This document shows, one piece after another, positions 1 through 37,451 of a stretch of DNA of 37,451 nt. The position numbers and the translations under genes are program-made. Origin of the DNA: a bacterium (GTDB lineage Bacteria; Patescibacteriota; Saccharimonadia; Saccharimonadales; SZUA-47); assembly GCA_037138655.1 (NCBI GenBank), contig JBAXHY010000003.1, positions 1-37,451 of the forward strand, given 5' to 3'. The notes under the pieces are model-generated. The model was given only the letters and a program-made list of their open reading frames with translations. It ran no database searches and was not told the DNA's origin. The first letter of the stretch is position 1; the number at the start of each line of letters is the position of its first letter.

Positions 1-9
1 GCAAAAGTC

Positions 10-504
10 CTAATTTGCTAACGACTTTTTTAATCTTCCTACTACAACTATATAGCTTGAGTATTTGCTTAAAAGTTTTGAGTATTTGCTGTTTGGCGTC
101 ATTAAATGAAGCAGTTTACCCTGCTCTTCTAGGTATTCTACAAGGCAAAAAAAGTCGCCGTCGCCACTAACAATAATTGCTTCGTCATACTTATTATAAA
201 GTTTAGCTGCTGCGTACAAAACCAATTCGGCGTCTACGTTACCTTTTACTGTTAATTTGCCACTGGCCATATACTGCGTTGCTGGTTTAAATACTAATAT
301 ATACCCCATTTCTTGCAGGTCACTGTACAACGATTCGTTACCTTCGACTTGGCCAATAAATAAGTACGCGCGCTCAACGTGGTATTTGTTTTTTAGATAC
401 AATCTAAATTTGCCAAAGTCTAGTGTCCAACCACTCGCCCTAACCCCTAAATTAAGATTCTGCGAATCAATAAAGGCGTAAACAATTGATTTATTAGTGT
501 TCAT
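10..504 (-). CDS. NYN-domain (LabA/DUF88, PIN-like) putative ribonuclease
   Basis: Motifs FIDSQN, KGNVDAEL, SGDGDF typical of NYN/LabA proteins. Confidence 0.88.
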   Translation of the reverse strand: MNTNKSIVYAFIDSQNLNLGVRASGWTLDFGKFRLYLKNKYHVERAYLFIGQVEGNESLYSDLQEMGYILVFKPATQYMASGKLTVKGNVDAELVLYAAAKLYNKYDEAIIVSGDGDFFCLVEYLEEQGKLLHLMTPNSKYSKLLSKYSSYIVVVGRLKKSLAN

Positions 505-566
505 ATAATTAATATACTACTTTCGATAAAATTATTTGTATTTGATACTTTTAATAAATTAACTTG

Positions 567-1430
567 TTATACCAAAAAATTAAGTAAAATAACGCCGCTT
601 ACAACCACGAATGCACCAATACGTTGATTAAGCTTAAGATGTTCGTGATCTATTTTATAAGCAAGTAAAACTGTAATTAAAGGAGAAGCCGATGCTATAG
701 TTGCCGTTAATACTACGTTACCGTTAACTGATATTGCCGCAAAAAGTCCAAGTGTACCAACAGAAATCAAAAGGCTACCAAAAATTCCTAGACCACTTTT
801 TGAAGCTTGAATCATTGCTTTAATCGGATGATTTTTTTCGTATATAAACATTATAACTATTCCAACCAGTAAAGAAGCCACGCCTAACATAAGTTCATTT
901 TGATACCATTCGAATAGATTAATCTTTGCCAAAAGAGCAAATCCAATACCAAAAAATAACATCGCTAGCAGTCCGTATACGACCGAATAAACTGCCATTT
1001 TATCTTTGTATTTACTTTTTTGATAACTAATAACTACTACACCGGCAACAATAAGTAGGATTGTTAAAAATTGATTCGTATTAAATTTAAATCCCAAAAA
1101 TACGACCGATACTGCCAAAGTTACTATTGAATTTGCATTAGCTAAAGGCGAAATTAGCCCTATTGCTCCTTTAGAAAAGCCCTTGACCATAGCCAAAAAC
1201 CCAGCTGTAATAAAAATACTAACTATCAAAAACTTTGCAAAAACAAAAGCCGACACATTAGGAAAACCAAAAAAACAGCAAATTATTATAGGTGGGATTA
1301 ACGAATAAAATACATATATAAAGTTAATTTGTATCGACGACATTTTGCGTGACAACTTTGCAGCGACGTAGTCACCTGTTCCCCAAAAGACTAATGGTAG
1401 CAAACTAAGCAATATGCCTATATGCATCAT
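567..1430 (-). CDS. EamA/DMT family transporter
   Basis: About 10 hydrophobic segments in two repeats; FWG near N-terminus, C-terminal EHLKLNQRIGAFVVVSGV pattern. Confidence 0.85.
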   Translation of the reverse strand: MMHIGILLSLLPLVFWGTGDYVAAKLSRKMSSIQINFIYVFYSLIPPIIICCFFGFPNVSAFVFAKFLIVSIFITAGFLAMVKGFSKGAIGLISPLANANSIVTLAVSVVFLGFKFNTNQFLTILLIVAGVVVISYQKSKYKDKMAVYSVVYGLLAMLFFGIGFALLAKINLFEWYQNELMLGVASLLVGIVIMFIYEKNHPIKAMIQASKSGLGIFGSLLISVGTLGLFAAISVNGNVVLTATIASASPLITVLLAYKIDHEHLKLNQRIGAFVVVSGVILLNFLV

Positions 1431-1433
1431 TTG

Positions 1434-2735
1434 CTAGTTGTCCGTCAAAATCTGCTCAAGAGTCGTACGGGATTGCTTGGTTGTGTCGCGGTCACGTACG
1501 GTGACAGTACCGTCTTCTAATGTATCAAAATCAATTACTATACAGTATGGCGTACCAATTTCGTCTTGGCGGCGGTAGCGCTTGCCTATGTTACCATTAT
1601 CGTCCCACATTACTGCTCCGTACTTCTTTTTTAGTACTGCGTATACTTCACGTGCCTTGGCCACAAGTTCTGGTTTGTTTTTTAGTAGCGGCGATACACA
1701 ATATTTTATAGGAGCTAAATGATGTGGCAGTTTTAAATACGCACGGTCTTCGCCATTAACTTGATCAACTGTATAGGCACTTGTTAATACCGCCATAATT
1801 GCGCGTTCCACGCCAAAGCTAGGTTCTATAACATGTGGTACAAAAACATCGCTGCCGTCTTTAGTGCGGTAGTCCATGCTTTTACCGCTAACCCTATGAA
1901 TATTACCTAAGTCAAAGTCGGTTCGGTATGCAAGACCCAAAAGTTCTTTGCGGCCATGCGGAAAATCAAATTCAAAATCTATTGTACGTTTACTGTAATG
2001 TGCACGGTCAGATTCTTCTACTTCTAGTTCGTGTATTGTAGATTCTGGCAGGCCAAGCTGTTTACACCATTCATGAATCGCTAAACGCAACATTTCGAAT
2101 GACTCTTCCCACTTACTTGGGTGTACAAAATATTCGATTTCCATTTGTTCAAATTCACGACTTCTAAAAACAAAATCGCGTGGACTAATTTCGTTGCGGA
2201 AGGCTTTGCCAATTTGCGCAATACCAAAAGGTACGTCAGGGTAAAAAGTATCTACTACGTTTTTGTAGTTAGTAAATATACCTTGCGCTGTTTCTGGACG
2301 TAAATAGCTAATACTTGATTCGTCGTCAACGGGTCCAATATTAGTTTTAAACATCATATTGAACATTCTAGGTTCACCAAACGTGTTTTCTTTATTGCAA
2401 GTTGGGCATTTTGCAGTATCTATTTGGTCTTCTCTAAAGCGCGCTTTACAGTTACCGCATTCAACTAATGGGTCGGTAAAAGTGTCTACGTGCCCACTTG
2501 CCTGCCAAACTTTTTGGTTCATTAATATTGATGCATCGACGCCATACATATCTTCGCGGTCATCTACAAACATCTGCCACCATAAGTTCATAATATTCTT
2601 TTTTAAAGCAACACCTAATGGACCAAAATCCCAGGTACCACTCAAGCCGCCGTATACTTCACTGCCCTGAAAAATAAAGCCACGTCGTTTGCATAAGCTA
2701 GCAATGTCTTCTAATGTAATTTTTTTATCACTCAT
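1434..2735 (-). CDS. glyS: Glycine--tRNA ligase, homodimeric alpha2 type
   Basis: CKRRGF, DFGPLG, LRPETAQG, FRNEISPR, REFEQME, VIEPSFG and anticodon-domain GKRYRRQDEIGTP. Confidence 0.97.
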   Translation of the reverse strand: MSDKKITLEDIASLCKRRGFIFQGSEVYGGLSGTWDFGPLGVALKKNIMNLWWQMFVDDREDMYGVDASILMNQKVWQASGHVDTFTDPLVECGNCKARFREDQIDTAKCPTCNKENTFGEPRMFNMMFKTNIGPVDDESSISYLRPETAQGIFTNYKNVVDTFYPDVPFGIAQIGKAFRNEISPRDFVFRSREFEQMEIEYFVHPSKWEESFEMLRLAIHEWCKQLGLPESTIHELEVEESDRAHYSKRTIDFEFDFPHGRKELLGLAYRTDFDLGNIHRVSGKSMDYRTKDGSDVFVPHVIEPSFGVERAIMAVLTSAYTVDQVNGEDRAYLKLPHHLAPIKYCVSPLLKNKPELVAKAREVYAVLKKKYGAVMWDDNGNIGKRYRRQDEIGTPYCIVIDFDTLEDGTVTVRDRDTTKQSRTTLEQILTDN

Positions 2736-2767
2736 TACCTAACAGTATACAGCTGTAGCTTAAAATT

Positions 2768-2799
2768 ATAAACGGCTGTCACTAATAACAACCGTTTAT
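2768..2799 (-). terminator. Probable intrinsic terminator after the orphan gene at 2810-3211
   Basis: Minus-strand RNA folds AUAAACGGUUGUUA-UUAG-UGACAGCCGUUUAU (14-bp stem using G-U pairs) followed by AAUUUU. Confidence 0.6.
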
Positions 2800-2809
2800 T
2801 GTTTACTTG

Positions 2810-3211
2810 TTAGGCTGTATGTGAAACTGGAATTGCTAAATTTTGAGGGATGTATTCTACGCTTATCATACTTTTAACTGCATGTTCACCTACTATACGT
2901 AAGTCCATACCTTTTGTTTGAGCTTCTGGACTAAGCTTATCCCATGCGTCAGCTGCCTTAAAATCTGCAATTGCGTCAGATAGTGCGTGATCTTGTTCTG
3001 TATTGATATCATCTCTTGGAACTATATGAGCATTGCCTTTTATGTCTACAACTTCTTCAAAAGTACCATTGTTTGGGTTTAATAATCCGCCAGTAGTCTC
3101 TGCAGTTACTTTATCCCAAGCATCTTTAAACGTTTTTAAGTCGTCTTGTGTTTTAAATCCTGGTAAAAAATTTGCTGATTTTGTTGGCTGGTTTTTGTTT
3201 TTGTTGTTCAT
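2810..3211 (-). CDS. Hypothetical protein (orphan)
   Basis: 133-aa ORF with its own near-consensus promoter and a downstream hairpin; no motif recognised. Confidence 0.65.
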   Translation of the reverse strand: MNNKNKNQPTKSANFLPGFKTQDDLKTFKDAWDKVTAETTGGLLNPNNGTFEEVVDIKGNAHIVPRDDINTEQDHALSDAIADFKAADAWDKLSPEAQTKGMDLRIVGEHAVKSMISVEYIPQNLAIPVSHTA

Positions 3212-3218
3212 GATTATT

Positions 3219-3247
3219 AATATACACCATTATAGTGCTTATGTCAA
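3219..3247 (-). promoter_or_regulatory. Sigma70-type promoter, likely leaderless
   Basis: TTGACA-17 nt-TATATT-7 nt-ATG (3211). Confidence 0.7.
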
Positions 3248-3278
3248 TAATGTAGTTAGCGTGTACATTTTTTATGCG

Positions 3279-3974
3279 TTATTGCAACACGGACTGACTA
3301 TTGTATTTTACACATTCAAGTATAGTAGCCTGAATTTGTGATGATAATTGTTGTATATTTTGTACTTGAGTAAGTTTGTCTACAGTAGTTACACTGCAAA
3401 GCCTTAATAATTTAATGTGTTTAGACGTAAAAACTCCATTTGAATCTTTACTAAATGCCATCTTACTAAAATCAAAACTAAACGTATCATCTACGTCTAG
3501 CGGCATGCCGTCGTCGTCTGTTCGTAAATTAATTCCATGACCTGATATTTGCATAAGTTGAATACCAAACCAAACTAAAACCACCGATACAGGTTGACCT
3601 GCGTCTAATGCACGCAAAGACTGAACGCAAATATCAAAGTATTCATCTTCAAATACTACTTCTGTATAAATATGAACGTATTTTAATATTTCGTACGCCG
3701 CGTTTGCGGTTGTAAGGTTACTAGTAATCTGCGAATAATGTTCTATGGCGTGTGCAGATACAAGAGTTTTGAGTTCGTTTTTTCCGTTTAAGTATGTAAT
3801 GTTATTAACAGTAAAAAGTTCTATACCACCTGCCATTTTGCTTTTTGGTCTGCGAGAACCCTTAGAAATAACGCTAACTTTACCATTTTTGCTAGTTAAC
3901 ATAGTGACTATTCGGTCTGCTTCGCCAAAATCGACGCGCCTTAAAACTATAGACTTATCTACTATTGAATTCAT
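3279..3974 (-). CDS. recO: DNA repair protein RecO
   Basis: N-terminal IVLRRVDFGEADRIVTMLT...GKVSVISKGSRRPKSK OB-fold signature. Confidence 0.93.
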   Translation of the reverse strand: MNSIVDKSIVLRRVDFGEADRIVTMLTSKNGKVSVISKGSRRPKSKMAGGIELFTVNNITYLNGKNELKTLVSAHAIEHYSQITSNLTTANAAYEILKYVHIYTEVVFEDEYFDICVQSLRALDAGQPVSVVLVWFGIQLMQISGHGINLRTDDDGMPLDVDDTFSFDFSKMAFSKDSNGVFTSKHIKLLRLCSVTTVDKLTQVQNIQQLSSQIQATILECVKYNSQSVLQ

Positions 3975-4345
3975 GAATTATTGACGTGTTTATTTATTGA
4001 TTCTAATAACTTTAATAATGAAGTATTTGGTTTATATAAATATTCTTTTACGCCTAAATTATTAAATGCATTATTATTTTGCATTAACTGAGAAGTAAAA
4101 ATAATAACCGGCACTTTGGCAAGATCGCCGTAACTATGAAATTCGTGTAAAAATTCTATTCCGCTGTGTGCACCTAAAACTAGCTCCATTACGATACATG
4201 AATATGTACCTTTGTCGGCTAATGCTATTGCCTCTTCGGCGGTATGCGCCTGCGATGTAACGTATTGATTTAGTGCAAGATAATCTTTAACTGACGTTGC
4301 AATACTTTTGTCTGGTTCTAGTAGTAGTATATTTTTTGATTTCAT
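3971..4345 (-). CDS. Atypical single-domain response regulator (phosphoacceptor Asp appears replaced by Glu)
   Basis: Receiver pattern ILLLEPD...CIVMEL...SGIEFL...VPVIIFT...YLYKP; overlaps recO start (ATGA). Confidence 0.8.
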   Translation of the reverse strand: MKSKNILLLEPDKSIATSVKDYLALNQYVTSQAHTAEEAIALADKGTYSCIVMELVLGAHSGIEFLHEFHSYGDLAKVPVIIFTSQLMQNNNAFNNLGVKEYLYKPNTSLLKLLESINKHVNNS

Positions 4346-4349
4346 TTTA

Positions 4350-5057
4350 CTAAACTAGTGTTAATTGAGCAGTAGGAATAAGATCAATTACTAATCCACT
4401 TAGTTTACCCCGGCGGGCTGTTCTTATACTTGTTTGTAAACCCTGCAAAAGCTGTTCGGCTACAAATAATTGAGAAGACGCTCCGTTTGTTAATCCCACA
4501 AATGGACGTGATGCTATTCCTACCTGAGATCTTGCGCGTTCTAATTGTTTTTTATTAATAACTAATGATTCTTCGGTACAAAAAATTCCTAATGAATAAC
4601 CGTTTTGCGTTTTATAGGACGCTATTGTTACAGATTTTTTAGTAGACGCTATAGCACTCTGAGCTTCTATAAACACCTTGCCAATAGCCGACAAAGCCGC
4701 AAGAACAATTGCTCTGTGTGTTAGCGCAAAAGAACTATTATTAGGAACATCAACGATTAAATTACAAGAAAAATCCTTAGCATATTCTTTTAATCCATAA
4801 GCTGCATCTGCCGCTAATGCTGACGGACTAACTGGTTCAAGGACTAAGTTTGTTTGCGAAGCATTTTTTGCTCCTAATAAATACGCATCTAAAAGTTCTA
4901 ATGTTGTACGAATGTTTAAACGAATATCAGAAATGTTTTTGTCATGACCTACAAGCTCTGCCTTATACGCCATACGTACGAGTGGTGTTTTTAAATCTTC
5001 TGCAAGCGTATAAAATAACGCGCTTGCGTCTAACTTATCGTGTTGCCTAAGTGCCAT
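4350..5057 (-). CDS. Degenerate cytoplasmic histidine-kinase-like protein (HisKA + eroded HATPase)
   Basis: LAEDLKTPL matches H-box (S/A)HELKTPL with H->E; canonical N/G1/G2 boxes not recognisable. Confidence 0.65.
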   Translation of the reverse strand: MALRQHDKLDASALFYTLAEDLKTPLVRMAYKAELVGHDKNISDIRLNIRTTLELLDAYLLGAKNASQTNLVLEPVSPSALAADAAYGLKEYAKDFSCNLIVDVPNNSSFALTHRAIVLAALSAIGKVFIEAQSAIASTKKSVTIASYKTQNGYSLGIFCTEESLVINKKQLERARSQVGIASRPFVGLTNGASSQLFVAEQLLQGLQTSIRTARRGKLSGLVIDLIPTAQLTLV

Positions 5058-5118
5058 TGTTACCCTCTAACTAAATACAGTATAGCAGTTAGTTTATTAT
5101 TGTATGACGTGGTTTTTA

Positions 5119-5784
5119 CTATGGTATAAAACTAAGGTCTGGTAATACGTATTTGTCAAAATCAATTATAGTGTCTTTGCTTTCGGTCCATATTTTAAGT
5201 GTCTTGTCGCGTAGTGGCAAAATTATCATACTTCCCTGTTTGGCTGATACGATTTCACCATCTAATCTAACTCCTAAAACGTCTGGGACTTTAGCCGACC
5301 TATACGGTTTAGCTGTTACCTTTGCTGTTTTAATAAGTGAATCATACGACTTAACTGTTGTGTCGTAAGTAGTTGAAATAAGCTGGAATCTAAGAGCAAA
5401 AGAAACTGCCTTGTCGTCTTTGGGGACAAAGTTGGGATGCAAAAATCCGTCTATAGCTGTACCCGAACTTGATGCGTTTTCTATTATGTACGCGCTGTAA
5501 TTTTTAGGATAGTTAAACGTTACAGACCCAAAAGAAGAAGGTCCAACATACGATTTTACTGGTGATTTATCTTTTTCGGCATATTCGGCAGTTTTTTGAG
5601 CCTCAATTTTTTTGGTCTCGGTCAAAAGTTTAGATTCTACCTGTGTGTCGATATTTTTTTGTAAATCTGCTTTTTTAACATAAATTAATAAACCAAAAAT
5701 TAAGGATATTACAAATAGTACAGACATTAATCCTGCTATTAATATACTAACCTGTGCTACTCCCGTTTGATCTTTTTTAGCCAT
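5119..5784 (-). CDS. Membrane-anchored hypothetical surface protein (PsbP-like fold possible)
   Basis: One N-terminal TM helix, short coiled coil, then FNYPKNY motif and beta-rich domain. Confidence 0.65.
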   Translation of the reverse strand: MAKKDQTGVAQVSILIAGLMSVLFVISLIFGLLIYVKKADLQKNIDTQVESKLLTETKKIEAQKTAEYAEKDKSPVKSYVGPSSFGSVTFNYPKNYSAYIIENASSSGTAIDGFLHPNFVPKDDKAVSFALRFQLISTTYDTTVKSYDSLIKTAKVTAKPYRSAKVPDVLGVRLDGEIVSAKQGSMIILPLRDKTLKIWTESKDTIIDFDKYVLPDLSFIP

Positions 5785-5791
5785 TGCACTA

Positions 5792-5820
5792 ATGGTAACT
5801 TAATAAACACAGATATTCAA
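5792..5820 (-). promoter_or_regulatory. Sigma70-type promoter, likely leaderless
   Basis: TTGAAT-17 nt-TACCAT-7 nt-ATG (5784). Confidence 0.5.
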
Positions 5821-5844
5821 GTTGTCTAAAAATTAACAAAAATA

Positions 5845-6024
5845 CTAAAGGTCGTCTATTACGCTTAGTACTGTTGCGCCGTATTGTCTAAATAACATTT
5901 TAGGATTTAAGTGGCGTTCTGGAGCCGATAGTTCAAGGGTATTGCCAAATAAATAATCGTCACGTTGATGCCTGTCTGCTTCTTTTTGTAGCATTGATTT
6001 TAAGTTTTGGTTTGGATATTCCAT
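5845..6024 (-). CDS. Small hypothetical protein (59 aa, MEYPNQ...)
   Basis: Start moved from 6036 to 6024 because the upstream ATG lies inside the predicted -10 box. Confidence 0.55.
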   Translation of the reverse strand: MEYPNQNLKSMLQKEADRHQRDDYLFGNTLELSAPERHLNPKMLFRQYGATVLSVIDDL

Positions 6025-6031
6025 AAGGATT

Positions 6032-6060
6032 ATCATACATCATAATAACGCTTATGTCAA
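6032..6060 (-). promoter_or_regulatory. Sigma70-type promoter, likely leaderless
   Basis: TTGACA-17 nt-TATGAT-7 nt-ATG (6024); shares TTGACATAAGC with the 3219-3247 promoter. Confidence 0.7.
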
Positions 6061-6106
6061 TGTTCTATCGTACTTTTTGTATGATGATTAATAAAGAAAT
6101 TAAATT

Positions 6107-6595
6107 CTATTTATATAGGTAAAGGCGCATGCCCTGCTTCTCTTGCACTGGTTTTTTGTTCGGTATGGTAAATGCAAATGATACTAATTTTACAGGGGTG
6201 ATATTACTTTGCGACAATTTTTTATCAAGTTTTTGCATATAAGGTTGTAGCAAAAATACATATATGCCGTCTGCCTTTGGAAGGTCTATTTGCCAATAGT
6301 TTGCAACTTTTACTTTTGCTAGTTTGCGGTATTTCCAAAGTCTAATTTTTGAGTACCAAACCAATAATGGGTTTAGTTCATAGCCAATGCTTTTAATGCC
6401 CCTACGGGCTGCTTCTGCAAGTAGTCGACCATCTCCACTGCCTAGTTCTAACAATAATTCACCTTTTTTTAAATCTAGCATGTCTAATGCATCATTGGTT
6501 CGATTTTTTAAAGTTGGCAAAAACGGTGCTCCAAAAAATGCCGTAAATCCAAAAAGCAAAACGCATAAAATACCTACGCCCCAAAGTACTAGCAT
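6107..6595 (-). CDS. Membrane-anchored class I SAM-dependent methyltransferase (FAM173-like)
   Basis: N-terminal TM, GAPFLPT, motif I ELGSGDGR, GYELNP, VSFAF. Confidence 0.82.
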   Translation of the reverse strand: MLVLWGVGILCVLLFGFTAFFGAPFLPTLKNRTNDALDMLDLKKGELLLELGSGDGRLLAEAARRGIKSIGYELNPLLVWYSKIRLWKYRKLAKVKVANYWQIDLPKADGIYVFLLQPYMQKLDKKLSQSNITPVKLVSFAFTIPNKKPVQEKQGMRLYLYK

Positions 6596-6645
6596 AGGCT
6601 TTTACAAATAACTGATATTTGATATTTAAAATTTAAAAAAAACAT

Positions 6646-6834
6646 TTAACTTTTTGTTATTTTTTTGATTATGTTTTCGGCAGTTTTTAATCTGCTTTGA
6701 AGTTCGGCAATTATTTCTGTTCCGCGTTGATATTTTTTTATAGCTAAATCAAGATCTACATTGTCTGATTCGAACCATAATATAAGTTCGTCTAGTTCTG
6801 TTTGTAGTTGAATTGTTGATAGTTCTTTATTCAT
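6646..6834 (-). CDS. xseB: Exodeoxyribonuclease VII small subunit
   Basis: 62-aa helical protein with LDLAIKKYQRG...LKTAE; adjacent to xseA. Confidence 0.88.
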   Translation of the reverse strand: MNKELSTIQLQTELDELILWFESDNVDLDLAIKKYQRGTEIIAELQSRLKTAENIIKKITKS

Positions 6835-6845
6835 AGTCTTATATT

Positions 6846-7949
6846 CTATTCTACACGAGCAGACAGTTCTCCGTCAGATAATTGAACTTTAATTAACTGC
6901 TTTGGTTTAGCCTGCTTAATACTTTTAAGCACCTCGCCTTCTAACCTAACTAGTGCATAGCCTCGTTTTAAAATAGCGATTGGATTTAGTATTTCTAGTA
7001 ATCTTTTTTGTGAATTTAAGTTTTCTTTTTGAACTTTTAATGAATTTAGAATTTCGTCATTAATTTGATTGCTTCGGTCTGATATCCATAATTTTGCTTG
7101 TTCTAGTTTTGTTAATAAGCCTTTTTGTAGCCACTGGGATTTGTTTTTAAGTTGTAACGCCAGATCTTTTTTGTCTGGTACTAAAAGTTCCGCCGCATTG
7201 CTTGGCGTACTGGCCCTAGCATCTGCTGCTAGTTCGGCCAAACTTAAGTCTACTTCGTGCCCTATTGCAACCAATGTAGGTATACGACTTGCCGATACAG
7301 CCCTAACGACTTGTTCGTGGCTAAATGCCGCTAGATCGTCTGCACTGCCTCCACCACGTGTAATTACTATTGCATCAACTAGGTCGGCTTGTTCGCTAAA
7401 GTATTTTATTGCCGATATTATATCTGCAGGTGCTTGTTCGCCCTGAACCTGTACGTCATAAACGTTAATTACAATTCCGCCGTATCGGGCGCCGAGTACT
7501 TTTATAAAATCAGCGTATGCAGCAGACTGTAATGATGCAATTAAACCAATAGTCTCAGGGGGATAAGGCAATATTCGTTTTCGTTCAACGTCAAACAATC
7601 CTTCGGCTTGAAGTTTTTTAGCTAACAAATCGGCAGCTTTTTTTATAGTTCCCTCGCCTACTGGCTGAATGCTAGAAACTTGAATACTAAATCCATACAA
7701 ATCATGCAAATGAGGCTTGCCTACCACCGATACGGTCATCCCATCTTCTAGGGGACCAGGAAGTGCATAAATTGTCCCAAAAAATTTTACACTAGCAAAA
7801 TCATCTTTTAGATCAAAATAGACCCATTTACCTCTACTTATTCTAAAATTGGCCAATTCGCCAACTATAGTCACACTTGGGTACGCATAATCTAGAGTCT
7901 GGTTTAACAGCGCTACAAAATCGCTAGGTGAAAGTTCGATACCTTCCAT
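6846..7949 (-). CDS. xseA: Exodeoxyribonuclease VII large subunit
   Basis: YFDLKD, VQVQGE, RGGGS, AIGHEVD, ASTPSNAAE, LKRGYA motifs. Confidence 0.96.
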   Translation of the reverse strand: MEGIELSPSDFVALLNQTLDYAYPSVTIVGELANFRISRGKWVYFDLKDDFASVKFFGTIYALPGPLEDGMTVSVVGKPHLHDLYGFSIQVSSIQPVGEGTIKKAADLLAKKLQAEGLFDVERKRILPYPPETIGLIASLQSAAYADFIKVLGARYGGIVINVYDVQVQGEQAPADIISAIKYFSEQADLVDAIVITRGGGSADDLAAFSHEQVVRAVSASRIPTLVAIGHEVDLSLAELAADARASTPSNAAELLVPDKKDLALQLKNKSQWLQKGLLTKLEQAKLWISDRSNQINDEILNSLKVQKENLNSQKRLLEILNPIAILKRGYALVRLEGEVLKSIKQAKPKQLIKVQLSDGELSARVE

Positions 7950-7952
7950 TTA

Positions 7953-8993
7953 TTATTCCTCTTCTTGGCGCGCGTGCAGTGTTTTGTGGTAAAAATATCC
8001 ACCCAAAGGCAATTGTATAAAAGAATTTAAAATTCGATACATTACAGTTACAGGTAGACTAAGAGCCGCAGGAATACCGGCCGCAACTAAAGTACCTGTC
8101 ATAATTGCTTCGTATATACCGATGCCTCCAGGTAGCACAGATATAAGACCAGCAAAATTACTTACTGCATAAGCAATAATTATTGCACCGACGTTAATAA
8201 ACTGACCAAATGCCATATAAACAGCATAAATCGTTAATACTTCTGTAACATTTGCCAAAAGTGCGTACATTAGTGGCTTTTTAAGCTTTTTTAAATCTTT
8301 TCGTACCAAAGTGTAATTATCGTGGAGTTCGTTGAATGTTTCGTGCACTTTGTCTATTTTTATTGTTTCTGGATGGCTTCGTCTAAAATAAAATATTACT
8401 TTGTTTATTACTCTTGTTATAAAAGCAAAAAAGCTGTTTATACGTCCCCTACTTTCTAGTATATATGCTGCCATAAGTGATCCGACAAATAGTAAAGTAG
8501 ACAAACTTGCTGCTATTAAAATTAAGAAGTTACTGGCTTTTCCGCCGATTGCCAAAACCAGCAGTCCAGAAGCAAGCATTATCTGAAAAGATAAAAATAT
8601 TAATGCAAACTTTATTACTTGAACTAGTGTGGATTTTCCTGTTCCTGCACCTAACGAACGCATTCGTAAACTAAAGTATGAAATACCCGACACCCCACCA
8701 CTAGGAAAAACATTATTTACAAAGTTAAGTTCTAAACAAACTCTGTATAGTTTTTTATATTCAAGATCGTCACCTAATACAGCGTAAATATGCTGATACA
8801 TTTTAGAATATGAATGATAATTTACCACTTGTAGCAGTGGCATAAGTGCAATTGCCCACATGTTAACATTTTTTAAGTTATTAAATGTGTCTACTATTTG
8901 ATGTCGTAACAAATATACAAAAATAAAAAGCGCGACAATAGTAACAGCGCTAAGGATAGATTTGTATGGACTATTTTTGGGTTTACGAGCCAT
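7953..8993 (-). CDS. Lysylphosphatidylglycerol synthase TM / UPF0104 flippase-like membrane protein
   Basis: Multi-TM; FVNNVFPSGG, PGGIGIYE and YR motifs. Confidence 0.85.
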   Translation of the reverse strand: MARKPKNSPYKSILSAVTIVALFIFVYLLRHQIVDTFNNLKNVNMWAIALMPLLQVVNYHSYSKMYQHIYAVLGDDLEYKKLYRVCLELNFVNNVFPSGGVSGISYFSLRMRSLGAGTGKSTLVQVIKFALIFLSFQIMLASGLLVLAIGGKASNFLILIAASLSTLLFVGSLMAAYILESRGRINSFFAFITRVINKVIFYFRRSHPETIKIDKVHETFNELHDNYTLVRKDLKKLKKPLMYALLANVTEVLTIYAVYMAFGQFINVGAIIIAYAVSNFAGLISVLPGGIGIYEAIMTGTLVAAGIPAALSLPVTVMYRILNSFIQLPLGGYFYHKTLHARQEEE

Positions 8994-9013
8994 TAAGGGT
9001 TATTATACAACTA
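8994..9013. promoter_or_regulatory. Candidate bidirectional promoter with overlapping -10 boxes
   Basis: TATTATA core: + strand TATTAT (9001-9006) 7 nt before ATG 9014; - strand TATAAT (9007-9002) 8 nt before ATG 8993. Confidence 0.55.
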
Positions 9014-10270
9014 ATGAAAGAATCATTTCCAACAATACTTACGCTTGGTCGACAACCATCTATGGGAATCGCCGAATTAGAGAGCCTTTATGGTGCCGAA
9101 AACGTTAAACCCTACGGTTCACAAGCAGCGTTTTTAAATATAGAATCCAGCAAAGTAGATTTTGCTCGTCTTGGGGGTAGTACTAGGTTATGTAAGGTGC
9201 TTGCTGAGCTTCCTGCGTCATCATGGTCTGCAGCCAGAGATTTTTTGGCTAAAACTATCCCAGATCACGAAAAATATGTCCCCGAGGGCAAATTAACTAT
9301 TGGCGTAAGCGTAATTGGCATTAAAGTAGATACTAAAGACATTGAACGTTGTTTGTTGGGAGCAAAAAAAGCCGTTAAAGCCTTGGGCAGATCGGTGCGA
9401 ATAGTTCCAAATAAAACTGCCGAATTAAATGCGGCACAAGTTATACACAACAACCTTACAGGTTCGAACGGCTGGGAGTTGGTAATTATAAGTAACGGTG
9501 CTACGGCTTTTCTTGCACAAACTGTATCTATTCAGGACATCGAAGGATACGCAGCGCGCGATCAAGCACGGCCCTACCGCGATGCCCGAGTTGGTATGTT
9601 GCCGCCAAAATTAGCTCAAACCATTATTAATCTTGCTGTTAGCAAGATTAATGATCATAGTTCTAGGCAACAGCCGACAACGCTACCAACAGAAGCTACC
9701 CAGAACTTAGAACTCAGAACTCAGAACCTTGTTTTGCTGGATCCGTTTTGTGGTACTGGTGTTTTGTTGCAAGAAGCATCACTTATGGGATTTGACGCTT
9801 ATGGAACAGATTTAGAACCAAGAATGGTTGAATATAGTATTGGAAACATGCACTGGATACGCGAAAAATTTGATGTAGCCGGAGAATCTGTCCGAATCGA
9901 ATTAGGCGATGCAACAGAACATAAATGGCAACAGCCCATAGATTTATTAGCTACCGAAACATATTTAGGTCAGGCCTATGCTAGCCTTCCGCCCCAAGAA
10001 CAATTACAAAAAAATATACGTTACGTCGACAGTTTGCATCGTAAATTTTTGTTTAATTTACAAAAACAAGTTAAAAAAGGTACACGCATTTGTTTGGCCG
10101 TACCTGCATGGTATACCAAAAGTAGCTTTTTACACTTGCCAGTCCTTGACCATTTACAGGAGTTGGGCTATAATAGAGTTAAGTTTGTTCATGTGTCTAA
10201 AGATGATCTGATTTATCACAGAGAAAACCAGATTGTTGGACGTGAACTTGTAGTATTAGTAAAGGATTAG
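9014..10270 (+). CDS. TRM11/UPF0020-family RNA methyltransferase
   Basis: GMLPPKLAQ, LDPFCGTG SAM motif; start at 9014 avoids overlap with the divergent gene. Confidence 0.8.
   Translation: MKESFPTILTLGRQPSMGIAELESLYGAENVKPYGSQAAFLNIESSKVDFARLGGSTRLCKVLAELPASSWSAARDFLAKTIPDHEKYVPEGKLTIGVSVIGIKVDTKDIERCLLGAKKAVKALGRSVRIVPNKTAELNAAQVIHNNLTGSNGWELVIISNGATAFLAQTVSIQDIEGYAARDQARPYRDARVGMLPPKLAQTIINLAVSKINDHSSRQQPTTLPTEATQNLELRTQNLVLLDPFCGTGVLLQEASLMGFDAYGTDLEPRMVEYSIGNMHWIREKFDVAGESVRIELGDATEHKWQQPIDLLATETYLGQAYASLPPQEQLQKNIRYVDSLHRKFLFNLQKQVKKGTRICLAVPAWYTKSSFLHLPVLDHLQELGYNRVKFVHVSKDDLIYHRENQIVGRELVVLVKD
9701..9728 (+). repeat. Intragenic heptamer tandem repeat (YAGAACY)x4
   Basis: cagaact tagaact cagaact cagaacc inside the methyltransferase ORF. 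Confidence 0.8.
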
Positions 10271-10276
10271 GAATAT

Positions 10277-10549
10277 ATGTCACACGTTAAAGCTGGCGGT
10301 ACCGCCAAAAATACCAGAGATAGTGCTGGTAAAAGACTTGGAATCAAACGCAGCGGCGGTCAAAAAGTTACTGTTGGACAGATAATTTTTAGACAAGTTG
10401 GAATGACTAAATTAGCAGGAAAAGGCACAAGCCTTAGCCGTAATTACACCATTCACGCAGCTAAAGACGGAATTGTTACTTTTGTTCAAAGAAGCAAAAA
10501 GACATACACTGGTAAAACAGTTCGTCGCACAGAAGTTCAAGTTATTTAA
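10277..10549 (+). CDS. rpmA: 50S ribosomal protein bL27
   Basis: MSHVKAGGTAKNTRDSAGKRLGIK...IIFRQ; SD-like AGGA upstream. Confidence 0.96.
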   Translation: MSHVKAGGTAKNTRDSAGKRLGIKRSGGQKVTVGQIIFRQVGMTKLAGKGTSLSRNYTIHAAKDGIVTFVQRSKKTYTGKTVRRTEVQVI

Positions 10550-10564
10550 ATCATCTTGATTATT

Positions 10565-10596
10565 AAAAAAACCGCTCTTATACGAGCGGTTTTTTT
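10565..10596 (+). terminator. Intrinsic terminator after rpmA (potentially bidirectional)
   Basis: AAAAAAACCGCTC-TTATAC-GAGCGGTTTTTTT. Confidence 0.9.
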
Positions 10597-10627
10597 GTAT
10601 GCAGTAATATTTTTACGCCTGTAAATT

Positions 10628-10655
10628 AATAATCACCCCTTTTGGAGTGATTATT
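10628..10655 (-). terminator. Probable terminator of the pyrG-receiver transcript
   Basis: Minus strand AATAATCACTCC-AAAA-GGGGTGATTATT followed by AATTT. Confidence 0.65.
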
Positions 10656-10673
10656 TTTAGTTTTAAATAAAAC

Positions 10674-11090
10674 TTAGGCTAGAGGTGTCATGCCGAGGTG
10701 CTGACGTACTTTTTCTACTACGTCGGCAATAACTACCTGTGATTTTACTAAGTAATCGTCTACGTGAAGATCTATTGCTCGTTGCTTGTCAGTGTCTTGG
10801 CTGAGTGCTGTTAGCATAATAACCTTCATGTTTGATGTTTCTGGTGTGTTTCGTAAAATATCTAACACGTCAAAACCACTAACTTTTGGCATCATAACGT
10901 CTAACAAAATAATATCTGGTCTGAATGATAAAGCTGATGATAATGCTTCTTCGCCATTTGGTACACGCTTAACTTCGAAGTCTTCTGCATCAAAACGTGT
11001 AATATATACACTTGCTAACGCGTCGTCGTCTTCTACTAATAAAACTTTTTTGTGCAAACTTGGCGTTGGCTGTATAACTTGTGGATCCAT
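10674..11090 (-). CDS. Single-domain response regulator, canonical
   Basis: LLVEDD, phosphoacceptor in LLDVMMP, LTAL, YLVK. Confidence 0.92.
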   Translation of the reverse strand: MDPQVIQPTPSLHKKVLLVEDDDALASVYITRFDAEDFEVKRVPNGEEALSSALSFRPDIILLDVMMPKVSGFDVLDILRNTPETSNMKVIMLTALSQDTDKQRAIDLHVDDYLVKSQVVIADVVEKVRQHLGMTPLA

Positions 11091-11109
11091 AATACTTCTT
11101 ATCCTAAAC

Positions 11110-12723
11110 TTATTTTGTTACTGCGTCAATAAAACCTATGAACATTGGGTGTGGAACATTTGGTCTTGATTTTAATTCTGGGTGCGCTTGGCTTGCTAAA
11201 ACAAATGGATGGTCGATAGCTTCTATCATCTCTACTAACGTTCCGTCTGGCGACATACCGCTTGCTTTAAGACCCCAAGATTCGTACTGATCAACGTAAT
11301 CGTTATTGCATTCGTAGCGATGTCTATGGCGTTCTGTGATGTCGGTAGTGTTATAAACTTTATGGGCTAGCGTTCCGGCCTTTAATACGCATGGGTAGTT
11401 ACCAAGACGCATAGTTCCGCCTGTGTTTTCTTTGCCTTTTTGGTCGTTCATTGTGTGAATAACTGGGTTTGCTGTATTTGGATCGAGTTCTATAGAATTA
11501 GCATCTAAAATTCCACTGTTTCGTGCAGCGGCAATAACCACCATTTGAAGTCCAAGACATAATCCAAGATAAGGTATTTTGTTTTTTAGCGCATACTGCG
11601 CTACGCGTATTTTACCTTCTAGCGCTCGTTGACCAAAGCCACCAGGAACAACTATTCCGTATAGTCCATTTAGTGCATTTTTAACGTCAGTATCATTTGC
11701 TTTATCTAATTTTTCTGCGTCTACCCATGTAATTTCTATTTGCTTATCGCGCGCCCATGCAGCACTTTTTAGTGCTTCAAAAACAGACATGTAAGTATCT
11801 TGATTGTTAAGATATTTTGCTACAATACCTATTTTAAGAACTGGTGCGTTTTTGTTATTAGCTTTTTTTACAATTGTAGACCATTCTGACAAATCAACTT
11901 CTTTTGCATCTAACTGTAGTCTGTCAATTAGTACCTTGCCAATTCCTCGTTCTTCTAGGGTTAATGGAACCTGATAAATAGTACTAGCGTTTGGTAATAG
12001 TACTATTGCTTTTGTGTCTACGCCGCTAAATAATCCTAGTTTATCAATCACGCTTTGTGGCGCTTCGTTTTCGCTTCTGGCTACAAGTACGTCAGGAACA
12101 ATTCCAAGGCCTCTAAGCTCGCGTACGGCGTTCTGAGCAGGCTTTGTTTTAAGCTCGCCACTTGCACCTAGGTAAGGTAAATATACTACGTGTACGTATG
12201 CGCAGTTTTGCGGCCCTACTTTCATTCCAAGTTCGCGAATTGCTTCTATAAAACTTAAACCTTCATAGTCGCCAACTGTTCCACCGACTTCGATAATATG
12301 AACATCAAACCCTTTTGCAGTATTTTGAATATTGTCGATAATTGCAGATGTAACGTGAGGTATTATTTGAACAGTTTTACCCAAGTACTTGCCTGCTCGT
12401 TCGTCTTCGATAACTTTAAGTAAAATTTTTCCACTCATTAAGCTACTTTTATTTGTAAGCTCTATGTCTAAAAATCTTTCGTAGTGCCCTAAATCAAGGT
12501 CAGTTTCGGCACCGTCGGCTGTCACAAAACATTCGCCGTGTTCTGCAGGATTAAGTGTTCCGGCATCAACATTAAGATAAGGATCACATTTTTGAATGTT
12601 TACAGTTAAGCCTCGGGCTTTAAGGATGTTACCAATCGAAGCGGCCGTGATACCCTTGCCGACCCCCGAAAGGACACCGCCAGTGACAAACACAAATTTA
12701 GGAGCTTTTTGCTCTTTTACCAC
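11110..12723 (-). CDS. pyrG: CTP synthase
   Basis: TGGVLSGVGKG, DPYLNVDAGT, KTKPAQ, GLCLGLQ, ERHRHRYE, HPE. Confidence 0.98.
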   Translation of the reverse strand: MVKEQKAPKFVFVTGGVLSGVGKGITAASIGNILKARGLTVNIQKCDPYLNVDAGTLNPAEHGECFVTADGAETDLDLGHYERFLDIELTNKSSLMSGKILLKVIEDERAGKYLGKTVQIIPHVTSAIIDNIQNTAKGFDVHIIEVGGTVGDYEGLSFIEAIRELGMKVGPQNCAYVHVVYLPYLGASGELKTKPAQNAVRELRGLGIVPDVLVARSENEAPQSVIDKLGLFSGVDTKAIVLLPNASTIYQVPLTLEERGIGKVLIDRLQLDAKEVDLSEWSTIVKKANNKNAPVLKIGIVAKYLNNQDTYMSVFEALKSAAWARDKQIEITWVDAEKLDKANDTDVKNALNGLYGIVVPGGFGQRALEGKIRVAQYALKNKIPYLGLCLGLQMVVIAAARNSGILDANSIELDPNTANPVIHTMNDQKGKENTGGTMRLGNYPCVLKAGTLAHKVYNTTDITERHRHRYECNNDYVDQYESWGLKASGMSPDGTLVEMIEAIDHPFVLASQAHPELKSRPNVPHPMFIGFIDAVTK

Positions 12724-12785
12724 TACAAATACCTCTTACCCACTATTAGGTTATATATTACCGTAAACTTATGCCCTGTCGCAAG

Positions 12786-13997
12786 TTATTTTAAGAAGTT
12801 TGTTGCGGCTTGTTTTTGAGGATCAAGTTTGTTCTTTATATCATCTTCACTAATTTTAACTTCTTTATCTGGCGATATTCCTTCTTTGTCGATGTTTTTA
12901 TCGTTTGGCGTATACCATCTTGCTATTGTAACTTTAAGTGTTCCACCGCCGTCAAGTTGCAAAATTTGCTGTACGCTACCTTTTCCGTATGATTTTGTAC
13001 CCATTAAAGTCGCTACACCATTGTCGTGTAACGCACCTGCAGTAATTTCGCTTGCACTTGCGCTTCCTTCGTTAATAAGTACTACTGTTTTAATGCCTTT
13101 TAGAGTTGGGACACCGGTTGCTTTATAGGTTTTTTCTATTTTGCCACCGCGTTTTTCTAGTAAAATAGTTTTTCCATTATCTAGCCACAGACTGCTTAAT
13201 TTAACAGCACTGTCTAACAATCCTCCTGGATCGCTACGCATGTCCAAAACTACGCCCCTTACACCTGCATTTTTAAATTCATCTGCGGCCTGAAGCGCTA
13301 GCGTTGGAGTGTCGTCGCTGAATCTACTAACAGTTAAATAACCTATGCCGTCTTTTATTTCCCATTTAACACTAGGAATACTGATTTTTCCTCTTGTTAT
13401 TGTAGTTTCTACTTTATTTCCGTCTCTGGCTAAAGTTAATTTAACGTCTGTTCCGGCTTTACCACGAATAAGTTTTACCGCTTCGCTGATAGTAATATCT
13501 GATGCAGATTTTTCGTCTATTTTAACTAAAATATCTTTGGGTTTTATACCTGCTTTTTCTGCTGGGCTACCAGCAATTGGCGAAATTATTACAATATTTG
13601 CGCCTTCTTTACCTAACTCTGCACCGATTCCTTCAAAGCTGCCGCTAAGTTCTTCCTGAAAAGATTTTGAATCTTCGATATTAAAATATTCTGTGTATGG
13701 GTCTCCGGATGCTTTAGCTATTCCGCTTTTAATTCCGTCCAAAATCTTTTGGTCTTCGATTTTTCCATCGTAATTATTTTTTAACAAATCTTGGATTTCT
13801 TGAACGCTCGTATAATCGATATTTGAAGAGTTAGAAACATTGCCTTTTTTAATGTTAGATAGATTTATTTTTCCTCCACCAAAAGCCCAACCACTAGCAA
13901 ACAACATCACAGAAGCAACGACCGCTATTCCGTAATAAGTATTAATTTTTGTTGGTTTTACAGGTTGCTGAACTGGATTTTTCTGTTTTTCTTCCAC
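12786..13997 (-). CDS. S41 family C-terminal processing protease with PDZ domain
   Basis: N-terminal TM, DPYTEY, GIGAEL, DMRSDPGGLL, SASASEI, GKGSVQ. Confidence 0.94.
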   Translation of the reverse strand: MEEKQKNPVQQPVKPTKINTYYGIAVVASVMLFASGWAFGGGKINLSNIKKGNVSNSSNIDYTSVQEIQDLLKNNYDGKIEDQKILDGIKSGIAKASGDPYTEYFNIEDSKSFQEELSGSFEGIGAELGKEGANIVIISPIAGSPAEKAGIKPKDILVKIDEKSASDITISEAVKLIRGKAGTDVKLTLARDGNKVETTITRGKISIPSVKWEIKDGIGYLTVSRFSDDTPTLALQAADEFKNAGVRGVVLDMRSDPGGLLDSAVKLSSLWLDNGKTILLEKRGGKIEKTYKATGVPTLKGIKTVVLINEGSASASEITAGALHDNGVATLMGTKSYGKGSVQQILQLDGGGTLKVTIARWYTPNDKNIDKEGISPDKEVKISEDDIKNKLDPQKQAATNFLK

Positions 13998-14069
13998 TAA
14001 AATATTCCCTCTGATTGATTATTGTACTTGTAATTATTATACGCTACGGCTTAGCACAAATTATTTCAA

Positions 14070-15179
14070 TTAAGGAAAACGTATGTATTTATTAAAGAAA
14101 TATACAGACACTGTTGCTTCGCTATATTCACCAGATACTTGTGCGTTATACTGACTTATTCTCATAGTTCCGTCGCCGTACACGGTCTCTACATAAGCAA
14201 CGTGACCAAAACCACCACCTGTAGCTACACCAACATCCCCTGCTCTTGGACTATTAAACTGCCATGAAGCCGGTGCTGCATACACCCAGTTTTTTGCGTT
14301 TCCGTAATACATTGGTGCCTGATGACCCGAACGTTCGACTGCCCATGCCGCGTAACTAACACATTGTCTTGTACAATAGCCCCATCTGTCTGGACCTTCA
14401 CCCGGACCACAGCCGTAAGGAATCATACTAAATGCGTAATCGTTATACGGGTAACCACCGTTATTGCCATTACCTCGTTCTAGCTGAATTTGAGCAAATA
14501 GTGCTTTGTTAACTTCGGCTTGCTGAGATTTTAAGGAACTAACCATTGATCTATATCGCGCTTCGTCACCTTGAGTTTGTTCTAATAATCCTACACGTTC
14601 ACTACGGCTTGCAGCAACCGCATCTTTTTGTGCTTGTTGAATTTTTAACAGTTCTTCTTGTTCGTCTTGCTGTGATTGAATTTGTTGTTTTAACAAAATT
14701 ACTTTTTCGGTTGATTTTTGGATTGCCGATTTTAGCCTTGTTAAGTATTCTTGACTGTCAATAAACTGAGAAAAACTATCGCTGCCAATTAACAGTTCTA
14801 CTGACGATGCACCGCCCTTTTTGTACAGTGCCACCATGCTGTCTTTAAGCAGGTCTTTTTGTTTATCTAGTTCTGCTTGTGTTGCGTCCAAATTTGCCTG
14901 CAGTTCGGCAATTTTAAGAGTTGTTTGAGCAATTTGATTATTAGCTTGTTCGATTTGAATATCTAATGCAGCGACTGCTTTTTTTAAGTTATCTGCCTGA
15001 GCCGATAGTTCTTTAGCTTTTGCATTGCCGTCATTAATTTGTGCTTGCAGAGCCTTTACTTGAGCCGACAGTTCGGTAGAACTTATTGCGTTTGTGTTAC
15101 TATTTAAAAACCCAAAAAAAAGTATAGGTATAATTAAAAACGAAGATAATTTTTGTCTTAGACGTAGAGTCTTATTCAC
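14070..15179 (-). CDS. Secreted coiled-coil + CHAP peptidoglycan hydrolase (PcsB/CwlO-like)
   Basis: Signal peptide, long coiled coil, QCVSYA and GHVAYVE CHAP motifs; near ftsEX. Confidence 0.9.
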   Translation of the reverse strand: MNKTLRLRQKLSSFLIIPILFFGFLNSNTNAISSTELSAQVKALQAQINDGNAKAKELSAQADNLKKAVAALDIQIEQANNQIAQTTLKIAELQANLDATQAELDKQKDLLKDSMVALYKKGGASSVELLIGSDSFSQFIDSQEYLTRLKSAIQKSTEKVILLKQQIQSQQDEQEELLKIQQAQKDAVAASRSERVGLLEQTQGDEARYRSMVSSLKSQQAEVNKALFAQIQLERGNGNNGGYPYNDYAFSMIPYGCGPGEGPDRWGYCTRQCVSYAAWAVERSGHQAPMYYGNAKNWVYAAPASWQFNSPRAGDVGVATGGGFGHVAYVETVYGDGTMRISQYNAQVSGEYSEATVSVYFFNKYIRFP

Positions 15180-15228
15180 CTATTTATTATAACATAAGCG
15201 CACGGTAACATTTTTTGATAACAATATA

Positions 15229-15837
15229 CTATTGTTGAGTATTAGCAGCTATTAAAGCCTGGCTAATCGTATGTTCTAATTCGACTGGGTTAATATCTGC
15301 TTCAGAAAAAATTTCGGTAGTAGTATCGTACGATTCGTTTTCTATATTACTTATTAATGGCACCATTTCGTCGCTAAATTTTTTATTCATAATATTGTTA
15401 ACTTCTTCAGTTACAACATCATCCTTATAATTACGGGCTTTTAACCCCTGCGTAAATAATCCTCTTAAAACATCAAACTCAGCATTTAAATCATCTACAG
15501 GTTTGTATGTTTCGCTACTAGTACTTTTTGAAGAAGTAGTTTGAACAATTTTAAAAAACTTACCAGTATATACATCCAAATTGTAAGAAGTTTGTTTTAG
15601 TACAGCATCAGAACTTGAACCTTCGTCAAAAGTAACTGAATACGAACGATAATTGTTTCCTTCAGGAAAATGAAGAGTATCTTGCCAAGGACTTTCGATA
15701 GTATAAACACTGCCGTCAGGGTGCATGTACGAATCCGACCTGTCGTCCGAAAGAGCGTATAATTTTGCAAGATTTTTTAAGTCGTGCTTAAGGCTTACAA
15801 GTGGATCTTTAAGATGTTCGTTCGAATCGTGAATCAT
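15229..15837 (-). CDS. Hypothetical acidic protein (orphan)
   Basis: 202-aa ORF between ftsX and the CHAP gene with its own promoter. Confidence 0.65.
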   Translation of the reverse strand: MIHDSNEHLKDPLVSLKHDLKNLAKLYALSDDRSDSYMHPDGSVYTIESPWQDTLHFPEGNNYRSYSVTFDEGSSSDAVLKQTSYNLDVYTGKFFKIVQTTSSKSTSSETYKPVDDLNAEFDVLRGLFTQGLKARNYKDDVVTEEVNNIMNKKFSDEMVPLISNIENESYDTTTEIFSEADINPVELEHTISQALIAANTQQ

Positions 15838-15843
15838 ACAAAT

Positions 15844-15872
15844 ATTATAGCATAAACGATATAAATATGCAA
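15844..15872 (-). promoter_or_regulatory. Sigma70-type promoter with extended -10, likely leaderless
   Basis: TTGCAT-17 nt-TATAAT (preceded by TGC)-6 nt-ATG (15837). Confidence 0.7.
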
Positions 15873-15889
15873 TATTAGGGTTTAGTTAC

Positions 15890-16837
15890 CTACCAGTGTT
15901 TAAGTTTTAGGTGTTTGTGCATTGCAAGAAGAGACGAAACAATTCCTACAATTATTCCTAAAAATACAGATGCAAACAACAAAAGAATCATCATGCCCGT
16001 GCTAGTAAAAAAGTTATAGCTTTGCGCAAATTCTGCTTGATTTTGTAGTTTAGGACCTAGGCTTAAAATTGCAGTATATACAGATACATTAGCTAAAATA
16101 CCGGCAATTATGCCGTACATGCACGATTCAACTAAAAATGGACCTCTGATGTAGTTTGGCGTAGCACCTATTAGCTTCATTATTCTTATTTCTTCACCTC
16201 TAGTAAAAATCGCCATACGTATTGTGTTAAAAATAATTAATACCGATACCGCGGCAAATAATACTGCGGCAAAAATACTACCTCGCACTATATATTTTTG
16301 AGCACTAGTTGCACGTTCGATAGTTTCTTTTGCAACGTCATTTTTACCCACCGACACATCGTCTACAGCATCTTTATAGCCATCTTCTTTTGCCACCTTT
16401 ACTACTGCTCCACTTTTAGATAAATCTGTTAAAGAAACTTCGAGTGATTCTGGTAAAGTTGTGTTGCCAGTTAGTGCAAGAGCTTGTTCTATAAATACTT
16501 TGTCGCCTTCTGACACATTTGTTTTGAATCTTCGTTCGGCCTCTCGACGATCCACATAAGCTACGTCGTCTACGCCTTGTTCGGCTTTTAGCCTACTCAT
16601 TATAATAGTGCGTCTTGGTTCTGATACGTCGTCTTTAAGGTAAACGGTAACTTTGATTTTTTTGCTTAGTTCTTTTACTGCATTACGGGCAGTAACATTA
16701 AGTACTACGGCAGAAAGTATTATAGTTAACGCTACCATCATAACTGCTGTTGCAGCAATAGATAACCAGGCGTTTCTTATAAAGTTATTGCCTCCTGATC
16801 GTATTATTCTTAAAAGACTAATTAGTTTTCTTTTCAT
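15890..16837 (-). CDS. ftsX: Cell division permease FtsX
   Basis: RNAWLS, extracytoplasmic domain, NTIRMAIFTRGEEIRIMKLIGAT..IRGPF. Confidence 0.95.
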   Translation of the reverse strand: MKRKLISLLRIIRSGGNNFIRNAWLSIAATAVMMVALTIILSAVVLNVTARNAVKELSKKIKVTVYLKDDVSEPRRTIIMSRLKAEQGVDDVAYVDRREAERRFKTNVSEGDKVFIEQALALTGNTTLPESLEVSLTDLSKSGAVVKVAKEDGYKDAVDDVSVGKNDVAKETIERATSAQKYIVRGSIFAAVLFAAVSVLIIFNTIRMAIFTRGEEIRIMKLIGATPNYIRGPFLVESCMYGIIAGILANVSVYTAILSLGPKLQNQAEFAQSYNFFTSTGMMILLLFASVFLGIIVGIVSSLLAMHKHLKLKHW

Positions 16838-17511
16838 TTATAACTGCCGCCAGATTTGTCGGACACTATGTGGCCATCTGTTATAGTAATAACTCTACGT
16901 TTTAACTTATTTACGATTTCTTGGTTATGGGTAGTTAAAAGAACCGTTGTTCCGTAATGATTAATTTTTTCTAATACTCTAATTACATCCCATGCGTGCT
17001 TAGGGTCAAGGTTGCCAGTAGGTTCGTCTGCAATAAGAATTTTAGGCTGCCGTACGACTGCTCTTGCTATTGCTACACGTTGTCTTTCTCCACCAGATAA
17101 TTCGCCTGGGTAATTATCTGCCTTGCCTTTTAGGCCAACTAAATCAAGCACTTTAGGCACAGTGTGTCTGATTTCTTTATTAGATAATCCTACAATTTCT
17201 AGTGCAAATGCTACGTTTTCGAATACGGTTTTACCTGGTAGTAATTTAAAGTCCTGAAACACAACTCCGATTTTTCTTCGTAAAAAAGGGATATCTTTGT
17301 CTTTTAGCCGTTCGTAGTCTATTCCTCCAACAATAATCTTGCCACTAGTCGGCTTTTCTTCTCTGGTTAGCAGTTTAAGTAGTGTACTTTTGCCCGCACC
17401 GCTGGTTCCTACAATAATAACAAATTCTTTAGGCTCAACATGAAGACTAATGCGTTCTAGCGCAATTCCCTTTTTGTTATAGCTTTTGCTAACTCGATCT
17501 AAAAGTATCAC
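16834..17511 (-). CDS. ftsE: Cell division ATP-binding protein FtsE
   Basis: GTSGAGKST, RRKIGVVFQDFKLL, LSGGERQR, ADEPTGNLD; overlaps ftsX. Confidence 0.96.
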   Translation of the reverse strand: MILLDRVSKSYNKKGIALERISLHVEPKEFVIIVGTSGAGKSTLLKLLTREEKPTSGKIIVGGIDYERLKDKDIPFLRRKIGVVFQDFKLLPGKTVFENVAFALEIVGLSNKEIRHTVPKVLDLVGLKGKADNYPGELSGGERQRVAIARAVVRQPKILIADEPTGNLDPKHAWDVIRVLEKINHYGTTVLLTTHNQEIVNKLKRRVITITDGHIVSDKSGGSYK

Positions 17512-17526
17512 GTTATAAGTATAGCA

Positions 17527-18612
17527 CTACTGCTTAGTTGACTCTAAATACGCGGTTATAAATTCGTCTAATTTACCGTCTAAAACTGCATCGGTGTCGC
17601 TAGTTTCGAAAGAACTGCGCAAATCTTTTACCATTTTATAAGGGTGTAGTACATAATTTCTGATCTGATTACCCCATGCAGCTTCTTCGTTTGGACCTCT
17701 AAGTTCAGATATTTTTTCTTTGTGCTGTTCGGTTGCAAGTGCCGCAAGCTTTGAGCGTAAAATAGTCATTGCTGTTTCTTTATTTTGTAACTGCGATCTT
17801 TCGTTCTGAATTGCTACAACAATATTAGTTGGCGTGTGGGTAATTCTTACGGCAGAATCAGTAGTATTTACACTTTGGCCACCCTTTCCACCACTTCTGT
17901 AAACATCTATTTTTAAGTCTTTTTCGTCAATTTCTAGATCGGTACTTTGGTCAATTTTAGGCATAATTTCGACACGCGCAAAACTTGTTTGTCTTAATGA
18001 ATCTGCATTAAATGGACTTAACCTTACAAGCCTGTGTACTCCATGTTCACCCCTTAATTTTCCGTACAAATAAGATCCTCCCGATAAACTCATAGTGACG
18101 CTTTTTATTCCTGCTTCGTCGCCTGGTGATTCGTCTAATATGGCTGTTTTGATATCGTGCGATTCGCAGTAGCGAATATACATGCGCAGCAACATTCCAG
18201 CCCAATCCTGTGCGTCGGTACCTCCCGCGCCAGCTAAAATTCTTAAAATTACGTCGTTGTTATCGTAAACTCCGTTAAATTCTAGATCTCTTTTAGCTTC
18301 TAAAAAGTTTTTATTAACTTCGTCGAACTGTTTTTTTATGTCTGGTATTAAAGAACTGTCGTCTAGTTCTATAAGCTCAATAATTTCTATTATTTTATCG
18401 TCTAATAGTGTCCAAAAATCTAAAGTTTTTTTTAGTACTGATTGTTTTTTTGATATTTCTTGAGCTTTTGACACGTCTGACCAAAATATTGGATCATTCA
18501 TTAAGTCTTCGTAGTCTTTTAGTTCGTTTTGAAATTTAGTTATTGGTACTTTTAGCTTAGTCTTAGATACCAAGTTTTTAAGTTGTTCGACTGATTTATT
18601 TAAGTCTTCCAC
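17527..18612 (-). CDS. prfB: Peptide chain release factor 2 (continuous ORF)
   Basis: GAGGTDAQDW, SPF anticodon-mimic, GGQ motif, WGNQIRNYVLHPY. Confidence 0.96.
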   Translation of the reverse strand: MEDLNKSVEQLKNLVSKTKLKVPITKFQNELKDYEDLMNDPIFWSDVSKAQEISKKQSVLKKTLDFWTLLDDKIIEIIELIELDDSSLIPDIKKQFDEVNKNFLEAKRDLEFNGVYDNNDVILRILAGAGGTDAQDWAGMLLRMYIRYCESHDIKTAILDESPGDEAGIKSVTMSLSGGSYLYGKLRGEHGVHRLVRLSPFNADSLRQTSFARVEIMPKIDQSTDLEIDEKDLKIDVYRSGGKGGQSVNTTDSAVRITHTPTNIVVAIQNERSQLQNKETAMTILRSKLAALATEQHKEKISELRGPNEEAAWGNQIRNYVLHPYKMVKDLRSSFETSDTDAVLDGKLDEFITAYLESTKQ

Positions 18613-18621
18613 GTTATGTGA

Positions 18622-19893
18622 TTAGTGTAACACGCTGACTACTTTGTCATACAAAAGCGATGACGTAGTGTCTGATATGTCGCCCAATAAACCAAAAGCC
18701 CATTCGCCACTGCATGTAAGATTTAGCACGTCGCAAACATCTTTTGCGGTAATTGATTCTATTCTGCTTTGGAACGATGCTTCGTCTATACATTCGTCGG
18801 TTTGATAGTATTCGTGACTATATTTTCCTAATAATCCGGTTACAGTTTGTGCAGATCGAGCGTGCCTGCCCTTCATATACTGTTTTGCAGAATCAAGTTC
18901 TTCTGCGGTAATACCACCTTGTTTCATACCCTGAAATACGTCACGCGTAAGGTCAAATAATTTTACTGCATTTTTTTTGCTAACTTGAGCACCCAACCAA
19001 AAACTACTATAACCTTTAATTTGTTGCTGCCCAGAACCCATGGCGTAAACTAGTCCTTTTTCTCTGGCTGCACCTAATAATTTTGAATGTAGTGTTTCTG
19101 TTAATAGCGTTGACGCTACAGAAAGTGCATCTTTTTCTGTTTGGTTTAAAAGTCTTGGTGCGTATGAATCTATATAAAAATATATATTTGGAACATCTTT
19201 TCTTAAAATTATTACCGGGGTATTAAGAACTTTGGGTTTTTCGTCTGGTAGTGAAATTCTTTCTGTTGTACCAGGTAGTTTCATTGATTCAAGAAGTTTA
19301 ATATGACTTGGTTTTACGTCACCTGCAATAACAAATCTGGCGTTACTTATACTGTGTGTTTGCGCATAATGTTCTTTGACGTCTTCTAGGCTAACGTTTT
19401 TCATTAGTTCGACACGTTCTTGATCTGGTACGCTATAAAATCCAAGTGCCGTTCTTAAAGCTAGGTTAAGAGTTCTAAAATGATTATTTGATCGCCCTAC
19501 TAGTTCTTCTGATACGTTGCCAAATTCTGCCTTAAATTCACTAGGTTTAAAAATAGGCGATTCTATTGCTCCAATAAGTAATTTAATTACTCTATCTGCT
19601 TCGAATGCGGCACATTCGACTTCGTAATTTACATCGTAAGCGCTTGTACTGGCGTTGCTGTATGCACCATTTTTTTCTAGTTCGGCCTGAAATGCTCTGG
19701 CAGTCTTAAAACTACCATTTGCGCCCAACATTAAATGTTCCATTACGTGTGCTGTTTCCCACTTGTTTCTATCTAATAAAAACTCACCTGCTCTAAAACT
19801 AAATTCTATACTTATAACAGGCGCTTCGGGCACGTGCAAAACAAGTCCTTTTAGTCCGTTTTTTAGTGTGTGTTCTTTTACAGTATGTTTCAT
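18622..19893 (-). CDS. M16 family zinc metallopeptidase
   Basis: Inverted zinc motif AHVMEH, NASTS, REKGLVY. Confidence 0.9.
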   Translation of the reverse strand: MKHTVKEHTLKNGLKGLVLHVPEAPVISIEFSFRAGEFLLDRNKWETAHVMEHLMLGANGSFKTARAFQAELEKNGAYSNASTSAYDVNYEVECAAFEADRVIKLLIGAIESPIFKPSEFKAEFGNVSEELVGRSNNHFRTLNLALRTALGFYSVPDQERVELMKNVSLEDVKEHYAQTHSISNARFVIAGDVKPSHIKLLESMKLPGTTERISLPDEKPKVLNTPVIILRKDVPNIYFYIDSYAPRLLNQTEKDALSVASTLLTETLHSKLLGAAREKGLVYAMGSGQQQIKGYSSFWLGAQVSKKNAVKLFDLTRDVFQGMKQGGITAEELDSAKQYMKGRHARSAQTVTGLLGKYSHEYYQTDECIDEASFQSRIESITAKDVCDVLNLTCSGEWAFGLLGDISDTTSSLLYDKVVSVLH

Positions 19894-19919
19894 GGTTTTG
19901 TATTAAGTTCTATTTTATT

Positions 19920-19956
19920 ACTGTTAGTAGCAACCACACCCGACACTACTAACAGT
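19920..19956 (-). terminator. Hairpin downstream of secA (terminator or processing site)
   Basis: 11-bp inverted repeat ACTGTTAGTAG / CTACTAACAGT with 15-nt loop; no U-tract on minus strand. Confidence 0.4.
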
Positions 19957-19978
19957 TTTAATTATTATTTAATTACGG

Positions 19979-22585
19979 TTATTTTCTTTTTCTGGCTACC
20001 TTTTTACGAGTACGTTCTGCTTTGTGCGCCTTCTTTTTTACGTTGTGCTTTTTTGCTGCAACATTTACTGCTGATTTAGATGTAATAAAATCATCTTCTT
20101 CAAATTCTGTTGCGTCTAAGATTTTATCGGCGTTATCTACTGATTGTCTTGCTGCCTTTGTAAGTTCTGTTTCTGTAGGTTCGTCTAGATCATTAAAGTT
20201 AGCTGGTTCTGCTCTAAACAAAGCCTTTAAAACCTCGTGTCGTAGTGCTTGTTGCATTGTTTCGAACATAATTTGACCCTGTCGTCGGTATTCTACTAAT
20301 GGGTCTCTTTGGCCAACCGAAATCCAATGGATACCTTCACGCATGTGATCCATGTTTTCTAAGTGTTGCATCCAAAGGTTGTCTAAAATTTGCAAATAAA
20401 TATCGCGCTCTACTTTTCGCATATTTTCTGATCCAAAAACTTCTTCTCTGTCTTTGTATGCTTCGAGTGCTTCTGATTCTAGTGTTTTTTGGAACTTGCT
20501 TGAATCCATATCGAACAGTTTATCTAACTGATTTTCGTCAAAAGGAAAAACGTCTGATATTAATTTATCGAATCCTGATTTAAGTGAATCTGGTGAATGT
20601 ACAAGAGTTTTTACTTCGTTTTTAATAAATTCTTTAATCCGACCGCTAATTTCTGCTTGATGCAAGATTTCTCGGCGCATTGTGTAGGTTGCTTTACGGT
20701 GTCTGTTCATGACGTCGTCATATTCAACGACGTTTTTACGCATGTCAAAGTTAAAGCCTTCAACTTTTTTCTGTGCGCTTTCTAGGCTTTTACTAATAAC
20801 CCTGTTTTCGATTGGAGTATTGTCGTCGATTTTGAGTCGGTTCATAATATCTGCGATTCGTTCGCCGCCAAATATACGCATTAAATCGTCTTCTGTACTA
20901 ACAAAAAACTGACTTTCTCCTGGATCACCTTGTCTACCAGCACGTCCACGTAGCTGATTGTCGATTCGTCGTGATTCGTGTCGTTCGCTACCAAGAACAA
21001 ATAGTCCTCCGACTTCGATCACGCCTTCGCCTAATACAATGTCGGTACCACGTCCTGCAATGTTAGTAGCCAATGTTACAGCGCCTTTTTTACCTGCGTC
21101 TGCAATAATCTTAGCTTCGCGTTCGTTGTTTTTTGCGTTTAATACTTGGTGAGTAACACCTTCTTTTTTAAGTAGTGAACCTAATAACTCGTTTTTTTCT
21201 ACAGATACTGTACCTATCAAAACTGGTTGACCCTTAGTTTGGAGTCGTTTAACTTCTTTAGCAATAGCTTTGAATTTTCCTACTTCTGTACGATAAATTC
21301 TGTCTGATTTATCTAGTCTAGAAACTTTTCTGTTTGGTGGTATTTCGACTACTTCTAGCTTATAGATCATATGGAATTCTTCTGCTTCGGTATTTGCTGT
21401 ACCTGTCATGCCAGAAAGCTTACTGTATAGTCTAAAATAATTCTGAAAACTAATTGTTGCTAGTGTCATTGATTCTTCTTGAACTTCGACACCTTCTTTT
21501 GCTTCGATTGCCTGGTGAAGACCTTCGTTGTATCTTCGGCCTTTTAATAAACGACCCGTAAATTCGTCTACAATCACTACTTCGCCGTCTTTTGTTACTA
21601 CGTAATCTTTGTCGCGTTTAAATAGGCCGTGCGCTTTTAGGGCTTGGTCTAGATGGTAAATAGTTCTGATATTTGCTGTATCGTAAAGGTTTTTGATGCC
21701 CAAAGATTTTTCTATATATTCTATGCCTTCGTCTGTTAGCACACATGATCGGCGCTTTTCGTCGACTTCAAAATGTTTATCTTTAACAAGTTGACGTGAT
21801 ACTTTTGCGAACTGAAGATAAGCGCTGCCACTTGCTGCCGCAGATGAGCTGATGATTAAAGGAGTTCTTGCTTCGTCGATTAAAATTGAGTCGACTTCGT
21901 CTACGATTGCGTAGTTTAGTTCTCGTTGACGTAACTGTTCTGTTTCTCTTACCATGTTGTCACGCAAGTAATCAAAGCCATACTCGTTGTTTGTACCGTA
22001 TGTAATATCTGCACGGTAGGCTTCTTGTCTTGATGCTGGCTTTAGGTGCTTAAATCGTTCGTCTTCGTGGTCTTTGTTATTGTAATTTGCGTCAAAAATA
22101 AATGACTGATCGGGAATAATAACACCTACAGTTAGTCCTAAGAATGTATAAATTTGACCCATCCAACCTGCATCACGTTGTACAAGATAGTCGTTTACCG
22201 TTACAAGGTGAGCACCTTTACCGGTTATTGCGTTTAGGTACATTGGAAGTGTTGCTACTAAAGTTTTACCTTCTCCGGTTTTCATTTCGGCAACTTTGCC
22301 TTCGTGCAATACCATTCCACCAATAAGCTGAACATCAAAATGTCGCATTCCTAAAACTCTTCTGGATGCCTCGCGAACAAGCGCAAAAGCATCTGGCAAA
22401 ATTGTATCTAGAGTGTCTTTACCGTCTAGTCGTTTTTTAAGCACATCAGTCTGTTGTGCTAGTTCTTTGTCTGTAAATTTTTTATATTTATCTTCTAATG
22501 CATTTATTGTTGTAACACGCTTTTTAAGACGTTTAAGTGTTTTTACTTGCGGATCGCCTAGTACTCGTTTTACAAATTTTTTCAC
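19979..22585 (-). CDS. secA: Preprotein translocase ATPase SecA
   Basis: MKTGEGKT, DEVDSILIDEARTPLIIS, TNIAGRGTDI, QLRGRAGRQGDPG. Confidence 0.99.
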   Translation of the reverse strand: MKKFVKRVLGDPQVKTLKRLKKRVTTINALEDKYKKFTDKELAQQTDVLKKRLDGKDTLDTILPDAFALVREASRRVLGMRHFDVQLIGGMVLHEGKVAEMKTGEGKTLVATLPMYLNAITGKGAHLVTVNDYLVQRDAGWMGQIYTFLGLTVGVIIPDQSFIFDANYNNKDHEDERFKHLKPASRQEAYRADITYGTNNEYGFDYLRDNMVRETEQLRQRELNYAIVDEVDSILIDEARTPLIISSSAAASGSAYLQFAKVSRQLVKDKHFEVDEKRRSCVLTDEGIEYIEKSLGIKNLYDTANIRTIYHLDQALKAHGLFKRDKDYVVTKDGEVVIVDEFTGRLLKGRRYNEGLHQAIEAKEGVEVQEESMTLATISFQNYFRLYSKLSGMTGTANTEAEEFHMIYKLEVVEIPPNRKVSRLDKSDRIYRTEVGKFKAIAKEVKRLQTKGQPVLIGTVSVEKNELLGSLLKKEGVTHQVLNAKNNEREAKIIADAGKKGAVTLATNIAGRGTDIVLGEGVIEVGGLFVLGSERHESRRIDNQLRGRAGRQGDPGESQFFVSTEDDLMRIFGGERIADIMNRLKIDDNTPIENRVISKSLESAQKKVEGFNFDMRKNVVEYDDVMNRHRKATYTMRREILHQAEISGRIKEFIKNEVKTLVHSPDSLKSGFDKLISDVFPFDENQLDKLFDMDSSKFQKTLESEALEAYKDREEVFGSENMRKVERDIYLQILDNLWMQHLENMDHMREGIHWISVGQRDPLVEYRRQGQIMFETMQQALRHEVLKALFRAEPANFNDLDEPTETELTKAARQSVDNADKILDATEFEEDDFITSKSAVNVAAKKHNVKKKAHKAERTRKKVARKRK

Positions 22586-22616
22586 TATTAATTCCCCTTA
22601 GGTATTTCTTATATTC

Positions 22617-22663
22617 GACAATCAGACGTGAGACCGTCTGCAGTTTACCCACCTTAAACTGTC
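22617..22663 (-). promoter_or_regulatory. Structured 5' leader of secA (two abutting hairpins)
   Basis: CAGTTTA-aggtggg-TAAACTG directly followed by CAGACG-gtctca-CGTCTG, between TATAAT (22680-22675) and SD AAGGGG. Confidence 0.45.
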
Positions 22664-22695
22664 ATTCTGATATTATTATACCCTAACAGGGTTGA

Positions 22696-23064
22696 TTAGC
22701 GCGATAGTATTTTACCTAAAAATTTACGAACTTTACGATCTTTATGACCAGACCGTTCGCTGACTTTTTGTTCTTTGTATTTTTTGAGTCTATTTTTAAG
22801 AGTTGCTTCGGCAATATCTGTAGCCGCAAAGATATTTAAAGTACTTTCACTTACTACGATTTTTTCTTGGGGTAGAGTTATAATTATTTCGCATGTAAAT
22901 TGTCTTTTATTTTTTGAATGCGATTCTTTTAAAATAACACTGGCGTGAACTGATTCACGGGCTGGTTTTGGCACATATTTATCTAATTTATTAATTTTTT
23001 TAGTTATATACTTTTTTAAATCTGGCTCTAGTTCCATGTGTACTGCGCTTATTTCTAATTTCAT
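22696..23064 (-). CDS. raiA: Ribosome hibernation factor HPF/RaiA (short form)
   Basis: S30AE pattern LKKYITKKINKLDKY...IFAATD...LKKYKE; usual position upstream of secA. Confidence 0.9.
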   Translation of the reverse strand: MKLEISAVHMELEPDLKKYITKKINKLDKYVPKPARESVHASVILKESHSKNKRQFTCEIIITLPQEKIVVSESTLNIFAATDIAEATLKNRLKKYKEQKVSERSGHKDRKVRKFLGKILSR

Positions 23065-24305
23065 ATCTGTTCCCTACCTCCCATATAAGTTTGAAGAATT
23101 TTTGGAATAGCCAACATACCATCTGAAGTTTGGTAATGTTCTAAAATAGCTACCAATGTTCTGGCCATTGATACGGCTGTACCATTTAGCGAATGCAAAA
23201 GCTCTACCTTACCGTCGCTGCGTCGCACTCTAATATTAAGGTTTCTCGTCTGAAAATCCGTACAATTAGAGCAACTTGTTATTTCTCTGTAGCTTCCGTC
23301 AACTTTAGACCAATATTCTATATCGTATTTTTTTGCTGCTGGTGCGCCTAAGTCACCGCTGGCAATATTAATTACATGATAAGGAATTCCAATTTCTTGC
23401 CAAATTTCTTCTTCGATAGCCAAGATATTTTGGTGCATTTCTTCACTTTTTTCTGGCAAAGTAAATGCGTACATTTCTAGCTTATTAAATTGGTGAACCC
23501 TAAATAATCCCCTGGTGTGCTTGCCGTATGTTCCTGCTTCTTTGCGGTAGCAAGGGCTAAGACCAGCGTACTTTAATGGCAGGTCTTTTTCTTCTATTAT
23601 TTCGTCTGCATGATAGCCAGTAATTGGCATTTCGGCTGTTGCAATAAGCGACAAATCTTCGCCGTCAATAAAATATTCGTCACTTTGATCTGTTGATCTA
23701 GGTGCAAATCCTGTGCCTGTAGCCGTACGACTGTTAACCATATGAGGCACAGTCATGTAGGTAAACCCTTTTTTTGTCACCTTATTTATTGCGTACTGAA
23801 CAACTGCGTTTTCTAAAAGAGCAAGATCGCCCTTTAAAAAATAAAACTTTGCACCAGCAACTTTTGCGCCACGGTCAAAGTCTACCCAACCACGTTCGGT
23901 AGCAAAATCTAGGTGGTCTTTTGCGCCAATATCTTTATTGCCGTATTGTTTAACTTCTACCGATGCAGATTCATCGCCAATCGGAACGTCATCAAAATGC
24001 ATATTTGGAACTTGCTTAAGTAAGGTTTCAAATTCTTGGGTTAGCTTATTTAATTGTTCTTCTTTGTCTGTAAGTTCTGTTTTAAGAATTTTACCTTCGT
24101 CTATAACAGATTGATCAGGCTTTCCGCCCTTCATTTTTGAAGAATTTTCGTTTCGTTTTTGGCGAAGTGTTTCTACGGCTTGCAGTACTGCTAATCGTTC
24201 GCTATCTAGTGATATTATTTTATTAATGTCTACTTTTATACCTTTGTTGGCAGTTTTTTGCGCAACAAGCTCTGGATTGTCACGAATAATTTGGATGTCT
24301 ATCAT
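23061..24305 (-). CDS. serS: Serine--tRNA ligase
   Basis: MIDIQIIR, LIATAE, RKEAG, GLFRVHQF, EITSCSNC, LNGT. Confidence 0.98.
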   Translation of the reverse strand: MIDIQIIRDNPELVAQKTANKGIKVDINKIISLDSERLAVLQAVETLRQKRNENSSKMKGGKPDQSVIDEGKILKTELTDKEEQLNKLTQEFETLLKQVPNMHFDDVPIGDESASVEVKQYGNKDIGAKDHLDFATERGWVDFDRGAKVAGAKFYFLKGDLALLENAVVQYAINKVTKKGFTYMTVPHMVNSRTATGTGFAPRSTDQSDEYFIDGEDLSLIATAEMPITGYHADEIIEEKDLPLKYAGLSPCYRKEAGTYGKHTRGLFRVHQFNKLEMYAFTLPEKSEEMHQNILAIEEEIWQEIGIPYHVINIASGDLGAPAAKKYDIEYWSKVDGSYREITSCSNCTDFQTRNLNIRVRRSDGKVELLHSLNGTAVSMARTLVAILEHYQTSDGMLAIPKILQTYMGGREQI

Positions 24306-24330
24306 TAAATATTATTATAAACCTGTACAC

Positions 24331-25119
24331 CTATAAAGTGCGAGTGTTTTTTATTGCATTAATAGTCAATTGGGTTCTTGAGCGTGCATATGCACAGTAA
24401 TCACATTCTCCACCCATAGCTGCAGTGCCTACTTCTGGCATTTCGCCGTCCATGCATTTTTTCATTTTAATAAGAGTTGGTTCTACCCAACTGTCTGAAC
24501 CGGTGTACGGAATTAGTTTTGTCTTAAAGTCTAACTTATCAAAAAATCCTTCTGCATCCATTTTGCCGTTTGTATACACAAAATAACCCGTGTCAGATAC
24601 GGCCAAACCATTTGCCCTAAGTAACCATTGGTAAACTTCTAATTGCCTTTTGTAGCTTATTTGCCAGTCACTATCTATACTAACTTCTTTGTCTTTGCTA
24701 GTAGCCTTATAGTCGACAACAATAACCTGCCCATCTTCGTCTATCCAAGCGTCGTCTATACCGCCAAATACATGCAAGTTTGTTAGCTTATGAACGCTTA
24801 TTATACCTGTAAATGTATGACGCCACGTTTCTAAATCTTTGTGCTGCATTGGCACGGCTTTTAGGCCGTTTGCAACCATTATTGGGTGCGGCTTTTGTTG
24901 AACACGGTAAGAATCAAATTCCTTTTTAAAAAGTTCGTCGATTGCTTTGTTTATGTTAAACGGTGGACCGCTAGGACGCGTAATTTTAAGTCGTACATCT
25001 AGCCAAAAACAACGAGGGCACTGCATAAACAGTTCTATTTTGCTTCGGGACACCTTAAAAGGTGCAACTTGCCCAGGTATATAAGGTTGCGACCGCTCAC
25101 GCCAATAATTATTCGCCAT
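24331..25119 (-). CDS. PD-(D/E)XK nuclease, AddB/Cas4-like
   Basis: SRSK..CPRC, GGIDD, VVDYK, QLEVY, C-terminal CDYC. Confidence 0.85.
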   Translation of the reverse strand: MANNYWRERSQPYIPGQVAPFKVSRSKIELFMQCPRCFWLDVRLKITRPSGPPFNINKAIDELFKKEFDSYRVQQKPHPIMVANGLKAVPMQHKDLETWRHTFTGIISVHKLTNLHVFGGIDDAWIDEDGQVIVVDYKATSKDKEVSIDSDWQISYKRQLEVYQWLLRANGLAVSDTGYFVYTNGKMDAEGFFDKLDFKTKLIPYTGSDSWVEPTLIKMKKCMDGEMPEVGTAAMGGECDYCAYARSRTQLTINAIKNTRTL

Positions 25120-25123
25120 AGGT

Positions 25124-25846
25124 TTATACTCCTAAAATCGAGGTTGTTGCAGCAACACAGGCGGTTTCTGCACGCAAGGTAAATTGAGCTATGTTTAGTT
25201 TTGTACAATTAGCCTCTAGGAGTTGTTTTTCGGCATCAGTCCATCCGCCCTCAGGGCCAATAAAAACGCCTACTGGTGTCTTTGAGTCAACAGTTACTAG
25301 TCCTTTGTCTACAGCTTCTTGGTGTTGTTCGGCAAAATACAGTGTCATTTTATCTTTAAATTCGTCTATTACAGCTTGAATCCCCAGAGGTTCACGTACG
25401 CGTGGAATATCACTTCGTCCACATTGTTCTGATGCTTCTTTGACGATTTTTAATGCTCGCTCTTCGTCAAATCCAGTTTTTTCGGTTCTGCTACTCAAAA
25501 TTGGCACAAAATGAGACACACCAAGTTCTGTGCATTTTTGCATAACCCATTCGTTTTTGTCTTTTTTTAACATGCTCCAAAATAAATATAATTCACGTTT
25601 TGGATATACTGGTTCAAGTTCTGTTACCAAATCCAAGCCAATACTTAGTTCTTCTATTTTGTGAATTTTATAAAGTCGGTCTTCGCCTTGTCCGTTAAAC
25701 AAAATAAGTTCATCGCCAACTTTATATCTTAAAACTCGTGACCATTGGTTAAATAACTCTGCGTCGTTTACCCAAATATGTTGCCGTAGTTCGATTGCAC
25801 CGTATTTGTCATGCAATTTGCCTACGTAAAATCTATGTAACTTCAT
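25124..25846 (-). CDS. rsmE: 16S rRNA m3U1498 methyltransferase
   Basis: RVLR, QKCTELGV, EASEQCGR, IGPEGG, LRAETA. Confidence 0.95.
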   Translation of the reverse strand: MKLHRFYVGKLHDKYGAIELRQHIWVNDAELFNQWSRVLRYKVGDELILFNGQGEDRLYKIHKIEELSIGLDLVTELEPVYPKRELYLFWSMLKKDKNEWVMQKCTELGVSHFVPILSSRTEKTGFDEERALKIVKEASEQCGRSDIPRVREPLGIQAVIDEFKDKMTLYFAEQHQEAVDKGLVTVDSKTPVGVFIGPEGGWTDAEKQLLEANCTKLNIAQFTLRAETACVAATTSILGV

Positions 25847-27105
25847 TATTTTAACTCTAGCACAGCCAATGATTCAATGTGAGGTGTTCTTGGAAAAAAA
25901 TTATAACCTTCAAAAAATTTAATTTTATATCCGGCGTCTGTAAGTAATTTTATGTCTCTTGAATGAGTACTTGGATTGCAAGATAAGTAAGCTATAACAG
26001 GAGGTTTAACTTCTATTAGTCTATTTGTAACATAAGACCCCAAACCTGCTCTGGGCGGGTCAACAATAACAGCTTCTTTACCCGTTATGTAATCTAGTGA
26101 CTTGTCGGCAGAGGCATGAATAACTTTAATCGGAAGATCGCCAATGTTTTTCTTTGCCATTTCGATATTTGCTGCATCAAGTTCTATTAATGCGGTTGTG
26201 CCAGCTAGTGGTATTCCAATAGAACCAACTCCACTATAAAGGTCAATTTTTGGTGAACCACCCAATGCGTCACCGATTCTTGCTAGTGCTGTTTCGAAAA
26301 CAGGAATATTGACCTGAAAAAACGACAATACGTCATAAGTTAATTTTGTTCCCATTACAGTGTCCTGAAGCGTACGCTTGCCTTCTTGGTGCAAAAGTTC
26401 GGTAGGCACAGATGCCGGGCTTCTTGGATTGCTGTGATAAATTAAAAGTCCTTTTAATGAATCAGGGCAAGTAAGTTTAGGAAACGATTTTGGTTTTACG
26501 AATAATGCAGCAACGGCGTCGCCGGCAACGTTACAGCGAATAATTATAGATTTAATGTCGCCTGCACGTATAGCTTTTTTGCCGGTAGTTAGAGTGTTTA
26601 GTTGTTCTACTATATCTGCAACTGCTTCGTTAATTGCGGGCTGCGCGAGTGCGCTTCCTACAACTTTTGTTTTTCCATGACTTCCACGGACAAAATGAGC
26701 TAAACTTATACCTTCATTATCTCCCCAAAAACCGAACTCCATTTTGCTTCTGTAGCCTTCGCTTTTTTTACCAAATTCAAATTTAAAATCTGGTAAATCT
26801 ACTTTTTCGCGGGCGAATGCTTCTGCCAAAATTTCTTTTTTAGATTTATTTTCGGCTTCAAAAGTCATTATTTGCCAAGGACTTGTAGCTAAATAACTAG
26901 CTGGTTCACGCGGGCTGATTCTGTCTGCGCTTGGCTTAATAATTTCTTCGGCTAGTGCTTCTGCAAAACCTTTTTTACTTTTTAAAAGTCTGATGTTTAC
27001 GACTTCACCCGGTAAGGCGTTCCAAACAAATACTTTTCTGCCGTCTGATAAAGTAGCAAGACCTTGTCCGCCATGTACTAATTTTTCTATTGTAACTTCT
27101 TCCAT
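25846..27105 (-). CDS. TRAM-domain RNA m5U methyltransferase (RlmD/TrmA family)
   Basis: TRAM domain, SFFQVN, DLYSGVG, VDPPRAG, YLSCNP, FPRTPHIE; the usual Fe-S cysteine cluster is absent. Confidence 0.9.
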   Translation of the reverse strand: MEEVTIEKLVHGGQGLATLSDGRKVFVWNALPGEVVNIRLLKSKKGFAEALAEEIIKPSADRISPREPASYLATSPWQIMTFEAENKSKKEILAEAFAREKVDLPDFKFEFGKKSEGYRSKMEFGFWGDNEGISLAHFVRGSHGKTKVVGSALAQPAINEAVADIVEQLNTLTTGKKAIRAGDIKSIIIRCNVAGDAVAALFVKPKSFPKLTCPDSLKGLLIYHSNPRSPASVPTELLHQEGKRTLQDTVMGTKLTYDVLSFFQVNIPVFETALARIGDALGGSPKIDLYSGVGSIGIPLAGTTALIELDAANIEMAKKNIGDLPIKVIHASADKSLDYITGKEAVIVDPPRAGLGSYVTNRLIEVKPPVIAYLSCNPSTHSRDIKLLTDAGYKIKFFEGYNFFPRTPHIESLAVLELK

Positions 27106-27194
27106 ATGTTTACTATTTTACAGTTAAATACAGATATAAGCTATAAAATTTATTTGTTGGCGCAAGTTTGATTAGACTAAAAATTAATTGTACG

Positions 27195-27237
27195 TAAATA
27201 ATAAAAGACGCACGTAGCGTGCGTCTTTTATTATTTA
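27195..27237 (-). terminator. Strong intrinsic terminator after heliorhodopsin
   Basis: 20-bp perfect inverted repeat TAAATAATAAAAGACGCACG-tag-CGTGCGTCTTTTATTATTTA. Confidence 0.85.
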
Positions 27238-27252
27238 TTAATCTGTATAAGA

Positions 27253-28200
27253 TTATGGACGAAGAATGCCTGCAAATACTTGCCATGCAAGTACTGACTT
27301 TGCAACCAACGAAAGAATCATGTAGACCTTTTCGCCGTATAAATATTCTGCCCACTTACCTTTTTTAGCGTACTGAAGGTACATATTTACTGCAAAACAG
27401 TTAAAGAACAAGAATATGCTTACAAGTATTGCATAAACAAAACTTGGTGGACCGCCACCTTCGCCGTATTTACCAGAACCAATAATATAAATTGCATATA
27501 CAATCCAAGGAGCGATTCCAGAAATACATCCTACGATATAGCTTGACCAATCAACTTTGCTTTTGCCCTGGTTTACGATTTCCATGACAAGGCCCAAAAG
27601 ATTCATGACTGAAGTTAGTGCAAACATCATTATTAATGATCCTAGGTCAAAAACTCCTGCTAATAGCGCTATTGCAACCATCATTGTGCTGGCGCTAAGA
27701 CTGTATTCGATCCAACGAGCCTTATTGATGCCCTTAGAAAGTCCAGCTTCGTAACGCTTTCGGTACCAAGTTGCAATGCTAACGTGAGCGACTGCTGACA
27801 TTGCAAAAAAGGCTACAATTAACCAAGCAAGGTTAATGTCGAATAGTGAATGACTTGCAGCAACAAGCACTGGACGTTCTGTTGTACTAGCTAGTGAATC
27901 TAATGAAAGATAATTAGTTGTTACTGTTTGCAAGCCCATTCCAGGTTTTGCTAACCAAAGTACAAGCGCTGCTTGAACTGCATGTAATACTGCCATAGAA
28001 ATATTCCAACGGAACAATCTGTCCATTACAGATTTTGCTGCAGTTGGTTTTACTACTGTAGTTTTACTGGCAACTGCTTTTTTAGCAACTGCTGGTTTAA
28101 CAACCTTTTTAGATACTGTTTTTTTAGTTACTTTAGTTGGTGATTTTTTTACTGTTTTGGTCTTTTTAGTTGTCGATGATTTTTTAGTAGTTGTAGCCAT
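27253..28200 (-). CDS. Heliorhodopsin with Lys-rich N-terminal extension
   Basis: 7 TM; LHAVQA (TM1 His), SAVAH (TM2 His), RWIEYSLSAS (counterion Glu), SLVAKSVLAWQ (retinal Lys). Confidence 0.95.
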   Translation of the reverse strand: MATTTKKSSTTKKTKTVKKSPTKVTKKTVSKKVVKPAVAKKAVASKTTVVKPTAAKSVMDRLFRWNISMAVLHAVQAALVLWLAKPGMGLQTVTTNYLSLDSLASTTERPVLVAASHSLFDINLAWLIVAFFAMSAVAHVSIATWYRKRYEAGLSKGINKARWIEYSLSASTMMVAIALLAGVFDLGSLIMMFALTSVMNLLGLVMEIVNQGKSKVDWSSYIVGCISGIAPWIVYAIYIIGSGKYGEGGGPPSFVYAILVSIFLFFNCFAVNMYLQYAKKGKWAEYLYGEKVYMILSLVAKSVLAWQVFAGILRP

Positions 28201-28206
28201 GCAAAT

Positions 28207-28235
28207 AGTTTAACCTTTAGCGCTCATGCATACAA
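28207..28235 (-). promoter_or_regulatory. Candidate heliorhodopsin promoter, likely leaderless
   Basis: TTGTAT-17 nt-TAAACT-6 nt-ATG (28200). Confidence 0.55.
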
Positions 28236-28248
28236 GGTGTGGAATCAA

Positions 28249-28728
28249 CTACATTTGCTTAAACGGTTTATGACAAATTCCACGACCTGTGCGTTCGGCA
28301 AATTTTTGATGATAATCTTCGGCTATATAAAATGTTTTAGCTTCTACTAATTCAGTAATTATTGGTTTATTAAAACTTGATTTTGAGTTAGTAATAACTT
28401 GTTTTGCGACTTCATATTGTTGGTTATCAAAATAAAAAATTGCTGACCTATATTGGTCGCCCGTATCTGGTCCCTGACCACCTATTTGCGTTGGATCATG
28501 CATATACAAAAACTGTTCTACTAAAGTTTTGTAGCTAACTATTGTGTCGTCAAATTCTAGTTGAACTGCTTCTGCATGACCTGTGCTTTTGTAGCAAACG
28601 TCTTCGTAAGTTGGGTCGGTTGTATGACCGCCAATGTAGCCAACCGTAGAATTTGTAACTCCACTAATTTGATCAAAATAAAACTGAACTCCCCAAAAAC
28701 ATCCTGCGGCAAATATAGCTTTAGTCAT
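28249..28728 (-). CDS. msrA: Peptide-methionine (S)-S-oxide reductase
   Basis: GCFWG active site, GHAEAV, HDPT, QYRSAIF, AEDYHQ; no signal peptide. Confidence 0.96.
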   Translation of the reverse strand: MTKAIFAAGCFWGVQFYFDQISGVTNSTVGYIGGHTTDPTYEDVCYKSTGHAEAVQLEFDDTIVSYKTLVEQFLYMHDPTQIGGQGPDTGDQYRSAIFYFDNQQYEVAKQVITNSKSSFNKPIITELVEAKTFYIAEDYHQKFAERTGRGICHKPFKQM

Positions 28729-29317
28729 CTGATTTACTACTTTTATTTGTTTTTAAATTTGTCTGATTTTCTTGCATTTTAGATTTTATAGTTACTAGTT
28801 TAATGTACGAATTACTGTCGTCATTATTATAGAATCCTAAACTTGATTGTTCGTTTTCTGACACTTCGTAATAAATATTTCCGGATACTTTTTGTCCTAC
28901 AGACAAAGGACCTCCACCAAATAAAGGTGCTCCCTTTTGTATAGCTGGTAGGCTTAACGTGTTAGTGTCTGAGCTTACTAATTTAAACTGCATATAAGGC
29001 GACAGCTGAACGACGTGGTCGGAAGTGTTGGCTACGGTTACCGTAAAAGCTACTGTATTGCCGTTATCTATCTTTTTATAATTATCTACCGTTACTGAAT
29101 AATCGTTAGATTTGCTTATTTGTTCACCTAGTACGTTATTTACAGGATTAATTACTGAAGAGGCTATACTGTCAGAAGAAGACTGCTTGACTCTGTAATC
29201 TACGTATCTAGAAAAACTTAATATACCAACAGTAACAGTTGCTACCAAGATACTTAACGAGATTTTTTTGTTTAACATATCTACTTTCTGTATACGTGTA
29301 TTAAGTTTAGTATACAC
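28721..29317 (-). CDS. Membrane-anchored DUF4352-like (Ig-like) protein
   Basis: One TM, then FTVTVANTS...FKLV...LSVGQKVSGNIYYEV pattern; start could be the downstream Met. Confidence 0.65.
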   Translation of the reverse strand: MYTKLNTRIQKVDMLNKKISLSILVATVTVGILSFSRYVDYRVKQSSSDSIASSVINPVNNVLGEQISKSNDYSVTVDNYKKIDNGNTVAFTVTVANTSDHVVQLSPYMQFKLVSSDTNTLSLPAIQKGAPLFGGGPLSVGQKVSGNIYYEVSENEQSSLGFYNNDDSNSYIKLVTIKSKMQENQTNLKTNKSSKSDD

Positions 29318-29369
29318 CTATCTTGCTTAGTTTAAATTATATAACATTATTGATGTATTAACAATATTA

Positions 29370-29912
29370 TTAATTGGTCATGATTTTTTTATCCAGAAGC
29401 TGACAAAGTGCAGTATCTTTTTTACCTACTTCTGCTACATCGTAACACCACGTTAGTACTTCATCTTTAATGGGCACCATATAAGCAAGTTCACCCTTAG
29501 CTGGCACGTTCGGTAGGTATGAACCAGCCTGAAAAGGATCGTTAACAAGGACCATTTCTATACCGTATTTAGCTCCCTTTTTGTCCTTAATATAACTTTG
29601 TAATACAGGCGTTAACCACCACGCTTTGGTGTCGATATTAACTAAACTTACGTTAACACTTATAAATTCATAACCTTCTTTTGGCGGAACCATAGATTTT
29701 TTAACTGGCTCTACCTTCCACGTTAAGGATTCTAGTTTAAGTATGCCAACTTTTTTAGGAAACGATGTTTGTAACGCCATGGTATAGCGACGATATACAA
29801 AAAATGACAATATAATAATTATCGTAGCAAACAACGCGGCTATTAAAGTTACTGTCTTTTTATTAAGGTCTACGTGTTTAGACTTTTTATTGGTAGATTT
29901 TTTAGCTTTCAT
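29370..29912 (-). CDS. Membrane-anchored DUF4352 protein
   Basis: One TM, PKEGYEFISVNVSLVN...IKDKKGAKY...KGELAYMVP. Confidence 0.75.
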   Translation of the reverse strand: MKAKKSTNKKSKHVDLNKKTVTLIAALFATIIIILSFFVYRRYTMALQTSFPKKVGILKLESLTWKVEPVKKSMVPPKEGYEFISVNVSLVNIDTKAWWLTPVLQSYIKDKKGAKYGIEMVLVNDPFQAGSYLPNVPAKGELAYMVPIKDEVLTWCYDVAEVGKKDTALCQLLDKKIMTN

Positions 29913-30847
29913 TAGATTACTGGTCCAACTATATATGTATTAAATATGCTCTTTACGCCACTTTGACCACCGTGTTGTGCAGTAAATGCGCTAGTTGCAT
30001 TACCGCCACATAATGGTGTGATTCGGTTTGATCCGCCGTTATGATTTGCGACTTCGTTTCCGTTACTACCATTTACTCCGGAACCAGAAAGAATAAGGTA
30101 ATTTGAATTATATATAACCCAACAATTTGCAGCAGAATTATGAGTTGCGATTTGAGCAGCAGTACATGCGCCACCTGATGTTCCACAAGCAGATGTAGGT
30201 ACAGCTACGCTAATAGTTACTGTTTTGGTGCCGCTGCTGCCGGCTATGTTTGAACAAGCTAGCGTGTAGCTAGTGGTGCTAGTTAAACTAACAGACTGGC
30301 TTCCGCTTGCTGCCTTTGATCCAGCAAAACTACCACCACCCCCAGTGCACGTAACAGGAAGTGTTGCGTTAGCGCTTGTTATCCATGACAGTACGGTTGA
30401 ACCACCTGACGAAACACTGGTTGGTGAGCCTGTAAAAGTAAGTGTTGGCGCAACTTTTGCAGCACCTGCAGGACTCGATGGTTGTGTTATTGGAATAGTT
30501 GCAGGTTTTGTGGCCGGAGTTGTCGTAGGCGCAGTTGATGTAGTTTGTTGCGCAGTCGTATTAACTGGCTGAGTGGATGTTGAAGTTGAAGTTTGATCTG
30601 CTGGTAGTGTTTTAGTTGAATTATTATTAACAGATTCTGCAGTCGATGAATCGTCTGAATTGGAAATTACAAAGCTACTTATTTTTAAAAGTACGTTTTT
30701 TGGCACTATTAATCCTGCGATTAAAATTAATGTCAAAAATCCTAATGCAATAAATAGCGAAATAGCGACAGATTTTTTAAGAGACATCCTACGGGAACCC
30801 TTAGATGCAAATGTACCTTTTATAATATTTATTGGTGATAAAGACAT
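29912..30847 (-). CDS. Membrane-anchored surface protein: S/T/P stalk, Ig-like domain, C-terminal cytochrome b5-like heme domain
   Basis: QIATHNSAANCWVIY, HNGG (variant of HPGG), CGGNATSAF..QH, YIVG fit the cyt b5 pattern. Confidence 0.78.
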   Translation of the reverse strand: MSLSPINIIKGTFASKGSRRMSLKKSVAISLFIALGFLTLILIAGLIVPKNVLLKISSFVISNSDDSSTAESVNNNSTKTLPADQTSTSTSTQPVNTTAQQTTSTAPTTTPATKPATIPITQPSSPAGAAKVAPTLTFTGSPTSVSSGGSTVLSWITSANATLPVTCTGGGGSFAGSKAASGSQSVSLTSTTSYTLACSNIAGSSGTKTVTISVAVPTSACGTSGGACTAAQIATHNSAANCWVIYNSNYLILSGSGVNGSNGNEVANHNGGSNRITPLCGGNATSAFTAQHGGQSGVKSIFNTYIVGPVI

Positions 30848-30869
30848 ATGATTCCTTTTAATAATATTT

Positions 30870-32252
30870 TCATGTCATTGCAAATTCTTCTGAATGTATC
30901 TTGCTGTTTGGTACACCTAGTTCACGTAGCTGCGATCTTAACGACTTCATCATTGGTGGGGGTCCACATATAAAAATCTCTTTGCCGTCTAATCCACCAC
31001 ACATTTGAGATATTTTATCTGCAGTTAAAAATCCTTCTTGTTCTTTTGCTACATATGGCATGTATCTAAACGAAGGATACTTTTGTGGTAGATATTCTGC
31101 AATTGCTTTTTGATCTAATAATTCAGTCCGATTTACTACGCTATAAACCAAATCTACTGCCCCACTATTGCTATTATAACTTCTGGCCATACTTAGGAAC
31201 GGCGTAACACCAATACCACCAGCAACCCAAATTTGTGGTGCTGTGCCAAAATTTGTATAAGTAAATTTGCCATACGCACCTTCTATTTCTGCAACTGCAC
31301 CAATCTTGATATTTTTTAATCCAATAGTGTAATCACCTAGTGATTTTATATATAGTCTTATGTTATTTTCGTCGGGTGAACTAGCAATAGAAAACGGATG
31401 TGCTTCACGAATAACGCCCTGTTGGCCACTCCACAAAAATCTAATAAAAACAAACTGACCAGGTTTGTAATCTATGGATTTTTCCATTGGTTCCATAGTT
31501 AACGCTACGACGTTGGTTTCTAGCTCTGAAACGCCAATAACTTTATAAGGATATCGTCTGACAAAAACATTACTCATTACAGTACGATAAAAAAATGAAC
31601 ATAAACCAATTATTACCCATAAAAGCATGTAGTATTTTAAAAACGCATCACGTGAAGTATCTGAGCTAATTAAAATTACATGTAATCCTGCAAACATAAA
31701 AGCTACGCCTAAAAACTTATGGGTAAATAACCAAAAACGATACGGTAGTTTTACAAAAAAAGTTAATACCAACAAAACAACCATTCCAAAAAATGCAACT
31801 ATTCCTGCATTAATTGCAGTACCCTGTTCGGCTTCAAAAAAAGTTTTGTTTAAGTCTAGGCTTCTTGGTAGCAAAAATTTTGCTGAATCTTTAATTGAAT
31901 CTAGTGCCTTGATGTCTATATATTTAAGCGCTAAAAATAAAGGATGAAAAACCAAAAGAATAAGTGCTATTCCACCCGTTATATGGTGTGCAATATATAC
32001 CCTATTAAGCCCACCAAAAAAATTCTCCATCCACCGAGTACGTGCAGCTAAAAGTAAATTAATTGCGTATAAAACCAGTCCAATAAGTCCTGTTACTTTA
32101 CCGAACATGTTAAAAAACATTAGCGGACTGTGCAATGAAGATGCGAAGGAATTAATCTGAAACCATCTAACAAACGGTACCGCGCTAAAAATCCAGATGA
32201 GTATCCATCCACCATAATGCTGTAGCCATAATTTATAATCGTTTTCGTTCAT
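30870..32252 (-). CDS. Ferric-reductase / bacterial NOX-type flavocytochrome (TM heme domain + FAD/NAD(P)H domain)
   Basis: His pairs in YIAHH...VFHP and FTHK...GLHV; PGQF, HPFSIAS, AGGIGVTPF, CGP, terminal EEF. Confidence 0.9.
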   Translation of the reverse strand: MNENDYKLWLQHYGGWILIWIFSAVPFVRWFQINSFASSLHSPLMFFNMFGKVTGLIGLVLYAINLLLAARTRWMENFFGGLNRVYIAHHITGGIALILLVFHPLFLALKYIDIKALDSIKDSAKFLLPRSLDLNKTFFEAEQGTAINAGIVAFFGMVVLLVLTFFVKLPYRFWLFTHKFLGVAFMFAGLHVILISSDTSRDAFLKYYMLLWVIIGLCSFFYRTVMSNVFVRRYPYKVIGVSELETNVVALTMEPMEKSIDYKPGQFVFIRFLWSGQQGVIREAHPFSIASSPDENNIRLYIKSLGDYTIGLKNIKIGAVAEIEGAYGKFTYTNFGTAPQIWVAGGIGVTPFLSMARSYNSNSGAVDLVYSVVNRTELLDQKAIAEYLPQKYPSFRYMPYVAKEQEGFLTADKISQMCGGLDGKEIFICGPPPMMKSLRSQLRELGVPNSKIHSEEFAMT

Positions 32253-32328
32253 TTAACCCTTAGAGTACTTATGCTTATTATACTCTACGTTATAACGAAC
32301 CAACTAAATATTTGTTACAGTACAAAGA

Positions 32329-33717
32329 CTATTCTGTACGTAGGGCTTCGACTGGGTCTAATTTGGAAGCTTTGCGTGCTGGTAACAGTCCCGCTAAAGC
32401 AGCTACTAGCATAAGCGCAACAAGTAGTACTAACATTTGAGGAATACTAAATTGAAGTAGCGTATTGCCTGTTCCTAAATCTAGTTTTTTAGTAATCCAT
32501 GGATTTAGCGCAGTTCCCAATAAAGTACCGCCTAATATTCCTAATAACCCACCAATAAATCCTATCCACATTGCTTCTAAAATAAATAGAAAATTAATAT
32601 TTTTACGGCTCATTCCAAGAGCCTTCATTAATCCAATTTCACGGGTACGTTCTAATACGCTAATATATTGTGTGTTAATGACTCCAAAAACACTTGCTAT
32701 AAGAGTTATTATGCCCAATACGCCAACCATAATTTGTAAAATATTTACGAATTGCGTGATTGTTTTTTGAATATCTTTACTGCTTTGTACAAAGTACCCT
32801 TTGCTTTCTAGTTTGGTTCTTGCAGCTTGTAATTTTGTATCGTCTTTACCGCCGTCTACCCTGGCATATACATAAATAAATTTATCAAAATCCGAAGTAC
32901 CTTTTGATGTAAATTCATACAAATATCTTGCGTCGGTATTACTTAGTAAAATAGGCGGAACACCAAAACTAAGACTAGTTGCCGATTTTTTAGAAACTGC
33001 AGAAACCGACAGTTTAATTGTTTGTTCCTTTGGCTTTAATGCTTCTGCAGTTGCCGCATTTATTGCGTCAGGATTTTTATCTTGTAGTAGATTTTGAATA
33101 CTGCTTAAAGAAAATGGTTGCTGAACAGTTAGACTAACAAACTTACCGATAGCGTCATTAGAGTCTTTAAATCCTAGTAAATCTACGTAGTTTTCTGGCA
33201 AAATAATACTGCCTGTAGCTATGTCGCCCGTTTTTGGTAAATCACCATCTTTAATTTCTGGCTTTTGCGCTGCGTTGTATACTAGGCCGCTTCCTGTGTA
33301 CTTTTTTTGCCCGTCGCGGGTAATAAAACGAACATCTATTTGGTAGACTTCGCGTACTTGTTCTATATTAGGAGTTGTTTTTAAATCTTCTATGTCCGAA
33401 CGTGTAACGCGCTTTACCTGAATACTATTTTGTCCACCACCACCTTTAATTACACCGACTGTTTCGTCAAACTCCTGAGGGCTACTTCCTGGTGAACCGC
33501 TATTAATTATTTCTTTGTCACGACCTACAATAAGTTCTGCTGGGTCAAAGTTACTACTAATAAGTTTTGATGTATAGTCACGAACGCCGTTACCCGCCGC
33601 TAAAGTTAATGTAAGTGTAAAACCGCCCACTCCAATTGCCATAGCAGTTAAAAATGTTCGAACTTTAGCAGATTTGAGTGTTCTGCCGCTTCTTAAAATT
33701 AAGTCTGTGATCTTCAT
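32329..33717 (-). CDS. MacB/FtsX-family ABC transporter permease
   Basis: RTFLT, large extracytoplasmic domain, SVLERTREIGLMKALG, PARKASKLDPVEALR. Confidence 0.93.
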   Translation of the reverse strand: MKITDLILRSGRTLKSAKVRTFLTAMAIGVGGFTLTLTLAAGNGVRDYTSKLISSNFDPAELIVGRDKEIINSGSPGSSPQEFDETVGVIKGGGGQNSIQVKRVTRSDIEDLKTTPNIEQVREVYQIDVRFITRDGQKKYTGSGLVYNAAQKPEIKDGDLPKTGDIATGSIILPENYVDLLGFKDSNDAIGKFVSLTVQQPFSLSSIQNLLQDKNPDAINAATAEALKPKEQTIKLSVSAVSKKSATSLSFGVPPILLSNTDARYLYEFTSKGTSDFDKFIYVYARVDGGKDDTKLQAARTKLESKGYFVQSSKDIQKTITQFVNILQIMVGVLGIITLIASVFGVINTQYISVLERTREIGLMKALGMSRKNINFLFILEAMWIGFIGGLLGILGGTLLGTALNPWITKKLDLGTGNTLLQFSIPQMLVLLVALMLVAALAGLLPARKASKLDPVEALRTE

Positions 33718-34406
33718 GATGCTACCTCACTATCGCCTGTAATCTTAGTTATCTTACCGTCATGTACGTGAATCTGTGCGTCGCACCTTGCTGCTAGTTC
33801 GTGGTCATGAGTAACAATTACTAAAGTTGCACCCAATGATTTATTAAGTCCAAATAAAAGTTGGATTATTTTTTCGCCCGTTGTACTGTCTAGGTTTCCT
33901 GTAGGTTCATCGGCAAATATTAACTTAGGTTTGTTTACGATTGCTCTAGCAATAGATAGTCTTTGCTTTTGACCGCCCGATAAGTTTCTGGCTTTGCTTT
34001 CTGCTTTGTCAGAAAGTTCAACTTCTTTTAAAGCTTCTTGGGCTAATAGCTTTCGCTTTTTTATTGGCACTCTGGCAATTTCTAATGGAAGCGATACGTT
34101 GTCTAAACATGATTGGTTTGCTTCTACAAAAAAAGATTGAAAAATAAAACCTATTTGCTTGTTACGAAAAGTATCGACTGCCTTTTGTTTCATAAGGTTA
34201 AGGTCTTGGCCGCCTACTAATACCACTCCGCTAGTAGAATGGTCCAGACCACTCATTACGTGCATTAATGTACTTTTACCGGATCCACTTTTGCCTATTA
34301 TTGCTACGATTGAGCCTTTTTTAATAGATACGCTTACGTCATCAAGTGCTGTAAATATGCTGGATTTTTTACCGTATAATTTTGATACATTTTTAAGTTC
34401 TATCAT
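33714..34406 (-). CDS. MacB/LolD-type ABC transporter ATP-binding protein
   Basis: GKSGSGKST, IGFIFQ, LSGGQKQR, ADEPTGNLD, VTHD. Confidence 0.95.
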   Translation of the reverse strand: MIELKNVSKLYGKKSSIFTALDDVSVSIKKGSIVAIIGKSGSGKSTLMHVMSGLDHSTSGVVLVGGQDLNLMKQKAVDTFRNKQIGFIFQSFFVEANQSCLDNVSLPLEIARVPIKKRKLLAQEALKEVELSDKAESKARNLSGGQKQRLSIARAIVNKPKLIFADEPTGNLDSTTGEKIIQLLFGLNKSLGATLVIVTHDHELAARCDAQIHVHDGKITKITGDSEVAS

Positions 34407-34480
34407 AAGTATAATTATACATTAGCAAGGTGTAATTAAGCTAAATATAAATGCTTATGTTATTATTAATTTAACAGATT

Positions 34481-35032
34481 ATGAAAAAATTAAAGAACAC
34501 CAAAGAACCGCTGTACCAGTCTAAATTATCTAAATATAATTTTATGTTTATTGGTGCTTACGCGGTTTATACTATTATTTTTGACGCTGGCAACATACTG
34601 ACCCGCGAAGACGTTTATCACAGATGGATATTTGCGGTAATACTAACTGTTGCTTTTTCTTTATTTTGGGTTGCGACAAAAAAAGCTAAAACTAATAACG
34701 TCTTGTTTGGTTCACTTATACTTTGCATAATAGCCGAACTGATACTTGCCGGATATATGACATATTGGGAACGAGGCATGGCAAGCATGTCTACTGTACT
34801 GTTTATATTCCCTATTGTAAGCATGGCACTTACTGGCAGTCGTACCTACACAGTCGGAACTGCACTTTTAGCTTCTGCAATTTACACTGGTGCATGCACA
34901 AAATATTTTTATGATTTTTTTAACGAAGGCTACCGCGTTCAGCTATATGGACAATTATTCTTTTTTGCGTCTTTGTATTTAACTATTGGATGGGCTGTTG
35001 CCGCACTTGCCCACGCTTATAGTAAAAAATAA
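34481..35032 (+). CDS. Stand-alone multi-TM membrane protein, resembling the PilS-type sensor TM domain
   Basis: About 6 TM; G..S....LF..PIV....G......ALLAS..Y pattern; no kinase domain attached. Confidence 0.55.
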   Translation: MKKLKNTKEPLYQSKLSKYNFMFIGAYAVYTIIFDAGNILTREDVYHRWIFAVILTVAFSLFWVATKKAKTNNVLFGSLILCIIAELILAGYMTYWERGMASMSTVLFIFPIVSMALTGSRTYTVGTALLASAIYTGACTKYFYDFFNEGYRVQLYGQLFFFASLYLTIGWAVAALAHAYSKK

Positions 35033-35058
35033 AACTAGTTAATTAATTTTCGTTAAAG

Positions 35059-35496
35059 TTACGAATATAGCTTAAAAATAAATAACGAAAATAAACCAGC
35101 ATACACAAATTCGAGCGGCCAGTTTTTTATAAACTCATATTTTTGAATTGTTGCATGCAAATAGTTAAAACCAGTTTTTGGTTTTGGGGGTAATTGTCCT
35201 AGTTTTTCTTGGAATACAAATTTGTATACCCAAACTAAGTCTGGGCTGGTTGAAGCAAAACCAGTTAATACACTAAAAAACCCTAAGTACTTCCAGGTTG
35301 CAAGAAGCGCGAAACTTAAAATTACTGCATCAAAAATCCACACATTCCTTAATGTAGACAATGGTAATTTACCTCCAAAATGAGGTAATGCGTCGGCAGC
35401 CAAATGACTAATAAACGCTAATGGCAACGCTAATAGGGGTTGTTTTACTACCAATGAAATACTTACCCCAATTAAAAAATGGTTTGTTGCTGTCAT
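35059..35496 (-). CDS. Small membrane protein, putative metal-dependent hydrolase (YdjM-like)
   Basis: NH...G, SHLAADALPH, SPD, LH..IQ candidate metal ligands in hydrophobic helices. Confidence 0.55.
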   Translation of the reverse strand: MTATNHFLIGVSISLVVKQPLLALPLAFISHLAADALPHFGGKLPLSTLRNVWIFDAVILSFALLATWKYLGFFSVLTGFASTSPDLVWVYKFVFQEKLGQLPPKPKTGFNYLHATIQKYEFIKNWPLEFVYAGLFSLFIFKLYS

Positions 35497-35497
35497 G

Positions 35498-36976
35498 CTA
35501 TTTTTCTGTTCTTAAAGCTGGAAACGGCACACCTTCTCGTGCCGTTACACCTTCGAGCATCCAAAATAACCGTTCGCTGTGACCGTAACCACAAGCTGGC
35601 GGCATTCCGTATTCTAATGCTTCGACGTAGTCCATATCTAACATCATCGCTTCGTCGTCGCCTGCGTCTCGCATTGCTTGTTGTTCGTTAAAACGAGCCA
35701 ATTGGTCAAGAGGATCATTAAGTTCGCTGTAAGCCTTACAAGCTTCTGTTCCGCCCAGTAAAAGGTTAAATTGTTCTGACAATCTTGGGTCTGCTAATTG
35801 ATTCTTGGCTAATGGCTGAAGAAAAGAAGGAATATCTACCAAAAATGCTGGACCTGTAAGTTCTACACGTATTTTTTTCCATAGTTTGTCTATGCAACGA
35901 TTAATGTTGTCGGCTTTTTCGACTTCGATTTTATTTTCTTTGACTTTTGCCTGTACGGCTTCTAAGGTGGTGTTAAAAACATCTATGCCAAAGCGTTCTT
36001 TTATAACACCTACAAAACTAACTTTAGGCCAATCAGTGTCATTTGCACCAAGGTCTACTTTCATACCGTTAGCTAACGTATAGTTGCGTGTTCCCCAAGT
36101 TTTGTCGGCAATAGAACGTACCATTTCTTGGGTTAGTTTCATTCCCATATCCCAGTTTGCATATGCCCAATACCATTCCATAGCAACATGCTCTGGAAGA
36201 TGTTCGTCGCTGTAGTTTTCGTTACGAAACCTTGGACCTATATCAAAAACCTTTTCGTATCCCCCAACAAGAAGCCTTTTAAGTGGCAATTCATGGCTGA
36301 TTCGTAAATAAAAGTCTTGGTCTAGTGCATCCATATGAGTAATAAAAGGATTTGCATCTGCACCACCTGCGACACTCTCTAGCACTGGAACATTAATCTC
36401 TATAAAACCATTGCTCATTAAATATTCTCTGGTGGCTTGCCAAAAATTACTTCGGCGTATGTACCTTTGAAAAACGTCTGGGTTGACGTTTGTGTCGACG
36501 TATCTTCGTCTTAGGCGTTCTTCTTTGTCTGTAAATCCGTCTTGTTCGGATGGTAACGGCCTTAGTGCTTTAGTGAGAAGTCTTAATTTAACAATTTCTA
36601 CAGAAATCTCGCCTGTTTGAGTTTTAATTACTTTACCAGTACATTCTACAAAGTCACCACTATCTAGTAGTGCTATATTGGACATCGAAAGTTCGTTTAA
36701 GCTGTAATCGACCGGGTCACTGTTGGCTCGCCAAAATAGCTGTAAGTTTGCAGAATCGTCTTTTATGACAACAAATGCAATTTTACCAAATTTACGAATA
36801 GACTTTATACGACCAACTACTTTTACTGACTTGCCTTCTAACTTACTAAAATCATCAGTTATATCGATGTTCTTATTAGTCCGTTCGGCATTTGCTGGGT
36901 ACGGGTTTATTCCAAGCTCTTTTAGCTCGGTTAATTTGCGAAGTCGTTCGTCACGAAAGTCTTTTAGTGTTGCCAT
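35498..36976 (-). CDS. lysS: Lysine--tRNA ligase (class II)
   Basis: OB anticodon domain, GGADANPF, YLRISHEL, FRNE, AYSELNDP, LEYGMPP. Confidence 0.97.
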   Translation of the reverse strand: MATLKDFRDERLRKLTELKELGINPYPANAERTNKNIDITDDFSKLEGKSVKVVGRIKSIRKFGKIAFVVIKDDSANLQLFWRANSDPVDYSLNELSMSNIALLDSGDFVECTGKVIKTQTGEISVEIVKLRLLTKALRPLPSEQDGFTDKEERLRRRYVDTNVNPDVFQRYIRRSNFWQATREYLMSNGFIEINVPVLESVAGGADANPFITHMDALDQDFYLRISHELPLKRLLVGGYEKVFDIGPRFRNENYSDEHLPEHVAMEWYWAYANWDMGMKLTQEMVRSIADKTWGTRNYTLANGMKVDLGANDTDWPKVSFVGVIKERFGIDVFNTTLEAVQAKVKENKIEVEKADNINRCIDKLWKKIRVELTGPAFLVDIPSFLQPLAKNQLADPRLSEQFNLLLGGTEACKAYSELNDPLDQLARFNEQQAMRDAGDDEAMMLDMDYVEALEYGMPPACGYGHSERLFWMLEGVTAREGVPFPALRTEK

Positions 36977-36978
36977 AC

Positions 36979-37077
36979 GTATACAGTCTACAGTAAATTG
37001 TATCTTGTCACTAGTCTGAATAGCCCAATTATTATGCGTAATTAAGCCCGACTATTGACTAAAGACCAATGACTACC
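36979..37077. repeat. Degenerate heptamer arrays in inverted arrangement between greA and lysS
   Basis: Left: gtataca gtctaca gtaaatt gtatctt gtcacta gtctgaa; right: gactatt gactaaa gaccaat gactacc. Confidence 0.6.
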
Positions 37078-37451
37078 TAGGCGATGCTAGTAATTTTGTA
37101 AGTCGTTGTTTCTGCTGGAGTCTTTAGTTCGATGTCATCGCCGTTCTTTTTGCCAAGCAATGCTTTGCCAATTGGAGATTCGTCGCTAATTTTTCCGTTC
37201 ATAGGATCGGCTTCTACTGTTCCTACAACCTGAAACTGCTTAGTCTTGCCGTCTGTACTTTTAAGACTAACTTTACTGCCTAATTGTACTTTGCTGTCGC
37301 CTTTAGGAGCTTTAATGACTTCTACGTTTGCTAGGATGTTTTCTATTTCTGATATTCGGCTTTCGGCACGGTCTTGGTCTTGTCTTGCAGCGCTGTATTC
37401 TGCGTTTTCTGATAAATCACCAAATTCACGAGCTGTTTTGATTCTATCTGC
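37077..37451 (-). CDS. greA: Transcription elongation factor GreA (5' end beyond window; absent from the ORF track)
   Basis: Manual translation: ADRIKTAREFGDLSENAEYSAAR...EADPMNGKISDESPIGKALLG...KITSIA*. Confidence 0.96.
   Translation of the reverse strand, partial: ADRIKTAREFGDLSENAEYSAARQDQDRAESRISEIENILANVEVIKAPKGDSKVQLGSKVSLKSTDGKTKQFQVVGTVEADPMNGKISDESPIGKALLGKKNGDDIELKTPAETTTYKITSIA

Follow-up and report, generated by a model that had tools for sequence, protein, structure and literature searches.

A conserved operon of NOX flavocytochrome, cytochrome b5 and DUF4352 genes in environmental Saccharibacteria, with a possible role in outward electron transfer

The stretch of DNA analyzed here (37,451 nt, hereafter the window) carries what is, as judged from sequence, an operon of three gene families, conserved among environmental Saccharibacteria: those for a NOX-type flavocytochrome (NOX), a membrane-anchored cytochrome b5 predicted to be extracellular, and one or two beta-sandwich DUF4352 proteins predicted to be membrane-anchored. 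We consider it probable, although well short of certain, that this operon is a route exporting electrons from NAD(P)H through NOX to b5. If so, the route would allow NAD(P)H re-oxidation or metal reduction outside the cell in a fermentative bacterium that lacks an NADH dehydrogenase chain. In these tiny symbiotic bacteria the operon resembles an outward electron wire. A literature search found no earlier description of an operon combining NOX, an extracellular b5, and DUF4352.

In the window the NOX, b5, and two DUF4352 genes are followed by genes for methionine sulfoxide reductase (MsrA) and a heliorhodopsin (HeR), giving six ORFs, all on the minus strand. A first-pass annotation had described six co-directional genes, and the recomputed coordinates gave the same gaps of 22, −1, 52, −8, and 48 nt. 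Co-direction carries little weight because nearly all of the window's ORFs that reach 100 aa lie on the minus strand. The starts of the second DUF4352 gene (GTG) and of b5 are longest-ORF calls; internal ATGs are possible and would make two of the gaps wider. The run is closed by an intrinsic-terminator-like hairpin (27195..27237, minus strand; 20-bp stem, 3-nt loop, and U-rich 3′ arm) beginning 16 nt past the HeR stop codon. This hairpin had been noted at first reading and was borne out by folding (−27.9 kcal/mol, z = −9.9) and by a shuffle test in which none of 200 shuffles equalled it. A promoter scan returned 15 sites versus 20 expected by chance. It gave no site in the 48-nt gap preceding the HeR gene, for which a separate candidate promoter had been proposed. 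A candidate −10 hexamer, TATAAT (32277..32282, minus strand), was read from the sequence 25 nt ahead of the NOX start codon. It does no more than match the consensus and is absent from the scan output, presumably because there is no −35 element at 16–18 nt.

The first core gene (30870..32252, minus strand) encodes the 460-aa NOX, which joins a six-helix ferric-reductase domain at the N-terminus, containing two bis-His heme sites, to an FAD/NAD(P)H dehydrogenase domain at the C-terminus (Pfam Ferric_reduct, 54.2 bits; FAD_binding_8, 48.4 bits; NAD_binding_1, 45.2 bits). Among 62 orthologs H89, H90, H103, H178, H191, HP (285–286), G346-I347-G348 with P351, and CGPP (429–432) are invariant, and F287 is conserved in at least 90%. 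The four heme histidines are all retained, as are the motifs for FAD and NAD(P)H. The nearest solved relative is SpNOX (PDB 8qt6/8qq7, E 1.6e-45).

The second core gene (29912..30847, minus strand), assigned by Pfam and synteny, encodes the 311-aa membrane-anchored b5 protein, which runs from a K/R-rich N-terminus through one TM helix, an S/T/P-rich linker, and a beta-rich middle domain to a C-terminal b5 heme domain (residues 212–311; 29915..30214, minus strand). The whole protein scored 22.1 bits against Pfam Cyt-b5, slightly below the cut-off of 23.7 bits, and its C-terminal 100 aa alone scored 26.8 bits, above that value. It is the sole b5-family match in the genome. The heme domain has two putative axial histidines (in HNGG and QHGG) and four conserved cysteines. 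In an alignment of 99 b5 domains (alignment A3) C31 and C69 are invariant, and C10, C17, H25, W32, H58, and H83 are conserved in at least 90%. Just 43 of these domains individually reach Pfam Cyt-b5 at E ≤ 0.01, and the profile made from all 99 matches the bacterial cytochrome b558 1cxy best (E 1e-9). The b5 fold is confirmed by an AF2 model of the domain (pLDDT 89), to which Foldseek matched cytochromes b5 with TM scores of 0.66–0.84 and rmsd of 1.4–1.7 Å. An outside location fits because K/R-rich N-termini precede the single TM helix in the b5 and DUF4352 proteins, and because b5 has conserved cysteines and an S/T/P linker. The first-pass domain calls for all six genes, including a b5 anchored on an S/T/P-rich stalk, were right.

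Core genes three and four encode DUF4352 proteins a (29370..29912, minus strand; 180 aa, 27.4 bits) and b (28721..29317, minus strand; 198 aa by longest ORF, 36.0 bits), the genome's only matches to this Pfam family (cut-off 25.9 bits). Protein a is predicted to consist of an N-terminal TM helix and an extracellular beta-sandwich. Its AF2 model (pLDDT 81.7) places the helix at residues 16–48 and the beta-sandwich at 58–174, and YcdA, YjhA, and MPT63 are among the Foldseek matches listed. The DUF4352 alignments have no conserved His, Cys, or Met, so nothing in DUF4352 indicates a redox role.

Gene order was compared in 80 NOX-ortholog loci (38–99% identity, species representatives) from Saccharibacteria and other CPR genomes, almost all labelled Saccharibacteria or Saccharimonadales. 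A b5-domain gene directly follows NOX in 67 of the 80, and b5 plus DUF4352 in 59, counts in which loci of related species are non-independent observations. The median gap is 10 nt from NOX to b5, genes that overlap in 29 of 67 loci, and 2.5 nt from b5 to the DUF4352 gene (≤25 nt in 57 of 58). The first gene after b5 is of type a in 55 of 58 loci; type b, which accounts for 18 of 20 second DUF4352 genes, is optional and found in part of the loci only. A second b5 form of ~820 aa, having a long stalk and its own DUF4352, occurs in 34 of the 80. When the 961 ORFs of these loci were clustered, NOX was found in 80 loci, b5 in 67, and DUF4352 in 61; the next most shared family was present in only 8, and no conserved transporter or terminal enzyme adjoins the operon. 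Around the trio, which stays constant, the surrounding genes vary between loci.

A second, independent survey covered 401 genomes drawn evenly from the class Saccharimonadia. Among 37 close-clade NOX genes, 28 have a b5 gene on their own strand no more than 1.5 kb downstream and 2 others have it upstream, and 29 of 33 b5 ORFs of 200–399 aa adjoin NOX. In a second NOX clade a small b5 of ~145 aa comes after NOX in 20 of 46 cases, and 43 of 63 small b5 genes are not adjacent to NOX. No b5 match was present on the same contig for 7 of the 37 close-clade and 26 of the 46 second-clade NOX genes, some of these contigs being short. Of ten loci scored as NOX only, five (Microgenomates-type) have flanking TM-anchored proteins with a domain to which hhalign fitted the b5 profile (85.5%, E 5.7e-6), and a canonical b5 (Pfam 80 bits) lies upstream in one further locus. 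The idea in the first-pass annotation that NOX sends electrons across the membrane to a heme protein at the surface fits the synteny in both samples (67/80 and 28/37).

In the electron-export reading, cytoplasmic NAD(P)H would reduce the FAD of the C-terminal NOX domain, and the two NOX b-hemes would carry electrons across the membrane. The outer heme would then pass them to the tethered b5 domain, rather than directly to O2, and in many relatives they would move onward to the second b5 on its ~820-aa stalk of Ig-like repeats. Finally, b5 would reduce an external acceptor, for which Fe(III), another oxidant, and a host-surface component are candidates. The most likely role of the DUF4352 proteins, whose genes each accompany a b5 gene, would be to dock or position b5 at the membrane.

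A different use of the same proteins is suggested by the heme supply. Neither ferrochelatase nor ALAD was found in the genome (99.35% complete), in line with the earlier expectation of a lineage without heme synthesis, yet it encodes a heme-copper quinol oxidase besides NOX and b5. The short and long stalked b5 proteins could thus be surface heme receptors or a host-heme relay, loosely like the NEAT-domain Isd relay of Gram-positive bacteria, with NOX adjacent either as a main heme consumer or as a reductase of the bound heme iron. The two stalk lengths, each with a beta-sandwich partner, would suit such a role. We regard it as unlikely, given that no fewer than 90% of the 99 b5 domains retain both axial histidines: such ligation marks a stable six-coordinate electron carrier and not a heme-transfer protein. 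Moreover, no NEAT domain is among the Foldseek matches listed for the DUF4352 model, the operon has no transporter conserved beside it, and b5 is thermodynamically and structurally a classic partner of FNR-type reductases.

Also unlikely, in our view, is that NOX acts alone, as an O2-reducing (superoxide-forming) oxidase or a direct ferric reductase, with b5 and DUF4352 merely co-transcribed surface proteins. NOX must also function without b5, because three same-genus species retain NOX and have either lost b5 (G002, G004) or kept no more than a b5/DUF chimera (G003): G002 keeps the order NOX-MsrA-HeR-TrmA, and G004 keeps NOX on a contig that stops directly after MsrA. The b5-less loci of the class sample (7/37 and 26/46) point the same way, and SpNOX by itself is described as reducing O2 and, slowly, Fe(III) (PMC11564096). 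However, the b5 pairing recurs in three sequence-distinct forms: with mid-size or large b5, with the small b5 in the second NOX clade, and with b5-like proteins in the Microgenomates loci. Without a functional tie such recurrence would be difficult to account for. The frequent gene overlap and the nature of b5 as a dedicated one-electron carrier likewise argue against NOX acting alone.

The remaining two ORFs encode MsrA (28249..28728, minus strand; 159 aa, PMSR 192.8 bits) and HeR (27253..28200, minus strand; 315 aa, Pfam 291.6 bits). MsrA begins MTKAIFAAGCFWG; it is a cytoplasmic peptide methionine sulfoxide reductase, since it has no signal sequence and the catalytic GCFWG starts already at residue 8. 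HeR has a ~60-aa Lys-rich N-terminal extension and, in its last helix, SLVAK, a motif named in PMC9166423. The six genes might form one light-controlled redox module, in which HeR would sense light and tune NOX and b5 while MsrA would repair the resulting oxidation. No terminator-like hairpin lies between the NOX start and the final hairpin, the scan's two sites there are inside the HeR ORF, and heliorhodopsins have been tied to oxidative-stress genes (PMC8612252, PMC9166423). Within the same genus NOX and HeR also remain neighbours in G002 and in G003, where only a DUF4352-like ORF (a b5/DUF chimera) separates them; the contig of G001, a fourth genome of the genus, stops just beyond MsrA.

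A conserved six-gene module was nevertheless rejected. MsrA is present in 6 of the 80 NOX-ortholog loci, in several lineages, and in a contiguous run in 4; HeR is within 6 kb in 3 and contiguous in 2. MsrA and HeR are neighbours in the window's genus rather than parts of the proposed electron route. In the class sample HeR lies <3 kb from NOX in 5 of 52 genomes having both (G000; G127 and G159; G136 and G228), which amount to three independent lineages at most, versus ~0.5–1 expected by chance on our own rough estimate; in G033 HeR is 1.5 kb from a NOX-like gene. In family f50 HeR and NOX-b5 converge from opposite strands, which rules out a common transcript. The large genera g49 and g57 lack NOX (0/36 and 0/28) and likewise HeR, and shared habitat or ancestry could thus explain the co-occurrence. 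The HeR-NOX link is a weak, non-operonic one of about three lineages. As the same-genus genomes, moreover, retain NOX-MsrA-HeR without b5/DUF4352, we give the light-controlled module little credence; what is left of the light control envisaged earlier is at most a lineage-level association.

An MsrPQ-like repair pathway, with NOX as MsrQ plus its reductase feeding electrons via b5 to an enzyme that repairs oxidized surface proteins, would fit the nearby MsrA and the description of MsrQ as an FRD-family protein whose exposed heme serves a periplasmic partner (PMC11564096), but is highly improbable given the cytoplasmic MsrA, the lack of a molybdoenzyme or other reductase domain in the six ORFs or among conserved neighbours, and the lack of conserved Cys, His, and Met in DUF4352.

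Electron export through b5 has partial parallels in several known systems. SpNOX shares with the window's NOX the FRD six-helix di-heme domain and the FAD/NAD(P)H domain without regulatory domains, as well as the four heme histidines and the HPF, GxGxxP, and CGP motifs. Its outer heme is reported to be solvent-exposed, the enzyme is reported to reduce cytochrome c directly and to show no clear O2 site, and its authors suspect that the natural acceptor is a protein ("a potential protein acceptor") (PMC11564096). SpNOX was studied there as a stand-alone enzyme, whereas the window's NOX is in an operon with DUF4352 and a predicted extracellular b5. In the Gram-negative MsrPQ (YedYZ) system an FRD-family heme-b membrane protein likewise serves a dedicated protein partner at the outer face (PMC11564096, PMC3591440). 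MsrQ, however, has no fused dehydrogenase and its partner is a molybdoenzyme, whereas the window's NOX has a fused dehydrogenase and a cytochrome b5 as its putative partner, and Pfam found no molybdoenzyme in the six-ORF locus. The add-on domains listed in a survey of the FRD superfamily are Fer2, Rieske, DOMON, and peroxidase; b5 is absent from that list (PMC3591440).

The eukaryotic FRE/FRO ferric reductases resemble the proposed route in passing electrons from NAD(P)H through FAD and heme to an outside acceptor. NADH-cytochrome b5 reductase resembles it in delivering electrons to b5, and FNR-type domains of b5 reductases are among the PDB matches of NOX. In that eukaryotic pair both partners are on the same membrane side, whereas the window's b5 is predicted to lie on the side opposite to NAD(P)H. 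The best profile match of the b5 domain, the prokaryotic b5 of Ectothiorhodospira vacuolata (cytochrome b558, 1cxy), has the same fold. It is soluble, resides in the periplasm and contains a disulfide; the window's b5 adds a TM tether, an S/T/P stalk, an extra beta-rich domain, and a neighbouring NOX gene. A conceptual likeness only is offered by the flavin-based extracellular electron transfer of Listeria (Ndh2/EetAB/PplA), in which a fermenting monoderm passes electrons from NADH outward to a redox protein tethered at its surface. The Listeria system uses a quinone and flavins, whereas the Saccharibacterial route would use FAD and three or four b-hemes, with no quinone.

The six ORFs lie on the minus strand in the order NOX, cytochrome b5, DUF4352a, DUF4352b, MsrA and heliorhodopsin (HeR), running from 32252 down to 27253 and separated by gaps of 22, -1, 52, -8 and 48 nt. 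Their positions, spacing and domain identities (the latter by Pfam) were as given by the first-pass annotation, which had read the six genes as one candidate light/redox module, and the 20-bp-stem hairpin it placed past the HeR gene was recovered at 27195-27237 (-27.9 kcal/mol, z = -9.9). Co-direction of the six genes carries little weight, because nearly every ORF of the 37-kb window is on the minus strand. A promoter scan gave 15 promoter-like matches versus 20 expected by chance. The best match of the region, TTGTTA-17-TATAAT (10/12), lies at 29336-29364 in the DUF4352a/DUF4352b gap and might act as an internal promoter should translation of DUF4352b begin at an internal ATG. Housekeeping functions occupy the flanks (a MacB-type ABC pair, a TrmA-like methyltransferase, RsmE, SerRS, SecA and LysRS). 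In the genome to which the contig belongs (915 kb, 80 contigs, 99.35% complete) the b5 family and DUF4352 are represented only by the b5 gene and the two DUF4352 genes of this module.

In a first comparison, made by tblastn on 20 loci of relatives, NOX-b5-DUF4352 was found again in several genera, and MsrA plus HeR stood beside NOX only in the window's genus. The four other genomes of that genus (G001-G004) differed in content: G001 has NOX-b5-DUF-DUF-MsrA followed by the contig end, G002 has NOX-MsrA-HeR with neither b5 nor DUF4352, G004 has NOX-MsrA with the contig end right behind MsrA, and G003 has NOX, a 209-aa ORF and HeR. The 209-aa ORF (L041:7388-8017) looks like a deletion remnant, since it has a b5-anchor-like start and a DUF4352b-like end; the deletion apparently took out the b5 domain and DUF4352a. 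Same-genus loci lacking b5 carry genes for a 100-aa DUF427 protein and for a protein of 192 aa without Pfam match between FtsX and NOX (L044:3217-4100 and L043:4585-5468), both of which are absent from the window.

The comparison was extended to 80 NOX-ortholog loci from species-representative genomes, in which ORFs were called and searched with locally iterated HMMs. Nearly all of these loci are titled Candidatus Saccharibacteria, Saccharimonadales or Saccharimonas, and one with a 99%-identical NOX is titled 'uncultured Candidatus Saccharimonas sp.'. A b5-domain gene directly followed NOX in 67/80 loci, and at least one DUF4352 gene came after the b5 gene in 59/80. When the 961 non-overlapping ORFs were clustered, NOX was present in 80 loci, b5 in 67 and DUF4352 in 61, with the next family in only 8. 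The genes are tightly packed, with a median NOX to b5 gap of 10 nt and a median b5 to DUF gap of 2.5 nt (57/58 at 25 nt or less), figures that use longest-ORF starts and hence somewhat inflate overlaps. Gene order is also regular: the first DUF gene behind b5 is of type a in 55/58 loci and the second of type b in 18/20. MsrA was contiguous in 4/80 NOX loci and HeR in 2/80, so the idea of a six-gene operon kept in related genomes does not hold; of the proposed light/redox module the NOX-b5-DUF4352 part is conserved, and MsrA and HeR are not regular members. The conserved unit is NOX-b5-DUF4352.

A second, large b5 protein of about 820 aa, which combines repeated beta-rich domains with a C-terminal b5 domain, is encoded in 34/80 loci and is normally trailed by its own DUF4352 gene. 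Many Saccharimonadia have an extended operon of NOX, a short b5 (about 250 aa), one or two DUF4352 genes, the ~820-aa b5 and another DUF4352 gene (L059-L101 and others, e.g., L093:2994-5447 from a Ca. Saccharimonas aalborgensis MAG). The ~820-aa b5 gives sub-threshold PKD/DUF5979 matches. Four loci of the set (L075, L107, L108 and L112) are Saccharibacteria/CPR-type NOX modules filed under Burkholderiaceae, Micrarchaeota and Gammaproteobacteria MAGs and are probably mis-binned.

A set of 401 genomes drawn evenly from the class Saccharimonadia, independent of the 80-locus set, gave a b5-family match in 80/401 genomes and a NOX match (E <= 1e-30) in 115/401, the latter tally including one unpublished genome (G383). 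For NOX genes of the close clade, b5 was found no more than 1.5 kb downstream, on the same strand, in 28/37 cases and upstream in 2/37, and none was on the contig in 7/37. Looked at from the b5 side, 29/33 ORFs of 200-399 aa and 10/14 of at least 400 aa were inside a NOX module. In another NOX clade, more distant and of about 437 aa, a small b5 (about 136-148 aa) follows NOX in 20/46 cases, and the two genes overlap in the loci fetched (L120-L123, from four genomes: G127, G136, G228 and G159). An FNR-like reductase or partial NOX was also seen directly 5' of a small b5 gene in two genomes (G048:C7:91514-92526 and G037:C30:15-1003), a further way in which reductase and b5 are paired in the class.

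Ten of the 80 loci had been scored as having NOX only. Five of these are Microgenomates-type contigs, in which NOX is flanked by TM-anchored proteins with a short N-terminal b5-like domain (hhalign probability 85.5% to the b5 profile, E 5.7e-6). The proteins are encoded at L108:7375-9483, L111:2115-3456, L112:5311-5916 and 7329-8033, L114:4012-5883 and 7358-7996, and L119:7382-8203 and 10185-11051; the b5-like domain is divergent and membrane-proximal and is followed by a long P/T-rich stalk and, in some, a dockerin domain. In one more of the ten, a canonical b5 gene (Pfam 80 bits) lies immediately upstream of NOX. What speaks most for a functional tie is that a NOX paired with a b5-type protein of some sort recurs in three sequence-distinct forms.

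The NOX protein matches Pfam Ferric_reduct (54.2 bits), FAD_binding_8 (48.4 bits) and NAD_binding_1 (45.2 bits). It has the six-helix FRD layout with the histidine pairs expected to ligate two b-hemes, H90/H103 and H178/H191 (TM3, TM5), 13 residues apart within each pair and invariant in both an 11-ortholog and a 62-ortholog comparison. The FNR-type domain has the FAD motif HPF[ST] and the NAD(P)H motifs GxGxxP (here GGIGxTPF) and CGP; residues H285, P286, G346, I347, G348, P351 and CGPP 429-432 are invariant in the 62 orthologs, and F287, G345, T350 and F352 are invariant in the 11 and conserved in at least 90% of the 62. The nearest solved structures are 8qt6/8qq7 (E 1.6e-45), and '8QT6' is named in the accessible text of the paper on SpNOX, the Streptococcus pneumoniae NADPH oxidase (PMC11564096).

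The b5 protein (311 aa) starts with a K/R-rich stretch and a single hydrophobic helix; a linker rich in S/T/P and a middle domain rich in beta structure then lead to the b5 domain. The whole protein scores 22.1 bits with Pfam Cyt-b5 (PF00173), under the cut-off of 23.7, and the last 100 residues alone score 26.8, over it; at E <= 0.01 the Pfam model matches 43/99 related domains. The domain carries the two axial histidines in the arrangement HNGG ... (23) ... QHGG, and these residues (alignment positions H58 and H83) are present in at least 90% of the 99 aligned domains, in which two Cys are invariant and two more Cys plus three His, H58 and H83 among them, are conserved at 90% or above. Searched against the PDB, the b5 profile scores best with the bacterial cytochrome b558 (1cxy, E 1e-9), and in that alignment the first His falls on the HPG of 1cxy. 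An AF2 model (pLDDT 89, pTM 0.80) has the b5 alpha/beta fold and gave 47 PDB matches at E <= 0.001 in Foldseek. Those listed are all b5 proteins or b5 domains of larger enzymes, with TM-scores of 0.63-0.84 (target-normalised) except for full-length sulfite oxidase, and the model agrees with cytochromes b5 at an rmsd of 1.4-1.7 A. The positive-inside rule, the conserved Cys residues and the glyco-linker-like stalk together suggest that the b5 domain is outside the cell. Of the 120 related b5 proteins listed from the database, the majority carry no source name or go by 'hypothetical protein', and for most a precomputed Pfam domain is lacking.

NOX-b5 fusions were sought among longer proteins. 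A single b5 domain as query gave no match; the profile of the 99 domains gave 131 matches, and of the 120 listed, which are b5 proteins of about 200-870 aa, none has a ferric-reductase Pfam domain. The absence of fusions is weak evidence, since only 8000 candidates sharing most words were scored. A predicted complex of the NOX TM domain (residues 1-235), b5 and three hemes scored 0.15, 0.43 and 0.28, with a median below the 0.32 mark; it was run without controls and counts neither way.

Both DUF4352 (PF11611) proteins exceed the cut-off of 25.9 bits, with scores of 27.4 and 36.0. The AF2 model of DUF4352a (pLDDT 81.7) is a TM helix plus a beta-sandwich with a fold that resembles B. subtilis YcdA/YjhA and MPT63 (Foldseek 4r4g at E 1.4e-5, 1lmi and 3cfu). 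No conserved His, Cys or Met was found in the DUF4352 alignments and no NEAT domain was among the Foldseek matches listed, and thus a NEAT-like heme binder or metal site was dropped from consideration. The accessible part of the published DUF4352 work concerns Mpr, a mycobacterial phage-resistance protein, and offers no obvious link to the operon.

The HeR protein matches PF18761 with 291.6 bits over 242/242 profile positions and has the retinal lysine in helix 7 within SLVAK, an SxxxK motif that is one of the common CPR motifs according to the available text of PMC9166423. Its N-terminus (28018-28200) is a Lys/Thr-rich extension of about 60 aa that is predicted to be cytoplasmic. HeR ORFs of one family of the class sample (f1) are mostly 318-352 aa versus about 254-290 aa in most other families, lengths that leave out one f1 match (genome G019) listed without a frame. 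HeR was found in 142/401 genomes, a tally that includes one unpublished genome (G294); G383 and G294 enter into nothing else reported here. It is already on record in the accessible text of PMC9166423 and PMC8612252 that HeRs are common in Saccharimonadia and linked to oxidative stress. HeR is within 3 kb of NOX in five of the 52 genomes that have a listed HeR together with a NOX scoring 280 bits or more. One of the five is the window's genome, and genera g183 and g187 supply two each. What lies near NOX in g183 and g187 is a second HeR paralog; it is encoded on the opposite strand, converges on NOX-b5 and is either adjacent or three genes off. In one further genome (G033) a NOX-like gene is 1.5 kb from HeR. 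We roughly estimate about three independent lineages with HeR-NOX proximity versus less than one expected by chance, relatives not being independent. The proximity is a hint, and no evidence of a shared operon.

MsrA (PF01625, 192.8 bits, profile positions 1-153) has AAGCFWG at residues 7-13 and is cytoplasmic judging by its sequence. Within about ±6 kb of the 80 NOX genes MsrA occurs in 6 loci and HeR in 3, and the MsrA figure suggests a loose 'oxidative stress' neighborhood rather than a component of the module. A partner of the MsrP/YedY molybdoenzyme type is absent from the six ORFs and from the conserved neighbors.

We regard the module as a putative electron exporter of the NOX/FRE type, whose operon also encodes its own extracellular b5 as a dedicated acceptor, along with DUF4352 partners. 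As is established for these families, NAD(P)H binds the cytoplasmic FNR-type domain of NOX, and electrons move from FAD via two stacked b-hemes to the outer face; from there they would go to the short b5 and, where present, the long b5, and finally to an external acceptor; the DUF4352 proteins may be docking or positioning subunits. As b5 domains are one-electron carriers whose potentials are usually above those of NOX hemes, electrons would move downhill from NOX to b5; for b5 to reduce O2 to superoxide would be unfavorable. The mechanism with the best support is electron export to b5, and we think it rather probable.

Against a strict dependence on b5 speaks that NOX persists without it in three species closely related to the window's, all of its genus, and in some of the genomes sampled from the class; NOX must be capable of acting on its own or with a different acceptor. 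Reductive iron uptake was also considered. The genome has one ZIP transporter; Nramp and FTR1 were not found in it, and the FeoB_N matches look like generic GTPases given that the control was positive in all 14 genomes. This picture is suggestive at most, and we gave it no weight. Delivery of electrons from b5 to a heme-copper oxidase was dropped: the cyoABCD-like oxidase operon of this genome (C47:638-4909) looks quinol-type, and by our own reading its subunit II lacks the CuA Cys motif (Cys-x3-Cys).

That oxidase and a type-1 rhodopsin (C70:1459-2106) are encoded in addition to HeR. Ferrochelatase and ALAD were not found in the genome by searches with positive controls, nor was RPE65, and a BCD/Blh search, which gave no match, does not count because its control was silent as well. 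As other heme and retinal proteins are encoded and the synthesis genes were not found, this organism must scavenge cofactors anyway. Cofactor scavenging has previously been proposed for Saccharibacteria rhodopsins, to go by a title cited in PMC9166423.

Returning to electron export to b5, the operon might form a previously unrecognised quinone-free, all-heme-b conduit in environmental Saccharibacteria and probably other CPR bacteria, with b5 as the natural acceptor of bacterial NOX, a proposal that we put forward tentatively and consider rather unlikely. Electrons would go from NAD(P)H through NOX to the short tethered b5 and then to the long b5, which could reach up to about 800 residues outward on Ig-like repeats, with the DUF4352 proteins as docking subunits. 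An epibiont without an electron-transport chain could thereby shed reducing power onto minerals, oxidants or the host-cell surface, and in a few lineages HeR would have been recruited beside the conduit as a light input. To our knowledge, CPR bacteria lack respiratory chains and are unable to make heme. The operon bears on CPR redox balance and hints that ultrasmall monoderm bacteria may transfer electrons out of the cell in a new and simple way, possibly toward the host surface; it also provides DUF4352 with a repeatable genomic partner.

In the portions of the full-text literature available to us, no paper joined cytochrome b5, NADPH oxidase or ferric reductase with Saccharibacteria or CPR, and an earlier mention is possible. 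In the accessible text of PMC9166423 and PMC8612252, 'ferric' and 'methionine sulfoxide' occur 0 times, as do 'cytochrome b5' and 'NADPH oxidase' in that of PMC9166423 and 'MsrA' in that of PMC8612252.

A survey of the FRD superfamily gives Fer2, Rieske, DOMON and peroxidase as partners, b5 not being among those in the part available (PMC3591440). Structures of bacterial NOX enzymes have been solved. SpNOX, according to the accessible text of PMC11564096, has an unusually exposed outer heme, reduces cytochrome c directly under anaerobic conditions and has no convincing O2 site; O2 is perhaps not its physiological acceptor, and a protein acceptor was suggested. The NOX-b5 operon makes b5 a natural candidate for such an acceptor. 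An operon that ties NOX to an exported b5 offers a concrete, testable candidate for a bacterial NOX acceptor and, were the conduit to prove real, the natural protein acceptor long sought for NOX enzymes of bacteria would be cytochrome b5.

What the first reader, a model, noticed from the sequence alone, without database searches (positions are those of the whole stretch)
27253..28200. Heliorhodopsin with a histone-H1-like basic N-terminal tail
Seen: all hallmark residues are intact, preceded by about 57 aa of K/T/V/A/S low-complexity sequence (MATTTKKSSTTKKTKTVKKSPTKVTKK...) with no acidic residue. Established: heliorhodopsins have inverted topology, so the N-terminus is cytoplasmic. Inference: the tail may bind DNA, RNA or anionic lipid and act as the output of the receptor. 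No retinal-synthesis genes (blh/crt) are in the window, so retinal may be scavenged from a host.
Basis: partly seen in the sequence, partly recalled or inferred. Interest (0 to 1): 0.75.

Follow-up and report, generated by a model that had tools for sequence, protein, structure and literature searches.

The report
Heliorhodopsin with a polylysine cytoplasmic tail
This is a genuine light-sensor protein (heliorhodopsin) of a tiny freshwater Saccharibacteria bacterium that really carries a floppy, strongly positively charged 58-residue tail inside the cell; the tail is shared by many relatives, including some that can no longer bind the light pigment, and its job is still untested.

Summary
ORF 27253-28200(-) is a full-length heliorhodopsin (Pfam E 5e-87; 46% identical to solved TaHeR) with counterion Glu165, Ser297 and Lys301. 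Residues 1-58 hold 18 Lys and no Asp, Glu or Arg.

The tail is translated. Met1 lies 6 nt after a -10-like hexamer, the geometry of this genome's leaderless genes. The start MATTxKK is conserved. AlphaFold gives no structure (pLDDT about 50).

The tail has a conserved 8-17 residue cap and a leash of variable length (median 62 aa) and constant make-up (Lys, Thr, Ala, Ser). It occurs in 84 of the 120 closest protein clusters. Among named genomes it was seen only in Saccharibacteria. It is not a general trait of this genome's membrane proteins.

"Histone-H1-like" is a likeness of composition only. The tail also sits on relatives that lost the retinal lysine, so it is probably not only a light output.

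Best guess: an electrostatic tether to a cytoplasmic polyanion, untested. No retinal-making enzymes were found in the genome, as already published for this group.

This scan found the same feature earlier in at least eight other genomes.

The parts
27253..28200 (-). Heliorhodopsin gene, 315 codons plus stop
   Evidence: ORF. Pfam PF18761 E 5.4e-87. TaHeR 6is6 E 1.6e-65. AF2 model has pLDDT 89, and Foldseek puts TaHeR on top with target TM-score 0.91-0.93.
28027..28200 (-). Polycationic disordered N-terminal tail, residues 1-58 (18 Lys, no acidic residue)
   Evidence: Composition. Shuffle test. pLDDT 48-56 with no secondary structure for residues 1-47. No family or PDB match for the tail alone.
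28177..28200 (-). Conserved N-terminal cap MATTTKKS (residues 1-8)
   Evidence: Among 135 long tails: A at position 2 in 116, T at 3 in 97, T at 4 in 94, K at 6 in 92. Third codon positions differ between loci. The motif occurs on no other K-rich protein of the genome.
27253..28026 (-). Seven-helix heliorhodopsin core (residues 59-315) with stop; Glu165 codon at 27706-27708, Lys301 codon at 27298-27300
   Evidence: Helices 58-83, 124-143, 160-180, 186-209, 219-245, 253-277 and 286-313, with a beta hairpin at 90-123. Key residues.
28207..28212 (-). -10-like hexamer TAAACT, 6 nt upstream of the ATG: probable promoter of a leaderless mRNA
   Evidence: Sequence. Genome-wide, TANNNT peaks at exactly this spacing: 114 of 882 genes against about 28-44 at other offsets. 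All 7 long-tailed relatives examined have TANNNT 5-7 nt before their ATG, 6 with a TGn extension.
27195..27237 (-). Intrinsic terminator hairpin with U-tract just after the stop codon
   Evidence: RNA fold -27.9 kcal/mol, z -8.9, 0 of 200 shuffles as stable. The consensus scanner did not list it.
28249..28728 (-). msrA (peptide methionine sulfoxide reductase), upstream neighbour; context only
   Evidence: Pfam PMSR E 5.1e-57. The adjacency is not conserved: 0 of 5 same-family loci have it and 1 other locus does.
25846..27105 (-). TRAM/uracil-5 RNA methyltransferase (RumA-like), downstream neighbour; context only
   Evidence: Pfam. The order HeR-RumA-RsmE is kept in 5 of 5 same-family loci and in one short-tailed orthologous locus.

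Best explanation
Shown. The gene encodes a bona fide, probably retinal-binding heliorhodopsin. It is made from its own leaderless, monocistronic transcript. Its cytoplasmic N-terminus is a 58-residue, intrinsically disordered polycation. The tail has two parts. The first is a position-conserved cap (M)ATTxKK. The second is a leash whose sequence and length drift freely (35-128 residues in relatives) while its make-up is held: about 28% Lys, 20% Thr, 14% Ala, 12% Ser, almost no acidic, aromatic or Arg residues. Any acidic residues are confined to the membrane-near end.

Inferred. The tail works by charge. It reaches from the membrane into the very small cell and holds a cytoplasmic polyanion at the heliorhodopsin dimer. 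Nucleic acid (nucleoid DNA, or ribosomal or other RNA) is the most likely target. The cap may add a specific contact. Relatives that have lost the retinal lysine keep the tail, so tethering is probably a constitutive function of the 7TM-plus-tail protein. In this Lys301/Glu165 member, light may only modulate it.
For: Translation from Met1:
- There is a stop 4 codons upstream, and no other start before Met59.
- The hexamer TAAACT lies 6 nt before the ATG, at the genome-wide peak for leaderless genes. The same geometry is seen in 7 of 7 long-tailed relatives.
- No Shine-Dalgarno or -10 element precedes Met59.
- The shuffle test and codon periodicity support coding.

Conservation:
- A polybasic tail of 35 aa or more occurs in 84 of the 120 closest clusters and in 49 of 150 representatives at 50% identity.
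- The window's clade has it in 76 of 78 rows.
- It is present on a second heliorhodopsin subfamily that scores only about 95-135 bits against the Pfam model, in 25 of 43 loci.
- The cap is conserved at protein level, not at DNA level.

Disorder: pLDDT is about 50 and there is no secondary structure.

Charge pattern: median net charge is +0.29 per residue. Of 224 acidic residues in 135 tails, 192 lie in the membrane-near 40% and only 9 in the distal 40%. A distal, purely cationic part fits a target away from the membrane.

Not needed for topology: heliorhodopsins of other phyla have 3-20 residue N-termini that are often acidic, and short-tailed orthologues exist at the same locus.

Not a genome-wide habit: this is the top-ranked N-terminus of 894 ORFs.

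Independence from retinal: 32 of 142 long-tailed rows lack Lys301.

Precedent: positive cytoplasmic residues of another heliorhodopsin mediate partner binding (abstract of PMC9529153).
Against: - No binding data of any kind exist, so the target is inferred from charge alone.
- The tail shows no homology to any nucleic-acid-binding domain.
- It is Thr/Ser-rich and Pro-poor, unlike linker-histone tails (their make-up is recalled, not tested).
- A membrane-tethered polycation would also stick to anionic lipid head groups.
- The state is evolutionarily labile: at least 26 changes between long and not-long on a 303-row quick tree, and most canonical heliorhodopsins of the same order manage without a tail.
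- Lys codons in the tail are 16 AAA to 2 AAG, against 6:6 in the core, so mutational or translational effects on A-rich DNA may contribute.
Confidence: 0.4

Rival explanations
1. Protein-partner leash. The polycationic tail and its conserved cap capture an acidic cytoplasmic protein by fly-casting, as other heliorhodopsins bind glutamine synthetase, photolyase or an ABC transporter.
For: - Partner binding of AbHeR depends on positively charged inner-loop residues (PMC9529153, abstract and passages).
- Further partners are reported (PMC9769723 and PMC11109279, abstracts only).
- A position-conserved 8-17 residue cap at the far end of a variable leash looks like a short linear motif.
- A photolyase-like gene exists elsewhere in the genome.
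Against: - No conserved neighbour suggests a partner. msrA adjacency is not conserved, and RumA/RsmE synteny is family-level gene order across a terminator.
- Glutamine synthetase was not found in the genome (the control rang in 14 of 14 genomes).
- No Hanks kinase or FHA protein is present that could read a Thr-rich cap.
Confidence: 0.2
2. Anionic-lipid binder. The tail lies on the inner membrane surface, binds PG or cardiolipin-type lipids, and sets the local lipid environment, clustering or localisation of the heliorhodopsin.
For: - The tail is tethered at the membrane, so the local lipid concentration is very high.
- The charge is strongly positive: +18 here, median +0.29 per residue.
- The inner loops are also basic (sequence).
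Against: - 112 of 135 tails have no aromatic residue and hydrophobic anchors are scarce, unlike typical polybasic membrane-binding segments (recalled).
- Acidic residues, when present, sit in the membrane-near part, and the purely cationic part is distal.
- A conserved distal cap is not needed for lipid binding.
Confidence: 0.17
3. Biogenesis or expression device. The Lys-rich, A-rich 5' coding region helps translation of the leaderless mRNA, tunes expression through AAA runs, or locks the N-in topology.
For: - The mRNA has leaderless geometry.
- The tail DNA is 50% A, with AAA:AAG of 16:2 against 6:6 in the core.
- The positive-inside rule (established knowledge).
Against: - 174 nt is far more than initiation needs.
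- The other 66 leaderless-type genes of the genome show no such N-terminus.
- The cap is conserved at protein level, not DNA level.
- Heliorhodopsins elsewhere insert with short or even acidic N-termini.
Confidence: 0.12
4. Neutral low-complexity expansion. Slippage-prone A-rich DNA grew a harmless tail with no function of its own.
For: - Length varies from 35 to 128 residues and the sequence is barely alignable.
- Gains or losses are repeated.
- The tail-only search finds no homologue.
Against: - Make-up, absence of acidic residues and the cap are held across subfamilies that score only about 95-135 bits against the same Pfam model.
- The frame stays open in all of them.
- In 8 of 10 genomes with two heliorhodopsin-family genes, the divergent copy has a polybasic tail, and the canonical copy's open frame leaves little room for one.
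Confidence: 0.06
5. Wrong start. The protein begins at Met59 and the 'tail' is an untranslated A-rich leader.
For: Met59 directly precedes helix 1, and some database entries of relatives start there (for example 257-aa forms).
Against: - The frame is open (1.6% of shuffles) and free of acidic residues (both in 0.025%).
- Codon periodicity is strong.
- The MATT start is conserved.
- The promoter hexamer lies 6 nt before Met1, with nothing before Met59.
Confidence: 0.02

Closest known systems
TaHeR, heliorhodopsin of a Thermoplasmatales archaeon (PDB 6is6, 7u55, 7clj), and 48C12 (6su3, 6uh3)
   Same: - Same family and fold: E 1.6e-65 and 46% identity to TaHeR, target TM-score 0.91-0.93.
- Same counterion Glu, SxxxK lysine and two histidines.
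- Same long extracellular beta hairpin.
   Different: The solved proteins start about 15 residues or fewer before helix 1 (chain positions). They have no polycationic tail.
Heliorhodopsins with N-terminal fusions or extensions described by Bulzu et al. 2021 (MORN-HeR, Znf-HeR, ntv1-ntv10; PMC8612252)
   Same: A cytoplasmic N-terminal addition to a heliorhodopsin, proposed there as a link to downstream partners. That paper states that many further extension types gave no hits.
   Different: Here there are no MORN repeats, no Cys and no zinc ribbon. Only ntv1-3 are described in the text I could read. Their Table S8 was not available to me and may already list this tail among ntv4-10.
Saccharimonadia heliorhodopsins reported by Chiriac et al. 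2022 (PMC9166423), and retinal scavenging by Saccharibacteria (Jaffe et al. 2022, PMC9296517)
   Same: Same organism group and habitat (freshwater lakes; one search lists lake and freshwater metagenomes). The same SLVAK helix-7 motif is named there. The same absence of blh is reported.
   Different: In the passages I read, those papers do not mention the tail, its cap, or lysine-less relatives.
Lysine-rich tails of linker histone H1 and bacterial H1-like nucleoid proteins (recalled, not tested by a call)
   Same: A disordered, Lys-rich, acid-poor polycation. Lys doublets recur about every 5 residues. 15 of 135 tails hold an [ST]P[KR][KR] motif.
   Different: No sequence relationship was found. 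There is no globular DNA-binding domain. The tail is Thr/Ser/Val-rich, not Ala/Pro-rich, and it is attached to a 7TM membrane protein.
Lysine-less type-1 rhodopsins (Rh-noK, freshwater FArhodopsins; PMC10308929)
   Same: Relatives of this protein have lost the Schiff-base lysine while staying intact. This suggests a job that does not need retinal.
   Different: Those are type-1 rhodopsins. This window's protein keeps its lysine. Searches found no paper on lysine-less heliorhodopsins.

Membership tests
Heliorhodopsin (Pfam PF18761) | Full-length match to the family profile above the curated cut-off | tested here: met
   291.6 bits against a cut-off of 26.7, profile positions 1-242 of 242.
Heliorhodopsin (Pfam PF18761) | Seven-helix fold like solved heliorhodopsins, with the extracellular beta hairpin | tested here: met
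   AF2 pLDDT 89. Foldseek hits TaHeR at E 3e-20, rmsd 1.8-2.4 A, target TM-score 0.91-0.93. Type-1 rhodopsins score only 0.55-0.7.
Heliorhodopsin (Pfam PF18761) | Schiff-base lysine in an SxxxK motif on helix 7 | tested here: met
   Ser297 and Lys301 (SLVAK) align without gaps to TaHeR SLVAK. Lys is present at this column in 240 of 303 relatives.
Heliorhodopsin (Pfam PF18761) | Glutamate counterion on helix 3 | tested here: met
   Glu165 in RWIEYS aligns with the Glu of TaHeR that is Asp in the E108D mutant entry 7clj.
Heliorhodopsin (Pfam PF18761) | Inverted topology, N-terminus in the cytoplasm | not testable with these tools
   The family property is stated in PMC9529153 and PMC9166423. Here the predicted inner loops (144-159, 210-218, 278-285) are Lys/Arg-rich and the tail carries +18, which agrees with N-in.
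Heliorhodopsin (Pfam PF18761) | Binds all-trans retinal and shows a slow photocycle without ion pumping | not testable with these tools
   Needs expression and spectroscopy.
Linker histone H1 or H1-like nucleoid proteins | Sequence relationship of the tail to H1 tails, or a linker-histone globular domain | tested here: not met
   The tail alone gave 0 Pfam families at E <= 10, 0 PDB chains at E <= 10, and no usable Atlas look-alike.
Linker histone H1 or H1-like nucleoid proteins | Binds DNA | not testable with these tools
MORN-HeR and Znf-HeR fusions (Bulzu et al. 2021) | MORN repeats or a CxxC...CxxC zinc ribbon at the N-terminus | tested here: not met
   The only Pfam hit is PF18761. The tail has no Cys. 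A true Znf-HeR was seen for comparison in a Thermoplasmatales locus, L124.

The most novel reading that the evidence does not exclude
Heliorhodopsin-family proteins of Saccharimonadia may be membrane-anchored, histone-tail-like tethers. Their conserved (M)ATTxKK cap and polylysine leash would hold the nucleoid or ribosomal RNA at the membrane of these ultra-small cells. In retinal-bearing members such as this one, light would change that hold. That would be a photoreceptor acting directly on nucleic acid without any transducer. The lysine-less paralogues would be the light-blind form of the same device.
Probability: 0.12. Interest if true: 0.8.

Novelty: new variant of a known kind. Interest (0 to 1): 0.5.

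Why it matters
What heliorhodopsins do has been open since their discovery. Only a few partner proteins are known, each in one organism.

This natural, clade-wide addition to the cytoplasmic face has a defined architecture: a conserved cap, a charge-conserved leash, and a distal cationic part. It is kept even where the retinal lysine is lost. That gives a concrete and cheap handle: compare tail-on and tail-off constructs, in light and dark, for binding to DNA, RNA, lipid or protein.

It also hints that part of the family's function needs no light.

If the tail proves to be a mere biogenesis aid or a neutral expansion, the gene is an ordinary Saccharibacteria heliorhodopsin.

Tried and rejected
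- Start at Met59: rejected.
- Homology of the tail to any family: none found. Pfam at E <= 10, PDB at E <= 10, ESM Atlas features. The 5.8-billion-protein search on residues 1-58 returned only the protein itself among 226 candidates.
- Thr-rich cap as a phospho-acceptor read by FHA proteins: no Hanks kinase (PF00069; control rang in 11 of 14) and no FHA domain (control rang in 6 of 14) in the 99.35% complete genome. Idea dropped.
- Oxidative-stress operon with msrA: adjacency is not conserved, with 0 of 5 same-family loci and only 1 of 11 loci compared. The gene also has its own promoter and terminator.
- Glutamine synthetase as partner: not found in the genome.
- Basic tails as a general habit of this genome's membrane proteins: not seen. 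Other membrane proteins have 10-25 residue basic N-termini, and only a SecE-like protein has a longer mixed-charge one.
- Expression evidence: no RNA holder was listed among 20 runs.
- Contigs of four DNA runs laid on the gene showed no insertions or deletions. The tail was covered without differences in two runs (X2, X3), and coverage was patchy. This says little.
- Organism names for ten distant tailed representatives: only one carried a name, Candidatus Saccharimonadales.
- The simple terminator scan missed the hairpin that folding shows.
- BCD (PF15461) rang in no control genome, so that negative is weak by itself.
Full report
**What is there**

The minus-strand ORF 27253..28200 encodes 315 residues from an ATG. 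Pfam PF18761 (Heliorhodopsin) matches residues 62-313 over the whole profile, at E 5.4e-87. The best solved relative is the Thermoplasmatales heliorhodopsin TaHeR (6is6, E 1.6e-65).

In that alignment His73, His139, Glu165, Ser297 and Lys301 stand at the family's key positions. Glu165 aligns with the residue that is changed in the E108D mutant entry 7clj. An AlphaFold2 model built on 96 aligned sequences has pLDDT 89. Foldseek puts TaHeR and 48C12 on top, with target TM-scores of 0.87-0.93.

The 58 residues before Met59 hold 18 Lys, 13 Thr, 10 Val, 7 Ala, 6 Ser and 3 Pro. They hold no Asp, Glu or Arg.

**Is the tail translated?**

An in-frame TAA lies four codons before ATG 28200. No ATG, GTG or TTG occurs in frame until Met59.

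I shuffled codons 2-58 at the mononucleotide level 20,000 times:
- 1.6% of shuffles stayed open.
- 1.9% had no acidic residue.
- 0.025% had both properties.
- 0.005% reached 18 Lys.

Base use is strongly periodic by codon position.

The sequence TAAACT lies exactly 6 nt before the ATG. Over 882 crudely called genes of this genome, TANNNT peaks at that spacing: 114 genes against about 28-44 at offsets 12-29. The extended form TGnTANNNT peaks at 6 and 7 nt: 47 and 19 genes, against 0-6 from offset 10 onward. That is the signature of leaderless transcripts (the rule is established knowledge; the counts are mine).

All seven long-tailed relatives whose DNA I fetched have TANNNT 5-7 nt before their MAT... 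start codon, six of them with the TGn extension. Nothing comparable precedes Met59.

A strong hairpin with a U-tract follows the stop codon (-27.9 kcal/mol, z -8.9). The gene therefore looks like its own transcription unit.

No RNA run holding the stretch was listed, so expression itself is untested.

**Anatomy of the tail**

AlphaFold gives residues 1-47 a pLDDT of 48-56 and no secondary structure. Helix 1 starts at residue 58.

I analysed 135 long tails from relatives:
- Median length is 62 residues (range 35-128).
- Make-up is K 27.6%, T 19.7%, A 14.4%, S 11.9%, V 7.4%, P 4.6%, R 3.0% and D+E 2.7%.
- Median net charge is +0.29 per residue.
- 112 of the 135 have no aromatic residue.
- Of 224 acidic residues, 192 lie in the membrane-near two fifths and 9 in the distal two fifths.
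- Basic residues come as doublets that recur about every five positions.

The first residues are conserved by position. Position 2 is A in 116 of 135, position 3 is T in 97, position 4 is T in 94, and position 6 is K in 92. Conservation fades to the tail's background make-up after about position 8.

Third codon positions of the cap differ between loci. The 66 other genes of this genome with an extended -10 at 6-7 nt show no such N-terminus. No other Lys-rich protein of the genome starts this way. The cap is therefore held at the protein level.

**Distribution**

The word-indexed search found 4930 relatives among 8000 candidates scored. Of the 120 closest clusters, 84 have a polybasic stretch of 35 residues or more before helix 1, 30 do not, and 6 are N-terminally incomplete.

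The exhaustive search found 3133 representatives at E <= 0.001. Of the best 150, 49 have the tail, 92 do not, and 9 are incomplete.

I built a FastTree tree of 303 core sequences, after dropping 17 fragments. The window's protein sits in a clade where 76 of 78 rows are long-tailed. The state 'long' changes at least 26 times, against a mean of 100 (minimum 89) in 200 label shuffles. The trait is thus inherited but labile. The tree is a quick one and is unrooted for this purpose.

In species-representative genomes, a heliorhodopsin was found in 103 of 401 genomes of the phylum sample. That tally includes one unpublished genome, G154. It was found in 160 of 201 genomes of the same order and in 6 of 6 of the same family.

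Of 49 loci read from these searches, seven carry the long Lys-rich tail. Five are from the window's family and two from one other family. The other long open frames upstream were not Lys-rich.

Among 80 named loci from the genome collection (the best of 583 matches), 3 were cut by contig ends. Polybasic tails occurred in 4 of the remaining 77: two titled Saccharibacteria and two titled only 'bacterium'. None occurred in 31 loci of Dojkabacteria, Woykebacteria, Berkelbacteria, Dormiibacterota, Chloroflexota, Thermoplasmatota, Actinomycetota, Bacillota, Methanobacteriota or unspecified Patescibacteria. Those other lineages have N-termini of 3-20 residues, often acidic. One Thermoplasmatales locus shows the published zinc-ribbon form.

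**A second, divergent subfamily carries the same tail, and some members lack the lysine**

Many genomes of the order gave a weak Pfam match (about 95-135 bits). I fetched 43 such loci and read them:
- 25 have a polybasic tail of 35 residues or more.
- 17 of the 43 begin with MATT.
- In 19 tailed ones that begin with MA, the cap extends to about 17 residues, roughly MATT(T/K)K(S)(T)KAKTKTTKK.
- 11 of the 43 lack the helix-7 lysine, 6 of them among the tailed ones. The replacement is mostly Arg.

In the 303-row set, 63 rows lack Lys301: 32 of 142 long-tailed rows and 31 of 161 others. The flanking AWQ(V/I)(F/Y)AG motif aligns without gaps, so this is not an alignment slip.

One genome of the window's own family has, at the same RumA/RsmE-linked locus, a tailed copy with Val for the lysine and Gly for the counterion.

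In ten genomes that hold both a canonical copy (open frames of 256-281 aa) and a divergent copy, the divergent copy has a polybasic tail in eight.

The tail thus persists where covalent retinal binding cannot. This argues that it is not solely the output of a light signal.

**Context**

The genome has 914,760 bases in 80 contigs, is 99.35% complete and has 38% GC. Relatives' names place it in Candidatus Saccharimonadales/Saccharibacteria. Runs that hold the stretch are lake and freshwater metagenomes.

msrA lies 48 nt upstream. That adjacency is absent from all five same-family loci. The order heliorhodopsin-RumA-RsmE is kept in those five and in one short-tailed orthologous locus. I read this as gene order among kin, not as an operon.

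**Retinal**

- No match to BCD (PF15461), but its control rang nowhere, so this negative is weak.
- No match to blh TIGR03753.
- No match to RPE65 oxygenases; the control rang in 2 genomes.
- No match to amino-oxidase/crtI; the control rang in 14 of 14.
- One phytoene/squalene-synthase-like gene sits beside a polyprenyl synthase.

This agrees with the published view that rhodopsin-bearing Saccharibacteria lack blh and take retinal from others (PMC9296517, passages).

**Is it a general habit of this genome?**

No. Among 894 ORFs of 80 aa or more, this is the most basic and least hydrophobic or acidic N-terminus, scoring 16 against 8 for the next. The runners-up are ribosomal proteins and a SecE-like protein. 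Other membrane proteins have short basic N-termini of 10-25 residues.

**How it most likely works**

The following is shown:
- The protein is a retinal-competent heliorhodopsin.
- The tail is disordered, has a conserved tip, and carries its charge mainly away from the membrane.
- The tail is not needed for topology or insertion in the family at large.
- The tail is kept in light-blind relatives.

The following is inferred. The tail acts by charge on a cytoplasmic polyanion, most plausibly nucleic acid, and the cap adds a specific contact. I give this 0.4.

Real rivals are an acidic protein partner (0.2), anionic lipid (0.17) and a biogenesis or expression role (0.12). A neutral expansion (0.06) and a wrong start (0.02) are unlikely.

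Positive inner-face residues are already known to mediate partner binding in another heliorhodopsin (PMC9529153, abstract). Glutamine synthetase, that paper's partner, was not found here. A photolyase-like gene exists elsewhere in the genome.

The idea that the Thr-rich cap is a phospho-site was dropped, because no Hanks kinase and no FHA domain was found.

**Comparison with what is known**

The protein is a member of the heliorhodopsin family by every feature I could test.

'Histone-H1-like' does not hold as membership. The tail alone gave no Pfam or PDB match at E <= 10. It has no globular domain. Its make-up is Thr/Ser/Val-rich and not the Ala/Pro-rich make-up I recall for H1.

Heliorhodopsins in Saccharimonadia are published (PMC9166423, passages). 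N-terminal extensions of heliorhodopsins were catalogued by Bulzu et al. (PMC8612252 and its preprint, passages). They describe MORN, zinc-ribbon and Cys-rich forms. They add that many other extensions gave no hits. Their Table S8, which I could not see, may list this tail.

Full-text searches gave the following:
- 'heliorhodopsin' with 'lysine-rich': no paper.
- 'heliorhodopsin' with 'N-terminal extension': only Bulzu et al. was relevant, of 3 papers with 2 listed.
- Lysine-less heliorhodopsins: none found. Lysine-less type-1 rhodopsins are known (PMC10308929, passages).

**Earlier notes of this scan**

After I had formed this reading, look-ups showed that the scan had noted tailed and lysine-less Saccharibacteria heliorhodopsins in at least eight other genomes. 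They agree with my results. I did not take evidence from them.

**Verdict**

- The protein is a new variant of a known kind, and its mechanism is untested.
- Interest 0.5.

Noticed in passing
G000:C70:1441-2169 (L002), outside the window: The same genome also encodes a type-1 rhodopsin (Pfam Bac_rhodopsin E 1.4e-48). By my reading of the sequence it has a D-T-S motif in helix 3, like the published Saccharibacteria proton pumps. The organism therefore has two retinal proteins and no retinal pathway.
   Followed up: partly
Loci L134/L037, L136, L137, L167, L171, L173, L174 (genomes G406, G423, G445, G466, G493, G542, G480): Intact heliorhodopsin-family genes whose Schiff-base lysine is replaced (Arg in six, Val in one) still carry the MATT...polylysine tail. 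In the 303-row set, 63 rows lack the lysine. I found no paper on lysine-less heliorhodopsins.
   Followed up: partly
G542:C3:43650-45373 (part in L173): A canonical short-tailed heliorhodopsin and a divergent, tailed, lysine-less (Arg) paralogue lie in tandem on the same strand, about 250 nt apart.
   Followed up: no
Whole genome G000; in the window for example 25124-25846, 14070-15179, 15229-15837, 16834-17511: About 7% of genes (66 of 882) have an extended -10 element TGnTANNNT ending 6-7 nt before the start codon. This suggests widespread leaderless transcripts in this Saccharibacteria genome.
   Followed up: partly
G000:C76:385-1122, outside the window: A 245-aa protein has a helical N-terminal half and a C-terminal run of AKK/VAKK repeats. 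It is much closer in make-up to H1-like nucleoid proteins than the heliorhodopsin tail is. It has no Pfam family.
   Followed up: no
G000:C1:31672-33660, outside the window: A phytoene/squalene-synthase-like gene (SQS_PSY E 5.5e-38) lies next to a polyprenyl synthase, in a genome where no crtI-type desaturase was found. Its product is unclear.
   Followed up: no
window 28249-32252 (-): Upstream of the heliorhodopsin lies a run of redox-flavoured genes: msrA, two DUF4352 membrane-anchored proteins, a secreted Thr/Ser-rich protein with a weak cytochrome-b5-like end, and a NOX-like ferric-reductase/FAD/NAD protein.
   Followed up: no
window 28027-28200 (-): Lysine codons in the tail are 16 AAA to 2 AAG, against 6:6 in the core. 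This gives several runs of 6-8 A, which might slip in transcription or translation. Contigs of two runs that cover the tail showed no length variants.
   Followed up: partly
PDB 9vfc chain A: A solved 317-residue heliorhodopsin chain matches only from its residue 45 onward. It may carry an N-terminal extension or a tag. I did not look further.
   Followed up: no
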